Assembly: GCA_021296415.1 (NCBI GenBank)
Contig: JAGWAL010000012.1
Location: forward strand, 1 to 55,093
Length of the DNA: 55,093 bases
Source: Acidimicrobiia bacterium
Lineage (GTDB): Bacteria > Actinomycetota > Acidimicrobiia > Acidimicrobiales > CATQHL01
Direction of reading: 5' to 3'
Position numbers and translations under genes: made by a program. Shown here one piece after another: positions 1-55,093 of the stretch (positions are counted from its first letter, which is position 1; every line of letters starts with the position of its first letter). The notes under the pieces are model-generated. The model saw only the letters and a program-made list of their open reading frames with translations. It did not search any database and was not told the origin of the DNA.

Positions 1-115
1 CATCGTGCGATTCTGGCTGCTGGCGGGATTCGCCACCGCCGTGGCGCTGGGACTGTTCTACGCGGACTACTTCCCACTTCTCGAATCCAGTTCCGGGCCG
101 GAGGGCTCGCCGTGA
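1..115 (+). CDS. mraY: phospho-N-acetylmuramoyl-pentapeptide transferase, 3' end (partial)
   Basis: Frame 2 reads IVRFWLLAGFATAVALGLFYADY...*, the typical MraY C-terminal 'IVRFW' helix; stop overlaps murD start (GTGA). Confidence 0.85.
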   Translation, partial: IVRFWLLAGFATAVALGLFYADYFPLLESSSGPEGSP

Positions 116-1427
116 TCCCGCCGACCGGCGCTCCGATCCTGCTCTGGGGCATGGGCGCCACCAACCGGGCGGTGGCAGCGGCGCTGCACCGGCGGGGACG
201 CAAGTTCGTCGCCGTGGACGACGCGCCCGGGTCCGGCGTGCGGCGGGCGGTGGCCGAGGCGGGCGGGGTGCTGCAACCGCCGCCGGCCGACGACGAGTTG
301 GCGGAACTCATGAGCCGCTGCGGCGCCTTCCTGCCCACCCCCGGCCTGGCGGACCGCCACCGGGCGATGCGAGCCGCCCTCCGCGCAGGCACCCGTGTCC
401 TCAGCGAGTTCGACCTGGCCGGCGCCTGGGACGACCGACCCGTCGTCGCCGTGACCGGGACCAACGGCAAGACGACGGTCACCACCCTGGTGGCCGCGGC
501 GCTGGCTCCGAGCAGCGGGGCGGTGGCCGCGGGCCGCTGGTCAGCGCCATCGACGACCCGTCCCCCGCGCTCTTCGTGGCCGAGGCCTCGTCGTTCCGGT
601 TGGGTCGCAGCCGGTCGTTCCGGCCGAAGGTTGCGGCCTGGCTGAACTTCGCTCCGGACCATCTGGATGTGCACGCCTCCCTGGCGGCCTACGAGGAGGC
701 CAAGGCGGGTATCTGGCGGCACCTGGGCGCCGATGACACCGCCGTGGTCAACGAGGCCGACCCCGTGGTGGCGGCCCGACGCCCGGCGGTGGGCAGGGTG
801 CTCACCTTCGGGCGGCCGGCGAGTGACGTCGCTGTGCGCGGTGAGTGGCTCAGGGTCGGCGGTGAGCCACTGGTCGAGATTGCGCGGCTGCCGAGACGGT
901 TCCCTCACGATCTGCGCAACGCCGAGGCCGCCGCCGCCTGCGCCCTGGCCGCCGGTGCGCCGTCGCCCGATCTGCGAGCTGCGCTGGAGGCGTTCCGGGG
1001 CCTCCCGCACCGGCTGGAACTGGTGGCCGAGACCGCGGCGAACCGCTGGTACAACGACTCGAAGGCAACCACCCCGGAGGCGGCGCTGGCAGCCGCCGCG
1101 GCATTCGAGTCGGTCGTCCTCATCGCCGGCGGGCGGAACAAGGGCCTGGACCTGGCCTGCCTGGCCACGGCTCCATCGGTGCGCGCCGTCGTCGCCGTCG
1201 GCGAGTCGGCCGCCGAGGTCTGCTCGATCTTTGCGGGACGGGTGCGCGCGATCCCCGCAGCCGACATGGAAGCCGCCGTGACGGTGGCCGGTGAGATGGC
1301 ACTCCCGGGCGACGCCGTCGTGCTGTCGCCGGGTTGTGCCTCCTTCGACAGCTACGAGTCCTACCGCCAACGCGGTGCGCACTTCAGCACTCTGGTGCGG
1401 GCGTCGGTGAGCGGGGAGCGACGATGA
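112..1427 (+). CDS. murD: UDP-N-acetylmuramoyl-L-alanine--D-glutamate ligase, frameshifted near 535 (probably assembly error)
   Basis: VAVTGTNGKTT P-loop in ORF 112-645; EASSF, NFAPDHLD, GLPHRLE, YNDSKAT, LSPGCASFD in ORF 576-1427; GNxxxP motif missing at the junction. Confidence 0.9.
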
Positions 1428-2599
1428 GCGGTTCCGCGACCGCCCGCCCGGCTGCGCCGCGGGCCGGGCGCTCGCTGCTGAAGCCGCCGGTGGGTCGCCG
1501 CTCGGGCACCTTCGTGGGTCTCTTCGTCGTGGTGGTGCTGCTCTGCGTCCTCGGTCTTGTCATGGTGCTCACGTCCTCGGTGGTGACGTCCATCGACAGC
1601 GCCGGCTCGGCCTTCCACCACGCGCGGCGACAGGCGCTGTGGCTGGGGCTGGGACTCGTCGCCTGCGTCGTGACCATGCGGGTGGACTACCACCGCTGGC
1701 GCGCCCGCTTCTTCACGGGCGGGGCGGTGCTGGCCACCACCGGAGCGCTGGCGTTCCTGCTGGTGCCCTCGCCGCTGGTGGTCACGGCGAACGGCTCCTC
1801 CCGCTGGATCCGGGTGGGTGGGTTCGCGGTCCAGCCATCGGAGGCGGCGAAGCTGGCTCTCGTCCTGTTCGCCGCCTCGCTCCTGTCCCGTCGCTTCGAC
1901 GACCTGGCGAACATCCGCCGGGTCCTCCTGCCGCTCGCCGTGGTGTTCGGGACGATGTCGGCGTTCATCCTGGCGCAGCCCAGTCTCGGTACGGTCGTGC
2001 TGCTCGCCGGGATCGTGCTGGTCGTGCTGTTCGTGGCGGGCCTTCCGGGTCGCCAGCTGGCGGGGATCCTGACGCTGGGCGCCGGGACGACCATCCTGTT
2101 CACGTTCCTGTTCGGTTACCGCCGGCAGCGCCTTTTCTCGTTCTTCGACCCCTGGTCGGATCCCTACGGAATCGGCTACCAGGCCGTGCAGGCCCAGGTG
2201 GGAATCGCCTCGGGGGGACTGACCGGGCTGGGGCCCGGGGGCGGCCGGGCGAGCCTGGCCTTCCTGCCCTTCGCCCACACGGACTTCATCTACGTGATCA
2301 TCGCCGAGGAACTGGGGCTGCTGGGCGGCGGCCTGGTCATCCTGGCGTTCTTCTGCCTGGGTGTGCTGGGGATCCGGGCCGTCCGCGATGCCCCCGATCC
2401 CTACGGCGCGTTCCTGGCGGCGGGGATCACCGGTTGGTTCGTCCTGCAGGCCTTCATCAACATCGCGGTGGCGCAGGGTCTGCTGCCGACGATGGGGGTG
2501 ACACTCCCCTTCATCTCCTACGGAGGCTCGAGTCTCGTCGTCAACCTGGCGGCCGCGGGGATCCTCATGAACGTGGCGCGCCAGGGCAGGTCCAGGTGA
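1424..2599 (+). CDS. ftsW: SEDS family peptidoglycan polymerase FtsW
   Basis: NGSSRWI, QPSEAAK, HTDFIY, GVTLPFISYGGSS motifs; multiple TM helices; dcw position. Confidence 0.93.
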   Translation: MSGSATARPAAPRAGRSLLKPPVGRRSGTFVGLFVVVVLLCVLGLVMVLTSSVVTSIDSAGSAFHHARRQALWLGLGLVACVVTMRVDYHRWRARFFTGGAVLATTGALAFLLVPSPLVVTANGSSRWIRVGGFAVQPSEAAKLALVLFAASLLSRRFDDLANIRRVLLPLAVVFGTMSAFILAQPSLGTVVLLAGIVLVVLFVAGLPGRQLAGILTLGAGTTILFTFLFGYRRQRLFSFFDPWSDPYGIGYQAVQAQVGIASGGLTGLGPGGGRASLAFLPFAHTDFIYVIIAEELGLLGGGLVILAFFCLGVLGIRAVRDAPDPYGAFLAAGITGWFVLQAFINIAVAQGLLPTMGVTLPFISYGGSSLVVNLAAAGILMNVARQGRSR

Positions 2600-3774
2600 A
2601 CCACGGGCTCGGCGTCACGTCCGACCGCTCCGGCACTTGGGCGGTGATCGCCGGGGGCGGCACCGGGGGTCACGTGTACCCCGGGCTGGCGGTCGCCGAC
2701 GCCCTCGTGGGAGGCGGGTTGGAGCCCGCCGACGTGCACTTCGTGGTGAGCCGGCGCCACCTGGACGCCGCCGCGGTCACCGCAGCCGGATTCACGGCGA
2801 CGGCGGTCCATGCCCGCGGTCTGCGGCGCCGGCTGAGCATCGCCAACGTCGCCGCCGCGGTCGCCCTGGCCCGCGGCGTCTGGGAGTGCTGGGGAATACT
2901 CCGGCGCAAAGTCCCGCGGGTGGTGCTGGCGCAAGGTGGCTACGTCAGCGCGGCCTGTGCCCTGGCGGCACGCCTGCGCGGGATCCCCGTGGTGGTGCTG
3001 GAGGCGAACGCCACAGCCGGCGCGGCGAACCGGCTGGCGGCTCGGTGGGCGGCCGCCTGCGCGGTGGCGTTTCCCGGCACCGCCCTTGCGAGGAGGGTCG
3101 TCACCGGCCTCCCGGTGCGCCATGGCATCGCGCAACTCCATCCTTCCGGTGGCGAGGGTGGAGGATCCGCCGAGCGGCGCCGGCGGGCCCGTGACCTGCT
3201 CGGCGTCGATCCCGGGCGGCGGCTCGTCCTGGTCATCGGCGGATCACTGGGTTCGGCGCGCCTGAACGCGGCGGTCGGAGAGGCCCGCCAACTGCTCGCC
3301 GGGCGGGGAGATCTGGCGGTACGCCACGTCGTGGGTCACGCGGCCGCCGCCACCGAGGTCGGCGTTGCCGGCCAGGCGACCCCGGCGATGCTGCATTACG
3401 AGGCGGTGGCGTACGAGGACGACATGCCGGTGGCCCTGGCAGCCGCGGATCTCGTCGTCAGCAGAGCCGGCGGCTCCACAGTGGCGGAACTGGCGGTGGC
3501 GGGTCGTGCAGCACTGCTCGTGCCGCTGGCGCGGGCGGCGGGAGACCATCAGACGGCGAACGCCGGCGCGCTGGCCGGCGCGGGTGCCGCTGTCGTGATC
3601 GCCGAGTCGGCATTGGACGGCGAGCGCCTGGCCGCTGAGATCGGCCGCCTCCTCGCCGACCCGGACGAGCTGGCGAGGATGGAGCGTGCTGCGGCGGCCC
3701 TGGGGGAACCGCAGGCCGCCGCAAGGGTGGCCGCACTCCTGTGCACGGTCGGCGGCGGAGGTTCGCCGTCATGA
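2596..3774 (+). CDS. murG: undecaprenyl-PP-MurNAc-pentapeptide N-acetylglucosaminyltransferase
   Basis: AGGGTGGHVYP, GGYVS, GGSLGS, SRAGGST, DHQTANA motifs; GTG start overlapping ftsW stop. Confidence 0.93.
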   Translation: MNHGLGVTSDRSGTWAVIAGGGTGGHVYPGLAVADALVGGGLEPADVHFVVSRRHLDAAAVTAAGFTATAVHARGLRRRLSIANVAAAVALARGVWECWGILRRKVPRVVLAQGGYVSAACALAARLRGIPVVVLEANATAGAANRLAARWAAACAVAFPGTALARRVVTGLPVRHGIAQLHPSGGEGGGSAERRRRARDLLGVDPGRRLVLVIGGSLGSARLNAAVGEARQLLAGRGDLAVRHVVGHAAAATEVGVAGQATPAMLHYEAVAYEDDMPVALAAADLVVSRAGGSTVAELAVAGRAALLVPLARAAGDHQTANAGALAGAGAAVVIAESALDGERLAAEIGRLLADPDELARMERAAAALGEPQAAARVAALLCTVGGGGSPS

Positions 3775-5183
3775 CCGTGGATCTGGACCGTGTGCACCAC
3801 ATTCACGTGGTCGGCGTGGGTGGTGCGGGAATGAGCGCCATCGCAACGGTCCTGGCGGCCACCGGACATCTGGTCACCGGTTCGGATCTGAAGTCCTCCG
3901 CCGCCTTCGAACGCCTCCGGGCGGCCGGCCTCGGCGTGGTCGTGGGACATCGTGCCGAGCACGTCAGCGACCCGTCGGTGTTGGGCGTGGAGGTGCCGGG
4001 CGGGCGGGCGCCCGATCTCGTGGCGCGCTCCAGCGCCGTGCCGGACGGCAACGTCGAGATCCGCCAGGCACGCCGCGCCGGGATCCCCGTTTGTTCCCGG
4101 GCCGACATCCTGGCGGCCATCTGCCGGCTGCGCAGGACTCTGGCGGTGGCCGGCACGCACGGCAAGACGACGACCGCGTCCATGCTGGCGCTCATTCTCG
4201 GCGAAGCCGGGCAGCGGCCGTCGTTCATCGTCGGCGGCGATGTCAACGAGATCGGCAGCGGGGCGGTCTGGGGAGCGGGGGAGTGGCTGGTCGTCGAGGC
4301 CGACGAGAGTGACGGGACGTTCCTCCAGCTGGCCCCCGAGGCCGCGGTCGTCACCAGCGTCGAGGCCGATCACCTGGATCGGTACGGCTCGGTGGAGGGG
4401 TTGCACGGCGCATTCGAGGAATTCCTCAGCGGTGTCCAGGGTCTGCGCCTGGTCTGTGTCGACGATCCGTGGGGTGGCCGGTTCGCCACGGCAGGTGCCG
4501 GCGCGGTGGGTTACGGATGGTCCGCCGCTGCGGACTTCCGCCTCTCGCAGTTGCGGGCGACGCGAACCGGCGCGGTGTTCGGGTTGGAGGGCCCCGAGGG
4601 GGACGCCGTCGAGGTTCGCCTGCCGGTGCCGGGGGCATACAACGCCCTGAACGCGGCCGCGGCAATGGCCTGCGCGGATCACCTGGGCGTGCCTCTGGCC
4701 CGTGGTGCGGAGATCCTGGCTCGCTACGGCGGGGTCTCGCGGCGCTACGAGTTCCGAGGCGAAGCCGCCGGGGTCACGTTCGTGGACGACTACGCGCATC
4801 TCCCCGGCGAGGTTTCGGCCGTCCTGGCCACGGCTCGAAGCGGGGGCTGGCGGCGGGTCGTGTGCGTCTACCAACCCCACCGCTACACGCGCACGGCGGC
4901 GCTGTGGCGCCAGTTCGGCGACTCGTTCCACGATGCCGACTTCGTCGCTCTGACCGATGTCTACGCCGCCGGCGAGTCCCCGCGACCGGGCGTCAGCGGC
5001 AAGTTGCTCGTGGACTCCGTCCTGGATGTCGAGCCCCACAAGCGGGTGGGCTGGTTCCCTCACCGCCAGGATCTTCTGCGCTACCTGGTGCGGGAACTCC
5101 GCCCGGGCGATCTCTGTCTCACTCTCAACGCGGGCGATCTCACAACGTTGCCGGAAGAGCTGATAGCGGAGCTCGGGCCGTGA
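3771..5183 (+). CDS. murC: UDP-N-acetylmuramate--L-alanine ligase
   Basis: [42 protein letters not shown] motifs. Confidence 0.95.
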   Translation: MTVDLDRVHHIHVVGVGGAGMSAIATVLAATGHLVTGSDLKSSAAFERLRAAGLGVVVGHRAEHVSDPSVLGVEVPGGRAPDLVARSSAVPDGNVEIRQARRAGIPVCSRADILAAICRLRRTLAVAGTHGKTTTASMLALILGEAGQRPSFIVGGDVNEIGSGAVWGAGEWLVVEADESDGTFLQLAPEAAVVTSVEADHLDRYGSVEGLHGAFEEFLSGVQGLRLVCVDDPWGGRFATAGAGAVGYGWSAAADFRLSQLRATRTGAVFGLEGPEGDAVEVRLPVPGAYNALNAAAAMACADHLGVPLARGAEILARYGGVSRRYEFRGEAAGVTFVDDYAHLPGEVSAVLATARSGGWRRVVCVYQPHRYTRTAALWRQFGDSFHDADFVALTDVYAAGESPRPGVSGKLLVDSVLDVEPHKRVGWFPHRQDLLRYLVRELRPGDLCLTLNAGDLTTLPEELIAELGP

Positions 5184-6142
5184 GGGCGCATGGCGCGCGG
5201 CTCGCCCGGCACGATTGGCGGCGGGTCGCCGAGGTGCTCCGTGCACAGATGCCGGACAGCCGGATCGCGGCCGGAGCGCCTCTCGGCGCCCTGACCACCT
5301 ACCGTGTCGGCGGTCCTGCCGGCCTGCTCGTGGAGGCCGGTTCGGAGCAGGACCTGCAGAGCCTCGCGGCGGTGACCGCAGGGCAGGAGTGGGACGTTCT
5401 CGTCCTCGGACTCGGATCGAACCTACTCGTCGATGACGCCGGCTTCGACGGCCTGGCATTGCGCTTGGGCGCGGCGTTCGCCGCCGTACGGATCGATGCC
5501 CCGCTCGTCCTCGCAGGTGGAGCCACAGCCCTTCCGGTGTTGGCCCGCCAGTGCGCCGGCGCGGGACTCGGAGGCTTCAGCTGGGCCGTGGGAGTCCCCG
5601 GAAGCGTCGGCGGTGCGGTCCGCATGAACGCCGGCGGCCACGGTTCGGAGATGCGCCAGGTCCTGCAGCGGGCGACGATCGTGGACCTGGCAACGGGAGG
5701 GACGACGCGCCCCGCTGTCGAGGATCTCGCTCTTGCCTACCGGGCGTCCGCATTGACGAGCTCTCAAGTTGTAGTCAAGGTTGAACTTCAGTTGACCTCG
5801 AGTGAGCGCCGGCGCGAGGAGCGCCTGATGCGGGAAATCGTCGCTTGGCGTCGCCGGAACCAACCGGGTGGTGCCAACACCGGCTCGGTGTTCACCAATC
5901 CTCCCGGCGACTTCGCGGGGCGGCTCATCGAGGCGGCGGGATGCCGGGGCCTGCGGCTCGGCAGCGCCTCGGTCTCCAGCGTCCATGCCAATTTCATCCA
6001 GGCGGATCCCGGTGGAACAGCGGCCGACATTCTTACCCTCATGCGAGAAGTGGCGCGGCGCGTCGAGTTGCACAGCGGCGTCCGCCTGCATCCCGAGACC
6101 CATCTCGTGGGTTTCGACGAGCCCTTCAGGCGCGGCACATGA
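5180..6142 (+). CDS. murB: UDP-N-acetylenolpyruvoylglucosamine reductase
   Basis: TTYRVGGPA, GLGSNLL, GVPGSVGGAVRMNAG, GSVFTNP, HANFI motifs; start approximate. Confidence 0.93.
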   Translation: MRAHGARLARHDWRRVAEVLRAQMPDSRIAAGAPLGALTTYRVGGPAGLLVEAGSEQDLQSLAAVTAGQEWDVLVLGLGSNLLVDDAGFDGLALRLGAAFAAVRIDAPLVLAGGATALPVLARQCAGAGLGGFSWAVGVPGSVGGAVRMNAGGHGSEMRQVLQRATIVDLATGGTTRPAVEDLALAYRASALTSSQVVVKVELQLTSSERRREERLMREIVAWRRRNQPGGANTGSVFTNPPGDFAGRLIEAAGCRGLRLGSASVSSVHANFIQADPGGTAADILTLMREVARRVELHSGVRLHPETHLVGFDEPFRRGT

Positions 6143-6930
6143 CAGTTCAGGCACCGGGTGTGCCACACCCACGCATCGCCGAACGTCGTGCCGACGTGGT
6201 GGCTGCGGTTCGCTCGGGCGAGCGACGGAGGCGCCGCGTCCTGTGGATCGGACTGGTGGTCTCCTTTGCTCTGCTTTGCGGGTATCTGGCAACGCGGAGC
6301 GAGTTGCTGGACGTCGATCGCATAGCGGTGACCGGCGCGACGAGAACTCCGGCCGGCGAGATTCTCAAAGCCGCAGGGATCGACCGGGGACAACCGTTGA
6401 TCGGATTGGACCTGCCGAGCGCCCGCAGCCGCATCGCCCGCCTGCCCTGGGTGAAGGACGTCTACTCGACCCGCGCCTGGGACGGCCGTGTGACGTTCCA
6501 GGTCACGGAGCGATCGCCGGTGGCGGCGGTGGCAATACCCGGCGCCTGGGCGCTCACCGGAGCGGACGGTCGGGTGCTGGAGGTCACCCCCGTACTCGCC
6601 GAAGAGGTCATGCCGATCCTCGGACTGAACGTGGTCGGGGCGGCTCCCGGTGAGTGGCTCGCCGGCACGCATCGAGGAGCGCTGGCCGTTGCAGTATCTC
6701 TCTACGAGCCCGTGCGCTCGGCCGTGCGGGCAGTTGAAGTCACACCCGAGGGTTACGTCCTGGACCTGGCTGTACCGGGCCGCGTCGTGCTGGGCGACAG
6801 CAGTGATATCGCCGCCAAACTCGAAGCGGTCCACACATTTCTGGCGAAGGTGAACCTGCGTTGTCTGGAGGTCTTGGACGTTCGCGCTGCTGCCGCACCG
6901 GTGTTGACGCGGGCCAATCCCTGTAGATAG
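6139..6930 (+). CDS. ftsQ: cell division protein FtsQ/DivIB
   Basis: Basic N-terminus, one TM helix, POTRA-like region (LPWV...V.ER.P), C-terminal DVR; lies between murB and ftsZ. Confidence 0.85.
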   Translation: MTVQAPGVPHPRIAERRADVVAAVRSGERRRRRVLWIGLVVSFALLCGYLATRSELLDVDRIAVTGATRTPAGEILKAAGIDRGQPLIGLDLPSARSRIARLPWVKDVYSTRAWDGRVTFQVTERSPVAAVAIPGAWALTGADGRVLEVTPVLAEEVMPILGLNVVGAAPGEWLAGTHRGALAVAVSLYEPVRSAVRAVEVTPEGYVLDLAVPGRVVLGDSSDIAAKLEAVHTFLAKVNLRCLEVLDVRAAAAPVLTRANPCR

Positions 6931-7059
6931 ACTTATTGTCGAGCGACAGCTGGTATAACGGTGAACTATAGCTTTAGTTATTGCTCTGGCGGCGAATCGA
7001 CGAGACAGCACCGAACAAGCAGCGTGCGGAACACTCCGCAGTAGCACCGGGAGGATCCT

Positions 7060-8139
7060 GTGAGCACCCCACATCAATACCTGGCGGTCATCAAGGTCGT
7101 CGGGGTCGGCGGCGGCGGCGTGAACGCCGTCGACCGGATGATCGAAACCGGACTTCGAGGCGTCGAGTTCGTGGCCGTGAACACCGATGCACAGACCTTG
7201 CTGATGAGCGATGCCGACATCAAGATCGACATCGGTCGTGACCTCACCCGCGGTCTGGGTGCCGGCAGTGATCCCGATGTCGGCGAGGCGGCCGCGCACG
7301 CCGCGGCGGAGCAACTGCGGGAGGCGCTCGATGGGGCCGACATGGTGTTCATCACGGCCGGCGAAGGGGGCGGAACCGGTACGGGCGGCGCGCCGATCAT
7401 CGCGGAGATCGCACGCGACCTGGGCGCCCTGACGATCGCGGTTGTGACGCGCCCGTTCCGGTTCGAGGGGCGCAAGCGGGCACTGCAGGCCGAGCACGGG
7501 ATCCAGCGCCTCAAGGAGAAGGTGGATACCCAGATCGTCATCCCGAACGATCGGCTGCTCAACGAGGTCTCCGAGCAGACGACCCTCTTGAACGCATTCC
7601 AGATGGCCGACGACGTGCTGCTGCAAGGGGTCCAGGGCATCACCGACCTCATCACGACGCCCGGTCTCATCAACACGGACTTCGCCGACGTGCGCGCCAT
7701 CCTGGCCGATGCCGGCTCCGCCCTCATGGGTGTCGGCATGGCGTCCGGCGAGGACCGCGCCGCCAGCGCGGCCCGCAAGGCTATCGCCAGTCCGTTGCTG
7801 GAATCCTCCATCGAGGGCGCCCGCGGGCTGCTGCTCACGATCTCGGGCAACGCGGAGATGGGACTCCTGGAGGTCACCCAGGCCGCCGAAGTCATCGGCG
7901 CCGTGTCGCACGAGGACGCCAACATCATCTTCGGCACGGTCATCGACGAGTCCATCGGCGAGTCGATGCGCGTGACGGTCATCGCCGCCGGATTCGACCG
8001 CTGGGACGAGTCGTCCCCGCGGCATGAGGGAGGAGCCGCGGCGGCGCGCCGCGACCTTCCCGATCCGTTCGCAGAGCCGGCCGAGAGCGACACCGCCGAG
8101 GACGATCTGGATCTGGACATACCCTCCTTCCTTCGCTGA
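7060..8139 (+). CDS. ftsZ: cell division protein FtsZ
   Basis: IKVVGVGGGGVNAV, GGGTGTG tubulin signature, C-terminal DIPSFL; GGAGG RBS. Confidence 0.98.
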   Translation: MSTPHQYLAVIKVVGVGGGGVNAVDRMIETGLRGVEFVAVNTDAQTLLMSDADIKIDIGRDLTRGLGAGSDPDVGEAAAHAAAEQLREALDGADMVFITAGEGGGTGTGGAPIIAEIARDLGALTIAVVTRPFRFEGRKRALQAEHGIQRLKEKVDTQIVIPNDRLLNEVSEQTTLLNAFQMADDVLLQGVQGITDLITTPGLINTDFADVRAILADAGSALMGVGMASGEDRAASAARKAIASPLLESSIEGARGLLLTISGNAEMGLLEVTQAAEVIGAVSHEDANIIFGTVIDESIGESMRVTVIAAGFDRWDESSPRHEGGAAAARRDLPDPFAEPAESDTAEDDLDLDIPSFLR

Positions 8140-8152
8140 GGCGGAGGCGCCC

Positions 8153-8821
8153 GTGCTGGCGTTGACGCTCGACCTCGACGGCGGGCGCGCCGAGGTCCGC
8201 TTCAGTGACCGTGGTGACGGGGACTTCGCGGCGGCGCACGCGGATTCGCGTGGCGGGCTCGCCGCCGGTCCGTGGACGCGGCTCCGCCAGCAACACGGGT
8301 CGGAGGTCGTCGTCGTGGCGGCTCCTGGCGACGGCGACGGAGCGCTCGCCGACGCCGCCGTCACCGCGGCGCCCGGCGCGGTCCTCACGGTCCGGACAGC
8401 GGATTGTGCCCCCGTTGCCCTCGTCGCCCGCGAGGGGGTCGTGGCCGCGGTGCATGCCGGCTGGCGGGGTCTTGTCGCCGGTGTCGTCGAGGGCGCGGCC
8501 GCGACGGTACGGGCCCTCGGGGGCAAGGAAGTCAGCGCCTACCTGGGCCCCTGCATACATGCCGAGTGCTACGAGTTCGGGAGCGGATCACTGGCGGAGT
8601 TGGCGGACCGTCTGGGTTCGGAGGTGATCGGGCGGACGGCCTGGGGCACTCCGGCGTTCGACATCCCGGCGGCGGTGCGGCGCGCGCTCCGGCGCAGCGG
8701 CATCCAGACGATCATCGAGGCCCACCATTGCACGGCGTGTGACGCCCGCCGCTGGTATTCCCACCGCGCTCGGGGCGAGCCCGAGCGCCACCTACTGGCA
8801 ACGTGGATCAGCCGGAGCTGA
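8153..8821 (+). CDS. pgeF: PgeF/YfiH family (peptidoglycan editing factor / purine nucleoside phosphorylase-like)
   Basis: QQHG, TADCAPV, HAGWRG, GPCIHAECYE, CT...SHR motifs; directly after ftsZ. Confidence 0.88.
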   Translation: MLALTLDLDGGRAEVRFSDRGDGDFAAAHADSRGGLAAGPWTRLRQQHGSEVVVVAAPGDGDGALADAAVTAAPGAVLTVRTADCAPVALVAREGVVAAVHAGWRGLVAGVVEGAAATVRALGGKEVSAYLGPCIHAECYEFGSGSLAELADRLGSEVIGRTAWGTPAFDIPAAVRRALRRSGIQTIIEAHHCTACDARRWYSHRARGEPERHLLATWISRS

Positions 8822-9510
8822 TCGCCCGCGCCGAGGCCGTCGGCGCGCGCCTGGCTGCCATCCGTCAGCGGATCACCGACGCCGGCGGTGATCCTGAGGC
8901 CACCAGGATCGTGGCGGTGACGAAGGGCCGGAGCATCCTGACCGCCGCGGCTGCGCTACGGGCAGGTCTCGACGAACTCGGGGAGAACTACGCGCAGGAA
9001 CTGGCCCGCAAGGTCGACGCGGTGCCCGGAGCCCGCTGGCACTTCATCGGCAATCTGCAGACGAACAAGGTCCGCAACCTCGCACCTCACGTCCGGCTGT
9101 GGCAGAGCGTGGACAGGCGGCGCCTGCTGGCGGAGATCGCGCGCCACAGTCCCGGGGCCGAGATCCTCGTGCAGGTCACCGAGCGAATGGTTCCCCGCCG
9201 CGGCGGCTGCGAGCCGGGAGTTGCCCGCCGGCTCGTTGCCGAAGCCACCGACCTCGGCCTGGCGCCGGTGGGTCTGATGTCGATGGCACTCCCCGGTCCG
9301 CCGAAGGAGGTCCGGCGGCAGTTCCGGCTGGTCCGTTCGCTGGCGGACGAGCTGGGACTCGCGCTGCGCAGCATGGGGACGAGCGATGATTTCCCGCTTG
9401 CGGTGGCGGAGGGCTCGAACCTGCTGCGACTGGGCCGGATCCTGCTCGAGGATGACCCGCCGCCCCGCAGAGGGCAACGCCACGACCCGGACACGACTAC
9501 ACTGGCGTGA
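8803..9510 (+). CDS. yggS: YggS family PLP homeostasis protein
   Basis: VAVTK, GENYAQE, WHFIGNLQTNK, SMGTSDDF motifs. Confidence 0.92.
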   Translation: MDQPELIARAEAVGARLAAIRQRITDAGGDPEATRIVAVTKGRSILTAAAALRAGLDELGENYAQELARKVDAVPGARWHFIGNLQTNKVRNLAPHVRLWQSVDRRRLLAEIARHSPGAEILVQVTERMVPRRGGCEPGVARRLVAEATDLGLAPVGLMSMALPGPPKEVRRQFRLVRSLADELGLALRSMGTSDDFPLAVAEGSNLLRLGRILLEDDPPPRRGQRHDPDTTTLA

Positions 9511-9615
9511 ACAGCGAGGGGCATGCTCACGAGCGCCGCGCCTACCGACACGCCAACGAATTCTCGGTGAGCACTCGGCGCTCGAGGCGAGCCGCCCACT
9601 TCTGGAGGAGGGTCC

Positions 9616-10140
9616 ATGTCGGCCTTGAAGTCCTTCGTCAATTGGTTGGGCCTCGGACCGGACGAGGGCGAACCGTACGCCGGCCATCTCGGCGGGCCTC
9701 ACCGGGGGGCCCCCGCCGAGCACTACGGTGGTGCGCCTGTGGAGCGATATCCGACGGCGGTCGAGCCGATGTCCACAGCCGAGCCCGGCTCGCTCGTGAC
9801 GGCGCAGCCCGTCGTGGAGCCAATCAGCGGCGAGCCGGCGGCCCGCCCGGCACTGGCGCGACCTCACTCGTCGCCGACGGCTGTTCGCCCCATCGTCGTC
9901 GCGCCCGCGGTGTTCGACGAGGCGCAGGAGGTCGGCGACCATTTCAAGCGGCGCCAGCCGGTCATCGTGAACCTGCAGGACGCAAGCAGCGACCTGCGTC
10001 GCCGGCTCGTGGACTTCGCCGCGGGACTGTGCTACGCCCTCGACGGGCAGGTGGAGCGGGTGACTCCCGGCGTGTACCTGCTGACTCCCAGCGACGTTCG
10101 CGTCGCGCTCGAGGAACGGACGCTCCCGGCCGACTCCTGA
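9616..10140 (+). CDS. sepF: cell division protein SepF
   Basis: N-terminal amphipathic helix; C-terminal F.EAQEVGD...PVIVNL...RRLVDFAAGL...YLLTP; GGAGG RBS. Confidence 0.92.
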   Translation: MSALKSFVNWLGLGPDEGEPYAGHLGGPHRGAPAEHYGGAPVERYPTAVEPMSTAEPGSLVTAQPVVEPISGEPAARPALARPHSSPTAVRPIVVAPAVFDEAQEVGDHFKRRQPVIVNLQDASSDLRRRLVDFAAGLCYALDGQVERVTPGVYLLTPSDVRVALEERTLPADS

Positions 10141-10158
10141 TCCGTCGAGCCGCGTCCC

Positions 10159-10410
10159 ATGGTCGTCCTGTGCTGGCTACTCCTCCTCTATGCCCTGGCT
10201 TTCCTCCTGCGCGCCGTCCTGAGCTGGTTCCCGATCCGATCCGAAAGCGTGGCGGCCACTCTCGCCGGCGGACTCCTCATGGTCACCGATCCGATCCTCC
10301 GCCCGCTGCGCCGGATGCTCCGGCCGCTGCGCGTCGGCAACGTGGCGCTGGACTTCGCCCCGACCATCGTCATGGTGGTGCTCTTCTACGTGCGCAGCCG
10401 GATCTGCTGA
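10159..10410 (+). CDS. yggT: YggT family membrane protein
   Basis: LSWFP...VTDPILRPLRR...LDFAP motif. Confidence 0.9.
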   Translation: MVVLCWLLLLYALAFLLRAVLSWFPIRSESVAATLAGGLLMVTDPILRPLRRMLRPLRVGNVALDFAPTIVMVVLFYVRSRIC

Positions 10411-10470
10411 CCGCTGCCGAGGGCCCGGGCATGTGTCTGGCCGTCCCGGCCGAGCACTATGGTTGAATCC

Positions 10471-10932
10471 ATGGAGCTCTCGCCGGAAACCCTGCGCGAC
10501 GCGCAGTTCACGGAGCGGTTCCGCGGTTACGACGCCGCCGAGGTGGACTCGTTCCTCGACGAGGCGGCGACGGCTCTGGAGGAGTTGCTGGCCGAGGCCA
10601 GCGCGCCGATGGCGGCCCTGGCCGCCGAGCGGGCTCGCCTGGCCATCGAGGAGGTTCGGCGCGGGACGCTCGCGGCGATGGAGGAGTTGCGCCAGGAGCG
10701 CGAGGATCTCGAGTCGGCCGTGGCGGAGTTGCGCCGGATGCTCGAGGAGCGCCGCCGGGGAGTCGTCGACGAGCTGGCGCGGATCGACGCGGCGCTCGAG
10801 GAGATGCCGCAGGTCGGGGGCCCCGGGGAGGCAGGCGCCTGCAACGGCGAGGGAGCCGACTCCGGAGCCGACACCTTCCTCGCCCGACTCGAGCAGGCCG
10901 CCGCGGAGGGCGAGACGCCGGACGCCGGCTAG
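10471..10932 (+). CDS. divIVA: DivIVA domain protein
   Basis: LSPETLRDAQF...RGYDAAEVDSFLD followed by coiled coil; TATGGT-N7-ATG start. Confidence 0.85.
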   Translation: MELSPETLRDAQFTERFRGYDAAEVDSFLDEAATALEELLAEASAPMAALAAERARLAIEEVRRGTLAAMEELRQEREDLESAVAELRRMLEERRRGVVDELARIDAALEEMPQVGGPGEAGACNGEGADSGADTFLARLEQAAAEGETPDAG

Positions 10933-10944
10933 ATCGGCGGCCGC

Positions 10945-13900
10945 TCAGGGGACGCGCGCCATCGCGAAGCGGATCTCCCGGCCGTCGACACTGCCCGCTC
11001 CCACACCCTCGCCGGGTTGCAGCTCGCCACGGCGGACGGCGACGGCGAGGACCTGCTCGGCGACGTAGCGCTCGTGCGCCACGAGCGCGCTCGCCAGCTC
11101 CTCCGGCAGGTCGAGCGTCAACTCGATCCGGTCCGCCACGTGCAAGCCATGGTTGCGCCGGCCCTGCTGGAGGATCCGCACGAGATGGCGCGCCGCTCCC
11201 TCGGCGCGGAGCCCATCGTCGAGTTCCGTGTCGAGGGTGACCACGAGATCGGCACTCCGGAGGGCGGCGCTGGGACGGTCCTCGGCGGTCTGCAGCACCA
11301 GGTCGTACTGCTCGGCCGCCAGGCGATGCCCGGCCACGGTGACGGTCCCGTCGCCGGACCGGGTCCACTCGCCGGCGCGGGCCGCAGCCATGACCGCCTG
11401 CGTGGCCGGTCCCAGCAGGGGCCCAAGCACCTCGCCGCGCGGGCGCAGCACGAAACGGATGGCGTCGTCGAGTTCCTCGGTGAGCTCGACCGATTTGACG
11501 TTGATCTCCGCGGCGATGAGATCCGCGAAGGGCGCCAACCCGGAGGCCCCGCGACCGGCGACCCGCGCCGAGCGCAAGGGCTGGCGCGCCGGCAGCGAGC
11601 GTGCCACGCGCACGCCGAGAGCCGCCGAGCAGACCTCGCGCGCCCGGTCCATGACCGCCACCAGCTCGTCGTCGGCGGGCAGCGCCTCGGCGTCGGGCCA
11701 GTCGCAGAGGTGGACGCTGCCGGCGGCGCCCAGACCGCGGTGGATCGACTCGCACACGAGGGGCAGCAGCGGCGCCGCCACCTGCACCAGCGTGGTGAGC
11801 ACCGTGTACAGGGTGTCGTAGGCGGACTGCTTGTCCGCCGGGTCGGCCGCGGCGGCGGGCGCCCAGAAGCGATCCCGGCTGCGGCGTATGTACCAGTTGT
11901 TGACGGTCCCCAGGAACGCCTCGATCTCCGCGCAGGCCCCCGGCACGTCGTAGCGGTCGAGTCGCTCGGCCACGCCCGCAACCAGATGGCGCGTCTTGGC
12001 CAGCACGTAGCGGTCCAGGACGTCGCTGGAGGAGGCGTTCCAGGCGCCGCGGGAGCGGTCGGCGTTGGCGTACATGCAGAAGAACACGTAGGCGTTCCAC
12101 AGCGGGTGCAGGACGCCGCGCACGACGGCGTCGATGCCCGCGTCGCTCATCCGCAGATCGCCGCCGCGCAGCACCGGCGAGGACATCAGGTACCAGCGGA
12201 GGGCGTCGGAGCCCTGGCGACCGAAGATGATCTCCGGATCCGTGTAGTTGCGCAGGCGCTTGGAGAGTTTCGCCCCGTCGGCGGCCAGGACGACACCGTG
12301 GCAGACGGCGTTGCGGAACGGCGGACGATCGAAGAGCGCCGTTGCCAGCACGTGCAGGGTGTAGAACCAGCCGCGCGTCTGGTTCACGTACTCCACGATG
12401 AAGTCGGCGGGGAAGTGGTCCTCGAACCACTCCTTGTTCTCGAACGGGTAGTGCACCTGGGCGTAGGGCATGGACCCCGACTCGAACCAGCAGTCCAGCA
12501 CGTCCGGGACGCGCCGCATGACCGATCGCCCGGTCGGGTCGTCGGGATTCGGCCTGACCAGGGAGTCGACGAAGGGGCGGTGCAGGTCGTCGGGTCGCAC
12601 CCCGAAGTCGCGCTCGATCTCGTCGAGGCTCCCGTAGACGTCGAGGCGCGGCCAGGCCGGATCGTCCGACCGCCACACCGGCACGGGGGATCCCCAGAAG
12701 CGGTTGCGGCTGATGGACCAGTCGCGGGCCCCCTCCAGCCAGTTGCCGAAACGCCCGTCGCGCACGTGGCCGGGTATCCAGTTGATCTGCCGGTTCAACT
12801 CCACCATGCGCTCCCGGATTGCGCTCACCCGCACGTACCAGGAGTTGAGGGCGCGGTAGATGACCGGCGTGTCGGTGCGCCAGCAGTGCGGGTAGTTGTG
12901 GACGACGCTGTCGTGGCGGACGACGAGCCCGCGGCCCTTCAGATGGGCGATGATCTTCGGGTTGGCGTCGAACACGTTGCAGCCGGCCCAGTCGGCGACC
13001 GGCTGGGTGAATCGGCCCACCTCGTCGACGGGGACCACCACGTCGATGCCGGCACCCTCGCAGAGCCGCTGGTCCTCCTCGCCGAACCCGGGTGCCATGT
13101 GCACGATCCCGGTGCCTTCGGCAGTGTCCACGAAGTCGGCGCCGAGCACCACGAAGGCGCCGTCGGTGCCTGCGAAATAGTCGAACAGCGGCTCGTAGCG
13201 ACGACCGAGCAGATCCCGGCCGCGGACCGATCCGCAGGGCCGGGCGTCGGCAAGCTGCTTGCCGTAGCGCTCCACGGCGCCGGCGGCAAGCAGGTGGCGC
13301 CGTGGGCCGTCGGGCGTCGTCTCCTCGAAGACGGCGTAGTCGGTCTCCGGGTCGACCGCCAGCGCCAGGTTCGACGGGAGGGTCCACGGCGTCGTCGTCC
13401 AGGCCCAAAGGTGCAGGGGCGCGGGATCATCCGATGCCCGCAGCAGGCCGAACGCCACGGTGACGGCGGGATCGGTCCGCGGCCGCGTCGCATCGTCCAT
13501 GCGGATCTCGAAGTTGGAGAGCGGTGTCTCCGCCCCCCACGAGTATGGCAGCACCCGGTACGACTCGTAGACGAGATCCTTGTCCCAGAGTCGCTTGAAC
13601 GCCCACATCACGCTCTCCATGAAGGGGAGGTCCATCGTCTTGTAGTCGTGCTCGAAATCCACCCACCGGGCCTGGCGATTCACGTACCGCTGCCACTCGT
13701 CGGTGTAGCGCATGACCGAGTGGCGGCAGTGGGCGTTGAACCGATCGATGCCGAAGTCGGTGATCGCTCGCCTGCCCGAGACGCCGAGTTCCTTCTCCGC
13801 CTCCATCTCCGGAGGCAGGCCGTGGCAGTCCCAGCCGAAACGTCGCTCAACCCGTCGGCCGCGCATCGTCTGGTAACGCGGGATCACGTCCTTCACGTAG

Positions 13901-14115
13901 CCGGTCAGCAGGTTTCCGGTGTGCGGCAGGCCGTTGGCGAACGGCGGTCCGTCGTAGAAGACGTACTCGTTGGCACCGCGCTCTCCGGCAGGACGAGCGT
14001 CGACGGACGCCTGGAACGCGCCCTCCGCCGCCCACAGGCGGAGGATCTCGGCCTCGACGGCCGTGAAGTCGGGTTTCGGATCAACGTCGGGATACCGCGC
14101 CGGCACACCACCCAT
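10945..14115 (-). CDS. ileS: isoleucine--tRNA ligase, type 2 (IleRS2)
   Basis: YDGPPFANGLPHTGN, GWDCHGLP, WTTTPWTLP, DWSISRNRFWG, QTRGWFY, KLSKR; long IleRS2-type C-terminus without zinc finger. Confidence 0.96.
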   Translation of the reverse strand: MGGVPARYPDVDPKPDFTAVEAEILRLWAAEGAFQASVDARPAGERGANEYVFYDGPPFANGLPHTGNLLTGYVKDVIPRYQTMRGRRVERRFGWDCHGLPPEMEAEKELGVSGRRAITDFGIDRFNAHCRHSVMRYTDEWQRYVNRQARWVDFEHDYKTMDLPFMESVMWAFKRLWDKDLVYESYRVLPYSWGAETPLSNFEIRMDDATRPRTDPAVTVAFGLLRASDDPAPLHLWAWTTTPWTLPSNLALAVDPETDYAVFEETTPDGPRRHLLAAGAVERYGKQLADARPCGSVRGRDLLGRRYEPLFDYFAGTDGAFVVLGADFVDTAEGTGIVHMAPGFGEEDQRLCEGAGIDVVVPVDEVGRFTQPVADWAGCNVFDANPKIIAHLKGRGLVVRHDSVVHNYPHCWRTDTPVIYRALNSWYVRVSAIRERMVELNRQINWIPGHVRDGRFGNWLEGARDWSISRNRFWGSPVPVWRSDDPAWPRLDVYGSLDEIERDFGVRPDDLHRPFVDSLVRPNPDDPTGRSVMRRVPDVLDCWFESGSMPYAQVHYPFENKEWFEDHFPADFIVEYVNQTRGWFYTLHVLATALFDRPPFRNAVCHGVVLAADGAKLSKRLRNYTDPEIIFGRQGSDALRWYLMSSPVLRGGDLRMSDAGIDAVVRGVLHPLWNAYVFFCMYANADRSRGAWNASSSDVLDRYVLAKTRHLVAGVAERLDRYDVPGACAEIEAFLGTVNNWYIRRSRDRFWAPAAAADPADKQSAYDTLYTVLTTLVQVAAPLLPLVCESIHRGLGAAGSVHLCDWPDAEALPADDELVAVMDRAREVCSAALGVRVARSLPARQPLRSARVAGRGASGLAPFADLIAAEINVKSVELTEELDDAIRFVLRPRGEVLGPLLGPATQAVMAAARAGEWTRSGDGTVTVAGHRLAAEQYDLVLQTAEDRPSAALRSADLVVTLDTELDDGLRAEGAARHLVRILQQGRRNHGLHVADRIELTLDLPEELASALVAHERYVAEQVLAVAVRRGELQPGEGVGAGSVDGREIRFAMARVP

Positions 14116-14302
14116 GGCGTAGGAAAATACCGCGGAAGCAGCCGAGAGCCGCGTCCGGCGGCGACCGAAGGTGCGGCGGGGACTCAGCCGCGAGCCCCCG
14201 ATGGGGGTCGCAGCCGCTGTCGGCGCCCCCATGGCCGGCGGCTAGAGTTGTCCCGCCCATCGCCGAGGTGCGGCAACCGGTCGAACCCGCCAGGAGGAGC
14301 AG

Positions 14303-14731
14303 GTGGTCCCATCCGGGAGTTCTCCCGACAAGGATCCGGGCGCGCCCGCGGGTCGGCGTCTCGACGACGCCTTCCTCGAGGAGCAGCGCCACAGGCTGCT
14401 GGAGGAGCGAGCCCGCTACGTCAAGTCGGCCGAGACGATGGCCGCCGAGGCCGCCGCGCTGCTCGACGACCGCGAGCCGGGCGACCTGCAGTTCGACGAG
14501 GAGTCGGGCGAGGGTGACAGCTGGGCGGTGGAGCGCGAGCGGGATCTGGCCTTGAGCGCCGCCGCCCGCGCCGCCGTCGAGTTGATCGACGATGCCCTGC
14601 GGCGGATCGAGGACGGGACGTACGGCATCTGCATCGTGTCCGGAAAGCCAATCCAGAAGGAGCGCCTGCGTGCCATACCCTGGGCAGCCGAGCGGGTCGA
14701 GTACAAGGCCGGTGGCCTCCGACGGCGCTGA
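14303..14731 (+). CDS. DksA/TraR-like protein (one-Cys variant)
   Basis: Coiled coil then IDDALRRIEDGTYGICIVSGKPIQKERLRAIPWA; AGGAGG upstream. Confidence 0.85.
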   Translation: MVPSGSSPDKDPGAPAGRRLDDAFLEEQRHRLLEERARYVKSAETMAAEAAALLDDREPGDLQFDEESGEGDSWAVERERDLALSAAARAAVELIDDALRRIEDGTYGICIVSGKPIQKERLRAIPWAAERVEYKAGGLRRR

Positions 14732-15227
14732 GGCACGCGGCTCGGCCAGGAACAACCGCCTGCTGCTGATCGCGGTCGCGGCCGCGGTCCTGCTCGCAGA
14801 TCAGTTGACGAAACTCTGGGCGCTCCGCGCGCTGCAGGACGACAGCATCCACCTCTTCTGGACGATCCGCCTGCGGCTGGTGTTCAACCAGGGCACGGCG
14901 TTCGGGCTGGGTGCCTCGCTGGCACCCGTGATCACCGTGGCGGCCCTCGTCGTGTCCCTGTCGCTCATCGCTCTGACCTGGTCGACCCCGCGGCCCGGCG
15001 TCGCCGCCCTGGCCGGGCTGGTGCTCGGCGGGGCGCTGGGCAACCTGGGTGATCGAGCCTTCCGGGGGGACGGCTTCTTCGGCGGGAGTGTCGTGGACTT
15101 CGTGGACCCGCAGTGGTGGCCGGTCTTCAACGTCGCCGATGCCGCCATCTCCGTCGGCGTGGTGTTTTTCCTGGTGCTCGGCGTCCGCTCGGGCGTGCGA
15201 GGCGAGCCGCTGCTGGGCGAATCGTGA
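14712..15227 (+). CDS. lspA: lipoprotein signal peptidase II
   Basis: DQLTK, NQGTAFG, GGALGNLGDR, VVDF, FNVAD motifs; start approximate. Confidence 0.93.
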   Translation: MASDGAEARGSARNNRLLLIAVAAAVLLADQLTKLWALRALQDDSIHLFWTIRLRLVFNQGTAFGLGASLAPVITVAALVVSLSLIALTWSTPRPGVAALAGLVLGGALGNLGDRAFRGDGFFGGSVVDFVDPQWWPVFNVADAAISVGVVFFLVLGVRSGVRGEPLLGES

Positions 15228-16162
15228 CCACCTCCATCCCGCCGGCTCTGGCGGGCGAGCGGCTGGATCGGGCGGTGTCGCTGCTGTGGCAGTGCAGCCG
15301 AGCCGAATCGGCGGCGCTGGTGGCGGCCGGTGCGGTGCGGGTGAACGGCGCCACCGAGACCGGCCGCGCCGCACGGCTGCGCGCCGGTGACGAGGTGATC
15401 GTGGCGGATGAGGCGCTCGAGCGGCACCGCAGGACCGCCGATCCCGAACCCGAAGCGAGCGTTGCCGTGGCGGTGGTCCACGAGGATCGGGACCTCGTCG
15501 TCGTGGACAAGCCGGCCGGGCTCGTGGTGCACCCGGGAGCCGGCAGGACGACGGGAACGCTCTGCGCGGGGCTGCTGGCCCGCTACCCGGAGATCGCCGG
15601 CATCGGCGAGCGATCCCGTCCGGGGATCGTGCACCGGCTCGACGCCGGTACCAGCGGCCTGCTCGTCGCCGCCCGCTCGCGGCGCGCCTACGAATCGCTC
15701 GTGGGGCAGTTGGCCGATCGGACCGTGCGCCGCAGCTACGAGGCGCTCTGCTGGGGCACCGTGGGCGACGACCGGGGCGTCATCGATGCGCCCGTCGGCC
15801 GGTCGGGAAAGCGTCCGACGCAGATGACGATCACCGAACGCGGCCGGGCGGCGCGGACCGCCTACGAGGTGCGCCGGCGCTACCGCCGTCCGGCATCGGT
15901 CAGCCACCTCGACTGCCGCCTCGAGACCGGCCGGACCCACCAGATCCGGGTCCACCTCGCCGCGATCGGCCATCCGCTGCTGGGCGACGAGGTCTACGGC
16001 GCCCGGGCTGGCGCCGGGCACCCCCCGGCGGCCGTGCGGCTCGATCGCCCTGGCCTGCACGCCGCGGCCCTGGGATTCCTCCACCCCCACGACGGCCGCG
16101 CCGTGGAGTTCCGGAGCCCGCTCCCGCAGGACCTCGCCGCGGTACTCGCCCGCCTCAGCTAG
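15224..16162 (+). CDS. rluD: RluA/RluD family pseudouridine synthase
   Basis: S4-like RLD N-terminus, KPAGLVVHPG, HRLDAGTSG, ETGRTHQIRVH. Confidence 0.92.
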   Translation: MTTSIPPALAGERLDRAVSLLWQCSRAESAALVAAGAVRVNGATETGRAARLRAGDEVIVADEALERHRRTADPEPEASVAVAVVHEDRDLVVVDKPAGLVVHPGAGRTTGTLCAGLLARYPEIAGIGERSRPGIVHRLDAGTSGLLVAARSRRAYESLVGQLADRTVRRSYEALCWGTVGDDRGVIDAPVGRSGKRPTQMTITERGRAARTAYEVRRRYRRPASVSHLDCRLETGRTHQIRVHLAAIGHPLLGDEVYGARAGAGHPPAAVRLDRPGLHAAALGFLHPHDGRAVEFRSPLPQDLAAVLARLS

Positions 16163-16186
16163 CACCGCTGGGCGAGGCGCCGGCGC

Positions 16187-16642
16187 TCAGTCCGGCGCCC
16201 CCTCGGCTTCGTCGGGCCAGGGGAGCGTCCCGCCGGCCATGGCCGCGATGTCCGCCAGACTGAAGGAGGAGAGCAGGCGGCGCATCTCCACCCCGACGGA
16301 GGCCCAGACCGCCAGGAGGACGCATTGGCCCTCGTGGTCGCAGGCGCCGTCCTTGTGCGGCTCCCCGAAGTCGTCGGCCACGATCGGCGCCTCCACGGCG
16401 CTCACGATCTCGCTGAGGTAGATCCGATCGGAGGGTCTCGCCAGCCGGTAGCCACCGCCGACGCCGCGCTTGGACAGGACCAGGCCCGCACCCTTGAGCG
16501 CCAGCAGGATCTGCTCGAGGTAGGGCTGCGGCAGACCGGTGCGGTCGGCGATGTCGCGCGCCGACTGGGGCGAGTCCGCTTCGTGCAGCGTCAGGGACAG
16601 CAGGGCGCGGCTGGCGTAGTCCGCCCTGGTCGAAACCTTCAC
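16187..16642 (-). CDS. Rrf2 family transcriptional regulator
   Basis: STRADYA...YLEQIL...SKRGVGGGYRLAR; two C-terminal Cys; TACGCT-N7-GTG start. Confidence 0.9.
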   Translation of the reverse strand: MKVSTRADYASRALLSLTLHEADSPQSARDIADRTGLPQPYLEQILLALKGAGLVLSKRGVGGGYRLARPSDRIYLSEIVSAVEAPIVADDFGEPHKDGACDHEGQCVLLAVWASVGVEMRRLLSSFSLADIAAMAGGTLPWPDEAEGAPD

Positions 16643-16761
16643 ACCTGCGAGCGTACCGGTTCCGTTGCCGCCGGCCGGGAGGTGTCGCGCCCGTTGGAGC
16701 CGCCGGTGGCGCCGCTAACGTCACAGCCACCGGATCATCCTCGACCTTGGAGCCGGCAAGC

Positions 16762-17256
16762 ATGTCCGACAGCATCGACCAGACCCCCGAGCAGGCGGAG
16801 ATCGTCGAGGCCGAGGCGCGCGGCGCCGAGGAATCGCAGGGAGACGCCATCGAGCAACCGGCCAAGGTGATGCGTGTCGGCGCCATGCTGCGCGGCCTCC
16901 TGGACGAGGTCAGGGAGGCGCCGCTCGACGAGCGCAGCCGCGATCGGCTGCGGGACATCTACGAGATTTCGCTGCAGGAACTGGGTTCGGCGCTCTCACC
17001 GGACCTGCGCGAGGAACTCGAGCGCCTGGCGCAGCCGTTCCCCGAGACCGAGGTTCCGACGGAGGGGGAGTTGCGCGTCGCCAAGGCGCAGCTGGTGGGC
17101 TGGCTGGAAGGGCTTATCCAGGGCATACAGGCCACGCTCTACGCCCAGCAGCTCATGGCCCGCCGGCAGTTGGCGGACATGCGGGGCCAACTGCCCCCGA
17201 TCCGCTCCGCGGCAGAGGGCCGCACACCGGAGGATCGACCCGGCAACTATCTCTGA
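16762..17256 (+). CDS. bpa: bacterial proteasome activator Bpa/PafE (DUF2587)
   Basis: EQPAKVMRVGAM..LLDEVR, ELRVAKAQLVGWLEGL, C-terminal GNYL (HbYX). Confidence 0.92.
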   Translation: MSDSIDQTPEQAEIVEAEARGAEESQGDAIEQPAKVMRVGAMLRGLLDEVREAPLDERSRDRLRDIYEISLQELGSALSPDLREELERLAQPFPETEVPTEGELRVAKAQLVGWLEGLIQGIQATLYAQQLMARRQLADMRGQLPPIRSAAEGRTPEDRPGNYL

Positions 17257-17270
17257 GCCGGCTCCGGGCC

Positions 17271-17338
17271 GGGGTGCCGTTTGCTCCTTCGGCGCGTGTC
17301 CGGTCGGGGCGTGGGGTGCCGTTTGCTCCTTCGGCGCG
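17271..17338. repeat. two exact 26-bp direct repeats GGGGTGCCGTTTGCTCCTTCGGCGCG with 16-bp spacer
   Basis: Copies at 17271-17296 and 17313-17338. Confidence 0.9.
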
Positions 17339-17474
17339 GGCGCAAGGCGTCGCAAAGCGGCCCCCCGGACCCCTCCCTCGGGGTTTGGTCCGTCCGCTCG
17401 GGGCGTGGGCGGTGGTCTGATGCTCGAGAGTCCGGATGCGGCTATGGTCGGCGGTGAAAGGACAGCGCTGTCAT

Positions 17475-17483
17475 TTGTCCACA
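17475..17483 (+). promoter_or_regulatory. DnaA box TTGTCCACA abutting the dnaE RBS
   Basis: Perfect match to the TT(G/A)TCCACA consensus, overlapping AGGAGG at 17483-17488. Confidence 0.55.
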
Positions 17484-17498
17484 GGAGGTGGGGACATC

Positions 17499-20400
17499 GT
17501 GGGGACTGTCTCGGGACGCGGTGAGAGATTCGCACACCTGCACGTCCACACCGAGTACTCGATGCTCGACGGCGCGGCGCGCGTCGATGAGCTGGTGAAG
17601 GCGGCGGCAGCGGACCGCCAGCCGGCGCTCGGGATCACCGATCACGGGAACATGTACGGGATCGTCCCGTTCTACAAGGCCTGCCGGGACGGAGGGGTCA
17701 AGCCGATCCTGGGCATCGAGGCCTACCTGGCTCACGAGGACCGCCGCGAGCGGCCGGCCCGCCGGGGGCGGCTGGACGACAGCGGCGGCGAGACGGCCAC
17801 CGGGCACAAGCTGTACTACCACCTGACCCTGCTGGCGGAGAACGGGGCCGGGTACCGGAACCTCGTCCAGATCGCAAGCCGGGCGTTCCTGGAGGGCTAC
17901 TACTACAAGCCCAAGGTGGACTGGGAGGTGCTCTCGGAGCATGCGGAGGGCATCCTGGCAACCACGGGGTGTCTTGGGAGCCACGTCTGCCAGGCGCTGC
18001 TGCAGGACGACTTCTCGTCGGCACTGGCCTACGCGGGTCGCCTACGGGACATATTCGGGCCGGCCGGCACGTTCGTCGAACTCCAGGATCACGGCATCGC
18101 CGCCCAGAAGCGGATTATGCCGCAGCTCCTGGAGATCGCGGGACGGCTGGACATCCCGCTGCTGGCCACGAACGACAGCCACTACACGAATCGCGCCGAC
18201 TCCGTGGCCCACGACGCCTTGCTGTGCGTGCAAACCGGGAGCGTCCGCAGCGACCCCAACCGGTTCCACTTCGAGGGTGACGAGCACTACCTCAAGACGG
18301 CGCGGGAGATGCGAGCGCTGTTCTCCGAGTTGCCGGCGGCCTGCGACAGCACGTTGGACATCGCCGAGCGCTGCAACGTCGAGATCACCTTCGGCGACAT
18401 CAAGCTGCCTCCCTTCCCGGTACCGGAGGGGTTCGAGTCCGCCGACGCGTATCTCGAGCACCTGACGCTGGAGGGCGCGCGGCACCGTTGGGGGGAGCGG
18501 TTGCCGGAGGCCACCGCCGACCGGCTGGCCTACGAGTTGCAGGTCATCCGCACCATGGGCTTCGCCTCGTACTTCCTCATCGTCTGGGATCTCATCAGGT
18601 ACGCGCGCTCCGCCGGCATCCGGGTCGGCCCCGGGCGCGGCAGTGCCGCCGGATGCGCCGTCTCGTACTGCCTCGGCATCACGAGCCTCGACCCGTTGCA
18701 CTACGACCTGCTCTTCGAACGGTTCCTCAACCCCGGGCGCCGCCAGATGCCCGACATCGACATGGACTTCGACTCGCGTCACCGGGACGATCTGATCCGC
18801 TACGCCGCCGACCGCTACGGGCGCGACCACGTGGCGCAGATCATCACGTTCTCCACCATCAAGGGGCGTGCCGCGGTGCGCGACGCGGCGCGCGTGCTGG
18901 ATCACCCGTACGCCACCGGCGACCGGATCGCCAAGGCTGTTCCCGAGCCGATCATGGGCCGCACGACCCCGCTGAAGGCGTGCCTGGAGCGCGACAGCGC
19001 CTACAGCGCCGGCTACGAGTTGGCCGGCGACCTGCGCACGATGTACGCCGAGGACCCCCAGGTGCGGGAGGTCGTGGACGTGGCGCTGGGCCTCGAGGGA
19101 CTGCGCCGCCAGGACGGGATCCACGCCGCCGCGGTCGTGATCTCCCCTGATCCCCTCACCGAGCACGTGCCTGTCCAGCGCAAACCCACCGACAAGCAGA
19201 AGGCCGACGAGGCGCCCATCGTCACGCAGTACGACATGGACGCCGTCGAGGAACTCGGCCTGCTCAAGATGGACTTCCTCGGCCTGCGCACCCTCGACGT
19301 CATCACCGACACCGCGGCGCACGTTGCACGGCTGCGTGGCCTCGAACTGGACGTCGACGCACTGGCGCTGGACGACCGGCGCACCTACGAGATGCTCCAG
19401 CGCGGCGATACGACAGGGGTGTTCCAACTGGAGAGCCCGCCCGTGCGCGCCCTGCTGCGATCGCTGTTGCCCAGCAACATCAACGACGTCTCCGCCCTGG
19501 TGGCGCTCTACCGGCCGGGGCCCATGAAGGACAACATGCACATCACCTACGCCGACCGCAAGATGGGGCGGGCGGACGTGGAACTCCTGCACCCCGCCGC
19601 CTCGGAGATCCTCGCCGACACCTACGGACTCATGATCTACCAGGAGTCCATGATGCGGATCGCCCAGCTCTTCGCCGGCTACACCCTCGAGGAGGCCGAC
19701 AACCTGCGGAAGGCGTGCGGCAAGAAGATCCGCCAGAAGATGGCGGAGGAGAAGGAGAAGTTCATCGACGGCTGCGAGGCCACCGGCTACGGCCGGCGCG
19801 TGGGGGAGCAGTGGTGGAACCAGATCGAGCCGTTCGCCGACTACGCCTTCAACAAGAGCCACTCCTACGCCTACGGCCGACCGCCTACCTCAAAGCGAAC
19901 TACCCGGTGGAGTACATGGCCGCGCTCCTCACGAGCGTGCGGGACAAGATGGAGCGCCTCACGCCGTACCTGCTGGACTGCCGCCTGCAGGAGATCGACG
20001 TGGTGGTGCCCGACGTCAACGAGTCGTTCTCGGACTTCACGCCGGTGCTGGACGATGCCTCCCCCGATCGGGGCCGCATCCTCTTCGGGCTCGCGGCGGT
20101 GCGCAACGTCGGCGCCGCCGACGCCGCCCACATCATCGCGGCCCGGTCCGACGGCGGCTCGTTCATTGACTTCGACGATTTCTGCGACCGGGTGGATCCA
20201 TCGGTACTGAACAAGCGCACCGTCGCCTCGCTCATCAAGGCCGGAGCGTTCGACTCGCTGGATCATCCCCGCCAGGGGCTGCTCAACGTGCACGGGCGAA
20301 CGATCGATGCGGCCATGGCGGAGCGGCGCGACCGGGATGCCGGCGTCCTGAGCCTGTTCGGTGACGCCGGGGTGGCGACCGGCTACAACAGCAAACCCGT

Positions 20401-21031
20401 CGTGCCCGACATGCACGCCCCGCGCGAGCGCATGCTGGCCGACGAGAAAGAGATGCTGGGGCTGTACATCAGCGACCACCCCCTCGAGGGCATCGAGCAG
20501 ATCCTCGCACCCAGGAGGGAGCGCAGCGTTGCCGAACTGGTGGAGCTGCCCGACGGCTCGGTCGTCACCGTGGCGGGAGCGATCACGTCGCTGGCGAGGC
20601 GTCAGACCCGCAACGGCGCGCACATGGCCACGTTCACCCTCGACGACCGGACCGGGATGATCCCCGTCACGGTCTTCCCCCGGGCGCTGGAGGCCCAGGA
20701 TGGGTTGCTGGTCGACGAGGCGGTGGTGATCCTGCGCGCCCGTGTCGACCGGCGGGAGGAGGAGCCGAAGCTCATCAGCATCGGACTCGAGGGATTCACG
20801 GCCGAGACCCGCGGCGCGCTGCGCCTGCACTTCCCGACCAACGGCGTGACCGAGGACCGGCTCTCCGCCCTCAAGGCCCTCCTCGGCGAGCACGGGGGTG
20901 ACTCTCCCGTCGAGATCCAGGTGGGCAGGACGTACCTGTTGCAGCTGCCGCAGGAGTACCAGGTCGACACCGAGGCGGGCCTCGTGCCCGAATTGCGCCA
21001 ACTTCTGGGAGTCCACGCCGTGCAGGTCTGA
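17499..21031 (+). CDS. dnaE: DNA polymerase III alpha subunit, frameshifted near 19878 (probably assembly error)
   Basis: HLHVHTEYSMLDG, GPGRGSAAG, MPDIDMDF, GLLKMDFLGL, YAFNKSH; continues in another frame as TAYLKANYP...EKEMLGLYISDHPL and OB fold. Confidence 0.93.
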
Positions 21032-21128
21032 CCGCCGGGACACGTCGGTTTGCGTTCAGGCGCCCGGCACACTGGACTATCGGGGGATGATCGAGGTGGC
21101 CGGATAGCGACTGGACAAGGCGGCGACA

Positions 21129-21800
21129 ATGGCAGTTGAGGTCGAGAGCAGGGATTGCACCGCGGTCAGCGACGCCGAGTTGGAGGCGATGGCCGATCTC
21201 TGCACCGAGGGCCCGAACCCCTTCGCGGTCGGATTCCTCTCCAAGCAGACCGAACTTTGGGTGCTTCTGACCGAGGCACGTGAGGGGAGCCGCCTGCGCG
21301 GCTTCGTGTTCTCCACGCTGGAACGCATCGGCGGGACGCCGGTCGTGATCCTCGGGGCCGGCACGGTGGCGCGCATCTCCCGGCGCAGCACGGTCCTGCA
21401 GGCCCTCGTGGCCGAGCAGCTCCATCGTGCCGTGATGGCCTTTCCCGACGAGGACGTGCTGATGGGTCTCCGCATGAACGATCCCTCCACGTTCGAAGTG
21501 TTCAAGGTGCTGAGCAATGTCATCCCCCGCCCCGGCCACATCGCCAACGGCGAGGAGCGGGCCTGGGGCAGGCGACTCGCCAAGCGCTACCGGATCGGCA
21601 ACAGCGCCTACGATCCGCGCTCGTTCATCGCAACGGGCGACGGCGGGCAACCGGCCGTGCTCGACTACGAGACCCTGCGGCCGGAGCGAACCGACCCCGC
21701 CCTCGGTGACCTCATGGGGCCGCTGGAGCGCGGCCGGGGCGATTCGCTGGTGGCCGTCGCCTGGGCCACAGCCGGTCGCTTGGAGAAGTACCGGGACTGA
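21129..21800 (+). CDS. hypothetical protein, possibly GNAT-like fold
   Basis: 223-aa ORF with host-like codon usage; alternating strand/helix pattern, no motif firmly recognised. Confidence 0.7.
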   Translation: MAVEVESRDCTAVSDAELEAMADLCTEGPNPFAVGFLSKQTELWVLLTEAREGSRLRGFVFSTLERIGGTPVVILGAGTVARISRRSTVLQALVAEQLHRAVMAFPDEDVLMGLRMNDPSTFEVFKVLSNVIPRPGHIANGEERAWGRRLAKRYRIGNSAYDPRSFIATGDGGQPAVLDYETLRPERTDPALGDLMGPLERGRGDSLVAVAWATAGRLEKYRD

Positions 21801-21844
21801 GCCTCTCCGGCGCTCGCACGAGCTCTCGGGCAGGGCGGGCACTC

Positions 21845-22468
21845 GTGGAACTGAGCGAGGTCATCCGCGCCCGCCGGATGACCAGGAACTTCGACCCGCG
21901 GCCACTCGAGCGATCCCTGCTGGAGGAGTTGTGCACCCTGGCGCGGCGGGCACCCTCGGCGGGTTTCGCGCAGGGCGCCGAACTGATCATCCTGGACGGG
22001 CCGGAGACGCGGGGGAGATTCTGGGAACTGACGCTTCCCGTTCCCGAGCGGGCGGGCTTCGCCTGGCCCGGACTGCTGCGCGCGCCCGCGCTGGTCCTTC
22101 CCGCAGCCGACAGCCGCCGCTACCTGGCCCGCTACCGCGAGCCGGACAAGGCTGGGGACCCGGCGCGTCGCCTGGGGGAGAGCACCCGGGCCTGGCCGGT
22201 GCCCTACTGGTTGGTGGACTGCGCCTTCGTCGTGCAGAACCTCCTGCTCGCCGCGACCGATCGCGGGCTGGGCGCGCTGTTCTTCGGCCTCTTCCGGGGC
22301 GCGCAGGAGGTGCGCGATTGGCTGCAGGTGCCCGAGGGCGTCGAACTGCTGGGCGCCGTGGCACTGGGTTGGCCGGCGGCCGACCGCCCCAGCAACTCCG
22401 TGGCGCGCGGCTGGCGCGACCCGGCCGCGGTCCTGCACTGGGGCGGCTGGGACGCCGGGCGGGGATAG
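21845..22468 (+). CDS. nitroreductase family protein
   Basis: IRARRMTRNF, RAPSAG, QNLLLAA..GLGALFFG motifs. Confidence 0.88.
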   Translation: MELSEVIRARRMTRNFDPRPLERSLLEELCTLARRAPSAGFAQGAELIILDGPETRGRFWELTLPVPERAGFAWPGLLRAPALVLPAADSRRYLARYREPDKAGDPARRLGESTRAWPVPYWLVDCAFVVQNLLLAATDRGLGALFFGLFRGAQEVRDWLQVPEGVELLGAVALGWPAADRPSNSVARGWRDPAAVLHWGGWDAGRG

Positions 22469-22502
22469 GGTGCCCGTCGAGGTCGCGACGGTGGGAGGTG
22501 CG

Positions 22503-22907
22503 ATGGCCGGCGAACGGATTCCCCTGGTCGGCTACCTCGTCCTCGAACCCCAGCCGCATCTGGTGGCGAACGAGTGCGAGAGTTGCCGTGCCCGCTTCTT
22601 CGATCGCCGCAATGCCTGCGGGTCCTGCGGGGGGCGCAGCTTCGCGCCCGCTCCGATCGCCACGACGGGGCATCTGCGAGCCTTCTCGATCGTGCACCGG
22701 GCCGACCCCGGGGTCCGGGTGCCGTTCGTCTCGGCGATCGTGGAGACCGTCGACGGCACCACGGTTCGTGCCAATCTCGTCGAGGTGTCGCCCGACCCCG
22801 ACGGCGTGCGGCTGGGCATGCCGGTCCGCCTCGTCACCTATCCGGTCGGGATCGACAGCGAGGGCACCGAGTGCATCGCCTTCGCCTTCGCCCCGGTCGC
22901 GGCGTGA
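22503..22907 (+). CDS. DUF35 Zn-ribbon/OB-fold protein (thiolase partner)
   Basis: CESC...CGSC zinc ribbon followed by OB fold (GMPV); upstream of a thiolase. Confidence 0.85.
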   Translation: MAGERIPLVGYLVLEPQPHLVANECESCRARFFDRRNACGSCGGRSFAPAPIATTGHLRAFSIVHRADPGVRVPFVSAIVETVDGTTVRANLVEVSPDPDGVRLGMPVRLVTYPVGIDSEGTECIAFAFAPVAA

Positions 22908-22995
22908 GCCGGAGACCGCCGATGCCGGCGACCGGCGGTTCGCGTCCCGAAGGCGGGACAGGACGATCGCGTCAACCCTGTGAGAGGAGCCACCA

Positions 22996-24201
22996 ATGAC
23001 CGAGAGTGTCTGGATCCTGGGTACCGCCATGACCCGTTTCGGCCGCCACGAGATGCTCGACCTCGTGGATCTGGCCTCCGAGGCGGCTCTCGGGGCACTC
23101 GACGACGGCGGAGTGAGCGTCAACGACCTCGACGTGCTGGCCTGCGGCTCGCTGTTCTCCGCCAACGCCGGCGTGGGCCAGCAGCTCCTCGGGCAGATCG
23201 GCCAGACGGGCATCAGCATCTACAACGTGGCCAATGCCTGCGCCACCGGGGCCACGGCCATCCGTGTGGCGCTCATGGCGATCCGCTCGGGGGAGGCGTC
23301 CATGGCGATGGCCGTCGGGGTGGAGAAGATGGGCAAGATGGGGTTGCTGACCAGTTCCCCCAAGGGCAGCAAGGCAGCCGAGGTGTTCGAGCCGTCCGGG
23401 CGGTTCGGGTCGGTCCGGTCGGTCGACGGCATCCTCGGCACCAAGACGATGCCGGGAGTCTTCGGCCAGGCGGGCATGCGCTACGCGCACGACCACGACG
23501 GCGTGGGTTTCGACCAGTTCGCCCGGATCGCCCACAAGAACCACCTGCACTCCACCCTGAACCCGCTGGCGCAGTACCAGAAGAAGTTCAGCCTCGCCGA
23601 GATCAAGGCGGCGCCGATGATGGCCTACCCCAACACGCTGCTGATGTGCTGCCCAACCGGCGACGGCGCGGCGGCCGGTGTGCTCGTGAGCGGGGAGCGA
23701 CTCCGGACGCTGTCCGCGTCCCAGCGCCGCCGGGCCGTGAAGATCTCCGCCTCGGTGCTCACGAGTGACCCCTACGTGGAGGGCGGGCAGGTGCAGCCCG
23801 ACGTGAACACCCTCACCCGCAACGCCGCGGACGCGGCCTACGAGCAGGCGGGCGTGGGTCCCGAGGACCTCGATCTGGTGGAGCTGCACGACTGCTTCGC
23901 CTCGGCCGAGCTCATCCACTACGACAACCTGCGGCTGTGCGAGCCCGGAGGAGCCGGGGACTTCATCGACTCGGGCGCTCCGTACCGTGACGGCTCCGTG
24001 CCGGTGAACGTGTCGGGGGGCCTCATCTCCAAGGGGCACCCCATCGGCGCCACCGGTGTGGCGAACATCTACGAGATCGCCACCCACCTGCGGGACGAGG
24101 CCGGCGATCGCCAGATCCCCGGGGCCCGGGTGGGTCTGGCGCACGTCATCGGCCTGGGGTCCTCCTGCGGCGTGCACATCCTGGAGCGGTCAGCCGCCTG
24201 A
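22996..24201 (+). CDS. SCP2-type thiolase family protein
   Basis: NACATG nucleophile, ELHDCF, KGHPIGATG motifs. Confidence 0.9.
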   Translation: MTESVWILGTAMTRFGRHEMLDLVDLASEAALGALDDGGVSVNDLDVLACGSLFSANAGVGQQLLGQIGQTGISIYNVANACATGATAIRVALMAIRSGEASMAMAVGVEKMGKMGLLTSSPKGSKAAEVFEPSGRFGSVRSVDGILGTKTMPGVFGQAGMRYAHDHDGVGFDQFARIAHKNHLHSTLNPLAQYQKKFSLAEIKAAPMMAYPNTLLMCCPTGDGAAAGVLVSGERLRTLSASQRRRAVKISASVLTSDPYVEGGQVQPDVNTLTRNAADAAYEQAGVGPEDLDLVELHDCFASAELIHYDNLRLCEPGGAGDFIDSGAPYRDGSVPVNVSGGLISKGHPIGATGVANIYEIATHLRDEAGDRQIPGARVGLAHVIGLGSSCGVHILERSAA

Positions 24202-24212
24202 GCCGCCGGCCC

Positions 24213-24281
24213 GCGCGTGCCGGTCGGCCCCCCGGCCCCCTCCCTCGGTTGATGGCGCGTGCCGGTTCATGGCGCGTGCCG
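24213..24281. repeat. intergenic repeat patch: three GCGCGTGCCG copies plus a 24-mer shared with 17358-17381
   Basis: Direct reading; lies between the convergent thiolase and yyaL genes. Confidence 0.7.
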
Positions 24282-24295
24282 CTCGGAGGCCGGGC

Positions 24296-26296
24296 TCAGG
24301 CGGCGTCGCGGAGGCGGTCTCTCAGTTCGCCGACGTCGCTGGTGGGGGCTTCGCAGACGTAGCCCCGGCACACGTAGGCGGCGCCGTCCGGGCGCTGGGC
24401 CCACAGCGGTGAGTCGTACGGCTCGCCCCAGGCCAGCACGGCGTTGGGCAGCCACTGCCGGTGGACGACCTCGGTGAGGTCGGGGCGATCGCCGGTGATA
24501 ACGATCTCGGTGGCGCCGGCGGCGTGCAGGTCCAGGGCGCACAGCAGGTTGCCGAAGGCGCTGGGATGCTGGCCGGCCAGCGGTCCCAGTAGGCCCAGGA
24601 TGGCCTCCGCCCGCTCGTGGTACTCCGAGGCTCCCGCGAGGGCTCCCAGCCGGAGCAGGCCGAGCGCGGCGGCGCTGTTCGCCGACGGGGTGGCGTTGTC
24701 GAACAGGTCCCGGGGGGTCGCCACGAGCGGCTCGGCGTCACGCCCGCAGGTCAGCAGCCCGCCGCCCTCGGGATCCCAGAACAACTCCAGCAGGTCGTCC
24801 GCGGTGCGGCGGGCCTCGGCGATCCAGCGCGCGGCTCCGGTCGCCTCACCCAGGCGGCAGAAGGCGTCGAGCATGGCGGCGTAGTCGGCGGCGCAGGCCA
24901 GGTGGCGGGCTTCTGCGGGGCGAGTGGCGTCGCCTGCCTGCCAGGACCGCAGCCAGCGGCCGTCGGGCCGTCGCAGGTTGGCGGTCACGAACTCCCCGCA
25001 GGCCACGGCCGCCGCCAGCCAGTCGGCGTTGCCGGTGGCGGTGGCGGCGACGGCCAGTGCGGACATCGCCAGACCGTTCCACTCGGTGAGCACCTTGTCG
25101 TCGAGGCCGGGGCGCACCCGCTCCGAGCGAGCCCCGAACAGCGCCCGGCGTGCCTCTTCCACCTCCGGCGGCCGCAGGAGGTCGCCGCGTACCGGCCGCC
25201 AGAGGATGTTGGCACCCTCGAAGTTGCCCTCGGCGGTGGCTCCGTACCAGTCGATGGCCGCCTCGGCGGCGTCCCCCGCGGCGGAGCGGATCTCGTCGAT
25301 GCTCCAGACGTAGAACTTGCCCTCGACGCCCTCGGAGTCGGCATCCTCGGCGGAGGCGAAGCCGCCGCCGGCCAGGCGCAGATCGCGCAGCAGGTACCCG
25401 ACGGTCTCATCGACCACCCGGCGGTAGCGGGCCTTGCCGGTGGCCTGCCAGGCCCGGGTGTAGAGCCCGAGGAGCAGGGCGTTGTCGTAGAGCATCTTCT
25501 CGAAGTGCGGTACCAGCCAGCGTTGGTCGGTGGCGTAGCGCGAGAAGCCGCCGCCCAGGTGGTCGTAGATCCCGCCCGAGGCCATGCAGTCCAGACTGTT
25601 GACCACCATCGCCAGTACGTCGTCGTCGCCGGCATTGCGCCAGTGGCGCAGGAGCGCCTCGAGGGTCATGGCCTGCGGGAACTTGGGGGCGTGGCCGAAG
25701 CCGCCCCAGGCGGCGTCGTACTGGGGCCGCAGCGCCGCTGCCGCCCGAGCCAGGATCTCACCCTCCGGCGGGCCACCGCCCGACGCCAGTGGCAATCGAG
25801 CGGAACGGTCGAGCGCCTCGGTGATGCGCCGCGCCTGGTCCTGCACGTCGCTGCGGCGGTCCTCCCAGGCCTCGTGCACCCGCTGGAGCACGTCGCTGAA
25901 GGACGGCATGCCTTGGCGGGAGGTGGGGGGGAAGTAGGTGCCGGCGAAGAACGGCTCACCCTCCGGCGTCAGGAAGACGGTCATCGGCCAGCCACCGTGC
26001 CCCGTGAGTGACGTGACCGCCTCCATGTAGAGCGAGTCCACGTCGGGGCGCTCCTCGCGATCCACCTTGACGTTCACGAACAGCCGGTTCATGCGTTCCG
26101 CCGTGGCGGGATCCTCGAAGGATTCGTGCGCCATGACATGGCACCAGTGGCACGACGAGTACCCCACCGAGAGCAGCACCGGCTTGCCGGAGCGGCGGGC
26201 CTCATCGAAGGCCTCGGTTCCCCAGGGGTACCAATCCACCGGGTTGTCGGCGTGCTGGCGCAGGTAAGGGCTGCCCTCGGTGGCGAGGCGGTTCAC
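24296..26296 (-). CDS. thioredoxin-domain protein YyaL/SSP411 (DUF255)
   Basis: [43 protein letters not shown] motifs; TATGCT-N6-GTG start. Confidence 0.92.
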
Positions 26297-26421
26297 GCGC
26301 CGAGCATAGGGGTCGCGGGCGGCTGGCCTGCGACGAGCCCCGCTGAGCGCAACGAGAGGCGTCGTCGGCTCGCCGAGCCGGTTGCAACGGGCGAGACCTG
26401 CGGTCCGGTAGCGTCCCGGGC

Positions 26422-27396
26422 GTGACGCGGGTGCGGGAGTGGGTCGCCGGAGCGAGGCCGCGCACGCTGCCTGCCTCGCTGGCGCCGGTCCTCGCCGGCA
26501 CGGCTGCAGCTGCCCGACCAGGCTTCGGGTGGGGTCAGGGCCTGATCTGGTGGCGCCTGGCAATGGCACTCGTGGTGGCACTGGCCCTGCAGGTGGGCGT
26601 GAACTACGCCAACGACTACAGCGACGGCGTGCGCGGCACCGACGACGAGCGGCGGGTTGGTCCGAGGCGTCTCGTTGGCTCCGGTCTCGCCGCTCCGGAG
26701 GCCGTGCGCCGCGCCGCGGCGGTTGCCGGCCTCGTGGCGGGAGGCGCCGGATTGGCGCTCGCCGCGGCCGCCGGCTGGGAGCTGGTGATCGTCGGTGCCG
26801 CGTGTCTCGCAGCCGGCTGGTTCTACTCCGGCGGCCGCCGTCCGTACGGGTACCGCGGCTGGGGCGAGGTGGCGGTCTTCATCTTCTTCGGCCTCGTGGC
26901 AGCGGTCGGCAGTGCCTACGTGCAACTGGAGGCGATCACGGCCCGCAGTGTCTGGGTGGGAGTGGGCTGCGGCTGTCTGAGCTGCGCATTGCTGGTCGTC
27001 AACAACCTGCGCGACATCGAGGGTGACGCCGCCGTCGGGAAGCGCACCCTGGCCGTCCGCCTGGGCGCGGCGCCCACGCGGCTGCTGTACGCCGTGCTGG
27101 TGCTGGGGGGTTTCGCGGCCCTGGCACCGCTCACCGCCGATGTCAGCTGGCCACCGCGGGGGTTGCTGGCCGATTCGCCCGTCGACCCCATCGAGTTGGC
27201 GCAGCTGAGCGCCGGGGAGCCCTGGCCACTGCTGGGCCTGGCCGCTGTTCCCCTGGCAGTCGTGCCGCTGCGAAGGGTTCTCCGCGGTGACCGGGGCGTC
27301 GATCTCATCGACGTGCTGGCCGCCACCGGCCGCCTGCTGGCCGCCTACGGCCTCACGATCGCCGCCGGCCTGTGGGTGGCGGCGGTCTTGGCGTAA
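26422..27396 (+). CDS. menA: 1,4-dihydroxy-2-naphthoate polyprenyltransferase
   Basis: [30 protein letters not shown]...GKRTLAV motifs. Confidence 0.92.
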
Positions 27397-29282
27397 GCCC
27401 GCTCACCGCAGACGGCCTGACGGCCCTGCGGGATCAGGGGGACACCGCGCCTGCCCTGGGTTGGGTCCGAGGGTCCGCGGCCACGTGATCCATCGGCTCG
27501 CGAGGCCGTATCGGCGGCTGGGGTTCGGTCGGAGAAGAATCCTTGTCCGCGGGAGGCCCGTCGGCTTGAGGCCCCTCCATTGGCGGCTCGTCGCTCCGAG
27601 GCGCATCGGCGAGGTTGATCCGTCTGCGGCTCATCGCCTCGGGGCTCGTCGCTGGGTGGGTCAGCGGTCCGCGGCTTGTCGGCCCCTGGGGCGCCGGGGT
27701 GCGGGTCGTCCGGCGGCGGGGGTGGTTTCTGTTTGCAGGCGATGGTGATGGTGTCGCCGTCGTGCAGGGCCGCCCGGCGTGGCGGTTGGGATTCGAACAG
27801 CCCGGGCTGTCGGGGGCCCTCGTCGCTGGCGGTGGCGCCGGCTCTGCGTGGCTGTGTCGCCAGCGGGTCTGCCGGCGGTGGTTGTGCCGGCGGGGGGTGC
27901 TCGGGTTGGAGTTCGCGTCCAGGCGGCCTGGCGGTGTCGGTGGGCGTGTGGGGTGGCTGGAGGGTGAGGCTGCCGTCGCGACGTCGGATGACTTCTTCGC
28001 CGTTGAGATGGACGCGGATGTGGTGGCAGCGGTGACAGAGCAGGCAGGTGTTCTCCAGGGTGGTCTCCCCGCCGTGGCACCAGTGGTCGATGTGGTGGAC
28101 CTCGCAGATCTTCTCGGTGACGCGGCAGCCGATGCAGCCGCGGTCGCGGGCGACGAGTTGTTTCCGCAGTCGCGGCGGGATCTTGCGTTGGGATCGCCCC
28201 AGCAGCGGCCCGCAGGTGTGCTTGTTGAAGATGCCGGGGAGGATCCTGGCGTCACACGCCAACGCCAGCGCTTCGGCTTCGGTGAGGGGCGTGTCGTCGG
28301 CGAGGCGGGCATTGACGACCCGCTCGCGCACCAGGTCGTAGTCGGCCAGGACGATGAACTCGGCGCCCACCGGCGCGTCTTGACCGTCGCTGTGGCTCTT
28401 GCAGATCAGTTCTGCGAGGGCGTCGGCGGAGCGCTGGGGGGGCGTGGGGCGATCCTTGGGGTCCTCACTGCGGAACAACTCGTCCGATTTCGCCGACAGC
28501 GCGGCGCGGACCCGGTTGCCGGTGAGCGGGTCGAACTGCGCGAACAGATGGAACATGCCGTCTCCCTGCTCGCTGATCGAGGCGCGGCGCCGGCGCCGCC
28601 GGGAGGCCCGCCGCGCCTCGAGTTCCTGGTCGCTGGTGGCGTCATTCACCATCTGCTTGATGGTGCGTCGCAGCTGGTCCTCGGGCTCGACCTCGGCGGC
28701 GTCCAGCAGTGCCCGCCGGTCCACCAGCGCATCGGCGGCGGCGTCGAGGATCATTCCCGCCGCCTCGGGGGTGATCGCACCCTCGGCGAGCCGGTCGGCC
28801 ACCTCGGGGGATCACTCCAACTGTCCGGCCACCTTCACGGCCTTGCGGGCGCCGGAACGGGACCGCTTCTGATCCCGACACAGCATCTCCTCGGTCGCCT
28901 TGTCGCCCTCCCGGCGGGAGATCTCCGAAATCACCTCTGCTTCGGAGGCCGCGATCGCCGCCCGCGCCCGCCCCATGCACCCCAGACGGTCACGCAACAC
29001 CGCCAACTCCACCTCCCGCAACGACACCGGCGACGCGAACAACCACTCGCCCAACAACGCCCACTCCCCGCCGCCGGCACCACCCCCACCGTCGGCACTG
29101 GCGATGCCGGTGTCCGCCTCGGCGGGACCGCGACCGACGAAACCAGAACCGGTACCCGTGGTGGCCGCTCCGCTGCCCGGCTCGCGGTGATCGCTACCGC
29201 CACGACCGGCGGCGCCACGGCCGGTGACGGTGCCACCGGTGTGCCTCGGGTCCTCGCCCATCTCGCCATCACCCCTTCGCAT
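27345..29282 (-). pseudogene. DUF222/13E12-like HNH endonuclease interrupted by an in-frame TGA at 28812-28814
   Basis: ORFs 28812-29282 and 27345-28802 share one frame; RDRGCIGC...HHIDHW..GGETTLENTCLLCHRCHH HNH motif; long Pro-rich tail. Confidence 0.75.
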
Positions 29283-29339
29283 CGGTCCCCGGCACCCCCG
29301 CCCGTCGGCGGCGAACGCCGCTTGTCATTGCCTGTCCGC

Positions 29340-29361
29340 AATCTAGAACAGGGGTGTGACA
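29340..29361 (-). promoter_or_regulatory. PafBC/RecA-NDp-type DNA-damage promoter TGTCAC-N10-TAGATT
   Basis: Exact spacing of the TGTCRG-N10-TAnnnT architecture, oriented toward the HNH gene. Confidence 0.55.
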
Positions 29362-29532
29362 CACCCCCTACACCCGTATGTTCCAGTCTCGACACTGATC
29401 CAAAATTGTCTTCGACAGGATCAGAACCGACCGGATAGATCGCGGCGAATCCCCTGCTCAACGGGCCGCGGCCCCGCCACACCCCGAGACGATTGAGAGA
29501 GAGGCCGGCCCTGCTGGCTGCATCGCGGCTCC

Positions 29533-30227
29533 TCAGGTGCTGCGGGTGGCGGTGAGGAGTTGGGCGATTCCGCCGCTGAAGACGTGGTGGTCCACGTCGT
29601 CGAAGCTGGCCGTCTCTAGTTGGTCGGCGAGTTGGTCCGGCGCCGGTAGCAGGCGCAGCGAGTCGGGCAGGTAGCGGTAGGCCTCCCGGTCCGACAGGAG
29701 CCCGCCGATGATCGGGACGACCCGGCCGAAGTAACCCGGCAGGTCGGCTCCGCCACCTCCAGGAGGGCGATGCGGCCGCCGGGCCGTACCGCTCGGGCCA
29801 CCTCGGCGAGGAAGGCCTCCGGATCGGTCACGTTGCGCAGGGCGAAACCGCAGACGGCCCCCTCGAGGGCGCCATCGGGCAGCGGCAGGCGCAACACGTC
29901 GGCCCGCACCAGGGGAGCGGAGGTGGTGGCGTGGCGCAGCATTCCGGCCGAGAAGTCGACACCCACGGCACGGTGGCGCACTCGCTCGAGTTCATCGCAG
30001 AAGTCTCCTGTCCCGCAGGCCAGGTCGGCCACGAGCGACCCCGCCGACAGGTCCATCAGCCGGACGCTGCGGCGCCGCCAGCGGCGGTCCAGGCCGAAGG
30101 TGAGCAGCCGGTTGAGGAGGTCGTAGCGTCGCGCCACCCGATCGAACATGCGCTCGACGGCGCGCTCGCGGCCGGCGCCGAACAGATCGGCGTTCTTGAC
30201 GGTCTCGGAGGCTCGGGAGCGCATCAT
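29533..30227 (-). CDS. menG: demethylmenaquinone methyltransferase (UbiE/MenG), frameshifted near 29735
   Basis: MFDRVARRYDLLN, DLACGTGD, FALRNV; continues in another frame YFGRVVPIIGGLLSDREAYRYLP...TATRST*. Confidence 0.85.
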
Positions 30228-30287
30228 CGACCCCCAAGGCTCTGCTGCGACGCGCCGGCAGGATCAGCCGGATGTTTCCGGCCCTGG

Positions 30288-30406
30288 ATTCCGGCCTCCG
30301 CCGGAATGATGGTTGGGACCCGAGGGATTCGTCGCGCCGCGCAGTGATTCCAGCCTCCTGGACTTGGGCCTGGGATCGAGTCCGGGACAGGCGCTCCACC
30401 AGAATG
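30288..30406. repeat. REP-like palindromes (ATTCCGGC-CTCC-GCCGGAAT and a decayed copy with a nested hairpin)
   Basis: Perfect 8-bp arms at 30288-30307; TCCTGGACTTG/CGAGTCCGGGA at 30356-30387 inside an ATTCCAG...CCAGAAT remnant. Confidence 0.7.
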
Positions 30407-30429
30407 GCGGGTGCGATTGTTCCGGGCGC

Positions 30430-30795
30430 CTAGCGGAACCACGTGCGGTAGTAGCCCCGGCTCATGGGGTGTAGGAGTAGGCCCACGAGGGCGAGCGCCA
30501 GCAGCACGCCGATCAGGTCCCAGGCCGAGAACGCCGCCAGCATCCCGAGGACCTCGCCCAGCATCTCCAGGAATCCGTACAACACCGCCAGGCGGTAACC
30601 GTTCTTGCGTTCCCGGACCGTTCCCTGCGCCGCGCCGAAGGCGAGCAACCCGGTCAGGATCAGGAAGATACTGAGGGGGTGCCCGATCAAGGTGAGGCCC
30701 CTGAGGACGGCGAAGAACCCGGAAATATAGAGGAGCACGACCGCGATCTGCAGGGTCTGCGGAAGCGAGGGATTCGTCCAGCGGAACTGCCTCAT
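30430..30795 (-). CDS. small hypothetical membrane protein (about 4 TM)
   Basis: 121-aa hydrophobic ORF, NPSLPQTLQIAV...LLHPMSR.Y...WF. Confidence 0.75.
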   Translation of the reverse strand: MRQFRWTNPSLPQTLQIAVVLLYISGFFAVLRGLTLIGHPLSIFLILTGLLAFGAAQGTVRERKNGYRLAVLYGFLEMLGEVLGMLAAFSAWDLIGVLLALALVGLLLHPMSRGYYRTWFR

Positions 30796-30799
30796 GGCC

Positions 30800-31594
30800 C
30801 TAGTCTGCTCGCTCTATCCGGCGCGGCCCACCATTGGCGCCTGCCGGCTCGGTGTGGTCTCGGGCGCGCCCCGACAACGCGGCGACATAGGCCCGGTTGG
30901 TGTGGTGGTGCCGGAAGCCGAGACGCCGGTAGACGGCGTTGGCCGCGGCGTTGTCGGATTCCACGTAGAGCATCGCGACGGTCGGTCCACGGCTGTGGAG
31001 GTGGGCCAGACCCGCCAGGGTCAGCGGCCCGCCGATGCCTCGTCCCTGGCAGGCCGGATCCACGGCGATCACGTAGATCTCGCCCACGGGAATGTCCCCG
31101 GGTGGCGGTCCGCCCCCCGGATGGACCTTCGTCCAGCAGAATCCCGCCAGGCGACCCTCCAGTTCGTGGAGCAGGAACCCCGCCGCGTCGTACCAGGGTT
31201 CGGCCTGGCGCGCCCGCAGGTCGTCGGCGGTCATGGCGCCCTGCTCGGGGTGCCAGCCGAAGGCCCGCCGGTTCACCGCCAGCACCGCGTCGGTGTCTCC
31301 CGGTTCGAAGGGGCGCACCGCCAGATCCGAGGGTGCGGCCGGCAGCGGCGCACGCAACTGCCAGAGGTCGCGATAGGCCGTGAACCCGAACTCCGCCGCC
31401 AATGCGTCGTCGGAAGGTTCCACATGGCCGATCCAGAGCCTGCACGTGCTCCCGCCGGCGGCCCGCACGGTGGCCACGGCCGCCGCCAACCGGTCCTGCA
31501 GCTCTCCGGTATCGAGCGTGAGCCGGTCGGCCGCCGGCAGCTCGATCGTCCAGGCCACCTCACCATCGTTCGGCCCGGAAATCTCGATCGCCAC
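30800..31594 (-). CDS. mshD: mycothiol synthase (GNAT)
   Basis: [40 protein letters not shown] motifs; start uncertain. Confidence 0.85.
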
Positions 31595-31701
31595 CGCAGC
31601 GGAGGCTACTCCCACCCATATCCGATAAGAGTCGTCCGAAGCCTCACGCGGCAATGACCGGATGGCCGGAACGCCTGCGGGGGAGCGCTACCGTTGCCTG
31701 C

Positions 31702-32346
31702 ATGGGTCGTCCACGTTCGCCCCGGGGCCGCGCCCGGGAGACGCACGAGCGCCTGAAGCGGGAGTACCCGGATGCCGATTGCGCGCTGGTTCACGACTCG
31801 CCCTACCAGCTGCTGGTCGCCACGATTCTCTCCGCGCAGTGCACCGACAAGAGGGTCAACATGGTCACCCCGGGGCTGTTCGCGCGCTATCCCGCGCCGG
31901 AGGACCTGGCTGCCTGCAACCCATCGGAGCTCGAGGCGATGATCCACTCCACCGGCTTCTTCCAGAGCAAGGCCCGCAATCTCATCGGCATGGCCGACCG
32001 GCTGGTGCGCCACCACGGCGGGGAGGTGCCCAGCTCCATGCGCGAGCTGACGGCCCTTCCCGGAGTGGGGCGGAAGACGGCCAACGTGGTGCGCAGCGTG
32101 GCGTTCGACCTACCGGGCCTGCCGGTGGACACCCACGTCGGCCGTCTCGCCCGGCGCCTCGGCATGACCGAGGCCACCGATCCCACCGTCGTCGAGAGGG
32201 AGCTGAATCCCATGATCCCGGCGGGCGAACGGGGGGACTTCAGCATGCGCCTGATCCTGCACGGGCGGCAGGTGTGCAGGGCGCGTCGCGCCGACTGCGA
32301 CCGATGCATCTGCAACGACTTCTGCCCATCGGCGTTCGCCGTCTGA
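31702..32346 (+). CDS. nth: endonuclease III
   Basis: LLVATILSAQCTD, LPGVGRKTANVV, VDTHV, C-x6-C-x2-C-x5-C FeS motif. Confidence 0.95.
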   Translation: MGRPRSPRGRARETHERLKREYPDADCALVHDSPYQLLVATILSAQCTDKRVNMVTPGLFARYPAPEDLAACNPSELEAMIHSTGFFQSKARNLIGMADRLVRHHGGEVPSSMRELTALPGVGRKTANVVRSVAFDLPGLPVDTHVGRLARRLGMTEATDPTVVERELNPMIPAGERGDFSMRLILHGRQVCRARRADCDRCICNDFCPSAFAV

Positions 32347-32441
32347 GCATGCGTGCATTGCGCCGGCTCGAGGGGTTCGCGGCGCGCCATCTGCGCCGGG
32401 ACGACACGGAGGGGAGTCGGGAGACAGCTAGCGTCGCCGCG

Positions 32442-33770
32442 GTGGCGGGCAAGAACGGACTCCTCGCCGTCATCGACGCGCGCGGGGCGACCGATCCCTG
32501 CCTGCCGGGCGTCCCCGAGGCGAGTTCTCCGGGAGTCCTGGAGTCGGTGCGCGAGATCATCCGCGACGTGCGGCGCGACGGCGACGCGGCCCTGCGCGAG
32601 CTGGCGAGGCGCTTCGACGGGGCGGCGCTCACCGATCTGGCCGTGAGCCCGGCAGCGTGCACGGCAGCGCTCGAGAACCTGGCTCCCCCCGTGCGCGAGG
32701 CACTCGAGGCGGCCGCGGTGCGGATCGAGGCCTTCCACCGCACGCAGCTCGAGCCCCAGGCCAGCTGGACGTGCGACGGCGTGACAGTCCGCTCGCTGCA
32801 GATTCCGGTGGACCGGGCCGGGTTGTACGTCCCCGGCGGGCGGGCGGCCTATCCCTCGACGGTCCTGATGACCGCCATCCCCGCCCGGGTGGCCGGCGTG
32901 GCGAGCCTGGCGCTGTGCGTGCCGCCCGGTCCCGACGGCACGGTTGCGCCCGTCACACTGGCCGCCGCGGCGCTCGCGGGTACCCAGGAGGTGTACGCGG
33001 TCGGCGGTGCGGGTGCCGTGGCCGCGCTGGCGTACGGCACCGACACGATCCCGCGGGTGGATCTGATCGCCGGTCCGGGGAACATCTATGTCGCCGTGGC
33101 CAAGCAGGAGGTGGCCGGCATCGTCGGCGTGCCCTCGGCCTTCGCCGGGCCCTCCGAGGTGGTGGTCGTCGCCGACGGCTCGGCTCCGCCCGAACTCGCT
33201 GCGGTCGACCTGATCGTGCAGGCCGAGCACGGCCCCGACGGCATGGCGTGCCTGGTCACCTGGGATCCGGCCGTGGCCGCGGCCGTGGCCGCAGAGGTGG
33301 AGGCCGCGGCTGCCAGGGCACCGCGCCGGGCGGAGATCGAGGCGACCCTTGCCTCCTCGGGCTATGCCGTCGTCGTGGACGGCCCGGAGGCGGCCGCCCG
33401 CGTGGTGAACCGGATCGCACCCGAGCACCTGCAGCTCATGGTGGCCGCGCCCGAGGCGCTGCTCCCGCTCATCCGCCACGCCGGTGCCATCTTCTGCGGC
33501 GAGAACGCCCCGGCCTCCCTGGGGGACTACCTGGCGGGACCCTCGCACGTGCTGCCGACGGGACGCACGGCCCGGTTCGGTTCGGCGCTGGGTGTTGCCG
33601 ACTTCTGCCGCCGGACCCATGTCATCTCCGCCGACGAGGAGGCCATGGTCCGACTCGGACCCGCGATCGAGACGCTGGCGATCGCCGAGGGCCTGCCCGC
33701 ACATGCCGCCTCGGTCAGGAAGCGGCTGGACCGCCTGGCGAATCCGGCTGCCGCGGGCGAGCGGCCATGA
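32442..33770 (+). CDS. hisD: histidinol dehydrogenase
   Basis: GLYVPGGRAAYPS, GPGNIYV, AGPSE, QAEH, APEHL, GDYLAGPSHVLPT. Confidence 0.95.
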   Translation: MAGKNGLLAVIDARGATDPCLPGVPEASSPGVLESVREIIRDVRRDGDAALRELARRFDGAALTDLAVSPAACTAALENLAPPVREALEAAAVRIEAFHRTQLEPQASWTCDGVTVRSLQIPVDRAGLYVPGGRAAYPSTVLMTAIPARVAGVASLALCVPPGPDGTVAPVTLAAAALAGTQEVYAVGGAGAVAALAYGTDTIPRVDLIAGPGNIYVAVAKQEVAGIVGVPSAFAGPSEVVVVADGSAPPELAAVDLIVQAEHGPDGMACLVTWDPAVAAAVAAEVEAAAARAPRRAEIEATLASSGYAVVVDGPEAAARVVNRIAPEHLQLMVAAPEALLPLIRHAGAIFCGENAPASLGDYLAGPSHVLPTGRTARFGSALGVADFCRRTHVISADEEAMVRLGPAIETLAIAEGLPAHAASVRKRLDRLANPAAAGERP

Positions 33771-34852
33771 GCTGGCCGCAGTCCCGCCCGCAGGTGGCGA
33801 CGATGAAGGGGTACCACTCGCCGCAGGTGGATGTGCGCGTGCGACTCAACACCAACGAGTCCCCGTTCGCGCCAGCCGAAGGGTTCCGGGAGGCACTCGC
33901 CGAACGGCTGGCGTCCGTCGACTGGAATCGCTACCCGCCGCGCGCGGCCGAGCCGCTGCGCGCCGGTATCGCCGCGCTGCACGGGGTCTCCCCCGACAAC
34001 GTGATCGCCGCCAACGGATCCAATGAGGTCATCCAGACCTTGCTGCTGACCTACGCCGGCGGGAACGGGCGCGTCGGGCTGTTCTCGCCGACCTATGCCC
34101 TGCACTCCCACATCGCCCGCATCGTCGGCGCCGAGGTCGTGACGGCGACCCGCGCCCCGGACTTCCGCGTCGGCGCCGAAGCGGTGGCCCGGTTCGCCGC
34201 CGATGAGCGCCCGGACGTGCTGTTCCTGTGTTCGCCCAACAATCCGACCGGCACCGTGGAGGATCCCGAAACGGTCCGGGCGGCTCTCGAGGCCGTCTCG
34301 GACTACGGAGGCGTCCTCGTCGTGGACGAGGCCTACATCCAGTTCACGGGACGCCGGCCCGGCAGGTTCACGGCGGTCGACCTGCAGGACGAGGCGACCC
34401 CGCTGGTGGTGTGCCGCACCTTCTCCAAGGCCTGGGCCCTGGCTGCCGTCCGGCTCGGCTACGCGCTGGCGCCGTCGCGCATCGTCGCCGAGATGCACAA
34501 GGTCGTGCTGCCGTACCACCTCGACGTCATGACGCAGGAGATCGGCATGCTCTGCCTGCAGCATGCCGCCGCCGCCGACCGGCGGGCGGCCGCCGTGGTG
34601 GCCGAGCGGGAGCGACTGGCGGAACACCTGTCCGGGTTGCCGGTGCGGCATTGGCCCTCGGGCGCCAACTTCATCCTCTTCCGCCCCTCCGGCCGGGACG
34701 GCGCGGCGGTGTGGCAGGGTCTCGTGGACCGGTCGGTGCTCGTGCGTGACTGCAGTTCCTGGGAGGGGCTCCGCGACTGCCTGCGCGTCACCGTCGGCAC
34801 GCCGGAGGAGAACACGCTGTTCCTCGAGGCCCTGGCGGCCGTTCTGCGCTGA
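33767..34852 (+). CDS. hisC: histidinol-phosphate aminotransferase
   Basis: LNTNESP, NGSNE, CSPNNPTG, DEAY, RTFSKAW motifs. Confidence 0.94.
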   Translation: MSWPQSRPQVATMKGYHSPQVDVRVRLNTNESPFAPAEGFREALAERLASVDWNRYPPRAAEPLRAGIAALHGVSPDNVIAANGSNEVIQTLLLTYAGGNGRVGLFSPTYALHSHIARIVGAEVVTATRAPDFRVGAEAVARFAADERPDVLFLCSPNNPTGTVEDPETVRAALEAVSDYGGVLVVDEAYIQFTGRRPGRFTAVDLQDEATPLVVCRTFSKAWALAAVRLGYALAPSRIVAEMHKVVLPYHLDVMTQEIGMLCLQHAAAADRRAAAVVAERERLAEHLSGLPVRHWPSGANFILFRPSGRDGAAVWQGLVDRSVLVRDCSSWEGLRDCLRVTVGTPEENTLFLEALAAVLR

Positions 34853-34933
34853 GGCGTCCGCGCGCCGGGCGCTGCTGCGATACTGCACAGTGCCGGCGGC
34901 AAACACCCGGCAACCGACGACCGAGGAGGAGCC

Positions 34934-35527
34934 GTGGGCGAGCGGCAGTCCCGACGGCAACGGAGTACCGCGGAGACCAGTATCGGGATCAGCCTCGATG
35001 TGGACGGCGACGGGCAAAGCGACGTCTCCACCGGCCTGCCGTTCTTCGACCACATGCTGGCACAGTTGGCGCGCCACGGAGGGTGGAACCTGAGCGTCGA
35101 AGCGAGCGGCGACCTCGCCGTGGACGCGCACCACACCGTGGAGGACACGGGCATCCTGCTCGGGCAGTGCCTCCGGGAGGCGCTCGGTGACAAGCGCGGC
35201 GTGCGCCGGTTCGCCTCCGCCGCCGTTCCCCTCGACGAGGCACTCGTGGACGTGGCCCTGGACCTCTCGGGCCGCCCCTATCTCCACTACGAGTTGGATC
35301 CCCCGGGTGAGAAGATCCTCGGCGATCCGCCCTTCGATCCCCAGTTGATGGAGGAGTTCTGGCGGGCGTTCGTCACCAGTGCGGCCATCACGCTGCACCT
35401 CGTGCTGGTGCGCGGCCGCAACACGCACCACATCCTGGAGTCCGCATTCAAGAGCGTGGCGCGCAGCCTGCGCGATGCGGTGCGCGTCGAGGGTGCCGAC
35501 GTGCCCTCGACGAAGGGCACCCTCTAG
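34934..35527 (+). CDS. hisB: imidazoleglycerol-phosphate dehydratase
   Basis: FFDHML, DAHHTVED, NTHHILES, PSTKG. Confidence 0.95.
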   Translation: MGERQSRRQRSTAETSIGISLDVDGDGQSDVSTGLPFFDHMLAQLARHGGWNLSVEASGDLAVDAHHTVEDTGILLGQCLREALGDKRGVRRFASAAVPLDEALVDVALDLSGRPYLHYELDPPGEKILGDPPFDPQLMEEFWRAFVTSAAITLHLVLVRGRNTHHILESAFKSVARSLRDAVRVEGADVPSTKGTL

Positions 35528-35555
35528 ACCGCCCGGACGGAGACTCCGGACAGCC

Positions 35556-36179
35556 ATGAGCGCTTCGGGACGCCCGGTCGTGGCGGTTCTGGACTACGGC
35601 ATCGGCAACCTCCGGTCGGCGCAGAAGGGACTGGAGCGCGCCGGCGCGGACGCCCACCTGACCGCCGACCCGGAGCTCATCAGGCGGGCCGACGGCCTCG
35701 TGCTGCCGGGCGTGGGCGCCTTCGCGCCCTGCATGGCGGCGCTCGAAGGGGCAGCTCTGGATCGCGAGGCGCGGCGCGCCGTGGAGGAGGGGGTGCCCTT
35801 CCTGGGCATCTGCATCGGTATGCAGATGCTCTACGAGGGGTCCGAGGAGGCCCCCGGGCGCCGCGGTCTGGGCCTCCTGCCCGGCGACGTACGCAGGCTC
35901 CCCGACGGTGTCAAGAGACCCCAGATGCAGTGGAACCGGCTACAGGTGGACCGGCCCGACGCGCTGCTGGCCGGACTGGACGGGGCGTGGGTCTACTTCG
36001 TGCACTCCTATTCCGCCGAGATCTCCTCCAACACGATCGCCACCTGCGACTACGGCGGTCCCGTGAGCGCTGTGGCGGCCACCGGAGCGCTGTGGGGCGT
36101 CCAGTTCCACCCCGAGAAGTCCGGCGCCGAGGGGCTGCGACTGCTCGGTAATTTCGTGGCGATCCTGGCGTGCCGCTGA
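35556..36179 (+). CDS. hisH: imidazole glycerol phosphate synthase glutaminase subunit
   Basis: DYGIGNL, LPGVGAF, GICIGMQ, QFHPEKS. Confidence 0.95.
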   Translation: MSASGRPVVAVLDYGIGNLRSAQKGLERAGADAHLTADPELIRRADGLVLPGVGAFAPCMAALEGAALDREARRAVEEGVPFLGICIGMQMLYEGSEEAPGRRGLGLLPGDVRRLPDGVKRPQMQWNRLQVDRPDALLAGLDGAWVYFVHSYSAEISSNTIATCDYGGPVSAVAATGALWGVQFHPEKSGAEGLRLLGNFVAILACR

Positions 36180-36958
36180 TGCTGCTGTTCCCGGCCATCG
36201 ATCTGCGCGGCGGGCGCTGCGTGCGCCTCTACCGGGGTGACTTCGGCGCCGAGACCGTCTACGCGGAGGACCCCGAGACGGTGGCGGCGTCGTTCGCCGC
36301 GGCGGGTGCGCCGTGGCTGCACGTCGTGGATCTCGACGCGGCGCGATCCGGTGAGCTCACCAACCTCGCCCAGGTGGCCGCAATCGTCACCGCCGCCGGC
36401 GTGCCGGTGCAGTACGGCGGGGGAGTGCGGTCGGTGGCCGCCGCCGCGCAGCTCGCGAGCTTGGGCGTGGCCCGCGTCGTGATGGGGACCGCGGCTCTCG
36501 AGAACCCCGCGCTGCTCGCAGAGATCTCGGCCCGCCAGCCGGTGGCGCTGGGGCTGGATGTCCGCGGGCGCGAGGTCGCCGTGCGGGGTTGGCGCGCCGG
36601 CAGCGGACGGAGCCTCGGCGAGGTGCTGGCCACCGAGCCCGCCGTGGAGGCCCTCGTGGTCACGCAGATCGCCACCGACGGCACCCTCGGCGGCCCCGAT
36701 GTGGAACTGCTGGCCGAGGTACTCGCCGCCACGGACCTCCCCCTGATCGCCTCGGGCGGGGTCGGCGATCTGGCGGATCTGCGGCGGCTCGCCCGCCTGC
36801 GGGCCGGCGGGCGCTCGCTGGCCGGCACCATCGTCGGGCGCGCCATCTACGAGCGGACGCTGAGCCTCGCCGAGGCCCTGCGCGAACTCGCCGAGGAGGC
36901 GGCGGCGCCACCGGGAGCCTCGCCGGCCGGGCGGGACAGGGGAAGGGCGCAGCCGTGA
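36179..36958 (+). CDS. hisA: ProFAR isomerase HisA
   Basis: [30 protein letters not shown]. Confidence 0.93.
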
Positions 36959-37737
36959 GTTCGACCGTCGTCCGCATCATCCCCTGTCTCGACGTCGACG
37001 CGGGCCGGGTGGTCAAGGGTGTGGAATTCGTGGATCTGCGAGACGCCGGCGATCCGGTGGAGCTGGCCGCCCGCTATGACGCCGAGGGAGCCGACGAGCT
37101 GGTCTTCCTGGACATCACAGCCTCCTCCGACGCCCGCGACGTGATGCTCGAGGTGGCGCGGCGCACGGCCGAGGAGGTGTTCATCCCGTTCACCGTGGGC
37201 GGCGGCATCCGCAGCACCGGCGACGCCCGCCGCCTCCTGCGAGCCGGCTCCGACAAGGTCTCGGTCAACACCGCCGCGGTGGCGCGCCCAGCGCTGATCT
37301 CGGAGATCGCCGAAGAGTTCGGCACGCAGTGCGTGGTCGTCGCGATCGACGCACGGTTGGATGCGTCGGGCCGGTTCGAGGTGGTCACCCATGGCGGGCG
37401 GCGGCCGACCGCACTCGACGCCGTGGAATGGGCGGCACGCGCCGAGAGTCTCGGTGCCGGCGAGATCCTCCTCACCTCCATGGACCGTGACGGCACGAAG
37501 GAGGGTTTCGATCTGCCGCTCACCGCCGCCGTCAGCGCTGCCGTCAACGTGCCCGTCATCGCCTCGGGCGGTGTGGGATCGCTGGAGCACCTGGCCGAGG
37601 GCGTCGGCGCCGGGGCGGACGCCGTGCTGGCGGCGTCCATCTTCCACTTCGGCGAGTACAGCATCGCCGAGGCCAAGACGGCGCTCTCCGCAGCCGGTGT
37701 CCGGGTCCGGCCCGTCAAGGCCGCCGCGGACGGGTAG
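36955..37737 (+). CDS. hisF: imidazole glycerol phosphate synthase cyclase subunit
   Basis: [36 protein letters not shown]. Confidence 0.96.
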
Positions 37738-37746
37738 CGTCGCGGC

Positions 37747-38118
37747 GTGTCGACTTCGGAGAACTCCCGGCCCTCTCTCGGCGCGGCGACACCGGCCCCC
37801 GACGACAAGCTCCCGGTCAAGATGCTCAACGACCGGATCATGGTGCGGATCGGCCCGGCCGAGGGCGAGCGCCGCTCGTCGGGCGGCATCCTCATCCCCG
37901 CGACCGCGCAGGTGGGCAAGCGTCTCACCTGGGCGGAGGTCGTTGCCGTCGGCCCCAACGTGCGATCCATGGAGCCGGGCGACAGGGTGCTCTTCAACCC
38001 CGAGGATCGCTACGAGGTGGAGGTCAGGGGCGTCGACTACATCATCCTGCGGGAGCGTGACGTGCACGCCGTGGCCGCCCAACGGCTCGAGGAGGGGAGC
38101 ACCGGCCTCTACCTCTGA
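37747..38118 (+). CDS. orphan GroES/Cpn10-like protein with C-terminal GLYL tail
   Basis: LNDRIMV, SSGGILIP mobile loop, VVAVGP, GDRVLF, YIILRERDV; no groEL adjacent; TAGCGT-N6-GTG start. Confidence 0.88.
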   Translation: MSTSENSRPSLGAATPAPDDKLPVKMLNDRIMVRIGPAEGERRSSGGILIPATAQVGKRLTWAEVVAVGPNVRSMEPGDRVLFNPEDRYEVEVRGVDYIILRERDVHAVAAQRLEEGSTGLYL

Positions 38119-38158
38119 GAGTCGCGGCGTCCGCGGGAGGCGCCCCTAGCATGAACGG

Positions 38159-38512
38159 ATGACCGTCGCCACGCCCATCACGCCCGCACCGGGCGCCCTC
38201 GAGTCGGTCGTCTTCAATGCCGACGGTCTGGTTCCCGCCATCGTGCAGGACCACGACACGGGCGCCGTGCTGATGCTTGCCTGGATGGACGACGAGGCTC
38301 TGCGACGCACCCTCGCCACCGGGAGGACCTGGTTCTGGAGCCGTTCCCGCCGGGAGTACTGGTGCAAGGGTGAGACCTCCGGCGACCGGCAGTACGTCCG
38401 CGAGGCGTACTACGACTGCGATGGCGACACCCTGCTGATCAAGGTGATCCAGGAGGGCCGCGGCGCCTGCCACACGGGTGAGCGCTCGTGTTTCTTCACC
38501 TCTTTCGGCTGA
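38159..38512 (+). CDS. hisI: phosphoribosyl-AMP cyclohydrolase
   Basis: [35 protein letters not shown]. Confidence 0.95.
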
Positions 38513-38519
38513 GGGCGCC

Positions 38520-40028
38520 GTGAGCGCCCGACCCGGCAGGGAGGAGTTCGGCCGCCTGGCGGTCGGCCATCGCGTGGTGCCGGTCTGGCGGGAACTCCTG
38601 GCCGACTTGATCACACCGGTGGCGGCGTTCTCGCGGATCGTGGGCGACGAACCGGGGTTCCTGCTGGAGTCGACCGAACGCGGCAACCGCTGGAGTCGCT
38701 TCTCGTTCATGGGGTGTCGCCCGCGGGCCAGGATCGTGGCGAAGGGCCGCCGGCTCGAGATCAGCGGCGACGACCTCGGCCCGGTGCCCACCGAGGCAGG
38801 CGTGCTGGCGGCGCTCGAGGTGATCCTGGAGCGCTTCAAGTCCCCCGCCATGGAGGGGCTGCCGCCCCTGCATTCCGGCCTCGTCGGCTACATCGGCTAC
38901 GACATCGTGCGCGAGGTGGAGCACCTTCCGAGCGCACCGCTCGACGATCTGGGGATGCCCGACGCGGTGCTGGACGTGATCGGGCGGCTGGTGGCGTTCG
39001 ATCACTGGCGCCAGCGGGTCCTCCTGATCCACAACGTGATCCTCCCGCCCGAACCGTCGGAGGCCTTCCTGGACGACGCCTACGAGCGAGCGCTCGCATC
39101 GCTCGACGAGCTGGCCCGCGCCGGGGCCCGGCCCCAGCCCGAGCCGCTGCTGGCACCGCCGGGCGACAACGACCCGTTGCCCGAGATCACATCGACTTGC
39201 ACCCGCGACGAGTACTGCGCGGCGGTCCGCGCCGCCAAGGAGCACATCCTCGAGGGCGACATCTTCCAAGTGGTGCTGTCCGAGCGCTTCGATTTCGACC
39301 TGCAGGCCGAGCCCTTCCAGCTGTACCGATCGCTCCGGCAGGTCAACCCCAGCCCGTACATGTACTTCCTGCGCCAGCCGGAGGTCACCCTGGTGGGGAG
39401 TTCACCCGAGCCGATGGTGCAGTTGCGCGACGGGAGGGTGACCTCGCGCCCCATCGCCGGCACCCGGCCGCGCGGTGCCGATGAGCGGGAGGACCGTCGG
39501 CTCGCCGGCGAGCTCGCCGAGCATCCCAAGGAGCTGGCGGAGCATCTGATGCTGCTGGACCTGGCGCGGAACGACGTCGGCAGGGTGGTGCGGCCCGGCA
39601 CGCTGCGCACCGAGGAGCAGATGACACTCGAGTACTACAGCCACGTCATGCATCTCACCTCGCAGGTCGCCGGCGAGTTGGCCGAGGGGCACGGCCCCGT
39701 GGACGTGTTGCGGGCGACCCTGCCCGCCGGGACCGTCTCCGGAGCTCCCAAGGTGCGCGCCATGGAGATCATCGACGATCTTGAGACGACCCGGCGCGGG
39801 CCCTATGCAGGTGTCGTGGGCTACCTGGACTTCTCCGGCAATCTCGACACGGCCATCACCATCCGCACTGTTGCCGTGCGCGACGGCCGCGCCCACCTGC
39901 AGGCCGGCGCGGGCATCGTCGCCGACAGCGTTCCGGAGGAGGAGGAGTTGGAATGCCGGGCCAAGGCGCGGGCACTGCTGGCGGCAGTGCACGCTGCGCG
40001 GGCCATGACCCGCGACGCCGGCGGGTGA
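38520..40028 (+). CDS. trpE: anthranilate synthase component I
   Basis: FLLES, GDIFQVVLS, NPSPYM, PAGTVSGAPK, QAGAGIVADS. Confidence 0.93.
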   Translation: MSARPGREEFGRLAVGHRVVPVWRELLADLITPVAAFSRIVGDEPGFLLESTERGNRWSRFSFMGCRPRARIVAKGRRLEISGDDLGPVPTEAGVLAALEVILERFKSPAMEGLPPLHSGLVGYIGYDIVREVEHLPSAPLDDLGMPDAVLDVIGRLVAFDHWRQRVLLIHNVILPPEPSEAFLDDAYERALASLDELARAGARPQPEPLLAPPGDNDPLPEITSTCTRDEYCAAVRAAKEHILEGDIFQVVLSERFDFDLQAEPFQLYRSLRQVNPSPYMYFLRQPEVTLVGSSPEPMVQLRDGRVTSRPIAGTRPRGADEREDRRLAGELAEHPKELAEHLMLLDLARNDVGRVVRPGTLRTEEQMTLEYYSHVMHLTSQVAGELAEGHGPVDVLRATLPAGTVSGAPKVRAMEIIDDLETTRRGPYAGVVGYLDFSGNLDTAITIRTVAVRDGRAHLQAGAGIVADSVPEEEELECRAKARALLAAVHAARAMTRDAGG

Positions 40029-40038
40029 GCACGGCGCC

Positions 40039-41004
40039 GTGAGAGTCTCCGAGCGCTACCTCGAGGACTACCGGGCGTTGCGTCACGGCGCGGGAGCGGT
40101 GGTGACCGGTCGCGACGTGCTGGAGGTGCGGGGGGAGGACGCGGCGGGCTTCCTGCAGGGCCAGCTCAGCCAGGACGTCGACGCGCTGGCACCCGGTGAC
40201 GTCGTTCTCTCCCTGCTGCTGCAGCCCGACGGCAAGCTGCAGTGCCTCCTGCGAATCAGCCGAGCCGGCCCGGATCGGTTCCTCTGCGACCTCGCGGCCG
40301 GCGAGGGCGAGGCGGCCCTGGCACGGCTCGAGCGCTTCAAGCTCCGCGTGGCGGCGGACATGGAACTGCGGCGGCTCAGCATGGTCGCCGTGCGGGGTCC
40401 GGAGGCCCCGGCGCTGCCGCGGCTCGGCGCCGGCTCTGCCGCGAGCGCTGCGACCGGCGACTCCCATGGCGGCAACGGCGATCCCGGGAGCGCCATCGTG
40501 GCGGCGCCGGTGCGGTGGGGGAGCCTGCCGGGCTGGGATCTGGTGGCCGGCGAGGTGACGCCGCCGCCGGGGGTGCTTCTCTGCGACCCCGCGGCACTCG
40601 AGGCGGTGCGTATCGAATCGGGCGTCCCCGCAGCGGGCTGTGAGCTGACGGCGGGCCTCATACCCGCGGAGGCGGGCATCGTGGCCGAGACGGTGAGCTT
40701 CACGAAGGGGTGCTTCGTGGGTCAGGAACTGGTCGCCCGGATCGATAGCCGGGGAGGCAATACGCCGCGGCGGCTGCGCGGCGTCGTGCTCCCCGATGCC
40801 GAGGCGCCTCCCACCGGCACGCCACTGGTGGACCTCGACGGCAAGGCGCTGGGGCGCATCACCAGCAGCGCCTTCTCGCCGACCTTCGGTACGGCGGTGG
40901 CCCTGGCGTACGTCCACCGTCGTGCCGACCCTCCGGCGCCCGCGCACCTCGGCGAGTCGGGCGGGCCGGCCTGCGAGATCCGGCCGCTCCCGCTTGTGCC
41001 GTGA
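40039..41004 (+). CDS. ygfZ: YgfZ/GcvT-like folate-binding protein
   Basis: FLQGQLSQDV and KGCFVGQELVAR signature. Confidence 0.88.
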   Translation: MRVSERYLEDYRALRHGAGAVVTGRDVLEVRGEDAAGFLQGQLSQDVDALAPGDVVLSLLLQPDGKLQCLLRISRAGPDRFLCDLAAGEGEAALARLERFKLRVAADMELRRLSMVAVRGPEAPALPRLGAGSAASAATGDSHGGNGDPGSAIVAAPVRWGSLPGWDLVAGEVTPPPGVLLCDPAALEAVRIESGVPAAGCELTAGLIPAEAGIVAETVSFTKGCFVGQELVARIDSRGGNTPRRLRGVVLPDAEAPPTGTPLVDLDGKALGRITSSAFSPTFGTAVALAYVHRRADPPAPAHLGESGGPACEIRPLPLVP

Positions 41005-41792
41005 CCACCTACCTCGACGCGATCGTCCGGCACCATCGCCGGCGAGCGGCGGCGGACGCTCGTCCCCTGGCCGACCTCTTGCGGCAGGTGGCGGACCTGC
41101 CGGCGCCGCGGGGCATGGCGGCCGGCCTGGTGAGCGCGCCCGGGGTGTCCATCATCGCCGAGGTGAAGCGTCGCTCACCGTCGGCCGGCGATCTCTGGGC
41201 CGATCTGGATCCGGCGGCGCTGGCCTCCGCCTATCGCAACGGCGGGGCGGCCGCCTTGTCCGTGCTGACCGACGAGGCGTACTTCGGCGGTTCGGCGGAC
41301 GACCTGCGGGCCGCGCGGCTGGCCGCAGAGCTCCCCGTGCTGCGCAAGGACTTCACCGTCTGCCCCGCCGACGTCTGCGATGCGCGCCTCATGGGCGCCG
41401 ACGCGGTGCTGCTGATCGCCGCCGCCCTGGACGACCACGAGCTGCGGGACTTCGCGGCGCTGGCCGTCGAACTCGGCCTCGACCCGCTCGTGGAGGTGCA
41501 CGACGACGCCGAGAGCGAGCGGGCCGCCGCCCTTGGGGCGCGGTTCATCGGCGTGAACCAGCGCGACCTGCAGACCTTCGCCGTCGACCGTTCCGCGGCG
41601 GTGCGCCTCGCCGATCGGCTCCCGACCGATGCCGTGACCGTGGCCGAGTCCGGTATCCGCTCCGGCGCGGAGGTCGTGGCGGTGCGGGACGCCGGCTACG
41701 ACGCCGTGCTCGTGGGCCAGTCGGTCGTCGCTGCCGGAGGTCTCGCCGCGGCGGGCCGGGCGGTCGCCGACCTCGTGGCAGCCGGCCGGTAG
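41001..41792 (+). CDS. trpC: indole-3-glycerol phosphate synthase
   Basis: IAEVKRRSPS, SVLTD, LRKDF, GVNQRDL, AESGI. Confidence 0.94.
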   Translation: MTTYLDAIVRHHRRRAAADARPLADLLRQVADLPAPRGMAAGLVSAPGVSIIAEVKRRSPSAGDLWADLDPAALASAYRNGGAAALSVLTDEAYFGGSADDLRAARLAAELPVLRKDFTVCPADVCDARLMGADAVLLIAAALDDHELRDFAALAVELGLDPLVEVHDDAESERAAALGARFIGVNQRDLQTFAVDRSAAVRLADRLPTDAVTVAESGIRSGAEVVAVRDAGYDAVLVGQSVVAAGGLAAAGRAVADLVAAGR

Positions 41793-41802
41793 GGTCGCGG
41801 GC

Positions 41803-42465
41803 GTGTTCGTCAAGATCTGCGGTATCACGAGCGAGGAGGACGGCCTGCTGGCAGTGGCGATGGGAGCCGACGCGGTCGGATTCCTGTTCGCACCCTCCCC
41901 CCGCCGGGTTTCGCCGACGAGGGCCGGCGAGATCTCGCGCCGGCTGCCACCGGAGATCCTGACCGTCGGCGTGTTCCGCAACGAGGATCCCCGCGCCGTG
42001 GTGGACATCGCCAACCGGGCCCGGCTGCGGGCCGTGCAGCTGCACGGCCACGAATCCCCCGCGGAGACCCGCCGCGTGCGCGAGCAGGTGGGAACGGTCA
42101 TCAAGGCCTTCCGCGCCGGCTCGGCGGAGTTGGAGCAGGCGCGTGACTACGGCGCGGACATCGTCCTGGTCGACGCCGACCAGCCGGGCTCGGGGAGGAT
42201 TTTCGACTGGGCACTCGCCGAGCGGGCCGCCGGCGCGCTCCCGGTCATGGTGGCCGGGGGTCTCAACCCCGAGAACGTGGCTGCGGCGATCGCCAAGACG
42301 CGTCCCTGGGGCGTCGACGTCTCCACGGGAGTGGAATCCTCGCCGGGGCGGAAAGATCCGCGCCTCGTGCGCGACTTCGTCACCGCGGCGCGCGCCCCCG
42401 GCGGCGGCGCGCCGCCCCCGGACTCCGTCAGCGGCGAGCTCTACGACTGGCAGGCGGAGTCCTGA
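41803..42465 (+). CDS. trpF: phosphoribosylanthranilate isomerase
   Basis: [35 protein letters not shown]. Confidence 0.94.
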
Positions 42466-42499
42466 CGGGTGCCACCGGCTTGGTGACAGGAGATCTCTC

Positions 42500-43654
42500 A
42501 TGGCCATGACCGACCCCACGCCGGAGGGTCGTTTCGGCGAGTTCGGCGGCTGCTACGTGCCCGAAACGCTGGTGCCGGCCTGCCAGGAACTCGACCGGTC
42601 GTTCCGCTCCGCCTGGGCCGACGCCGCCTTTCGCGACCGCTTGGAGAGCCTGCTGCGCGACTACGCCGGCCGGCCGTCGCCGCTGAGCGACTGCATCCGG
42701 CTCTCGGCAGAGTTGGGTCTGCGGCTCCTGTTGAAGCGGGAGGACCTCAACCACACCGGTTCGCACAAGATCAACAACGTGCTGGGGCAGGCGCTGCTGG
42801 CTCAACGGATGGGAAAGGCCCGGCTCGTGGCCGAGACGGGAGCCGGCCAGCACGGTGTCGCCACCGCCACTGCCGCAGCGCTGCTGGGCATGGAGTGCAC
42901 CGTCTACATGGGCGAGGTCGACGTGGCTCGGCAGGAGTTGAACGTGTTCCGCATGCGGCTCCTGGGCGCCGAGGTCCATGCGGTGGCGACGGGCAGCCGA
43001 ACACTCAAGGACGCCATCAACGAGGCCCTGCGCGACTGGGTGGCAACCGTCGAGCGAACCCACTACTGCCTGGGCTCGGTCATGGGCCCCCATCCCTATC
43101 CCTGGATGGTGCGCGAATTCCACCGGGTGATCGGCGACGAGGCCCGCCGCCAGTGCGCGGCGCGGCTCGGGGGAGATCCCGACGTCGTCGTGGCTTGCGT
43201 CGGCGGCGGCTCCAACGCGGCCGGTATCTTCAGCGGATTCACCGATGGCGAGGCCGAACTCGTCGGCGTCGAGCCTGCGGGCGGCGCGGCCGTCGGGAGG
43301 GGGATCCCCGGGGTCGTGCACGGCTCTCTCTCCTACCTCATGCAGGACGAGTTCGGGCAGGTCCTGGAGGCGGCGTCGATCTCGGCCGGGTTGGACTACC
43401 CCGGCGTCGGGCCGGAACACGCCCACCTGGCCCGCACCGGTCGCGCCCGCTACGAGAGCGTTACCGACGACGAGGTGCTCGCCGCGTTCGAGCTGCTGTC
43501 GCGAACCGAAGGCATCATTCCCGCCCTCGAACCCGCCCACGGGCTGGCCTGGATAAGCCGCGAGCGCCGGGCGCTGGCCGGACGCACGGTCCTGCTGAAC
43601 CTCTCGGGCCGGGGGGACAAGGACGTCGATCTGGTCATGGGACTGCAGGCGTGA
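42500..43654 (+). CDS. trpB: tryptophan synthase beta chain
   Basis: [47 protein letters not shown]. Confidence 0.96.
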
Positions 43655-44448
43655 CCAGCCGCAGCCCGGGCCGCCTGGAGGCCGCACTGCGGGCCGCGCG
43701 CGACGCCGGGCGCAAGTCACTCGTCCCCTACATCACCGGTGGCCTCGACGGCTGGCGGCCCGCGGTCGAGGCCGCCGCCGCGGCCGGAGCCGACGGCGTG
43801 GAGATCGGCATCCCGTTCTCCGACCCGGTCATGGACGGTCCCACGATCCAGGCCGCCGGCGACCGGGCGCTCGCCGCGGGGGCAACTCCGGCCGGCATCC
43901 TGGCCGCCGCCGCCGAGTTGGACGTCGGCGTGCCGCTGGTGGTGATGACCTACTACAACATCGCCCACCACATGGGCCATCGGCGGTTCGCCCGCTCGCT
44001 GGCGGAGACCGGGTTCGCCGGCGCCATCCTGGCCGACCTGCCGCTGGAGGAGAGCGCGCCCTGGACCGCCGCCGCCGACGAGGCCGGGATCGAGACGGTG
44101 CTCCTGGCCGCGCCGACCGCCTCGGCCGAGCGCCTGGCGGCCGTGTGCGCCCGCGCCCGGGGCTTCGTCTATGCCGTCGGCCTGCTCGGCGTGACGGGGG
44201 AGCGGGACACCCTGGCGGCCAGCGCCACCGTGATCGCCGGCCGGCTCAAGGCGGTCACCGATCTGCCGGTGCTGGTGGGGGTGGGAGTGTCGACGCCGCG
44301 CCAGGCGACGGAGGCGACGACGGTCGCCGACGGGGTGGTCGTCGGCTCGGCCGTCGTGCGAAGGCTGCTGGACGGACACGGGCCCGAGGGCGTCGGGGAG
44401 GTCGTCGGCGATCTGCGCCGTGCCCTGGACCGCCACGCATCCCGGTGA
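43651..44448 (+). CDS. trpA: tryptophan synthase alpha chain
   Basis: [34 protein letters not shown]. Confidence 0.95.
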
Positions 44449-45737
44449 GATGCCGGCCGATACCGGCCGCGGCCCGCGGGCACGGGGCCGTGGCTGCCGT
44501 CACGGTGCTCGCGGTGCTGGCGGCGGCCTGCGGAGGAACCGAGGCGCCCGCGGCTGCTTCGCCAGCTCCGACGACCACGACCCTGTTCATACCGGAGGCG
44601 CCGGAGACCGACGTGCCACCGCCGAATGCGAATGGCGACATCCCGCCCGGTCGGGCGCCCCTGGCGGACAGCAGCGGGCGCGAGTCGGTGCCCTCCGCGC
44701 TCGTGGACCGCTTCTGGCCCGGCTTCGCCGCGCTCATCCCTCCCGAGCAGATCCGCTCGGGCGGCCCGCCGCCCGACGGCATCCCCGCCCTCGACGAGCC
44801 GGTCTTGGCCCCCACCGACGAGATCGACTTCCTGGCCGACAGCGAGGCCGTCCTGTCCCTCGAGATCAACGGCGACGCGCGCGCCTACCCGCTGCAGATC
44901 ATGACCTGGCACGAGTTGGTCAACGACACCGTGGGCGGCGTGCCGGTGACCATCTCGTACTGCCCGCTGTGCAACTCCTCGGTTGCCTACGACCGCAATG
45001 CCGCCGGGCGGGTGCTCGACTTCGGCACCTCCGGGATGCTGTACCAGTCGTCGCTGGTCATGTACGACCGGCAGACCCAGTCGCTGTGGACCCACTTCGA
45101 CGGTCTCGCCGTGATAGGGGAACTGATCGGCACCCAACTGGACTTCTGGCCGATGGCCGTGGTGTCCTGGGAAGCCTGGCGTGACGCGCATCCCGACGGG
45201 ATGGTCCTGACGCAGGAGACCGGCTATTTCCGGACCTATGGGCGAAACCCCTATGTCGGCTACGAGACCAGCGAGCGGCTGCTCAGCCCCGCCTTCCAAT
45301 CCACCGACATCGACGAGCGCCTGCCCGCCAAGGAGCGGGTCGTGGGTATCCGCAGCGCCGGCGATGCGGTCGCCGTGCGGCACGCGCACCTCGAGGAGGC
45401 GGGCGTCGTGGAGGTGGATCTCGCAGGCGTGCCGCTCGTCGCCTGGAACCTCCCGGGAGCCAGTTCCGCGATCGATGCGCCGGAGCTGTCCAACGGGATC
45501 GACGTGGGCTCCAGCGGCGTCTTCGAACGCCGACTCGAGGGGCGGCTGCTGAGTTTCAGCCGCGCCGGCGACGGGTTCCGCGACGCCGAGACCGGCTCGG
45601 TCTGGAACCTCTTCGGCGAGGCCACCGCCGGCGAGCTGGCAGGCAGCCGGCTGCGCCCGCGGGAGTTCGTGGACACCTTCTGGTTCGCCTGGGGCACCTT
45701 CGAGCCCACCAGCAGCATCGTCCCGCCGCTGGGTTAG
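44445..45737 (+). CDS. DUF3179 family lipoprotein with CxxC
   Basis: Lipobox LAAC; GGPPPDGIP, AYP...WHELVND, YCPLC, FGTSG.LY.S.LVMYDRQT.SLW, FWFAW motifs; start approximate. Confidence 0.82.
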   Translation: MRCRPIPAAARGHGAVAAVTVLAVLAAACGGTEAPAAASPAPTTTTLFIPEAPETDVPPPNANGDIPPGRAPLADSSGRESVPSALVDRFWPGFAALIPPEQIRSGGPPPDGIPALDEPVLAPTDEIDFLADSEAVLSLEINGDARAYPLQIMTWHELVNDTVGGVPVTISYCPLCNSSVAYDRNAAGRVLDFGTSGMLYQSSLVMYDRQTQSLWTHFDGLAVIGELIGTQLDFWPMAVVSWEAWRDAHPDGMVLTQETGYFRTYGRNPYVGYETSERLLSPAFQSTDIDERLPAKERVVGIRSAGDAVAVRHAHLEEAGVVEVDLAGVPLVAWNLPGASSAIDAPELSNGIDVGSSGVFERRLEGRLLSFSRAGDGFRDAETGSVWNLFGEATAGELAGSRLRPREFVDTFWFAWGTFEPTSSIVPPLG

Positions 45738-45765
45738 CCGTTCGCCGGGCCAGCCGTTCGCTGCG

Positions 45766-47664
45766 CTAGCCCGTCGGGACTTCCATCGGGGGAGCCTCCT
45801 CCAGCAGGTCGGTGCGGTACAGGTAGCGGATGTCCCAGAGGCCGTAGAGGGTGGGCGTGGTGTTGCCGAAGACGTTGCGAACGGCGCTCAGACGCTCGCC
45901 CTGCGTCGTGTAGATGAGCGGCACGTTCTCGGCGACGATCTCCTGAGCGCGGTGATACAGGGCCACGCGTTCGGCCCGATCCAACTCCCGGCCCGCTGCC
46001 ACGTAGAGGTCGTTGATCTCGGCCTCCCAGGCCGTCGCCGGCGACGGCTGGTTGGGGTACCAGAGATGCAGTTGCTCGCTGCTGTGCCACACGTTGATGC
46101 CCTGGTGCGGGTCGGTGCCACCGGTCAGACCGATCACCACGGCCTCCCAGTCGTAGGAAACGGTGAGTCGCCCGACCAGATCGCCGAACTCGACCGGCAC
46201 GTAGTTGACGGCGAGGCCGATGTCCTCCATACCGCGGTGGATGATCTCGGTGACCCGCTGGCGGACATCGTTGCCCGTATTGGTCGCCAGCGAGAACCGG
46301 ATCGGGTTGCCGGCGGCGTCCTCGCGGACGCCGTCTCCGTCGCGATCGGTCCAGCCGAGCTCGTCGAGGATCTCGCCGGCACGAGCCGGGTCGTACCCGT
46401 AGCGCCGCACGTCGGGATTGTGGAAGTCGCCGGCGGCGGGGCTGATGGAGGACCACTGGGCGTAGCCCAGACCGTGCTGCACCTCATCGATGATGCTGTC
46501 CTTGTCGATGCTGTGAGCCACGGCCTGGCGGAAGCGCACGTCGCGGAACCAGGCGAGCTGCTCCGGGGCCACGTGGGGGTTGCCGGTCTCGGGATCGTAT
46601 CCCGGGTTCATGTTGAAGACCAGGAAGTTCGTCCCGAAGGCAGGACCACGCCGGTGGATCGTGAAGTTCTGCTCGTCCTGCAGAGGTTCGAGCCGAATGA
46701 ACTCCTCGCCCAGCACGCCGTGCGTGTCCGACTCGCCGGCGAGGAAGGCGGCGAGTGTGGCATCGAGGTTCTCGACGATGACGCGCACGATCTCGTCCAG
46801 GTACGGCAGGCGGTTGCCGGCGTCGTCGGTGAGCCAGTAGGTCGGGTTGCGGCGCATCACGAGCCGCTCGCCGGGTTCGTAGGCGGCGATGGTGAAGGGT
46901 CCGGTGCCGATGACCTCCGCCGGGTCCGTGTGGATGTCCCAGACCGAGGCGAACGTCCCGTCAGCGACGTGCCTCTCGAGGACGTGCTTCGGGTAGATGG
47001 CCGTGCCCAGCGAGCGCAGGAAGGACGCAGAGGGCACCGGCAGGACCATCCGCACCGTGTGATCGTCCAGCGCCGTGACCTCCATGTGGTCCTTCTGCCA
47101 CTGGCCCTCCTCGTCGAGGAACCGGAACTCGAAAGTCGGGCGCGCCGAGGCCGCGATCTCGTGGTTGTAGATGATCCGATTGAAGGTGAAGTCCACGTCG
47201 TGGGCGGTGAACGGCTCCCCGTCGTGCCAGGTGACGTCCCTGCGGAGATGGAATGTCCAGGTGAGGTCGTCCTCGGAGCGCTCCCAGGATTCCGCAAGCG
47301 CGGGCTCGACCTCGTCGTTCAACCAGGAGGTCTCGGTGAGCCCTTCGAAGAGATAGCCCAGCACGTTCGAGGAGCCGGCGTCGTTCGAGACGGCAAGGTT
47401 GAAGGTGAGCGGCTCGGAGATGGTGGCGATCGTGAGGCGGCCGCCGTGACTACCGACGGCGTAGCCGAACTCTGCCGCGTTGCGCCCGAGCGCGGCCACG
47501 ACCGACTCCGACTCGCCGCGCGGATCAGTGGTCTCCGAAGTCGCCGGGTCCTCGGTCCCCGTTGCGGCGGGCGCCGCGGCGGCCAGGAGCATGAGCGATG
47601 TGAGCAACAGTGTCAGCAGCGACCGGAGCCGCAGGCGGCGAAGGGCCAAGCCTCGTAACGTCAT
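45766..47664 (-). CDS. ABC transporter substrate-binding protein, family 5 (peptide/nickel)
   Basis: Signal peptide; PALAESW, WTFHLR..V.WHDGEPFTAHDV.FT, GTGPF motifs. Confidence 0.9.
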   Translation of the reverse strand: MTLRGLALRRLRLRSLLTLLLTSLMLLAAAAPAATGTEDPATSETTDPRGESESVVAALGRNAAEFGYAVGSHGGRLTIATISEPLTFNLAVSNDAGSSNVLGYLFEGLTETSWLNDEVEPALAESWERSEDDLTWTFHLRRDVTWHDGEPFTAHDVDFTFNRIIYNHEIAASARPTFEFRFLDEEGQWQKDHMEVTALDDHTVRMVLPVPSASFLRSLGTAIYPKHVLERHVADGTFASVWDIHTDPAEVIGTGPFTIAAYEPGERLVMRRNPTYWLTDDAGNRLPYLDEIVRVIVENLDATLAAFLAGESDTHGVLGEEFIRLEPLQDEQNFTIHRRGPAFGTNFLVFNMNPGYDPETGNPHVAPEQLAWFRDVRFRQAVAHSIDKDSIIDEVQHGLGYAQWSSISPAAGDFHNPDVRRYGYDPARAGEILDELGWTDRDGDGVREDAAGNPIRFSLATNTGNDVRQRVTEIIHRGMEDIGLAVNYVPVEFGDLVGRLTVSYDWEAVVIGLTGGTDPHQGINVWHSSEQLHLWYPNQPSPATAWEAEINDLYVAAGRELDRAERVALYHRAQEIVAENVPLIYTTQGERLSAVRNVFGNTTPTLYGLWDIRYLYRTDLLEEAPPMEVPTG

Positions 47665-47819
47665 CTCTCTCCCATCTTGGCGTTGTTCCGGAGTGCGAGG
47701 TCGAGCGGAGAGGTTAGCGGCGCACGAACGTCGGATCTCCTGTACCGGCGGTGAGGTAGCTGTGGCTGCGGCCCGCCCTAGGATTGCGCCTCTAGCAGGT
47801 GCACCAGCGAGGAACCCCG

Positions 47820-48284
47820 ATGAGACTCCAACCCGGCGACCCGGCACCGGATTTCAGGCTGATGAACCAGGACGGCGAAGAGGTCTCGCTGGCGGACTTC
47901 GCCGGGCGGAGAGTGGCACTGTTCTTCTACCCGAAGGCTCTGACCCCCGGTTGAACGAAGCAGGCCTGCGGCATGCGTGACATCGCCGACGAACTGCCGG
48001 AGGAGGTCTCCATCCTGGGAATGAGCGCGGATCCACCCAACCGCCAGAAGCGCTTCGACGAGAAGCACGACCTGGGTTTCGGGTTGCTCTCGGATCCCGA
48101 CAACTCCGTAACCGGCGCCTTCGGGGCGCGCAGCGAGAAGAAGATGTACGGCAACACCTTCATTGGCACCACCCGGTCGGCCTTCCTGATCGACGTCGAG
48201 GGCCGCATCGAGCAGGCCTGGTACGGGATCAGCCCGAAGGACACGCCGTTTGAGATCCTGGCCGCCCTCGAGGAGAGCGAGTGA
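47820..48284 (+). CDS. bcp: BCP/PrxQ peroxiredoxin, probable selenoprotein (U45 at TGA 47952-47954)
   Basis: MRLQPGDPAPDFRL...FFYPKALTPG-TGA-TKQAC, in frame with ORF 47973-48284 (LLSDPD, RSAFLID); 154 aa in total. Confidence 0.88.
47969..47988 (+). promoter_or_regulatory. candidate bacterial SECIS hairpin
   Basis: CGGCATG-CGTGA-CAT(C)GCCG; 21 nt separate the UGA from the loop, which has G in its second position. Confidence 0.55.
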
Positions 48285-48715
48285 GCGGAGCGTCGCTGCC
48301 GGCACCCGCCTCGGTTCTCCCGCACAGGCCCCCATTCCTGCTGCTGGACGAGGTCACCCTGCTGGTGCCCGGCGAACGGGCCGAGGGCTCCTGGCGTACG
48401 ACCGGTTCGGAGACGTTCTTCGCCGGCCACTTCCCGGGCCGGCCCACGTTGCCGGGCGTCCTGATGACCGAGGCCCTTGCCCAGCTGGGCGCCTACGCGG
48501 TCCTCAGCGACGAGCGCCTGACCGGCAGGTTGCCACTGTTCGGGGGCATCGACGGCGCCCGTTTCCGTCGCCAGGTGCTGCCCGGTGAGCGCCTCGACCT
48601 GCGTGTGGAGGTGCTCCGCCTGTCGGCCCGCGCCGGGCGGGCCGCGGGGGAGGCGACGGTGGACGGGGCGGTGGCCTGCACCTGCGAGTTGATGTTCGTG
48701 GCGGTGCCCGCCTGA
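48281..48715 (+). CDS. fabZ: 3-hydroxyacyl-ACP dehydratase
   Basis: LPHRPPFLLLD, FAGHFPGRPTLPGVLMTEALAQ, FRRQVLPG. Confidence 0.92.
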   Translation: MSGASLPAPASVLPHRPPFLLLDEVTLLVPGERAEGSWRTTGSETFFAGHFPGRPTLPGVLMTEALAQLGAYAVLSDERLTGRLPLFGGIDGARFRRQVLPGERLDLRVEVLRLSARAGRAAGEATVDGAVACTCELMFVAVPA

Positions 48716-48734
48716 GGGCTGGGGTCGCGGCGCC

Positions 48735-49916
48735 TCAGGCGGCTGGTGGCGGGCTGATGACGAGGCAGCCGTTGTGGCCGCCGAACCCGAACGAGTTGGA
48801 AAGGCTGGGACCCGGCTCCCAGTCGCAGGGGTCCGGCGCCACGATCCGGATGGGGGCCATGTCCGGGTCAGGATTGACGTAACCGGCGGTCGGCGGTAGC
48901 ACGCCGTGGTGCATCGACATGATGATGGCGACCGCCTCGACGGCGCCGGCAGCCCCGAGGGCGTGACCGGTCACTCCCTTGGTCGAGGTCACGAGGGGAC
49001 CGGGCGTGCCGAAGACCTTCGCGATGGCCTCGGCCTCGTTGGCGTCATTCAGCGCTGTGGAGGTGCCATGGGCGTTGATGTGGAGCACCTCGGAGGGCGT
49101 GATCCCGGCGTCGGCGAGTGCCAGTTCCATGCAGGCCACCGCGCCCGCACCGCCGGGCGCCGGAGCGGTGATGTGGTAGGCGTCGGCGGTGCTGGCGTAG
49201 CCGGTGATCTCGGCGAGGATCCCGGCGCCACGGCCCTGGGCGTGTTCGAGTTCCTCGAGCACCACCACCCCGCACCCCTCGGCCTGCATGAAGCCGTCGC
49301 GATCCCGGTCGAACGGGCGGGAGATGCCCACTCGCGACAGCGCCGTCATGTTGGCGAAGCCCTGGAGGCCGGTCGGGGAACTCGAGCATTCCGAGCCGCC
49401 GGCCAGCATCACGTCGCAGCGGCCGTGGCGGATCAGTTCGGCGGCGTTGCCGATGGACTGGGTGGCGGAAGCGCAGGCAGTGGACGTCACCTCGCAGGGC
49501 CCCTGGTAGCCGTAGCGCATGGAGACTGCCGCAGCGGCGGCATTCGCCATCATCATCGGGATCAGGAACGGTGTGACGCGCTTGGCGCCCAGCGCGAAAT
49601 GCCGTAGCACGTAGGTCTCGATGCTCATCAGGCCGCCCACGCCGGTGCCGATCCAGACGCCGACGCGCTCCGGGTCCGCTCGCAGGTCGCCGGCCTGCTC
49701 CAGCGCCTCGGCGGCACCCGCCAGGGCGAACTGGGTGAACCGGTCGTGGCGTCGCATCTCCTTGGCGTTGGCGAAGTGCGGGGCCGGATCGAACCCCACC
49801 ACCGAGCGCAACCCCTCGGGTGGTTCGCTCAGCAGTCCGGCGAAGAAGTCCTCCCGGCCGATCCCGCAGGCCGCCAGGACGCCGAGGCCGGTGACGACCA
49901 CCCGGCGCCGGCTCAT
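48735..49916 (-). CDS. fabF: beta-ketoacyl-ACP synthase II
   Basis: [37 protein letters not shown]. Confidence 0.94.
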
Positions 49917-50164
49917 CCCAACTTGGCGGCAATCATCGCGAAGGCGGCGCCGATGGTCTCGATGTCCTCGAGTTCCTCCTCCTCCACGGTCACGTCGAAC
50001 TCTTCCTCGAGGGCCATGACCAGTTCCACGAGGTCGAGGCTGTCGGCGTCGAGGTCGTCGGCGAAACTGGCCTCGAGGGTCACCTCGTCCTCCGCGACCG
50101 ACAGCACGTCGACCGCACAGCGCCGGAACCGTTCGAAATGGTCGTTACTGCTCACTGCATTCAC
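49913..50164 (-). CDS. acpP: acyl carrier protein
   Basis: [20 protein letters not shown] phosphopantetheine motif. Confidence 0.95.
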
Positions 50165-50179
50165 TCCGTCGTCTCGGTG

Positions 50180-50911
50180 TCAACTCATACTCAAGCCGCC
50201 GTCCACGGGGACAACGGCTCCGGTGATGTATCCGGCCTCCGCTGAGACCAGGAATCGTACGGTGGCCGCCACTTCGGCCGTCGTTCCGAAACGGCCGAGC
50301 GGGACCGCAGCGCGGATCTCTTCCTGCCGTTTCTCGCTCAGTGCATCGATCATATCGGTCTCGATGGGGCCCGGAGCCACCACGTTGACGGTTACGTTCC
50401 GCCCCGCCAGTTCCTTGGCGACCGAGCGCGCCAGCCCCACGAGTCCTGCCTTGGAGGCGGCATAGTTGGCCTGCCCGGCCTGCCCGCCCAACCCGACCAC
50501 CGAGGAGATGAGCACGACGCGTCCCCAGCGGGCGCGCAGCATCGACCGCACACCCCGCCGCAGGAGCCGGTACCCACCGGTCAGATTCGTGTCGAGCACC
50601 GCCGTGAAGTCCTCCTCGCTCATGCGAAGCAACAGGTTGTCGCGGGTGATGCCGGCGTTGGACACGAGGATCTCCACGGGTCCGAGCGCCTCCTCGGTGG
50701 CACCGTAGGCGGCGTCCACGCCGGCGGCATCGGTCACATCGCAGCGGATCGCAACCAGCCCCGCCTGTTCGGCGCACTCCGGCGGGCTGGTCCGGTAGGT
50801 GACGGCCACACGATGCCCGGCCTCCTGCAGCGCCACGGCACAGGCCAAGCCGATACCCCGAGCTCCACCGGTCACGAGCGCCACCCGGCCGGTGTCGGCC
50901 GTGCCGTTCAC
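50180..50911 (-). CDS. fabG: 3-oxoacyl-ACP reductase
   Basis: TGGARGIG, NAGITRD, YAASK motifs. Confidence 0.94.
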   Translation of the reverse strand: MNGTADTGRVALVTGGARGIGLACAVALQEAGHRVAVTYRTSPPECAEQAGLVAIRCDVTDAAGVDAAYGATEEALGPVEILVSNAGITRDNLLLRMSEEDFTAVLDTNLTGGYRLLRRGVRSMLRARWGRVVLISSVVGLGGQAGQANYAASKAGLVGLARSVAKELAGRNVTVNVVAPGPIETDMIDALSEKRQEEIRAAVPLGRFGTTAEVAATVRFLVSAEAGYITGAVVPVDGGLSMS

Positions 50912-51840
50912 AGCTCCCAGCGCATGAGCGCGCTGGCGGCGGTCATGCCGGCGCCGAAGCCGACCAGCAGCACGATGTCGCCGGCGCGTAGGCGGCCGCC
51001 GGCGGCGGCGTCGGCGAGCCCGAGCGGGATGGAGGCGGAGGAGGTATTGCCGGTCCAGCTGAGAACCTGCACGGTTTGATCCTCGGAGATCCCGAGTCTC
51101 TCGCAGGCGCTCTGGATGATCCGGGCGTTCGCCTGATGGGGGACGACGAGGTTCACGTCGGTGGTGCCGAGTCCGGCCGACGCCAGGGCGCGTTCGCAGG
51201 TGGCAACCATGATGCGAACGGCCTGGCGGAAGACCTCCCGGCCCTCCATGTAGATGAAGCGGCCGAAATCGCAGTACAGCGATTTCTCCAACTCCCCGTT
51301 GCAGTCCAGCGCCCAGCTCAGGAGGGCGTTGTCCTCCGCCGGTGTCGCCGAGATCACCACGGCACCGGCGCCGTCGCCGAACAGCACGGCAGTGGCGCGA
51401 TCCTCCCAGTCCACGAAGCGGCTGAGGGTCTCCGAACCGATCAGCAGGACGTTCTCGGCGCCCGCCAGGATCAGTCCGTGGGCCACGTTGAGTCCGTACA
51501 CGAAACCCGAGCAGGCGGCGTTCAGATCGAAGGCGCCACAGCGGGCGCCGAGGCTCGTCTGCACCGAACTGGCCGTGGCGGGGATCACGCGATCAGGTGT
51601 CGTCGTGGCGAGGATGATCGCATCGAGGCTCTCGGCGGGCAGGCCGGACATCTGCAGGGCCCGTTGGCCGGCGTCGATCGCCAGCGAGCGCGTTGAGCCG
51701 CCGATGCGCCGCTCCTTGATGCCGGTGCGCTCGGTGATCCAGGTGTCACTCGTGTCGAGGGTCTCGGCGAGGTCGTGATTGGTGATGACACGCTCGGGAA
51801 GGGCTGTGCCGTACCCGGTGATGCGACTGCCCCTGCTCAT
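50908..51840 (-). CDS. fabH: beta-ketoacyl-ACP synthase III
   Basis: AACSGF, FGDGAGA, PHQAN, GNTSSASIP. Confidence 0.94.
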   Translation of the reverse strand: MSRGSRITGYGTALPERVITNHDLAETLDTSDTWITERTGIKERRIGGSTRSLAIDAGQRALQMSGLPAESLDAIILATTTPDRVIPATASSVQTSLGARCGAFDLNAACSGFVYGLNVAHGLILAGAENVLLIGSETLSRFVDWEDRATAVLFGDGAGAVVISATPAEDNALLSWALDCNGELEKSLYCDFGRFIYMEGREVFRQAVRIMVATCERALASAGLGTTDVNLVVPHQANARIIQSACERLGISEDQTVQVLSWTGNTSSASIPLGLADAAAGGRLRAGDIVLLVGFGAGMTAASALMRWEL

Positions 51841-51895
51841 CGTGCCGATCGCCCTTGCGGTGCGGGCCGGGCGGCCACAATCCAGAATTCCGGCA

Positions 51896-53071
51896 TCAGT
51901 CCGTGCGCAACCAGGCGATCGGCTGGTTGATCGTGACCCGCTCGCCGTCCACGGCCAGATAGTCCATCACAACGCCGTTGAAAGGGGAGCGCACCGGCTC
52001 GCCGTTCACCTCGCCGAGTACGGCGCCGGTGGCGATCCGGGAACCCTTGCAGTCGGGGCGTGCGGGGGTGAACACGCCCGCGGCCGGCGCCACGACCAGC
52101 CGCTCGTAGGCATAGAGCGACTCGCCCTCGGGGCGGGCGGACTCGGTGGCACTCCGGGCCCCGACGGATTCGAGAAGCGGATCGATGTCGCTCGGGCTCC
52201 GCACGCTGAGGGTCGCCGGGGCGCGGTCGATGCGCTTGGCCAGTCCCGTCAGCGCGCTCCCGGGGCCGAGTTCAACGATCGTCTCGCCGCCGGCGTCCAG
52301 CAGGCGGCGGATCGTCTGCTGCCAGCGGACGGGGCTCGTCAGCTGGCGGGCCAGGAGGCGGGGCCATGGACGAGCGCTCTCGTACGGGGCGGCGTCGACG
52401 TTGGCGTAGACCGGGGCGTCGGGATCCTGGAAGTCGGCCTGGGCGATCGCCTTCGTGAGGCGGTCGTAAGCCGATGCCATGAAGGGCGTATGGAAGGCCC
52501 CGCCCACCTGCAGCCGCATGACCCGCTTGGCACCCGAGCGGCGTGCCACGTCGCCGGCGGTGGCGACGTCGGCGGGTGAGCCGGCGATCACGACCTGACC
52601 GGGAGCGTTGTAGTTGGCGATCCAGACCTTTGGGCCGGCCTCCTCGCAGGCCGCCTCCACCTCGGCATCGGCCAGGCCCAGCACGGCGGCCATAGTGCCC
52701 TCCTGCTCCTCGGAGGCCAGCTGCATGGCCTCCCCGCGCTCGGCGACGAGATAGGCGGCCTCGCCGAAGTCCAGGATGCCTGAAGCCACGAGGGCGCTGT
52801 ACTCGCCGAGGCTGTGCCCGGCGTGCGCGTTCGGCATCAGACCGACCCTGGCAACCGCGTCGAGCACGAGCATGCTCATCACGAACGTGGCGAGTTGGGC
52901 GTTGCGGGTCTGCCGGAGCTGGTTGGCATCGGCCTCCAGAAGCAGGGAGGCGATGTCCCGGCCGGTGGTCCGGCCGGCCTCCTCCACGAGTTCCCACGAC
53001 GGCTCGTTCACCCACGCCGCTCCCATGCCGGGAGCCTGGGACCCCTGCCCGGGGTAGGTGAAGACGATCAT
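51896..53071 (-). CDS. fabD: malonyl-CoA:ACP transacylase with C-terminal biotinyl/lipoyl-like domain
   Basis: PGQGSQ, GHSLGEYSAL, AFHTP motifs, plus about 70 extra residues (VVAPAAGVF...VRSPFNG...GERV). Confidence 0.9.
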   Translation of the reverse strand: MIVFTYPGQGSQAPGMGAAWVNEPSWELVEEAGRTTGRDIASLLLEADANQLRQTRNAQLATFVMSMLVLDAVARVGLMPNAHAGHSLGEYSALVASGILDFGEAAYLVAERGEAMQLASEEQEGTMAAVLGLADAEVEAACEEAGPKVWIANYNAPGQVVIAGSPADVATAGDVARRSGAKRVMRLQVGGAFHTPFMASAYDRLTKAIAQADFQDPDAPVYANVDAAPYESARPWPRLLARQLTSPVRWQQTIRRLLDAGGETIVELGPGSALTGLAKRIDRAPATLSVRSPSDIDPLLESVGARSATESARPEGESLYAYERLVVAPAAGVFTPARPDCKGSRIATGAVLGEVNGEPVRSPFNGVVMDYLAVDGERVTINQPIAWLRTD

Positions 53072-53306
53072 GAACGCGTTGGCGGTGCGAGTCGGACTCG
53101 CGGCCTCCTCAGCTGGCAGGGGGGAGCGGTGTCACGAGACATGGTGGAGCAGGACCTCGTCCGTCGACGGATGCTTGGAGCGTGGAGCGCACCGTAGGCG
53201 CTTGGGGACCGGATGCAACACGCGCCCGGTCGCGATCCTGATGTAGAGCAGAGCCGTCCGAGCGCCGCCGGTTGCCGGAGGTGATTCTACACTGTTGTGG
53301 CGACCG

Positions 53307-53390
53307 GCCCGGGTGGCGGAATTGGAAGACGCGGAGGACTCAAAATCCTTTGACCCTGCGGTCGTGTGGGTTCGAGTCCCACCCCGGGCA
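53307..53390 (+). tRNA. tRNA-Leu(CAA)
   Basis: Acceptor GCCCGGG/CCCGGGC+A, anticodon arm GAGGA-CTCAAAA-TCCTT, long variable arm, GTTCGAG T-loop; CCA not encoded. Confidence 0.95.
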
Positions 53391-53618
53391 CGAGTGCGAG
53401 GGCACTGCATGCTGTTTAGCTGGGCTTTTCTAGTTGATAGGAACTTCGTTTGCGACCACTAGGTCTTGTGTTTAGGACCGGTGGCGGGTGCTTTGGTTTG
53501 CGGCGGGTTCTAGTAGTTGGGGGCGTCCGACCGATACCCGTAGCAGGGCGAATCTGGCGCGCCGATTTCCGGACGTGGCGTTCGGAAGACTGGACGCTGC
53601 TCTCGCCGATCTGACGCT

Positions 53619-55093
53619 CTATGTTTTGGTACGACTAGGTGGGGTGGCTTGCCCGTAGTCGTTGTTGCCCCAGCAAGTGATGCTGTGGTCGGTGTTGATT
53701 GTGCACAGATGATCGAGGCCACCTGCGATGGCCATGTAGGCGCCGTCGGGCGGGATGGCCGGCGGATTGCCCCAGCAGACGCTGGTCTGATCAGTGCGTA
53801 GTGCGCAGGTGTGGTAATCGCCCGCGGTAATCGCCGCATAGGTACCACTGGGCGAATCGGTTTGGTCCGATTCATTGCTGCCCCAGCATGTGATGGTTTG
53901 GTCGGTGCCGAGGGCACAGGTATGCCAGTCGCCGGCAGTGATGGCCGTGTAGGTCCCAGTGGGTGGGATGACTTCGCCATGCTGATGGGTTCCCCAACAG
54001 GCGATTGTTTGGTCAAGGCGGAGGGCACACGTGTGGTACGCGCCGGCACTGATGGCTACGTAGGCACCCCATGGTGAGTTGCTTTTGCCCCACGCGTTGT
54101 CCCCCCAGCAAGCAACGGTGTGGTTGGTGCTAAGAGCGCACGTGTGTATGAGCCCGGCGGCGATGGCCGTGTAGGTGCCATCCGGTGGCCTGGCTTGACC
54201 AGCCTGATTGCCACCCCAGCAGGTAATGGTCTGGTCGGCATCTAGAGCGCAGGTGTGCCAGTAGCGAGCGGCGATAGCTGTGTAGCCCTCGGTCACCGGA
54301 GACGATTCGACGGTGCTTGAAGGCTCAGATTGTGTAGTAGGAGGCGTCGTATCTGTGCCGACGGCGGTGCCGGGTGGGTTGGACTGGCCGTACTTGTTGT
54401 CGCCCCAGCAGCTGATGATTTGGTGGGTGCCGAGGGCGCATGTATGTCGGAGACCGCCAGCAACCGCTATGTAGGTGGCAGCGGAAAGGTCGGCTGGCCT
54501 GTATCCGCTGCCGTTGCCCCAGCAGGTGATGGTTTGGTCGGTGCGGAGGGCACACGTGTGGTCCGAGCCGGCGGTGACGGCTACATGGGTGCCGCTGGCT
54601 GGACTGCTTTGGTCCCACCCGTTGCTACCCCAGCAGGTGATGGTCTGGTCGGTGCCTAGGGCGCACGTGTGGAAGTCGCCGGCCGTGATGGATGTGTAGG
54701 TGCCAGCGGGCGCGTTGGTTAGGCCGCCGCCGTTGCTACCCCAGCAGGTGATGGTTTGGTCGGTGCGGAGGGCACAGGTATGCCAGCCGCCGGCGGCGAC
54801 AGCTGTGTAAGTGCCCGGCGGTGGGCTGGCTTGGCCGAACTCGTTGTCGTCCCAGCACGTGATGGCTTGATCGGTACCGATGGCGCACGTATGTGCGAGA
54901 CCAGCGGCGATGGCCGTGTAAGTGCCAGTGGGTGGGTCGGCCAAGAAACGACCCCAGCACGTGATGGTCCCATCGATGTTGAGCGCACAGGTGTGATAGG
55001 CACCGGCTGTAACGGCCGTGTAGGTGCCATCCGGTGGGCTGGCTTGACCCAGCTGGTTGTGGCCCCAGCAGGTGAGGGTCTGGTCGGTGTCGA
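53619..55093 (-). CDS. RCC1/BLIP-II-like repeat protein (5' partial, runs off window)
   Basis: At least 12 full plus 1 partial ~37-aa repeats (YTAITAG..HTCAL.TDQTITCWG.N..GQ..PP); the frame stays open to the window edge beyond the ORF-track start. Confidence 0.9.
   Translation of the reverse strand, partial: DTDQTLTCWGHNQLGQASPPDGTYTAVTAGAYHTCALNIDGTITCWGRFLADPPTGTYTAIAAGLAHTCAIGTDQAITCWDDNEFGQASPPPGTYTAVAAGGWHTCALRTDQTITCWGSNGGGLTNAPAGTYTSITAGDFHTCALGTDQTITCWGSNGWDQSSPASGTHVAVTAGSDHTCALRTDQTITCWGNGSGYRPADLSAATYIAVAGGLRHTCALGTHQIISCWGDNKYGQSNPPGTAVGTDTTPPTTQSEPSSTVESSPVTEGYTAIAARYWHTCALDADQTITCWGGNQAGQARPPDGTYTAIAAGLIHTCALSTNHTVACWGDNAWGKSNSPWGAYVAISAGAYHTCALRLDQTIACWGTHQHGEVIPPTGTYTAITAGDWHTCALGTDQTITCWGSNESDQTDSPSGTYAAITAGDYHTCALRTDQTSVCWGNPPAIPPDGAYMAIAGGLDHLCTINTDHSITCWGNNDYGQATPPSRTKT

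Follow-up and report, generated by a model that had tools for sequence, protein, structure and literature searches.

A GroES-like protein ending in a proteasome-docking-type tail is probably an undescribed proteasome cap in Actinomycetota

A GroES-like protein encoded in the window (the whole stretch of Acidimicrobiia DNA analysed here, 55,093 nucleotides) is probably an undescribed proteasome cap. It belongs to a real, widespread and very conserved family of GroES paralogues, previously known solely under the annotation 'co-chaperone GroES', and both the C-terminal tail and the distribution of this family point to the 20S proteasome. From these comparative data we infer, with moderate confidence, that the family forms an ATP-independent ring which would dock on the 20S alpha ring via its C-terminal tails. 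The features of the gene and its product are collected in Table 1.

Table 1. Coordinates of the GroES-like protein gene, of the parts of its product and of Bpa in the window
Feature	Position	Strand	Basis
GroES-like protein gene	37747..38118	+	ORF, Pfam Cpn10, codon-position GC, family alignment
Variable N-terminus, residues 1-22	37747..37812	+	family alignment; pLDDT 64, 56 (first two ten-residue blocks)
Cpn10/GroES beta-barrel domain, residues 24-109	37816..38073	+	Pfam; genome search; AF2 model; Foldseek
Mobile-loop equivalent, approximately residues 36-58, GPAEGERRSSGGILIPATAQVGK	37852..37920	+	alignments; pLDDT 67, 66 (residues 41-60)
Site of the missing roof hairpin, GPNVRSMEPG	37951..37980	+	HMM alignments; conservation
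Linker, residues 111-118, AQRLEEGS	38077..38100	+	family alignment; AF2 model; loci read
TGLYL tail, candidate 20S alpha-ring docking motif (HbYX / G-x-Y-L type)	38101..38115	+	homologue ends, alignment
Bpa (bacterial proteasome activator), ends PGNYL	16747..17256	+	Pfam BPA E=1.4e-56

The ORF comprises 123 codons and a stop, and reads out as a GroES-like protein with a TGLYL tail. Its codon-position GC (0.71/0.49/0.91) has the pattern of a coding frame, in a window with 70.7% GC. The GTG at 37747 is the sole in-frame start 5' of the conserved LPxKMLxDR motif. It stands 9 bases past the stop of hisF (36961-37737), and hisI starts at 38159 (both neighbours named by Pfam); the gene sits within a conserved his-trp gene row, with hisF on one side and hisI on the other. 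No promoter-like or terminator-like sites were found in 36900-38700, which is a weak test for a high-GC organism. RNA runs containing 36900-38600 were not listed, and the DNA of the region was present in four runs of one study. The first-pass annotation had described a leaderless-type start; this, and a promoter of the gene's own, were not supported, since the GTG follows closely behind hisF in a conserved his-trp row and no promoter-like site was seen. For the same reasons, the gene looks like an operon-internal member of that row.

Residues 24-109 of the protein matched Pfam Cpn10 (PF00166; E=3.8e-18; 65.8 bits vs. a cut-off of 21.1). Fourteen NCBIfam co-chaperone GroES models were also matched, all of them under their cut-offs (46.4 bits vs. 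96 for the best). Homology to Bpa (PF10759) was not found: Pfam searched at E values up to 1 returned only Cpn10 and a sub-threshold ADH_N (GroES-like) match. The AlphaFold2 model of the protein, built on 37 family members, has a mean pLDDT of 78.9, and residues 61-110, at 91-95, form a confident GroES beta-barrel. Confidence falls in the loop at residues 41-60 and at both termini (mean pLDDT 64 and 61 for residues 111-123); the N-terminal residues 1-22, which differ in sequence and length among homologues, are probably disordered. The top-ranked Foldseek matches of the model were Cpn10/GroES chains (best E=2.4e-7), and the protein is 24-35% identical to solved Cpn10/GroES chains.

Alignment of the family profile to solved GroES chains revealed a 9-residue gap precisely at the position of the roof hairpin, bearing out the statement in the first-pass annotation that this hairpin is absent. 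At the roof site, G69 is invariant and V72 and R73 are nearly invariant in the family alignment. The GroES mobile loop was said to be kept, and in the profile alignments SGGILIPATA indeed aligns with the mobile loop of the solved chains, with the hydrophobic tripeptide present (G-[IL]-[LV]-IP core). The stretch is strongly conserved in the family (R42, G47, I50, P51, T53 and A54). Conservation of a GroES-like mobile loop could mean that GroEL binding was retained. Since the first and last strands, those joining GroES subunits, are conserved in the 37-sequence alignment, it is a natural assumption that the subunits would form a GroES-like ring, presumably of seven.

Beyond the Cpn10 core the protein runs on for 13 residues, to ...AAQRLEEGSTGLYL-stop; GLYL-stop occupies 38104-38118, the position originally claimed. 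TGLYL is the end of 119 of the nearest 120 database proteins, and TGVYL that of the remaining one. A second homologue set consisted of 150 representatives of 50%-identity clusters. The alignment extends to the C-terminus in 85 of these representatives, and each of the 85 ends x-[G/C]-x-Y-[L/V] (75 TGLYL and 10 variants, including one AGQYL); the remaining 65 are fragments or have unrelated-looking ends, which were taken as frameshifted gene calls. When both sets are pooled (120/120 and 85/85 ending x-[G/C]-x-Y-[L/V]), TGLYL accounts for 194 ends and other variants for 11. Across the 37 aligned sequences, G120 and Y122 are invariant and conservation is at least 90% at L121 and L123. The linker ahead of the tail varies in sequence and is 7-10 residues long across homologues. 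At 26 loci read from many Actinomycetota families, 21 proteins end TGLYL and 5 end PGQYL. The suggestion that actinobacterial paralogues also end TGLYL, given as unverified in the first-pass annotation, proved correct. PGQYL was found in 5/5 loci of a divergent branch with 46-53% identity (four f28 genomes and one f52 genome). According to the minireview PMC12288473, Mpa and PafE/Bpa depend on the GQYL motif for opening the mycobacterial proteasome, the Q being non-essential.

Only three stop-to-stop frames of at least 40 aa in the window's own assembly end G-x-Y-[LIVMF], namely ARC (TGQYL), Bpa (PGNYL) and the GroES-like protein. ARC adjoins dop-prcB-prcA-pafA on contig 8; Bpa, whose GNYL end had been read correctly before, lies in the window 21 kb from the GroES-like protein gene, in a separate operon. 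Hydrophobic C-terminal tails can serve as degrons, and the tail might mark the protein itself for degradation or recognition, e.g. by ARC or another protease, and not be a docking element. We give this next to no weight, given that G-x-Y-L is position-specific at the extreme end of the protein, is of the same type as the two validated docking tails of the genome, and is exactly GQYL in one branch.

The distribution of the family was analysed in 401 genomes across Actinomycetota, in which the proteasome was scored by PF00227. The family profile separates two groups in these genomes, members scoring at least 108.8 bits and ordinary GroES copies at most 64.1 bits. The family was present in 125 genomes and the 20S proteasome domain in 199. 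All of the family genomes have the proteasome (125 with both, 0 with the family alone), 74 genomes have the proteasome without the family and 202 have neither; co-occurrence with prcAB is complete in this direction (125/125 vs. 0/202 in proteasome-less genomes). These tallies take in 14 unpublished genomes, all with a proteasome match; minus them, the four counts are 120, 0, 65 and 202. The proteasome-less set includes 3-5 Mb genomes at 97-100% completeness and so comprises more than tiny genomes. The two-by-two table overstates the evidence because related genomes are not independent, and about four independent joint absences were identified. Within one genus, the proteasome, Bpa and the family are all present in one genome (G379) and all absent from another (G062; 100% complete, 2 contigs). 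In family f21, the three genomes of one genus (g45) have neither proteasome nor GroES-like family, and of the other 16 genomes all have the proteasome and 15 the GroES-like family. Both are present in one genome and absent from another in f39 (G216 and G037) and in f59 (G165 and G230). A link between the family and the proteasome is strongly supported by this comparative evidence. Because 74 of the 199 proteasome-bearing genomes lack it, the family is dispensable for proteasome function in general.

Bpa (PF10759), a validated activator, served as a yardstick and was found in 162 of the 401 genomes, 160 with a proteasome match and 2 without (one of these two is highly fragmented and the other just 70% complete). 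The 199 proteasome-bearing genomes divide into 100 with the family and Bpa, 25 with the family without Bpa (mostly from families f21 and f22), 60 with Bpa without the family, and 14 with neither.

A second Cpn10-type match was present in 117 of the 125 family-positive genomes. In five out of five near-complete genomes of the same order, canonical groES (106-111 bits with Pfam Cpn10) stands directly upstream of groEL, and both this groEL and a second one, which stands alone, are over 700 kb away from the GroES-like protein gene (56-65 bits). The family is a GroES paralogue, distinct from housekeeping GroES. Searches of the window and of the assembly it belongs to gave neither groEL nor canonical groES; absence from the latter is uninformative because the assembly is just 77.5% complete. 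The earlier remark that no groEL is nearby agrees with the window and with the distances in all five relatives.

The order hisF - GroES-like protein gene - hisI/trpE is kept in most Acidimicrobiia loci, and the neighbours in three named Streptomyces records are rph, rdgB, bcp and a tail-anchored membrane protein. No neighbour common across lineages was found among the clustered neighbours of 23 loci from different families; gene neighbourhood was rejected as a clue to function, as the Acidimicrobiia and Streptomyces contexts differ. Linkage to prcAB was likewise rejected, the genes never adjoining and same-contig distances ranging from 26 kb to more than 1 Mb. The Bpa gene is likewise separate from the proteasome locus, for instance in the window's own genome. 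Fusions gave nothing systematic among the 112 longer relatives found: most carry the Cpn10 domain alone behind long N-terminal extensions, and the others are single records fused to neighbouring genes (HisF, HisI, TrpE or an aldo-keto reductase), most simply explained as merged gene calls.

Named records with the family come mostly from Acidimicrobiia metagenome genomes and three come from Streptomyces. The Streptomyces members share 71-72% identity with the protein from the window, an unusually high value for a comparison between classes. Their tail-anchored neighbour resembles SCO2900 as described in PMC3087755, and SCO2899 is named a 'putative GroES-family molecular chaperone' in PMC2631018, where it is reported to go down on acid shock and groES and groEL to go up. 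On the basis of this gene context and annotation, SCO2899 is the probable Streptomyces coelicolor member of the family.

The Cpn10 domain and fold, the mobile loop with its G-[IL]-[LV]-IP core and the public annotation as co-chaperone GroES would all suit a plain second GroEL co-chaperonin, whose tail has a chaperonin role or one that does not involve the proteasome. Such a protein is very unlikely here because of the phyletic pattern (the family is found in 0/202 proteasome-less genomes, which retain GroES) and the branch with the exact GQYL tail. The missing linkage to groEL and the scores under all NCBIfam GroES cut-offs also speak against it, as does, if SCO2899 is an orthologue, the opposite response of SCO2899 and groES/groEL to acid shock given in PMC2631018.

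We favour a scheme in which a GroES paralogue would have been recruited to the proteasome system. Its subunits would form a GroES-like ring, presumably a heptamer, and each would project a short flexible linker ending G-[L/Q]-Y-L. The tails would enter the pockets between the 20S alpha subunits (PrcA), as Mpa/ARC and Bpa/PafE do with GQYL; the ring would thus share the axis of the seven-fold alpha ring and need no ATP to sit there. If a ring is formed, the missing roof hairpin would leave an open axial hole over the gate. The likeliest outcome would be gate opening or access control for unfolded proteins or peptides. The rim of the GroES heptamer, which carries the C-termini, measures about 70-75 Å across, close to the diameter of the circle formed by the docking pockets of the 20S alpha ring. 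Going by this general geometry, linkers of 7-10 residues could let seven tails reach seven pockets coaxially.

Docking was also modelled by co-folding residues 20-123 of the GroES-like protein with two PrcA copies (residues 1-228, 31-sequence alignment). The co-fold scored 0.53, 0.52 and 0.49 vs. 0.00 in the three controls, with a partner pLDDT of 63 and a run agreement of at least 26% of contacts. In the calibration, 58 of 80 solved complexes scored high enough to pass, as did 2 of 110 mismatched pairs. Scores of 0.60 or below were obtained for just 7 of the 80 solved complexes, and for both mismatches that passed. Unless the proposed pairing was already likely on other grounds, a pass of this kind is wrong in more cases than it is right. 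We read the predicted complex as weakly and mildly favourable to docking.

The first-pass annotation had proposed either a proteasome cap or a chaperonin-proteasome adaptor. The proteasome link stood, on the comparative evidence; the adaptor found no specific support. An adaptor would bridge the two machines, holding GroEL by its mobile loops and the proteasome by its tails and passing failed clients on to degradation, and both the loop and the tail are present and conserved. The mobile loops and the C-terminus of GroES leave the same rim or face of the dome. Because loops and short tails would leave the same ring face, an adaptor is sterically awkward, and with a linker of just 7-10 residues one ring would hardly engage both partners coaxially at once. 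We hold this arrangement to be highly improbable.

For a ring docked on the 20S proteasome, we tentatively suggest a function as gate-opener, although our confidence in this is low. The roofless, seven-fold GroES-fold ring would be a symmetry-matched, ATP-independent gate-opener of 11S-like architecture, partly interchangeable with Bpa and the sole such cap where Bpa is not found. In that case the conserved 'mobile loops' would have taken on a new task, contacting the alpha ring or holding substrates. A docked ring might instead act as a negative regulator or placeholder competing with ARC and Bpa, or as an alpha-ring assembly chaperone, and all of the comparative docking evidence fits this equally well. 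A chloroplast co-chaperonin cap represses ClpP according to 10.1101/2021.07.26.453741, and eukaryotic and archaeal proteasome assembly factors work via HbYX motifs according to PMC4254994. The 25 genomes without a Bpa match speak slightly more for a positive role like that of Bpa than for pure competition, and we regard regulation by competition, or assembly, as rather unlikely. A role overlapping the access-controlling one of Bpa is preferred because the family persists with the proteasome in these 25 genomes.

The claim that no such factor had been described agrees with the literature searched (main texts of openly accessible papers), in which no paper linking a GroES-type protein to the bacterial proteasome was found and one 2026 review names groES solely as a regulon member. 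Three bacterial proteasome partners or activators, Mpa/ARC, Bpa/PafE and Cpa, are named in the text of the 2025 minireview PMC12288473 that was consulted. All three were discovered from mycobacterial genomes. Bpa was discovered via its conserved HbYX end and its co-occurrence with prcAB, starting from the M. tuberculosis genome, as related in PMC4254994; the same logic of conserved tail and prcAB co-occurrence was used here. Several large proteasome-bearing families lack the GroES-like family in the sampled genomes, and the named Streptomyces have it. M. tuberculosis is not known to have a GroES other than the canonical one. A search anchored in M. tuberculosis, like that for Bpa, would probably have missed the family.

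If the docking is true, the GroES-like protein would be the fourth proteasome partner and the first to share the symmetry of the alpha ring. It would also be an example of a chaperonin lid turned protease cap, and a handle on ATP-independent degradation in Streptomyces and in the abundant environmental Acidimicrobiia. The docking prediction is within reach of routine biochemistry.

In comparison with known systems, the protein shares its domain, fold and mobile loop with canonical GroES/Cpn10 (PF00166), but it lacks the roof hairpin, has an added linker and tail, is encoded outside the groES-groEL operon and does not reach the NCBIfam GroES cut-offs. With Mpa/ARC it shares the type of tail (in its own genome, TGQYL in ARC and TGLYL in the GroES-like protein). 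ARC, by contrast, is a 586-aa hexameric ATPase that recognises Pup, whereas the GroES-like protein has 123 aa and no nucleotide-binding domain.

The resemblance to Bpa/PafE (Rv3780 family, PF10759) is broader. Both are small, ATP-independent and presumably ring-forming proteins with a flexible C-terminal stretch that ends G-x-Y-L, both are confined to prcAB bearers (160/162 for Bpa), and both are encoded away from the proteasome locus. However, Bpa forms a Pfam family of its own, with no sequence or fold relationship to the GroES beta-barrel. Bpa is a dodecamer according to PMC12288473, whereas the GroES-type ring would be seven-fold, matching the alpha ring. The distributions of the two also differ (25 genomes with the GroES-like family without Bpa and 60 with Bpa without the family).

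The eukaryotic 11S activators (PA26/PA28) are heptameric, ATP-independent rings with an axial channel, which insert C-terminal tails into alpha-ring pockets. As a heptameric, ATP-independent, tail-docking ring, 11S resembles the GroES-like protein as proposed here; the fold is unrelated, and the 11S tails are not known to follow the HbYX tyrosine rule.

A precedent for a GroES-type ring on a seven-fold protease ring is the Cpn11/20/23-ClpP complex of Chlamydomonas (PDB 7ekq). Cpn20 of this complex was the best sequence match of the GroES-like protein among solved structures (E=4.7e-22), and 7ekq was also among the structure matches. In the alignment the first domain of Cpn20, like the GroES-like protein, is without the roof insertion. 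The chloroplast Cpn11/20/23 caps the ClpP core through its mobile loops, represses ClpP and is also a working Cpn60 co-chaperonin, as described in 10.1101/2021.07.26.453741; its docking by mobile loops, its partner and its second function all differ from those proposed here. Unlike Cpn11/20/23, the GroES-like protein is a dedicated paralogue with a proteasome-type tail.

The family gene, which encodes a GroES-like protein (ending in TGLYL in the window), was also found under unexpected taxonomic labels. Three records titled Bifidobacterium MAGs (L065, L088 and L095) and one titled Acidobacteria (L051) carry it in an Acidimicrobiia-type his-trp context (66-83% identity); their titles seem to result from misbinning or mislabelling. 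In one unpublished actinomycetotal genome (G148), the family profile gave four matches on contigs C143, C151 and C152. Two of the four are 44-residue frames that cover only the C-terminal part and the tail, so these two could be fragments of additional copies or the result of split contigs.

The trp row of the window includes a gene for a GcvT-like folate-binding protein, located at the same position in most of the Acidimicrobiia loci examined. Elsewhere in the window, dnaE (DNA polymerase III alpha) is broken into two overlapping frames, through a frameshift or else a fault in the assembly, and a large thioredoxin-like protein is encoded on the opposite strand.

The Pup-proteasome locus of the window's assembly is complete and has the usual gene order. 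In this locus prcB and prcA correspond to two PF00227 matches, while the remaining gene names were assigned by eye from ORF translations.

Features of the window and of contig 8 of the same assembly
Feature	Location	Strand	Content or context
Bpa	window 16747-17256	+	
dnaE	window 17436-21031	+	
dnaE frame 1	window 17436-20210	+	PHP, NTPase, finger domains
dnaE frame 2	window 19715-21031	+	HHH_6, OB-fold domains
Thioredoxin-like DUF255 protein	window 24296-26581	-	PF03190; 760 aa
GcvT-like protein	window 40039-41004	+	PF01571 + PF08669; between trpE and trpC
Pup-proteasome locus	contig 8, 21228-29793	-	arc, dop, pup-sized gap, prcB, prcA, pafA, pafBC-like fusion, then tatA/tatC-like genes

The residue preceding the tail tyrosine varies within this one genome (N in Bpa, Q in ARC and L in the GroES-like protein), because ARC, encoded on contig 8, ends in TGQYL and the window's Bpa ends in PGNYL, not in the canonical GQYL.

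Follow-up and report, generated by a model that had tools for sequence, protein, structure and literature searches.

An open frame for a peroxiredoxin that is crossed by a TGA at the very position of its catalytic cysteine can be a broken gene, a shorter gene or a selenoprotein gene, and we asked which of these is found at 47820-48284 (+) of the window (the whole stretch of 55,093 nucleotides analysed here, contig JAGWAL010000012.1 of an Acidimicrobiia bacterium). From the letters alone, a first-pass annotation had read the locus as a selenoprotein BCP, and this reading is supported by the selenocysteine (Sec) genes of the genome, the conservation of the TGA, the fit of a downstream hairpin to the published bacterial SECIS model and the truncated state of public protein calls. 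As a comparative argument from sequence, these data lead us to a probability of roughly 0.9 that 47820-48284 is one intact BCP/PrxQ thiol peroxidase with Sec (U45) in place of the peroxidatic Cys, encoded by UGA and decoded through SelB and the hairpin.

Gene layout and protein family

ATG 47820 opens a frame of 154 codons that ends at 48284, with an internal TGA as codon 45 (47952-47954, +) in the context YPKALTPG-U-TKQAC and a second TGA (48282-48284) as the final stop; start, internal codon and end had all been described in the first pass and were reproduced by translation. Because TGA is also the gene's real stop, the codon is not reassigned, and the complete coding sequence, translated with TGA as U, would specify a Sec-containing BCP/PrxQ peroxiredoxin of 154 residues. 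A Shine-Dalgarno-like GAGGA (47809-47813, +), as read from the sequence, lies 6 nt 5′ of the ATG and may serve its translation. Genetic code table 11 splits the frame into two ORFs, 47799-47954 and 47973-48284.

The encoded protein was placed by profile and structure comparisons. With Cys substituted for U, the Pfam AhpC-TSA match reaches 113.5 bits (8e-33), and the NCBIfam equivalog model NF006960 (thioredoxin-dependent thiol peroxidase, BCP) is matched over residues 2-150 at 152.5 bits against a cut-off of 140; scores fall below the cut-offs of NF040737 (peroxi_PrxU; 32.2 bits against 270) and NF053650 (a Deinococcus PrxQ model; 119 against 260). The closest solved structures are all BCP/PrxQ (5enu, 2a4v, 3drn, 5iph and 3gkk; E 4e-25 to 9e-21), and the structure alignments place U45 on the peroxidatic Cys and R119 on the conserved Arg, so that the BCP/PrxQ active-site motif is present as P38, T42, U45 (for Cys) and R119, the first three in the arrangement P38-x-x-x-T42-x-x-U45. 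Arg119 (CGG, 48174-48176, +) lies in TTRSAFLID, aligned with GIERSTFLID of chain 5enu_A, and this conserved active-site Arg has a role in peroxiredoxin catalysis. The presumed resolving cysteine, Cys50 (TGC, 47967-47969, +), follows U45 by five residues, at the position of the resolving Cys in E. coli-type BCP, an atypical 2-Cys enzyme with C45 and C50; the first-pass assignment to BCP with a Cys five residues past U45 agrees both with this spacing, which is that of atypical 2-Cys enzymes, and with the NF006960 score. The gene is thus, as judged from its sequence, a BCP/PrxQ-subfamily thioredoxin-dependent peroxidase of predicted activity. It shares with E. coli-type BCP its length, the P-x-x-x-T-x-x-[C/U]-x-x-x-x-C spacing and the conserved Arg, and differs in carrying Sec where the E. 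coli type has the peroxidatic Cys. The three other AhpC-TSA genes of the same genome have no internal stop.

The neighbourhood is compact. Directly downstream, a FabA-like dehydratase ORF with a GTG start (48281-48715, +; Pfam FabA 1.5e-24) shares four bases with the peroxiredoxin gene, GTGA at 48281-48284 holding both the TGA stop of the one and the GTG start of the other; the overlap suggests translational coupling of the two genes, which are presumably co-transcribed. A beta-ketoacyl synthase gene follows in convergent orientation (48735-49916, -). On the other side, the listed ORF of a divergent solute-binding protein gene (45766-47847, -; Pfam SBP_bac_5) overruns the peroxiredoxin start; its true start probably lies further in, so that a short intergenic region at about 47665-47819 would separate the two divergent genes. 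A promoter and terminator scan of 47500-48900 found none. One sponge metatranscriptome contig spans 47779-48500 with 82 differences; since it comes from a relative and DNA carry-over is possible, we did not count it as expression.

The TGA across related genomes

The source genome is an Acidimicrobiia metagenome-assembled genome (MAG) of 1.69 Mb in 63 contigs, 77.5% complete, and in such an assembly a dead BCP, left by a nonsense mutation or an assembly error, is one alternative to consider, as a single TGC-to-TGA change would suffice. In three other studies (runs X2, X5 and X7), however, 47600-48500 is covered in one piece by contigs with 3-8 differences each, and among the differences listed (the best-supported ones, with 48 others beyond them) none falls at 47952-47954 in these independent contigs, which speaks to the assembly doubt raised in the first pass. 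Runs containing the stretch bear either the label sponge metagenome or a coded host label. Two of them (X5 and X7) also contain short contigs of another organism that match only 47922-47988 (67 nt) at about 85% and diverge on both sides; these may represent a further Sec-BCP of a more distant relative from the same habitat.

Relatives of the source organism carry the same codon. We searched 21 genomes of the family, comprising the genome of the window, 17 of the same genus (88-94% identity) and 3 of a second genus (60-62%), and the best match contained exactly one TGA in all 21, a result that a search across all available genomes of the family gave again; across the 21 extracted genes the TGA column is identical. 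In a scan of named species genomes (best 80 of 594 relatives), the site held Cys in 77 of the 80 loci and TGA in the other three, which belong to two ‘Acidimicrobiia bacterium’ MAGs and one ‘Candidatus Poriferisocius sp.’ MAG, are 59-62% identical to the window's protein and come from genomes that all contain selA. Together, the same TGA column is seen in 24 of 24 related genomes with Sec forms (21 of the family plus these three), a recurrence that makes the in-frame TGA more than a chance event. Opposite it, the aligned orthologues from other families whose loci were recovered have TGC or TGT (9 of 9), so that conservation in relatives, a check proposed in the first pass, turned out in favour of a coding TGA. 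Selenoprotein genes typically have an in-frame UGA where their homologues conserve a redox Cys, and this is the pattern found here. One assembly departs from the others at the end of the gene: in L034 (G005, a MAG 74% complete) the peroxiredoxin gene lacks its stop and continues through 290 low-complexity residues, out of frame over the next gene, either through an assembly error or through a real change.

Selection was compared on the two sides of the codon with the Nei-Gojobori method, over the 153 pairs formed by 18 genes from the genus; dS is close to 0.5 on either side. Before the TGA (codons 1-44) the dN/dS ratio is 0.112, and after it (codons 46-150) 0.081, that is, purifying selection is equally strong after the TGA, and from low ratios on both sides it follows that both parts are translated in frame and kept by selection. 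With the same TGA shared by 24 genomes in three groups that are 59-62% identical in protein, a frame that stays open after it and a ratio of 0.081 beyond it, a pseudogene is excluded, and we regard a dead BCP as next to inconceivable.

In a second alternative, translation would simply end at the UGA and the functional product would be the 103-residue ORF from Met52 (47973-48284), perhaps together with a separate 44-residue peptide. This is the form in which public collections hold the gene: in a collection of 5.8 billion proteins (120 matches listed), all nine matches of at least 86% identity are 103 residues long, cover 65-66% of the query and are calls from Met52, some of them from NCBI records, and the ATG is conserved at codon 52. 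Among the matches listed, full-length proteins, named peroxiredoxin Q/BCP, begin at 63% identity. A 103-residue call is, however, what any table-11 gene caller would output for this frame, and the nine closest public proteins thereby bear out the earlier statement that standard gene callers truncate the gene. Furthermore, the product from Met52 would lack the catalytic residue and, according to the structure alignments, the first strands of the fold, and codons 1-44, which would be left to a separate peptide, bear the whole P-x-x-x-T-x-x motif and are themselves under purifying selection (0.112). Met52 appears to be merely a conserved residue, with Leu in its place in 8 of 9 Cys forms, and inspection of the sequence 5′ of its ATG (47973) found no ribosome-binding motif comparable to the Shine-Dalgarno-like GAGGA. 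We therefore consider termination at the UGA highly improbable and retain the full-length selenoprotein as the reading of the locus.

Beyond the family, one genome was searched from each of 20 other families of the order, and the best match had no stop in 17, a TAG in one and a TGA in two; the two TGA matches, together with a lesser match in a third genome, belong to a different peroxiredoxin that is 34-40% identical and has its TGA at the peroxidatic position. In 300 other genomes of the class that were sampled, 204 gave a match at E ≤1e-30, and the 149 matches listed, with 56 more beyond them, comprise 146 without a stop (among them one from each of the unpublished genomes G249, G290 and G310, which were part of the sample and on which alone no claim is based), two with TAA or TAG and one with TGA, the last being a terminal stop in a gene whose active site has Cys. 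The distinct peroxiredoxin at 34-40% identity (L137 in G031, L138 in G024 and L139 in G021) has no Cys five residues after its TGA, and its occurrence in other families implies that Sec-peroxiredoxins are not rare in the order. Two more genes, L140 (G036) and L141 (G030), are peroxiredoxin- or thioredoxin-like with a TGA in a U-x-x-C motif. To judge by such genes, the order looks rich in thiol-oxidoreductase selenoproteins.

Selenocysteine machinery and a candidate SECIS hairpin

A Sec-BCP implies selABCD in the genome, as the first pass had stated, and all four genes were found there with scores above curated cut-offs. selA (369 bits) and selB (271 bits) are adjacent on contig 45, which also carries the gene for tRNA-Sec, selC (Rfam 55.8 bits, over threshold; called tRNA-SeC with anticodon tca by ARAGORN). 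selD (354 bits; contig 53:40969-41907 of G000) has an in-frame TGA of its own in GAG-U-AGK (L001:1531-1533) and is itself a selenoprotein candidate. Two hairpins are possible in the 60 nt that follow the UGA of selD, neither with a clear resemblance to that of the BCP gene; a GC-rich hairpin with a GUU loop can form 33 nt after this UGA. With the sel genes present and the TGA in 24 of 24 related genomes, the case that had been named as fatal to the selenoprotein, an organism devoid of Sec machinery and a TGA unique to its assembly, is excluded. selA was also found in all 21 family genomes and in genomes of 11 of the 20 other families of the order, from which it follows that the Sec machinery is older and wider than Sec-BCP.

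Two further searches concerned the Sec complement of the genome. A molybdopterin oxidoreductase gene (PF00384, 229 bits; contig 39:74714-75988, -, L133) contains one in-frame TGA and probably encodes a formate-dehydrogenase-type selenoenzyme, and a search for SelW/Rdx in the 77.5%-complete genome found none. A second tRNA-Sec in the window, suggested by a sub-threshold match at 53307-53391 (+; 36.8 bits), was rejected, the gene being called tRNA-Leu (anticodon CAA) by ARAGORN.

Directly after the UGA, the RNA can form a hairpin at 47969-47988 (+), with arms 47969-47975 and 47981-47988, the loop CGUGA at 47976-47980, seven pairs and one bulge (C47984); the placement is that of the first pass, which had noted a stem-loop at SECIS distance, and the UGA-to-loop spacing is 21 nt. 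RNAalifold recovered exactly this hairpin (columns 18-24 with 30-37) from the 60 nt following the UGA in the 21 family members and predicted it again as the proximal hairpin in 150 nt of all 24 Sec forms. In the alignment the pairing holds in 97.9% of cells and drops to 19-69% on sliding the partners by 1-3 columns. Two pairs show compensatory changes: the closing pair C18-G37 is replaced by U-A in two genomes and by U-G in another, and the second genus has G-U for C21-G34, its helix there becoming continuous; being few and confined to related genomes, such changes may stand for no more than two or three events. All 24 of 24 Sec forms have the same loop, CGUGA. A second, distant hairpin was considered in the same 150 nt and set aside, because all that RNAalifold returned for it was a weak long-range structure (columns 96-140) in which many pairs are broken, and the proximal hairpin is sufficient here.

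Within the hairpin, synonymous sites are frozen. Arg53, in the loop, is CGT in all 21 family genes and fixed by the loop in the other three Sec forms, against CGT in one of nine Cys forms. Throughout the genus (18 of 18 genes), codons 44, 51, 53, 54 and 56 are free of synonymous change, and the third base of codon 55, which is the bulged C, varies. Upon restricting the comparison to amino-acid-invariant codons of families with at least four codons, synonymous change is absent from 4 of the 6 that lie within codons 44-56, as against 3 of the 52 elsewhere (Fisher P-value 0.0011, for sequences that are kin and not independent). Part of the pairing is nevertheless dictated by the conserved peptide GMRDIA, because Cys-form orthologues already make 3-6 of the 7 pairs, with L048 reaching -6.2 kcal/mol.

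The bacterial SECIS consensus, as given in PMC13188914 (Fig. 2 legend), calls for a loop of 3-9 nt, a stem of 4-16 bp, 16-37 nt from UGA to loop, a minimum free energy of at most -7.5 and a G among the first two loop bases, which in most cases precedes a G or U. The hairpin falls within these values, with a loop of 5 nt, G-U at loop positions 2-3, a 7-pair stem and a spacing of 21 nt. The minimum free energy of nucleotides 4-50 ranges from -8.5 to -16.8 kcal/mol and is ≤-7.5 in 24 of 24 sequences, the hairpin being within the minimum-energy fold of that segment in 18 of them; the core hairpin alone has -7.3 kcal/mol, and -5.3 to -6.0 in three genomes. A single-sequence fold of the 60 nt after the UGA was no better than shuffles (z -0.23), so that the support for the hairpin is one of comparison, not energy. 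Like the E. coli fdhF SECIS and the bSECISearch consensus, this predicted element is an intra-coding hairpin with a small apical loop, G-U at positions 2-3 and 21-nt spacing; it differs in its short stem of modest stability and in that its first and last loop bases (C and A) cannot make the optional N1-N2 pair. Rfam recognised no SECIS family in 47800-48300, where four chance matches were obtained at E up to 10; this is expected for a bacterial SECIS.

The first pass had also pointed to a palindrome, GCAGGCCTGC (47960-47969), as a competitor for the base of the stem. It is present in the window, but only as the codons for Gln, Ala and Cys, and the second genus does not preserve the palindrome. 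We infer that the hairpin 47969-47988, a conserved candidate SECIS in keeping with the published model, is what SelB binds. In the mechanism that we propose, UGA 47952-47954 would be decoded by Sec-tRNA(Sec) delivered by SelB, which would bind the small mRNA hairpin 21 nt downstream, and the second UGA (48282-48284), followed by no such hairpin, would lead to termination.

Read-through of the UGA could in principle insert another residue, either Cys carried on tRNA-Sec when selenium is scarce or Trp or Cys through near-cognate suppression. In other systems, Cys is known to be inserted at Sec codons when selenium is limiting, and the site tolerates Cys in all other lineages. The genome, however, has a full Sec pathway whose selD uses a UGA of its own, selA accompanies the gene throughout the family, and plain suppression would not need a conserved hairpin at SECIS distance. 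We accordingly give such decoding a small chance, and insertion of selenium at the UGA of this peroxiredoxin is the outcome that the comparative data point to.

Predicted Sec chemistry, relation to known enzymes and a proposed Cys-to-Sec switch

If U45 is Sec, its selenolate would attack the peroxide to give a selenenic acid, Cys50 would resolve this acid into an intramolecular selenenylsulfide, and thioredoxin would reduce the U45-C50 bond. With Sec instead of Cys at the peroxidatic site, the intermediate would thus presumably be a selenenylsulfide and not a disulfide; both the U45/C50 chemistry and the reductant are predicted from the subfamily assignment.

Peroxiredoxins with Sec are well known as a class, in line with a remark of the first-pass annotation, and TxxU peroxiredoxins are standard entries in prokaryotic selenoproteome lists. 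COG1225, to which the Sargasso Sea members are assigned, we take to be the Bcp group. There, Sec-peroxiredoxins (PF00578, COG1225; TxxU or PxxxTxxU) form the second most abundant family with 43 sequences (PMC1088965, Table 1), the corresponding table for GOS has 253 (PMC2398784, Table 2), and 12 genes are tabulated in a 2006 survey of genomes (PMC1794560). The sole experimentally characterised one among those listed in the available part of PMC13188914 is PrxU of Eubacterium acidaminophilum (Sohling et al. 2001), with Sec as its peroxidatic residue. The window's protein shares with the TxxU family its Pfam family, Sec at the peroxidatic residue, a hairpin right after the UGA and the widespread occurrence of Cys homologues. 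With PrxU it shares Sec at the peroxidatic site; it differs from PrxU in belonging to a separate peroxiredoxin subfamily, as the low NF040737 score indicates. The Sec-BCP is previously unannotated, but its kind has been known since 2001 and is abundant in marine metagenomes, and general knowledge of selenoproteins is unchanged by it. A literature search on Sec-BCP in this sponge-associated Acidimicrobiia clade found no paper on the enzyme and no listing of the clade, although these very sequences may be among those in the supplementary lists of the selenoproteome papers. For another order of the Acidimicrobiia, the available part of a preprint on Actinomarina reports Sec machinery together with a selD in Sec form, with no mention of a peroxiredoxin.

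What the locus adds is mainly practical. Across the sponge-associated clade, an antioxidant enzyme is public only as 103-residue fragments that lack the active site, and metabolic reconstructions of these symbionts built on such fragments would miss both a selenium-dependent peroxidase and the need for selenium. The hairpin, with its short stem, invariant loop and canonical distance, is a clean comparative example of a bacterial SECIS and could help train selenoprotein predictors for high-GC Actinomycetota. The lineage detail, one Cys-to-Sec switch in the sponge-associated clade with variation of the resolving cysteine, is a modest addition.

To place this switch, we built a quick maximum-likelihood tree of 50 proteins (30 orthologue genes and 20 of the 80 named-species loci, chosen for taxonomic spread). 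The 24 Sec forms fall on one side of a branch with SH-aLRT 92 (not starred), beside Cys forms of the same order, and with this grouping a single change of state is enough. Read most simply, Cys was converted to Sec once, in a lineage where selenocysteine was in use beforehand, the direction of the change being suggested by the outgroups. Cys50 is kept in 20 of the 24 Sec forms. In the second genus one genome (L038) has Arg in its place, and the three Poriferisocius-like forms (L049, L050 and L053) have Ile; in these three, a Cys occupies the position of His83, about 38 residues after the peroxidatic site.

We tentatively raise a broader scenario, which we hold to be rather less probable than its alternatives: a single switch in the housekeeping BCP would have taken place in the ancestor of a sponge-associated clade that unites the family with the Poriferisocius-like forms, after which the resolving Cys became dispensable or movable. 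If so, a selenenic acid at the U45 site would be recyclable by different partners, the clade would offer a natural series for the effects of Sec on peroxiredoxin chemistry, and the switch could possibly be an adaptation to oxidants inside the sponge host. A comparable arrangement exists among Cys enzymes. In Xanthomonas campestris BCP (PDB 3gkk and the 5iiz series), the resolving Cys lies about 36 residues after the peroxidatic one; the enzyme is homologous to the window's protein over residues 11-151 (E about 1e-20), and differs from it in that the window's protein keeps Cys50 and has His83. The three Poriferisocius-like Sec forms, with no Cys50 and a Cys some 38 residues on, appear from their sequences to resemble this X. 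campestris arrangement.
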